A DNA stretch of 21,250 bases from the NCBI GenBank assembly GCA_022710205.1, contig JAKLHJ010000004.1, positions 1 through 21,250 on the forward strand. The letters are read 5' to 3'. Of the stretch, positions 1 to 21,250 are shown piece by piece. A program made the position numbers and the translations under genes. The notes under the pieces are model-generated. The model did not search any database. It saw only the letters and a list, made by a program, of their open reading frames with translations, and had not been told where the DNA came from. Each line of letters opens with the position of its first letter. The stretch's first letter is position 1. The DNA is from Patescibacteria group bacterium. GTDB taxonomy: Bacteria > Patescibacteriota > Minisyncoccia > Phycocordibacterales > UBA12445.

Positions 1-7030: not shown

Positions 7031-7077
7031 ACTGCGTAATTATAGCACCTGAAAAATAAAAAGATAACGCTATTTAT

Positions 7078-7109
7078 CCCCAAAAACAGCGTCCACAAGG
7101 CGCTGTTTT
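7078..7109 (-). terminator. Intrinsic terminator of gyrA (aaaacagcg-tccacaagg-cgctgtttt).
   Basis: 9-bp stem at 7083-7091/7101-7109. On the minus strand it is followed by TTTTTGGGG, and it sits 18 nt after the gyrA stop. Confidence 0.65.
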
Positions 7110-7126
7110 CAAAAAGATATCTTAGA

Positions 7127-9625
7127 CTATAAGCAAGTAAGAGACGCTATGCTATCATCTTCGCGGAGTCTCATTATTCTGACTCCTTGTGTCTGCCTAC
7201 CCAACACCGGCACTTCGCCGATATTGATTCTTATAACTTGTGCGTTCTTAGAAATGGCGATAAGTTCTTCTTCCGCTTCTGTAATAACCTTTCCTACCAT
7301 TATTTGTCCGGTCTTTGCCGTTACCTTAGCCGTCTTTATGCCCGAGCCGCCTCTCTTTTGTATCTTATATTCTTTTATATTGCTCATCTTTCCAAAACCA
7401 TTCTCGGACATTACAAGGAGCCTAGAGTCTTTATCGTCTTTCTTAATAACATCTGCACCGACTACGGAATCCTTTTTCTTGAGCTTGATGGCGCGCACAC
7501 CCGCCGCGGCACGGCCCATCTCTCTTGCGTCAGACTCCTTGAATCTGACAGACTGACCGTCTGTAGTGATAAGTATTATAGAATCTCCCGCCTCAACAAA
7601 TCTTGTGGCCATAAGTTGGTCGTCTTCCTGAAGCCTGATTGCGATAATTCCGCTTCTTCTGACGTCTTTGAAACTGTCAGCGGAAACCTTCTTCACGACA
7701 CCCATCTTGGTTATCATAAGTAGCGCCGTTTTCTGATTCTTGAGCTCTTTCGGCATAGCCAAAACCGAGGTAACTTTTTCGTCATCAGCCAAAGAAAGGA
7801 AGTTCATTATAGACTTGCCTCTTGTGGCGCGCTTACCCTCCGGAATATCATACATTTTTATCTGATATGCCTTACCCTTGTCGGTAAAGAACAGAAGATC
7901 GCTGTGGTTGGAGGCGGTAAGGAATATGGTAATAAAGTCCTCTTCCTTGGTATTTAAGTCCACGACACCGACACCGCCCCTCTTTTGGGCACGATATTCT
8001 CCCGGGTCTGTCCTCTTAACATAACCGCCGGACGTAAGAACCAAAACATTTTCGTCATCGGGAATAAGATCCTCGACATTTATGTCGGCGACACCCCTCT
8101 TCATTATTTTGGTCTTTCTTTCGTCACCGTATTTTTCTTTGATTGCCAAAAATTCGTTCTTTATGACCTGCAATATTTTTGCGGTGCTAGCAAGAAGAGC
8201 CTTGAGCTCCTTAATAAGAGCCTGTATTGACTTGAGTTCATCCTCGATCTTCTTTCTTTCGAGGCCGGCAAGCTTCTGAAGCTTCATATCCAAGATTGCG
8301 GCGGCTTGTATTTCCGAGAACTTAAATGTCTTCATCAGGTTCGCGGACGCATCAGCTGTATCTTTTGATTTCTTGATGATCTTTATGACTTCATCTATAT
8401 GGTCGAGCGCCTTACTGAGACCCAATAAAATATGCTCCCTTTCTTCGGCCTTCTTGAGATCAAATTGTGTTCGCCTTTTAACGACTATCTTTCTGTGCGC
8501 GATGAATTCTTCTAAAATATTCTTTATCGAAAGGGTTTTCGGCACGCCGTCCACAAGGGCTAGCATGTTATAGTTAAACGTTTGCTCTAAATCAGTGTAT
8601 TTGTATAAAGCGTTCAAAACCTGTTCCGGATAAGTCCCCGACTTCAGCTCGATAACGATTCTTATGTCTTCCGTGGACTCGTCTCGAATATCCCTAATTC
8701 CTTCGATCTTCTTTTCTTTCACAAGCTCGGCCATCTTAATTATCATTTCAGACTTGTTCACCTGATACGGAATGGAAGAAATTATAATTTGAGATGATCC
8801 TGATTTTGTTTCTATTATTTCCGCCTCACCGCGCACGACAACGCCTCCCTTGCCTGTGGCGGAGGCTCTTATGATGTCTTTCTCATTGAACGCAATTCCG
8901 CCGGTAGGGAAATCGGGTCCTTTGATAAATTTAAAAAGGTCTTCTGTCGTCGCTTCGCTGTTGTCCGCCAAATACACCAGGGCGTCCATTAGTTCCCCGA
9001 GATTATGAGGAGGGATCTTCGTGGCCATACCTACGGCAATACCCAGTGTCCCGTTTAGAAGAAGCGTCGGTATTGTGGAAGGAAAAACGCTAGGCTCTTT
9101 TCTTGTATTGTCAAAGTTCGGCACAAAATCTACCGTATCTTTCTCAAGGTCGTTCAATATCTCGGAAGTGATTTTGGCCATCTTGGCCTCTGTGTATCTA
9201 TAAGCCGCCGCGCTATCCCCGTCGATAGAACCGAAGTTACCCTGACCATATACGAGAGGGTATCTGGTTTTGAATTCCTGCGCCAAGTTCACCATCGCAT
9301 CGTAAACCGCAGAATCTCCATGCGGGTGATATTTACCAAGAACATCTCCGACGATCATCGCCGACTTTCTAAACTTAGCCGAAGCGGTAAGGCCCAAATC
9401 ATACATAGAATACAAAATTCTTCGGTGAACAGGCTTAAGACCGTCTCTTACGTCAGGCAACGCACGGGAAACAATAACAGACATGGCATAGTCCAAATAG
9501 GAAGTCTTCATCTCCGGCACGATGTCGGTCTTTAGTATTCTTGGCTCTACCTTTGCGGCATCCCCCGGGACATCACCATGATAGTGCGCTCCGGCATCTT
9601 TTTTATTATTCTTTGACTTGGCCAT
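7127..9625 (-). CDS. gyrA: DNA gyrase subunit A.
   Basis: 832 aa. The N-terminus is '[30 protein letters not shown]'. The active-site region is '[17 protein letters not shown]...[13 protein letters not shown]' (catalytic Tyr). A long C-terminal beta-pinwheel region is present. Confidence 0.9.
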
Positions 9626-9630
9626 GTTGT

Positions 9631-9879
9631 TTAATTTTTAATTAAATTTATTTTTTCGGAGAGAGCGTCTTTAATATATAAAATTTTATCCGAAAATATT
9701 TTAAATGGTGAAAGAGTTGAAACTACCGCGCCGCTGTCTGCTCCCGCCGGAAGAACCGAATTTAGATTGGCGACCCACAACGACACAACAATCAGCATCA
9801 GAAAGGTAACGGTGGCTATCGCAATCTTTTGTCTTTGCTGTTCAGGAAGGCTTCTTAATTTTTCGATTAGTCCGAACAT
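9631..9879 (-). CDS. Small membrane protein of unknown function, 5 nt upstream of gyrA and probably co-transcribed with it.
   Basis: 82 aa with a single hydrophobic helix '[21 protein letters not shown]'. Confidence 0.4.
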
Positions 9880-9891
9880 TAGATTAACTAA

Positions 9892-10521
9892 TTACGACGT
9901 TGGCGACAAAACCACCACATCTTCCTCCTTACTCTCAATGTCTTTTTTCTTTATTGTCAGTTTATCTACAGGCTTAAGATCTTCTGCTCCTTCTTCTTTC
10001 AAAAACTGCTTCAATGATGCGTTATCTTCGCCCTTATCTGTGCCATACATAGGAATGACGACGTGCGGCTGAAATGCCGTGGCTAGCTTGCCGGCGACCG
10101 AAGGTGTCGCCAAATCTCCTCCCGTAACGGGTGTGAACAAAATATCTATCGTCCCGAGCTTTTCCAAAACCTCGGGCTTTATGTCGGCAGAAGATATCGC
10201 CCCCAGATGACACAAATTAATATCATCGAAAAGAACCGAGTAAATAGTATTCATCTTCTTTTTCCCGCCAACCTCTTTTTCAACTAGCACCCCCTTTATA
10301 AAGATGCCCCCCACTTCATACTCTCCCGGTCCGTCTATTATAAAAACCTCGCCGGAACCTCCTTGAGAAAAATTCTGATCTTTTTCTTTTGTGCTAAACA
10401 ACGCGACACTAGAAGAAAATCGCGGGGTCTTGCCGTCGCTTCTAAGCGGCGGGTTAAATGAAACGGAAACATCCCCTATCTGAGCCTTTGTACACAACCC
10501 TCCATAATATGTAATTATCAT
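9892..10521 (-). CDS. MBL-fold (UPF0173-like) metallo-hydrolase family protein that appears to lack the canonical His ligands.
   Basis: 209 aa. The N-terminus 'MIITYYGGLCTKAQIGD' resembles the 'MKITYLGHSAFLIE' start of UPF0173-type beta-lactamase-fold hydrolases. The C-terminal 'VVIPMYGT' resembles 'PMHYGT'. No HxHxDH motif is visible. This is recalled family knowledge, not a search result. Confidence 0.4.
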   Translation of the reverse strand: MIITYYGGLCTKAQIGDVSVSFNPPLRSDGKTPRFSSSVALFSTKEKDQNFSQGGSGEVFIIDGPGEYEVGGIFIKGVLVEKEVGGKKKMNTIYSVLFDDINLCHLGAISSADIKPEVLEKLGTIDILFTPVTGGDLATPSVAGKLATAFQPHVVIPMYGTDKGEDNASLKQFLKEEGAEDLKPVDKLTIKKKDIESKEEDVVVLSPTS

Positions 10522-10827
10522 TTTTAGTTTTAGTGCTAGGTGGCCTTAAATTATTATAGACAACAGACATAAATATACCAAAAAATAGGCTCAAATTAAA
10601 GAATACCTATCCACAAAAAACACATAATCCGAGTTAAATCAAGGAGAGTGGCGCGCAATTCTCTATAGTGATAAAATTAAGCAGTAAAAATAACTTAGTC
10701 AAAATTTACCCACTTCACCCTCCTAAATTTATTCCATAAATTTTGGCGGGCAAGAAATTTTAAACAGAACATTAATTAACTATTAAAAATATATTAATTA
10801 TTTATCAATTTATCTTACCTTAACAAT

Positions 10828-11745
10828 ATGAATAGTGAAAAATTTAGGCGGGTGAGAAAGAACAAAGGCGCCTCACTGGTGATGATCTTGGTGCTTATAG
10901 CATTCATCGCTATTCCTTATTTTTATGGGAATAGAAACACCAAAGAGGCCACCACGACGGAAGAGACCCAAACGAGCTCGTCGTGGCTTACCGTCTATAA
11001 TCCGAGGGAAAATGCTGTTTCAGAAACAACCGACAATACAAATATTGAAAAACCCGCTCCGACAAAAACCGCCCCAATCGTAAAAGAGGTCGTCGTTGAT
11101 CCGAATCAGTCAAAATACGCCAAAAAGATTCAAATAAGCTCGGTTAGCGGTTCTAGCTCCTATGTAAAAAACGAATCTATGCGGATAAGCAATGTCGGTG
11201 ACGAATCAGTCCCAATATCAGGTTTTGTAATAGAAACTTACGAAAAAGAAACGTTCAAAATTCCCAAAGGATATGAACTCCCCGGAACGCTTAGTTCGGT
11301 TGAGGATAATATCGTCTTGAAATCGGGAGACTATCTGGACATATATGTGGGGTTGCAGGACAGAAAAATAAATTTTAGAGAGAACCTTTGCACCGGTTAC
11401 TTTGATCAATTCAGCGACTTTGGGAGCAGGCTGAACCACTCCTGCCCGAAAATAGACATTTCCGGAATGCTCGATTTCTCCGACAATTGCATAAAAATCT
11501 TAAATGACATACCAAAGTGTAAAATTTTTGACTCAAAAAACATTGTTGAAAATGATTGTAACGATTTTGCCAATGCGCATTATAACTATGTCGGGTGTGT
11601 AAAAGATTTTAGTTCTAAAACAAACTTCTATTCGAAGCGCTGGCTAGCATGGATGCAACGCGACACGGAATTTTTTAGAAATGATAGGGGGCTCATAACG
11701 CTAAGAGATACCGAGGGAAAAACCGTCGCCACATATTCATATTAA
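10828..11745 (+). CDS. Membrane-anchored protein with a lamin-tail-domain-like segment and a Cys-rich C-terminal domain.
   Basis: 305 aa with the N-terminal helix 'LVMILVLIAFIAIPYFY' followed by a Thr/Ser/Glu-rich linker. 'IQISSVSGSS...MRISNVGDESVPISGFVIE...FKIPKGYELPGTLSSVEDNIVLKSGDYLDIYVG' fits the lamin-tail-domain pattern. The C-terminal region has 8 Cys (CTGY, CPKID, DNCIK, PKCK, NDCND, VGCVKD). Confidence 0.5.
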   Translation: MNSEKFRRVRKNKGASLVMILVLIAFIAIPYFYGNRNTKEATTTEETQTSSSWLTVYNPRENAVSETTDNTNIEKPAPTKTAPIVKEVVVDPNQSKYAKKIQISSVSGSSSYVKNESMRISNVGDESVPISGFVIETYEKETFKIPKGYELPGTLSSVEDNIVLKSGDYLDIYVGLQDRKINFRENLCTGYFDQFSDFGSRLNHSCPKIDISGMLDFSDNCIKILNDIPKCKIFDSKNIVENDCNDFANAHYNYVGCVKDFSSKTNFYSKRWLAWMQRDTEFFRNDRGLITLRDTEGKTVATYSY

Positions 11746-11748
11746 AAG

Positions 11749-11777
11749 AAATAGCGGCCCTGATAAGGTCGCTATTT
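11749..11777. terminator. Bidirectional hairpin between convergent genes (aaatagcggcc-ctgataa-ggtcgctattt).
   Basis: 11-bp stem with one G-T pair. It overlaps the stop of the minus-strand gene. The A/T-run arms allow termination in both directions. Confidence 0.45.
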
Positions 11778-12269
11778 TAGTCTGTCTCTGCGCTTGTTCT
11801 CTTTAGTAATAAAATCCAAGAGCTGTTTGCGTTTTTCTTCATCGCTCATATGTTTAAGAACAATGCGGCGCTCTATCTCTCCGAGAGAAGTGTCTATTTC
11901 ATCAAGCTGAACAAAAAGGTCCATATCATCCCCGGTGTATCCGAGCGAAATTTTATTTAACACGGAAAACAATTCATCGTCGGCCAAAGAACCGAAAGAT
12001 TCGCCGACGGAATACGCGTCATACTGCAAAAAAATAATTCTATCTTCTATGCTCTTTTTGTATCTTACAAAACACTGAATGAGTTTTCTGGTTTTATGCA
12101 GAGCTAGCCTGCGAGACTCAGAACACCCCGGTTTTATAAGTTCCATATCAATAGAGATCATCATTGCGCGGGCATCCTCTTCGTATTTTCGCCGAAAAGG
12201 GTATCCCATAAAAATCCCTCCCTTCGAGATAAAATAATAAAAGAACTTATACTTAGGCCAAGGATACAA
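11772..12269 (-). CDS. Hypothetical protein. The true start may be the internal Met (MGYPF...).
   Basis: 165-aa ORF with coding-like composition and charged N- and C-termini ('SDEEKRKQLLDFITKENKRRDRLK'). I recognise no domain. Confidence 0.4.
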   Translation of the reverse strand: MYPWPKYKFFYYFISKGGIFMGYPFRRKYEEDARAMMISIDMELIKPGCSESRRLALHKTRKLIQCFVRYKKSIEDRIIFLQYDAYSVGESFGSLADDELFSVLNKISLGYTGDDMDLFVQLDEIDTSLGEIERRIVLKHMSDEEKRKQLLDFITKENKRRDRLK

Positions 12270-12289
12270 CTTAATAACCGGTGACGCAA

Positions 12290-12361
12290 CCCCGGTAGAA
12301 CCCTGTTAAATAGCACGGTGTGCTAATTTGCCCTACAAATTATTTAACAGGGCCTACGGGG
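12290..12361 (+). other. Cloverleaf-like nested inverted-repeat element upstream of corA (candidate structured RNA or operator).
   Basis: P1 is ccccggtag 12290-12298 / ctacgggg 12354-12361. P2 is a perfect 12-bp ccctgttaaata 12301-12312 / tatttaacaggg 12341-12352. Inside are hairpin a (tagcac-ggt-gtgcta, 12311-12325) and hairpin b (atttg-cccta-caaat, 12326-12340). Confidence 0.4.
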
Positions 12362-12425
12362 CAGGTGGCCTATCAAAAACCGGGCAAATCTACACATAAC
12401 AGAAATGGCGAAATGAAATGTTCAA

Positions 12426-12434
12426 TGTTATAAT
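12426..12434 (+). promoter_or_regulatory. Extended -10 promoter element TGTTATAAT, 17 nt upstream of the corA ATG.
   Basis: TGnTATAAT at 12426-12434 with no good -35, which is consistent with an extended -10 promoter. This implies a very short corA leader. Confidence 0.35.
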
Positions 12435-12451
12435 TAGATAAACATAAATTT

Positions 12452-13360
12452 ATGATATCAATAAAAAAGCACAACAGCTTAATCTGGGTTGATCTCGAAT
12501 CCCCCACCACAGAAGAACTAGAGAGCGTCGGGCAAGAATTTAACATCAACCAGCATACGCTAAGGGAGCTCAAGTATCCGAGCGACAAACCAAAAGTCGA
12601 TGTTTTTAATAATTTTCTTTATCTCATACTGCATTTTCCTAAATATGGGTATGGCAGTAAAAGGGACTCAATAGAGATAGATTTTGTTCTGGGAAAAGAT
12701 TTTTTAATCACGGCTCACTACACACCATCAGACCCGATAAACAGCTTCTCAAAAGCCTTCGAAACTAGCTCGACACTGAACAAATTCGACCTGGAAAGCG
12801 GCGGTCAAATATTTTTTTATCTTATTAAAGAAATTTACAAAAACACCGAGGAGGAACTTATCTACATAGAGGGCAAATTACAGGAAATAGAAGGGACAAT
12901 ATTCTCAGAAAATGGCGAAAAGATACTCGAAAATCTATCGCGCCTCAATAAGGAGTTGATAGACTTCAGAAGAATAATGAGAGGACACAAAGAGGTATTT
13001 GACTCCCTGGAAGTGTCTGCCGCGGAATTCTTCGGTCCACAATTCTCGCACTATTCAAACACGCTCATGGGGAATCGGGAAAGAGTGTGGAATATATTGG
13101 AGGGAAACAGAGAGACACTTCTCGACCTTAGGCAAACAAGCGACTCATTGTTCTCCGCAAGAACAAATAGCATTGTGAGAACGCTAACAATACTAACCTT
13201 TATAAGCATCCCAATCTCCCTTATTGCCAACATAATGGGGGTAAACGCCGAAAACATACCGATAGTCGGGCACAAATTTGACTTCTGGCTTATTTGGATT
13301 TTAATGTCTGCAATAGCGGCCGTCATGCTTATATTCTTTAGATTTAAGAAATGGCTATAA
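12452..13360 (+). CDS. corA: CorA-family Mg2+/Co2+ transporter.
   Basis: 302 aa with a cytoplasmic N-domain and two C-terminal helices ('LTILTFISIPISLIANIMGVNAENIP' and 'FWLIWILMSAIAAVMLIFF'). The GVN variant of the GMN signature lies at the end of the first helix. Confidence 0.8.
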   Translation: MISIKKHNSLIWVDLESPTTEELESVGQEFNINQHTLRELKYPSDKPKVDVFNNFLYLILHFPKYGYGSKRDSIEIDFVLGKDFLITAHYTPSDPINSFSKAFETSSTLNKFDLESGGQIFFYLIKEIYKNTEEELIYIEGKLQEIEGTIFSENGEKILENLSRLNKELIDFRRIMRGHKEVFDSLEVSAAEFFGPQFSHYSNTLMGNRERVWNILEGNRETLLDLRQTSDSLFSARTNSIVRTLTILTFISIPISLIANIMGVNAENIPIVGHKFDFWLIWILMSAIAAVMLIFFRFKKWL

Positions 13361-13361
13361 A

Positions 13362-14780
13362 ATGATTAAGCTTTATAATTCCTTAACTAGAAAAAAAGAG
13401 GTCTTTAATCCGATTGCAACCGGATCTGTAAAGATGTATGCATGTGGACCAACGGTATATGATAGAGCGCATATCGGCAATTTCCGAACATACATAATGG
13501 AGGATGTGTTGAGACGTATGCTTAAATACAACGGCCTCAATGTCCTATATGCCCAGAACATAACAGATGTCGGCCATCTTGTGGGAGACGGCGACGAGGG
13601 AGAAGACAAAATGGAAAAGGGCGCAAGAGCGGCCGGAAAAACAGCGTGGGAAATAGCAAAATTCTTTACAGAAGAATATTTCAAAGACTCTCGCCGTCTC
13701 AACATCGCTGATCCTAATGTTTCAGCTAGGGCTACCGACCATATAAAAGAGCAGATTGAAATGGTGAAAAAATTGGAGGAGCTCGGCTTTGCCTACAAGA
13801 CTAGTGACGGTATTTATTTTGATACAAGCAAATCGACAAATTATGGAGAAATCGCACGATTAGACAAAGAAGGGCTAAAAGAGGGCGCAAGGGTAGAAAA
13901 AAATCCGGAAAAAAGAAACGATACCGATTTCGCGTTATGGAAATTTTCACCAAAAGACAAAAAACGACAAATGGAGTGGGATTCCCCTTGGGGAGTCGGA
14001 TTCCCCGGCTGGCACATAGAGTGTTCCGCCATGAGCACAAAATATCTCGGCGAGCCTTTTGATATACACGCCGGAGCCATGGACCTCCTGCCGGTGCACC
14101 ACACCAACGAAATTGCTCAAAATGAGGCGGTTTTTGGCCACAAAACGGTAAATTATTGGATACATGGAGCATTCCTCCTCGTAAATGGCGGCAGAATGGG
14201 CAAGTCACTCGGAAACGCCTACACATTAAGCGACCTAGAACAAAGGGGCTTTGATCCTCTCGCCTTCAGATATTTCACATTTAACGCAGGGTATAGACAG
14301 CCTCTCAACTTCACATGGCAGGCGCTAGAGGGTTCGGCAAAAGCATACGAAAACCTTATACAAAAAATAAGTGATCTTATGCCGGATAATCCCGGAATAA
14401 ACACAAAAAATATAAACGAAGAATATGCCGTAAAATTTAAAAACTTAGTCAGCGATGATATGTCCATGCCGGAAGCCTTGTCTCTTGTATGGGAAATGAT
14501 GAAAGACAAAAACATACCAAACGATATCAAGCTAAATACCATCACAAAGTTCGACGAAGTATTGGGGCTTTCACTCACTGAAAAAGCCGAAGAACTAAAA
14601 AATAAAACATCTAATATACCGGAGCAGGTCAAAATTCTGATCTCAGAAAGAGAAACGGCCAGATTAAACAAAGAGTGGAAGAGGTCGGATGAAATAAGAG
14701 CCCAAATACTGAAGATGGGTTTTGAAATAAAAGATACGGGAGAAGGAACCAAAATAACCCCGGTAGGAAAGTTCGTATAA
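13362..14780 (+). CDS. cysS: Cysteinyl-tRNA synthetase.
   Basis: 472 aa with the HIGH motif 'YACGPTVYDRAHIGNFRTY', the zinc site 'WHIECSAM', and the KMSKS-type motif 'GRMGKSLGN'. The start is 1 nt after the corA stop. Confidence 0.9.
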   Translation: MIKLYNSLTRKKEVFNPIATGSVKMYACGPTVYDRAHIGNFRTYIMEDVLRRMLKYNGLNVLYAQNITDVGHLVGDGDEGEDKMEKGARAAGKTAWEIAKFFTEEYFKDSRRLNIADPNVSARATDHIKEQIEMVKKLEELGFAYKTSDGIYFDTSKSTNYGEIARLDKEGLKEGARVEKNPEKRNDTDFALWKFSPKDKKRQMEWDSPWGVGFPGWHIECSAMSTKYLGEPFDIHAGAMDLLPVHHTNEIAQNEAVFGHKTVNYWIHGAFLLVNGGRMGKSLGNAYTLSDLEQRGFDPLAFRYFTFNAGYRQPLNFTWQALEGSAKAYENLIQKISDLMPDNPGINTKNINEEYAVKFKNLVSDDMSMPEALSLVWEMMKDKNIPNDIKLNTITKFDEVLGLSLTEKAEELKNKTSNIPEQVKILISERETARLNKEWKRSDEIRAQILKMGFEIKDTGEGTKITPVGKFV

Positions 14781-14795
14781 CCTATTTCTAAAATA

Positions 14796-14820
14796 AAAGA
14801 TCCCCATAAGGGGATTTTTT
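14796..14820. terminator. Bidirectional intrinsic terminator (gatcccc-ataa-ggggat plus T-run) between the convergent cysS and PLD-family genes.
   Basis: The stem is 14800-14805/14810-14815 with TTTTTT at 14815-14820. An A-run upstream gives a U-run on the other strand. Confidence 0.65.
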
Positions 14821-15877
14821 AACCTATTATCTGGGCTATGAAAGAAAATATTATTTCCAGCGGGCGGTAATACCATTTGTGATTGTGCTTGCCGTTCTCA
14901 AAAAGAACCGAGTCCTTTTTCCATCCGTCCACGATTCTTCTAAGGTCGTTTACCATCTCTTCTTTTTCAAAAGACAAACTCGCTTCTATATTAAAATCAA
15001 AACTCTGGGAATCTATATTATTGGAACCGAGAAGGCCCACCCGGTTATCAACGACAAGGGCCTTGGCGTGATTCATATGATTCATTAGATAGAATTTAAT
15101 TCCATACTGCGAAAGGTGGGACGCAAAAATATTATTAGATATTCTAGCCACTCGAAGATCCCCCGATCTGGGAATAAGAACTTCCACCTCCACCCCTCTT
15201 TCTACGGTCTTTTTTAGCAAATCTGTGAGCCACTTTTTCGGAGCAAAATATGGGGTAACTATCGTGACCCTCTCTGTGGCCAAAGAAATTTTTTCGGTAT
15301 AGTATCTTTTCAGCAAAAACTTACCCGCATTAGGGAAATGGTCCAAGAGCCATATTTCAGCTTTCATTGTCTTCCATCCTCTTTTCAAAGACACGAGTCT
15401 CCCGTCTCTCCCCCCTCCATAATAGTAACTATTAGCGAAAGAACGAACGATGCTTTTAACAATCTTCTTGCCGGAAATTTTTATATGTAAATCCTGCCAC
15501 TTTTTGAAACTGTGTGCGATATTAACTCCGCCCAGAAAAGCGACTTCTTCGTCTATTATGAGTATTTTTTTGTGAATCCTGTGGAACCAATCGTTCCAAA
15601 ATAAAACTTCTACTCCATGGCGCTTCAGCTCGCTAAGAAGCTCTTCATTCATACTGAACCAGAGGCTACCAAAACCGTCCAAAACAATCACCACGTGAAC
15701 GCCTACAGACGCCTTGTCGCGCAAAAGCTTAAAAAAATTTAGATAATGGCTTGTGTCGTTGCTAAAAATATAACTTTCCCAATAGATAGATTCGGTTGCA
15801 CCCTTAATAGCCTCAAACATGGCAAGCCAAGTGTCTTCGCTATTATTGAAAAATTTATATTTCATTATTTCCGCCAA
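14819..15877 (-). CDS. Phospholipase D-family protein (cardiolipin-synthase-like, two HKD motifs).
   Basis: 352 aa. HKD motif 1 is 'HKKILIIDEEVAFLGGVNI'. HKD motif 2 is 'HAKALVVDNRVGLLGSNNID'. It begins 3 nt after the dnaJ stop. Confidence 0.75.
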   Translation of the reverse strand: MAEIMKYKFFNNSEDTWLAMFEAIKGATESIYWESYIFSNDTSHYLNFFKLLRDKASVGVHVVIVLDGFGSLWFSMNEELLSELKRHGVEVLFWNDWFHRIHKKILIIDEEVAFLGGVNIAHSFKKWQDLHIKISGKKIVKSIVRSFANSYYYGGGRDGRLVSLKRGWKTMKAEIWLLDHFPNAGKFLLKRYYTEKISLATERVTIVTPYFAPKKWLTDLLKKTVERGVEVEVLIPRSGDLRVARISNNIFASHLSQYGIKFYLMNHMNHAKALVVDNRVGLLGSNNIDSQSFDFNIEASLSFEKEEMVNDLRRIVDGWKKDSVLFENGKHNHKWYYRPLEIIFSFIAQIIG

Positions 15878-15880
15878 AAA

Positions 15881-16972
15881 CTACAAACCCGCCTCCTTAA
15901 GCTTACCGACAAGCTCCTCTTCTTTTCCGGAAAGCTTCTTCGGCATTTTGATGCTTATATGGATAAGTATATCACCTCTTCCGCCCCTTTCGTTAGGAAC
16001 TCCCTTGCCCTTTATCCTGAGTATTTCTCCAAAAGCAAAACCGGCGGGTATTTTTATGTCCGTTTCTCCTTCTAGCGTCTTCAGTTTGTGTGTGGCGCCG
16101 AGCAACGCATCTGTAAGCCTAATCTCCATATTTGTGATCAAATTCTCCCCCTCTCTCCTCCAGACCGGATGTTTTTCTACGTGAATTTTTACATAAAGAT
16201 CGCCGGGAATACCGTGCGGCACCGCCTCACCTCTCCCCGAGAATCTTATCATTTGACCGTCCTCAATTCCCACAGGAACCTTGACCGTAATTTCTTCTGT
16301 CTTCTTCAAAACCCCCTCGCCCTTACATAGGGGACAATTCTCCTTTGGGGTGCTACCGGCGCCAAAACACTTATCACAAACCCTCTCTGTCGCAAAGGTG
16401 CCCAGAAAAGATCTTTTGTTCTCTATTATTCTGCCGGCGCCGTTACAAGTCTTGCACCTCACCATCTCGCTACCCTTTTTTGCTCCGGAACCGCCGCAAG
16501 TATCGCAATTGCCGACCTTGCTTATGTTCAATTTTCTTTCAATCCCAAAAATAGAATCGTGGAAAGAAATGAGAATATCGGCAGAGATATCTCTGCCCCT
16601 TCTGGATTTTCCGCGAGTAGAGCGTCCGCCTCCAAAAAATGTGCTGAACAGATCTTCCACATTGGAAGCATCAAATTCAACGCCGGCTCCGCCGTTTCGG
16701 AAAATATCACCAAAATCAAAACCGGCCCCTCCAAATCCGGAGAATCCGCCGGCTCCTGCGCCGCCCTGAAAACCCTTGCCATACATATCATATTGGCTTC
16801 GTTTTTCATCATCAGACAGGGTTTGGTAAGCCTCATTTATCTCTTTAAATTTTTTTTCGTCGCCTCCTTTTTTGTCCGGATGGTATTTATGAGCAAGCTT
16901 ATGGAACGCCTTTTTAATATCCTCCTTGGAGGCATTCTTTTCTACGCCTAAAATTTTATAGTAATCACTCAA
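15881..16972 (-). CDS. dnaJ: Chaperone DnaJ.
   Basis: J-domain 'DYYKILGV...HKYHPDKK', a G/F-rich linker, and four CxxCxGxG zinc-finger repeats ([32 protein letters not shown]). Confidence 0.9.
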
Positions 16973-16988
16973 ATTAATTAGAAATTTA

Positions 16989-17050
16989 CAATTACGAATT
17001 ACAAATTATTTTAAAATAAATTCGTAATTATTAATTCGTAATTGATAATT
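16989..17050. repeat. AATTACGAATT motif cluster in the dnaK-dnaJ spacer: one copy on the plus strand and two on the minus strand.
   Basis: aattacgaatt lies at 16990-17000. Its reverse complement aattcgtaatt lies at 17019-17029 and 17033-43. The reverse complement of 17008-17050 closely matches the 18926-18960 element upstream of dnaK. Confidence 0.55.
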
Positions 17051-17052
17051 AT

Positions 17053-18918
17053 TTATTCAGCGTCTCTGATATTATCATCTTTCTTCGGTTCTTCGGCACC
17101 TGCGGCCTGGCCCTGATTCTGCTTCATCATATATTCGCCGATCTTTTGCATTTCAACAACGAGAGCATCCGAGGCCTTCTTGATAGTCTCTATATCTCCT
17201 CCGTCCTTAACTTTTTTGAGTTCGTCTATCTTTGCGGTGACGCCGCTCTTTATCTCATCTGTAATTTTACCCTCAGCGTCCTTTAGTGCCTTTTCTGCGG
17301 TTACGATAACACCTTCGGCGTGATTTCTGACATCAATCTCCTCTTTTTTCTTTTTGTCTTCCTCAGCATGTAACTCGGCCTCCTTCTTCATTCTCTCGAT
17401 ATCCGTCTCCTTAAGACCGCCTCTAGCCTCTATCTTTATAGACTGGGCCTTTCCTGTCGTCTTCTCTTTGGCGGTAACACTCAAAATTCCGTTCACATCA
17501 ATATCAAAAGTTACCTCTACCTGAGGCACGCCTCGTGGCGCAGGCGGAATCCCCTCAAGGGTGAATTTACCGAGAGTCTTGTTGTCTGCAACCATAGGCC
17601 TTTCTCCCTGAACAACGTGAATATCAACAGATGTCTGGCTGTCTGCGGCGGTAGAAAATACCTGCGACTTTGATGTCGGTATCGTTGTATTTCTTTCTAT
17701 AAGCCTTGTCGCAACTCCTCCCAACGTCTCGATACCGAGAGAAAGCGGGATAACGTCGAGAAGAAGCACGTCTTTAACTTCTCCCTGTAAAATACCTCCC
17801 TGAATAGCGGCTCCAACAGCCACAACTTCATCCGGGTTAATAGATCTGTTTGGTTCCTTACCAAAAAGGTTTCTTACGGCGTCAATAATGGCCGGCATTC
17901 TAGTCTGACCTCCAACCAAAATAACTTCTTCAACTTCAGAAAGCTTCAGGCCGGATGCCTCTACCGCTCTTTTTGTTATTTCAATGGATCTATCAATATA
18001 TTCCTTTGCGAGCTCTTCCAGCTTTGCTCTGGTCATCTTCAAAAGAAGGTGCTTTGGACCTGTGGCGTCAGAAGTAATGAATGGGATATTAATTTCCACC
18101 TCCTTAACAGTAGAAAGTTCATGCTTCGCTTTTTCAGCCGCCTCCTTTAGCCTCTGCTTTGCAAGCGGATCGGCGGAAACATCAATACCGCTCTCTTTTT
18201 TGAATTCCTCAGCGACCCACTTCATTATCTTCTGGTCTATGTCTTCTCCGCCCATGTGGCTATCTCCGTCAGTGGACTTCACCTCGATAACATCATCCCC
18301 GACATCAAGGACAGAAACATCAAATGTTCCTCCTCCGAAGTCATAAACGGCAATTTGCTCGTTCTTTTTCTTGTCAAAACCATAAGCCAAGGCCGCCGCA
18401 GTAGGCTCATTCAAGATCCTTCTTACCTTGAAACCGGCAATTTCTCCGGCATCCTTTGTGGCCTTTCTCTGTGAATCACTAAAATAAGCGGGAACTGTAA
18501 TAACAGCCTCCTCGATCTTCTCACCAATCTTGGCCTCCGCGTCTGTCTTCAATTTCTGCAAAACCATCGCGGACACCTCCTCCGGAGTATATTCTTTGTC
18601 GTTCATCTTTACCTTAACACCACCATCAGAAGATTTAACGATAGCAAAAGGCACGGAGCCTCTATCTCTTTCGACTTCCTTGTCTTCATATCGGTGGCCC
18701 ACAAGCCTCTTAATGCCATAAATCGTGTTCTGCGGATTTGTTATACTCTGTCTTTTCGCGAGCTGGCCGACGATCCTTTCTCCCGCCTTAGACACGGCAA
18801 CTATAGAAGGAGTCGTTCTTGCCCCATCTGAATTCTCTATGATTTTCGGCTGACCACCCTCAACAACAGCCATCGCCGAAAAAGTTGTACCCAAATCTAT
18901 TCCTAATATTTTTGCCAT
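17053..18918 (-). CDS. dnaK: Chaperone DnaK (Hsp70).
   Basis: 621 aa with the N-terminus '[19 protein letters not shown]'. The nucleotide-binding and substrate-binding domains are recognisable throughout. Confidence 0.95.
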
Positions 18919-18925
18919 AGTTTAA

Positions 18926-18960
18926 TCAATTATCAATTAATAATTACGAATTACGAATTT
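18926..18960. repeat. ~35-nt AT-rich element with tandem AATTACGAATT motifs immediately upstream of dnaK. It is in inverted orientation relative to the copy in the dnaK-dnaJ spacer.
   Basis: The sequence is aattatcaattaataattacgaattacgaatt, with motifs at 18942-18952 and 18949-18959. It matches the reverse complement of 17008-17050 (aattatcaatta[cgaatta]ataattacgaattt). Confidence 0.55.
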
Positions 18961-18970
18961 TATTTTTTGT

Positions 18971-19054
18971 TGTCATCTCGAGCTTGTCGAGAGATCTCTT
19001 CATTTCTGAATTATAAGCGATTCCTCGACAAGCTCGGAATGACACTGGTTTTTT
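18971..19054 (+). other. Long imperfect hairpin followed by a plus-strand T-run in the grpE-dnaK spacer. This is a terminator-like structure antisense to the chaperone operon.
   Basis: The 26-nt arms are tgtcatctcgagcttgtcgagagatc 18971-18996 and gattcctcgacaagctcggaatgaca 19019-19044, with 3 mismatches and a 22-nt loop containing TATAAT. A plus-strand ctggTTTTTT follows at 19045-19054. On the minus (operon) strand no U-run follows. Confidence 0.5.
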
Positions 19055-19081
19055 AATTCCTGCTTCCTTATTCTTTCTTCT

Positions 19082-19666
19082 TTAATTTTTATACACTCCC
19101 ACCTTCACTTTCGCCGGTCTTAAAACTTTATTTTTATATTTATATCCTCTCTGATTGATAGCTAATATCTTTCCGTCCTCACTCTCTGCGACACCCTCCG
19201 TCTCAACCGCCTGATGTAAGGCCGGATCGAATTTTTCTCCCTCCTCTCCAAACTGCGTGAGCCCCATTCCGGAAAAAGTATTTACGAGACTTCCATATAT
19301 ACCCTCAATGCCAACCCTCCAATTCTTTGGAACTTCTTCCCACGACACTTTGTTACGAAACGCCATATCGAAGTTGTCGGCGACCGGTATTATTTCTGAA
19401 AGTATCTTTTCGCGGATAAGAGGCTCCAATTCAGATAAATTCTTAGCCTCATCTTTCTTTGCGTTCGCATAATCCGCCTTTGATCTCTGCCAACCATCCA
19501 AATACTGCTTCTTTTCCTCTTCGCAGATCCGGAGCCTTTCGCGGAGTTTCTTGACCACTTTCATCTGGTCACCCTCCTCTTCATCAATAATTATATCATC
19601 CGTGTCAAGCGTCACCTCCTCCTCATTATTTACTTTTTTTGTGTCTTCGTATTCCATTTTGATCAC
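19082..19666 (-). CDS. grpE: Nucleotide exchange factor GrpE.
   Basis: 194 aa with an acidic N-terminus and a coiled-coil 'LRERLRICEEEKKQYLDGWQRSKADYANAKKD'. The C-terminal 'IPVADNFDMAF...LHQAV' is typical of GrpE. Confidence 0.85.
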   Translation of the reverse strand: MIKMEYEDTKKVNNEEEVTLDTDDIIIDEEEGDQMKVVKKLRERLRICEEEKKQYLDGWQRSKADYANAKKDEAKNLSELEPLIREKILSEIIPVADNFDMAFRNKVSWEEVPKNWRVGIEGIYGSLVNTFSGMGLTQFGEEGEKFDPALHQAVETEGVAESEDGKILAINQRGYKYKNKVLRPAKVKVGVYKN

Positions 19667-19731
19667 GAAATATAACTCTTAATTAAAGAACACCGCTTTC
19701 GATTGAGCGATGATTTCTTCTTGTTAGCTGT

Positions 19732-19760
19732 ATTTTACTTATGGAGACTACGCATGTCAA
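19732..19760 (-). promoter_or_regulatory. Consensus sigma70-type promoter reading toward grpE: TTGACA, a 17-nt spacer, then TAAAAT.
   Basis: On the minus strand: ggacgTTGACAtgcgtagtctccataagTAAAATacagc. On the plus strand the -35 is tgtcaa 19755-19760 and the -10 is atttta 19732-19737. This predicts a ~58-nt leader to the grpE ATG at 19666. It is immediately preceded on the minus strand by the G-tract GGGGAGGGTGAGGGAGG (19764-19780). Confidence 0.5.
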
Positions 19761-19806
19761 CGTCCTCCCTCACCCTCCCCGATAGCGAAATTGCAAATTA
19801 AATCGC

Positions 19807-19830
19807 ACAAGCGGACCTTAGTCCGCTTGT
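19807..19830. other. Perfect 10-bp hairpin acaagcggac-ctta-gtccgcttgt.
   Basis: Seen directly. On the minus strand it is followed by a T-rich stretch (gcgatttaatttgcaatttc). It is a possible terminator for the murF transcript, upstream of the grpE promoter. Confidence 0.4.
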
Positions 19831-19870
19831 TCCTTATTCGTCCTTACCACCAAAATAGCGATAATTTCAA

Positions 19871-20005
19871 GAAGAGAAAATAAATATTTAGAGACTTCGC
19901 AGGCCGAATTAGCATGGCTCGAGCGGAGCGAGATAATGAGGCCGAGACTGAATGCCGGCCCTCGCAGGGGGCCGGACATGTACTCTAAATATTTATTTTC
20001 TCTTC
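19871..20005. repeat. 135-bp element: 23-bp perfect terminal inverted repeats (gaagagaaaataaatatttagag / ctctaaatatttattttctcttc) enclosing an 89-nt GC-rich core. The right arm encodes the last codons and the stop of murF.
   Basis: The arms are 19871-19893 and 19983-20005 and are exact reverse complements. The core is GC-rich with internal sub-hairpins (ccggccc-tcgca-gggccgg) and a direct repeat tcgcagg. The murF stop codon (19993-19995) lies inside the right arm. No target-site duplication is evident. Confidence 0.6.
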
Positions 20006-21135
20006 CACTCTCTATCCTGTCTTACAAGATGCGATGTATCATTCTTTTCTTTTGAAATTATCGCTTCCACCACCTTCTCCATTCTTGTCCCCTGCGATCC
20101 CTTAACCAATATTGAATCACCTTCTTTCATATATTCAGCCACAAAGTCGGCGGCAGACACCGAATCTTTAAATTCGTGTATATTGAGAGCGCTCATTCCC
20201 GCAGACTGCGCTCCGTCGGCAAAAAATTTACCTTTGCCGCCCACAGTGACGAGCTCATCACATATCTCAGGAATAATTTTACCAATATTTATGTGCGCCC
20301 CCTCTGTATGAGAGCCCAGCTCTAGCATATCACCCAAGACGGCGATCTTTCTTCCCTTGCTCTTTATCTCCTTAAACGACTGAAGCGCCATCTCAAGAGC
20401 CACCGGAGAGGAATTGTATGTGTCATCTATAACTAGCGTGTTTTTGTTGCCGTGAAGCGGCTTAAATCTTCCCGGAGGACCGCTGTGGTCCCGGAGCACG
20501 TCTATCATTTTTACAAAATTCAAACCTTGCGACACCCCGACAGAAAAAGCGGCGAGCGCTGTGTAAACATTTTGTTTGCCGAATATTCCGTTCAACCTTA
20601 CGGGAAAATTACCGCCATCATAATCTACCTTGAATGCGATACCTCTTGGCATTATCTCGTCCCCTCCCTCCTCATATACAATGTGATAATTAGAAGCTAA
20701 AAGATCGGAGCCTTTTCCAAAACCGAAAGTTATTTTTCGGTTATCAGTCTTCTCCCTTAATTTCATTATCGAAGGGTCGTCATTGTTCAAAACCAATATT
20801 CCGCCGTCTTTCAATGTTCTTATAAGATGAGATTTCTCTTTCACGACCTCTTTCTGATTCTGAAACTGCTCTATATGTACCGGTATCTCGGCAATCCTTG
20901 TCATAACAACAACGTCGCTCTTTAGCCACTTGGATACGCTCAAAATATCTCCCGGCTTATCGGCGCCGACTTCAAGCACGAGCCACGCCGGATATTTGTG
21001 AGGAAAAATTATGAGCGACGCGCCCTTTATGATATTCACTAACCAAGCAAGCGGATCTGTCCATGCATTTTTTAATCCGAGAATAGTAAGAGGGAGACCT
21101 ATCTCACTGTTAAAACTTTTCTCGCTCTTCCCCAA
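19993..21135 (-). CDS. murF: Mur ligase, MurF-like (UDP-MurNAc-tripeptide-D-Ala-D-Ala ligase): central and C-terminal domains only. The N-terminal domain and canonical P-loop appear to be missing.
   Basis: 380 aa. 'NSEIGLPLTILGL', 'IDDTYNSSPVALEMAL' and 'LVKGSQGTRME' match MurF central/C-terminal motifs. The track's start codon is TTG, and all three minus-strand frames contain stops between 21200 and 21250. The aligned position of the GxxGKT P-loop reads 'HIPFLGKS'. Confidence 0.6.
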   Translation of the reverse strand: MGKSEKSFNSEIGLPLTILGLKNAWTDPLAWLVNIIKGASLIIFPHKYPAWLVLEVGADKPGDILSVSKWLKSDVVVMTRIAEIPVHIEQFQNQKEVVKEKSHLIRTLKDGGILVLNNDDPSIMKLREKTDNRKITFGFGKGSDLLASNYHIVYEEGGDEIMPRGIAFKVDYDGGNFPVRLNGIFGKQNVYTALAAFSVGVSQGLNFVKMIDVLRDHSGPPGRFKPLHGNKNTLVIDDTYNSSPVALEMALQSFKEIKSKGRKIAVLGDMLELGSHTEGAHINIGKIIPEICDELVTVGGKGKFFADGAQSAGMSALNIHEFKDSVSAADFVAEYMKEGDSILVKGSQGTRMEKVVEAIISKEKNDTSHLVRQDREWKRK

Positions 21136-21144
21136 AAATGGGAT

Positions 21145-21250
21145 ATGAAAATTCTGGTCGTTGATGGTAATTCTCCTGATGGTACAGGAAAAGTTGTCAC
21201 TGACAAATCAAAAAAATGGAAAAATACTTTTCTTTACACTGAAACTAGCA
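21145..21250 (+). CDS. Partial ORF, possibly a glycosyltransferase family-2 (Dpm1-like) fragment. It is divergent from and abuts the murF start.
   Basis: ATG at 21145, open to the window end: 'MKILVVDGNSPDGTGKVVTDKSKKWKNTFLYTETS'. 'VVD(D/G)xSxDGT' is the GT2 DxD-region signature. The expected upstream 'PTYNE' region is absent in this frame. Confidence 0.3.
   Translation, partial: MKILVVDGNSPDGTGKVVTDKSKKWKNTFLYTETS

Follow-up and report, generated by a model that had tools for sequence, protein, structure and literature searches.

A duplex of ~23–40 bp in a transcript is a classical substrate of RNase III, and the lambda sib/int system is an RNase III-dependent 3′ retroregulator with a stem just beyond the stop codon. 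Integron attC sites also lie directly after a stop codon or overlap it; they conserve their structure over their sequence, and their terminal structure may be branched and variable. In E. coli, non-coding RNAs and the intergenic parts of transcripts are enriched in RNase III sites (PMC6212723), and the enzyme can mature small RNAs from stem-loop precursors (PMC8687705). Correia elements (CREE/NEMIS) of Neisseria are transcribed together with their neighbours, and their hairpin is bound and either cut or protected by RNase III, with altered mRNA levels as a result (PMC2649163). Elements such as CREE/NEMIS, ERIC/IRU, RUP and BOX measure ~100–155 bp and enclose a core between terminal inverted repeats of ~25 bp, a format that they share with the element described below. 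CREE-type MITEs differ from it in occurring in tens to hundreds of copies at many loci, in producing TA target duplications and in moving between strains.

The window that we analysed is the whole of a 21,250-bp contig from a metagenome-assembled genome of the Paceibacteria/Parcubacteria (CPR, Candidate Phyla Radiation), and two further assemblies of the same species (L001 and L002) are 100% identical to it across the region of interest. On the minus strand the gene order is murF, the element, grpE, dnaK and dnaJ. In relatives, murF closes the mraZ-rsmH-ftsL-pbp-murF cell-wall (dcw) operon. The original prediction described 23-bp perfect inverted arms around a strongly GC-rich 89-nt core at the 3′ end of murF, and the sequence bears this description out. 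Positions 19871–19893 (GAAGAGAAAATAAATATTTAGAG) and 19983–20005 (CTCTAAATATTTATTTTCTCTTC) are exact reverse complements of 23 nt each, separated by an 89-nt spacer. The core has a GC content of 61.8%, compared with 21.7% for the arms and 43.3% for the window, and it hosts both the sub-hairpin (CCGGCCC/GGGCCGG at 19955–19961 and 19969–19975) and the 7-nt direct repeat TCGCAGG (at 19897 and 19962) that had been pointed out. This direct repeat is absent from L086 and L126, two of the related lineages introduced below, and is therefore probably incidental. A search of the whole window with up to 3 mismatches found no match to the arm sequence beyond the two arms themselves, and the same search gave no match in any of 100 shuffles. 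Compared with shuffled sequence, the 156-nt region forms a much more stable fold on either strand, with a z-score of −8.9 on the plus strand and −6.1 on the minus strand.

The inverted repeat is probably an RNA, a single-copy folded structure that is kept at the end of murF in a narrow group of Paceibacteria. More specifically, we give a probability of about 50% to the reading that its long stem, P1, closes a structured element, conserved at a single locus, which lies in the 3′ UTR of the murF (dcw) mRNA and acts in cis. Four lineages share the architecture, in which P1 (23–26 bp, AU-rich) closes a three-way junction with two hairpins, P2 and P3, the core ranging from 89 to 123 nt. The complementarity also reaches beyond the two arms, with 19857–19870 perfectly complementing 20052–20065 inside murF to form a further helix, P0. 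The parts of the element in the window, together with the promoter that follows it, are listed here in the order of the murF sense strand.

20052..20065, minus strand: 5′ strand of P0, the murF codons (E)AIISK, sense RNA AGCGAUAAUUUCAA, pairing with 19857–19870
20006..20051, minus strand: 46-nt 5′ bulge between P0 and P1 in minimum-free-energy folds, made of the murF codons just upstream of the last three, with a small local hairpin predicted
19983..20005, minus strand: 5′ sense arm of P1 (the right arm of the original prediction), with K-R-K and TAA inside it
19952..19979, minus strand: P2 hairpin, sense AUG-U-CCGGCCC, loop CCUGCGA, GGGCCGG-C-AU
19944..19951, minus strand: junction J2/3, sense UCAGUCUC
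19902..19943, minus strand: P3, in which GGCC (19940–19943) pairs with GGCC (19902–19905) around a variable inner hairpin
19936–19938 / 19913–19915 (CAU/AUG) and 19929–19932 / 19918–19921 (CUCG/CGAG), minus strand: inner hairpin of P3, variable
19894..19901, minus strand: junction J3/1, sense UGCGAA, plus two pairs, AC/GU, capping P1
19871..19893, minus strand: 3′ sense arm of P1 (the left arm of the original prediction), U-rich, reverse complement of the 5′ arm
19857..19870, minus strand: 3′ strand of P0, sense UUGAAAUUAUCGCU, directly continuing the 3′ arm of P1
19829..19856, minus strand: purine-rich conserved tail, GGUGG..AAGGA..AAUAAGGAAC
19807..19830, minus strand: probable terminator of the murF transcript in the window lineage, a canonical-looking 10-bp stem with a 4-nt loop
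19732..19760, minus strand: grpE promoter, TTGACA-17-TAAAAT, 11/12 consensus matches, downstream of the whole element

The position of the element relative to its neighbours is informative. Because the grpE promoter lies downstream of it, the element is not a grpE leader and forms the 3′ end of the murF transcription unit. The murF reading frame (minus strand, 19993..21135) ends in ...R-E-W-K-R-K-TAA, and its translation confirms that the codons K-R-K and the stop TAA (19993–19995) fall within the right-hand arm. The idea that a mobile element had thereby replaced the native C-terminus is not supported. MurF orthologues without any repeat share the C-terminal motif ...LVRQDxEW-x-K/R-K/R, so the C-terminus is native in kind, given that orthologues end alike with or without the repeat. 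Only in the window lineage does the stop lie inside the arm; in L085, L086 and L126 the stem begins ~9–17 nt past the stop. The conserved TGG codon is 12 nt from the shared AT-rich part of the arm in the window as against 35 nt, and with this distance 23 nt shorter, the purine-rich arm comes to supply a K-R-K-stop that mimics the ancestral x-K-R-stop.

Additional relatives were traced via MurF, GrpE and the downstream ORF, which yielded one new carrier lineage (L126) and several non-carriers. The element is carried by four lineages, namely that of the window (with L001 and L002), L085, L086 (with L087) and L126, and the MurF of L085 and of L086/L087 is respectively 77% and 74% identical to that of the window. 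Contigs of these lineages include, besides the window itself, JGI 3300036987 Ga0377238_000116, JGI 3300010429 Ga0116241_10002950, and Logan SRR33777081, SRR30024180 and SRR30024181. Each of these lineages has one copy, which starts at the murF stop or within ~17 nt of it. The element is absent from L083, L084, L121, L122, L123, L125 and L088, and in L083, L084, L121 and L125 its loss has left no obvious replacement. A tree of MurF, GrpE and DnaK, with L088 as outgroup, has the topology ((window,(L083,L084)),(L085,L086)), from which one gain and one loss suffice to explain the presence pattern. Since it has been lost in sister lineages, the element is dispensable. The lineages without it are too diverged to reveal a clean empty site. 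The gene downstream is either grpE or an ORF of 206–260 aa, for which no Pfam domain was found in the relatives that have it. A link between this ORF and the element was considered and rejected, as each occurs without the other, the ORF in L084 and the element in the window.

Within the carriers, the element changes more slowly than the genes around it. It is 87% identical at the nucleotide level between the window and L085/L086, compared with 82% for dnaK and 70–74% for murF and grpE. Junction J2/3 sits within a 27-nt junction-spanning block (CGAGGGCCGGCAUUCAGUCUCGGCCUCA) without a single difference between the window, L085 and L086, whose MurF proteins share ~75% identity, and the UCUC of J2/3 is kept in L126. 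All lineages carrying the element keep the P2 tip CCCC(U/A)GC(G)AGGG, and all four share the CGAA of J3/1 and the invariant end of the purine-rich tail, AAUAAGGAAC. In P3, the conserved blocks are UCUCGGCCUC(A/G)CUCU and CGUGCCCG(U/C)UCGGCCU(G/C)CGAA.

The helices change in a different manner. Between the window and L085/L086, two P1 positions show double changes from A-U to G-C and the inner P3 stem shows a change from U-A to C-G, while L086 has a perfect extra 7-bp hairpin inserted at the tip of P3. In an alignment of the four lineages, which was fitted to the model and owes most of its double changes to L126, the proportion of paired cells is 97.1%, and both sides have changed in 26 of the 43 pairs. 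When the partners are slid by 1–3 columns, 43–53% of cells pair and 5–7 pairs are changed on both sides; none of 500 shuffles matched the observed values. Broken down by helix, P1 (helix 1) has 26 pairs, 18 of them changed on both sides, with 96.2% of cells paired, and in P2 (helix 2) L126 has both partners replaced in 7 of 10 pairs, with 97.5% of cells paired. In P3 (helices 3 and 4), pair 85:107 is U-A or C-G and pair 84:108 is A-U or G.U. At the level of sequence, then, compensatory change is found in every helix across the four lineages, and the unpaired blocks are under purifying selection. We regard the structure of the element and its positional conservation as established, and its distribution fits vertical inheritance with one loss. 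According to the original prediction, an element that is single-copy, fixed in position and accompanied by compensatory substitutions in related genomes would be a structured 3′ UTR or terminator and not a mobile element, and in the sequence examined from four lineages all three properties are present. The covariance-model scan of the core that had been suggested was run against Rfam 15, with both the window and L086 and at gathering as well as permissive thresholds, and found no family for the element. The best sub-threshold matches around it have E-values of 1.8–4.5 in the window and 2.5–2.8 in L086. Only a tRNA-Leu reaches the Rfam threshold in the window, and a tRNA/tmRNA scan likewise returned this tRNA-Leu alone.

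The fourth lineage, L126, is decisive in settling that the same fold is conserved. Its P1 (GUUUAAUAUUAUUGUUUAAAAAGGC / GCCUUUUUAAACAACAAUAUUAAAC) is unlike that of the other type, and neither its P2 stem (GACUCCC/GGGAGUC) nor its P3 tip (UUUUGC-UAAA-GCAAAA) resembles its counterpart. Despite this unrelated P1 sequence, L126 on its own is predicted to fold into the same shape, and it retains both of the conserved P3 blocks. A type-A covariance model that was built without L126 finds it end to end at 54.7 bits. L126 stands closer to L085 than L086 does: the downstream ORF of L126 is 80% identical to that of L085 at the amino acid level (for L086 the figure is 52%) and the 200 nt past the hairpin are 96.5% identical, whereas the hairpin arms and core are only 48–61% identical. 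The L126 hairpin may be either a cassette swapped in from an unsampled relative or paralogue, or the product of very fast evolution under a pairing constraint. It also embeds a terminator-like hairpin, GGCCU-CCGAA-AGGCC-UUUUU.

Helix P0 ties the element to its host gene. The 14 nt that follow the left arm (19857–19870) are a perfect complement of the murF codons E-A-I-I-S-K, ~55 nt before the stop, and as this strand directly continues the 3′ arm of P1, the two make up 37 nt of continuous complement. P0 is 14–17 bp long across the lineages. Its pairing probability in the partition function is 1.00 in the window, L085 and L086, and a duplex as strong was obtained with only 2, 0 and 3 of 1000 shuffled tails, respectively. 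P0 co-varies with the coding strand of murF. Where the window has UCA-AAA in murF, L085 and L086 have UCG-GAG (murF reading ..UUUCGGAGG), and the tail has gone from UUGA to CCUCCGA (reading CCUCCGAAA), so that two A-U pairs are replaced by G-C. A synonymous UCU in L126 leaves one U.C mismatch, and the helix is not significant in this lineage (76 of 1000 shuffles). A helix between a coding region and a 3′ UTR is unusual. We also considered a switch between P1 and an extended helix of murF with the 3′ arm; this is predicted for L085 and L086, impossible in L126 and poor in the window, and was set aside as not conserved.

How could such a structure work? In our model, P0 would join the murF codons ~55 nt before the stop to the sequence just past the hairpin. 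P1 would then close the GC-rich three-way junction made up of P2, P3 and the conserved junction strands, to be followed by the purine-rich tail and, in the window lineage, the terminator hairpin. The resulting stacked duplex of ~37 bp could block 3′ exonucleases and read-through into the downstream unit. In addition or instead, the duplex could be a substrate for RNase III, whose cleavage would free a three-way-junction RNA from the mRNA in a manner akin to the processing stalks of rRNA and to RNase III-matured small RNAs. An RNase III stem calls for an uninterrupted duplex of at least ~20 bp in the transcript, and the 23–26 bp of P1 together with the 14–17 bp of P0 provide this. The conservation of the junction sequences implies a sequence-specific partner, either a protein or an RNA. 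More speculatively, ribosomes finishing murF would open P0 and the foot of P1, which would make formation of the full duplex dependent on translation. Taken together, the 3′-UTR module would define, protect or insulate the 3′ end of the dcw transcript, or a cut in P1/P0 would release the junction RNA. By analogy with known systems, it would probably serve in the processing, stability or termination of the transcript and may also be a target of RNase III.

A bolder version of this idea, which we consider doubtful, is that the core is a new class of functional RNA, such as a protein- or RNA-binding small RNA or a catalytic or ligand-binding domain, carried on a stalk of ~25 bp and released by RNase III from the 3′ end of the operon mRNA. 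It would come in at least two deeply diverged allelic types that are swapped as whole-hairpin cassettes at this one locus, and P0 would couple its formation to the translation of the final murF codons. A target search with the complement of the junction, GAGACTGAATG, gave matches at chance level, except for a wobble-compatible site at 582–592. Hammerhead-like junctions (CUGANGA / GAAA) were also considered and rejected by inspection, as the bases of the core misfit on both strands.

The rival that survives best, though we think it unlikely, places the palindrome at the level of DNA. The element would be the relic of an old insertion or inverted duplication, its arms kept complementary by intra-strand template switching (quasi-palindrome correction) or by gene conversion, with either no RNA function or a role as a protein-bound DNA site. 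The P1 arms are indeed perfectly Watson–Crick with almost no G.U, and the unit by which L085 and L126 differ coincides with the hairpin, bounded sharply on the right by the 96.5% identical downstream flank. It is the oddity of L126 and the near-absence of wobble pairs in P1 that keep this explanation alive. The 3′ arm and tail also resemble an inverted copy of the murF segment AGCGATAATTTC..., and the element was lost in sister lineages. Against this reading, the unpaired junction blocks are the best conserved part, with 27 nt invariant, and the short helices of P2 and the P3 tip also show compensatory changes. The extra hairpin was inserted precisely in a loop, and the region is necessarily transcribed. 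Repeats of 14–17 bp, as in P0, are below the length for efficient gene conversion.

The cis-acting structured RNA that we favour must also be distinguished from a plain bidirectional intrinsic terminator of the dcw operon, composed of an A-tract, a hairpin and a U-tract, whose loop has overgrown; this we judge to be distinctly unlikely. Whichever strand is read, A predominates in the 5′ arm and U in the 3′ arm, and the genome does contain extended terminators flanked by A and U (e.g. 3217–3261). The top of the L126 structure, AAAAAGGC...GGCCUCCGAAAGGCCUUUUU, holds a GGCCU/AGGCC hairpin followed by U5, and neither L085 nor L126 has another strong hairpin before the next promoter. However, terminator loops normally have 3–8 nt of unconserved sequence, and here a core of 89–123 nt contains the best-conserved bases. 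In type A, moreover, the U-run does not directly follow a GC stem, and P0 extends into the coding region. In the window, a separate canonical hairpin follows after another 40 nt (19807–19830), and its tail GCGAUUUAAUUU on the minus strand narrowly fails the T-run rule of the terminator scan. Among the four lineages, only the window has this 10-bp hairpin and a partial second copy of the tail after the tail. The scan for the intrinsic-terminator consensus does not flag the element itself, the loop of which is 89 nt. The earlier remark that the stem is longer than those of ordinary terminators is correct, as the genome's own have stems of 10–13 bp, compared with 23 bp, and loops of 3–4 nt. With ordinary terminators this small, the element must be more than a terminator. 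The suggestion of an unusually elaborate RNA 3′-end structure, offered as the alternative in the original prediction, has thus stood in substance, with the stop inside the arm confined to the window lineage.

Could the functional RNA instead come from the opposite strand, as an independent small-RNA gene on the plus strand that is antisense to the 3′ end of murF? For both types the plus strand folds better by ~10 kcal/mol, with −69.1 against −59.5 in the window and −73.2 against −63.2 in L126. Several mismatches of the sense RNA become G.U on the plus strand, namely in the inner P3 stem of L085/L086, at an A.C in P1 of L126 and at the closing pair of the P2 tip. Against this, the wobble pairs 30:163 and 84:108 favour the sense strand, and the G.U and A.C counts as a whole are undiscriminating, three favouring sense and two antisense. 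No conserved sigma-70-type promoter lies upstream on the plus strand; the sole promoter-like match for that strand is in the core and is not conserved. To form P0, an antisense transcript would have to run at least 75 nt into murF. Sense transcription, by contrast, is unavoidable, because the stop lies inside P1 or just before it and no terminator precedes the stop. An antisense gene is therefore improbable. The context, that is, read-in from murF, the involvement of its coding strand in P0 and an opposite strand without a promoter, favours the sense transcript, which we treat as the functional form. Three ORFs, of 53 aa on the minus strand and of 39 and 119 aa on the plus strand, were rejected as coding since neither frame nor length is conserved, and the same applies to a short ORF starting from the conserved (A/G)TG in P3. 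For the small ORFs of the core, it is a 1-nt indel and early stops that break conservation.

A MITE or foldback transposable element, active now or until recently, had been the first suggestion for this locus, and we now find it very improbable. The murF element does have terminal inverted repeats, a MITE-like size and a present/absent distribution among relatives, and in L126 the whole hairpin is replaced. MITE-like palindromes do move in these genomes. For example, a 74-nt palindrome with TGTCATYYCGAGC ends at 18971–19044 widens the grpE–dnaK spacer to 163 nt, compared with 5–12 nt in relatives, and recurs at a different locus in L084 (5346–5418). The original prediction had overlooked this palindrome, 900 nt away, as well as the third complementary segment in murF (P0). 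Judging by their sequences, the 74-nt palindrome behaves as a mobile element and the murF element does not. The latter has one copy per locus, always at the same site, and two covariance models found no further copy in ~430–450 kb of Paceibacteria loci. The absence of a transposase gene near the element and of a target-site duplication had been recorded correctly: no direct repeat borders the arms in the window (...GAGAGTG| and |TTGAAAT...) or in L126 (..GGGGAAG| and |CTCCGAA..). A viral collection, searched with a 15-mer core word and with a gapped 21-base pattern common to both types, gave chance matches in GC-rich coding DNA. Likewise, a 19-mer core word gave only chance matches in a metagenome collection, which evidently does not include the JGI contigs bearing the element. 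A blastn search of plasmids and phages returned nothing relevant, and a MurF-profile search of genome contigs returned only relatives of at most 49% identity, none with the element. The distribution fits vertical descent, and the C-terminus of MurF is native. An invertible DNA switch, flipped by a site-specific recombinase acting on the 23-bp repeats, would also have perfect inverted repeats around a short segment and is hardly credible here, as no recombinase gene is nearby, the core faces the same way relative to murF in each of the seven contigs, which come from at least five independent assemblies of four lineages, and 89 bp is very short for site-specific inversion.

The structured 3′-UTR element that we favour is of interest for several reasons. 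The genomes of CPR/Patescibacteria are tiny, with little DNA to spare, and the regulatory RNAs known from this group are very few. A non-coding structure that changes less than the chaperone and cell-wall genes next to it, and that extends a helix into a coding region, suggests post-transcriptional control. Such control would act where the cell-division/cell-wall operon gives way to the next transcription unit. If the core does prove to be released as an RNA, this would make it a new class of RNA. As only four lineages have been found, its general importance is limited unless wider searches find relatives, and the analysis yields a covariance model that can be used for further searching. The locus also illustrates that an inverted repeat can be perfect over 23 bp and overlap a stop codon without being a mobile element.

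In comparison with known systems, the element shares with attC sites its position at a stop codon, a structure that is kept while the sequence changes, and branching. However, the core sites RYYYAAC / GTTRRRY, the bulged-base pattern, an integrase and a cassette array were all absent from the element loci. The arms, GAAGAG.../...CTCTTC and GTTTAAT.../...ATTAAAC, have the wrong order and sequence for attC. Its neighbours are dcw and chaperone genes, and murF is a core operon gene and not a cassette. A retron would have an adjacent reverse-transcriptase gene, and none was found, the gene downstream being grpE or the Pfam-less ORF of 206–260 aa. With CREE-type elements it shares its outward form, but in the sequence examined it occurs as a single copy that always follows murF, shows no target duplication, has a distribution that fits vertical descent and contains a branched core with conservation beyond its arms. 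Like intrinsic terminators, it ends an operon with a GC-rich structure that is flanked by A-rich sequence on the 5′ side and by U-rich sequence on the 3′ side. Its stem of 23–26 bp, compared with 5–13 bp, its conserved three-way-junction ‘loop’ of 89–123 nt, its extra helix into the coding region and the separate canonical hairpin that then follows set it apart from these. It is not a MITE, terminator, attC site, retron or inverton, because at least one defining feature of each fails. RNase III retroregulators and the processing stalks of rRNA and of intervening sequences have in common with it a long perfect duplex that flanks a structured RNA or lies just past a stop codon. The element differs from them in having no sequence similarity and in its setting in a CPR cell-wall operon. 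Its closest functional analogues would be RNase III-type 3′ stems or retroregulators and transcribed Correia-type hairpins, and it is best described as a narrowly distributed new variant of structured 3′-UTR elements.

The tail, the purine-rich sequence that follows the element in the murF sense, shares sequence with the element's own core. A 13-mer, CTCGCTTCGCTCG, lies in the tails of L085 (5487-5499) and L126 (446-458), two related lineages that have the element after murF, and is identical to the inner P3 hairpin of the core in a third, L086. The tail of L086 in turn carries GCTCCGCTCG, as found in the core of the window. Judged from sequence, this sharing between core and tail looks like an internal duplication of the inner P3 hairpin within the element.

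L085 and L126 also share a stretch of ~200 nt (5441-5640 and 402-600, respectively) that is 96.5% identical and spans from the hairpin to the start of an unannotated ORF of 206-208 aa. It contains the tail and a promoter (TTTACA-16-TAGTAT), as well as a 5′ UTR in which two hairpins lie. Its flanks are less alike, with the murF 3′ end 78% identical and the ORF 80% identical at the amino acid level, and this difference points either to strong constraint on the stretch as a leader or to recent recombination across it. Further features of the window are listed below.

Additional features of the window (positions, strand where assigned, description)
582-592, + strand: GGGACTGAATG, complementary to the invariant junction CAUUCAGUCUC of the element, with one G.U pair
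889-970, - strand: tRNA-Leu gene
18971-19044: MITE-like palindromic element of 74 nt, with ends TGTCATCTCGAGCTTGTCGAGAGATCTCTT...AAGCGATTCCTCGACAAGCTCGGAATGACA
19691-19712, - strand: hairpin CATCGCTCAATCGAAAGCGGTG, then TTCTTTAATT, in the grpE 5′ UTR between promoter and start codon
19762-19795: partial second copy of the element's tail, sense sequence GCAAUUUCGCUAUCGGGGAGGGUGAGGGAGGACG, directly next to the grpE promoter's -35 box

The second tail copy is closer to the L085 tail than the first copy is. In relatives an ORF of 206-260 aa lies between the element and grpE; this is absent from the window, and the second copy may therefore be a deletion or duplication scar. The 74-nt palindrome (fold z = -7.7) enlarges the grpE-dnaK spacer to 163 nt, compared with 5-12 nt in relatives. 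It is also found in L084, a related lineage that lacks the element, at another locus (5346-5418), directly 3′ of murF, and similar ends, separated by 520 nt, occur in L038, another locus of the comparison set.

On the other side of murF, the sequence upstream of its TTG (21136-21250) is not murF, and ~53 N-terminal codons of MurF are absent. A + strand ATG at 21145 begins MKILVVDGNSPDGTGKVV..., with a weak Glycos_transf_2 match (E = 0.029) under the curated cut-off. Each of the three assemblies of the species stops within 15-115 nt of this position. Together with the missing codons, this suggests that the DNA here was rearranged, that it is a repeat, or that the contig end is chimeric.

The tRNA-Leu gene is accompanied by a 14-nt perfect inverted copy of its T-arm/3′ part (817-830 on the + strand, matching 896-909), 65 nt from the gene, and by a related 13-nt piece at 706-718; these partial copies may have been left behind when DNA integrated or was rearranged at the tRNA. 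The candidate pairing site at 582-592 lies in a GC-rich intergenic region of 410 nt, which had no match in an Rfam search and whose fold is not significant (z = -1.2 and -1.7). Its complementarity to the junction may be a chance match.

The sequence upstream of grpE in the window showed neither an hrcA gene nor a CIRCE-like repeat. A possible role for the hairpin in the grpE 5′ UTR is that of attenuator or thermosensor for the chaperone operon.
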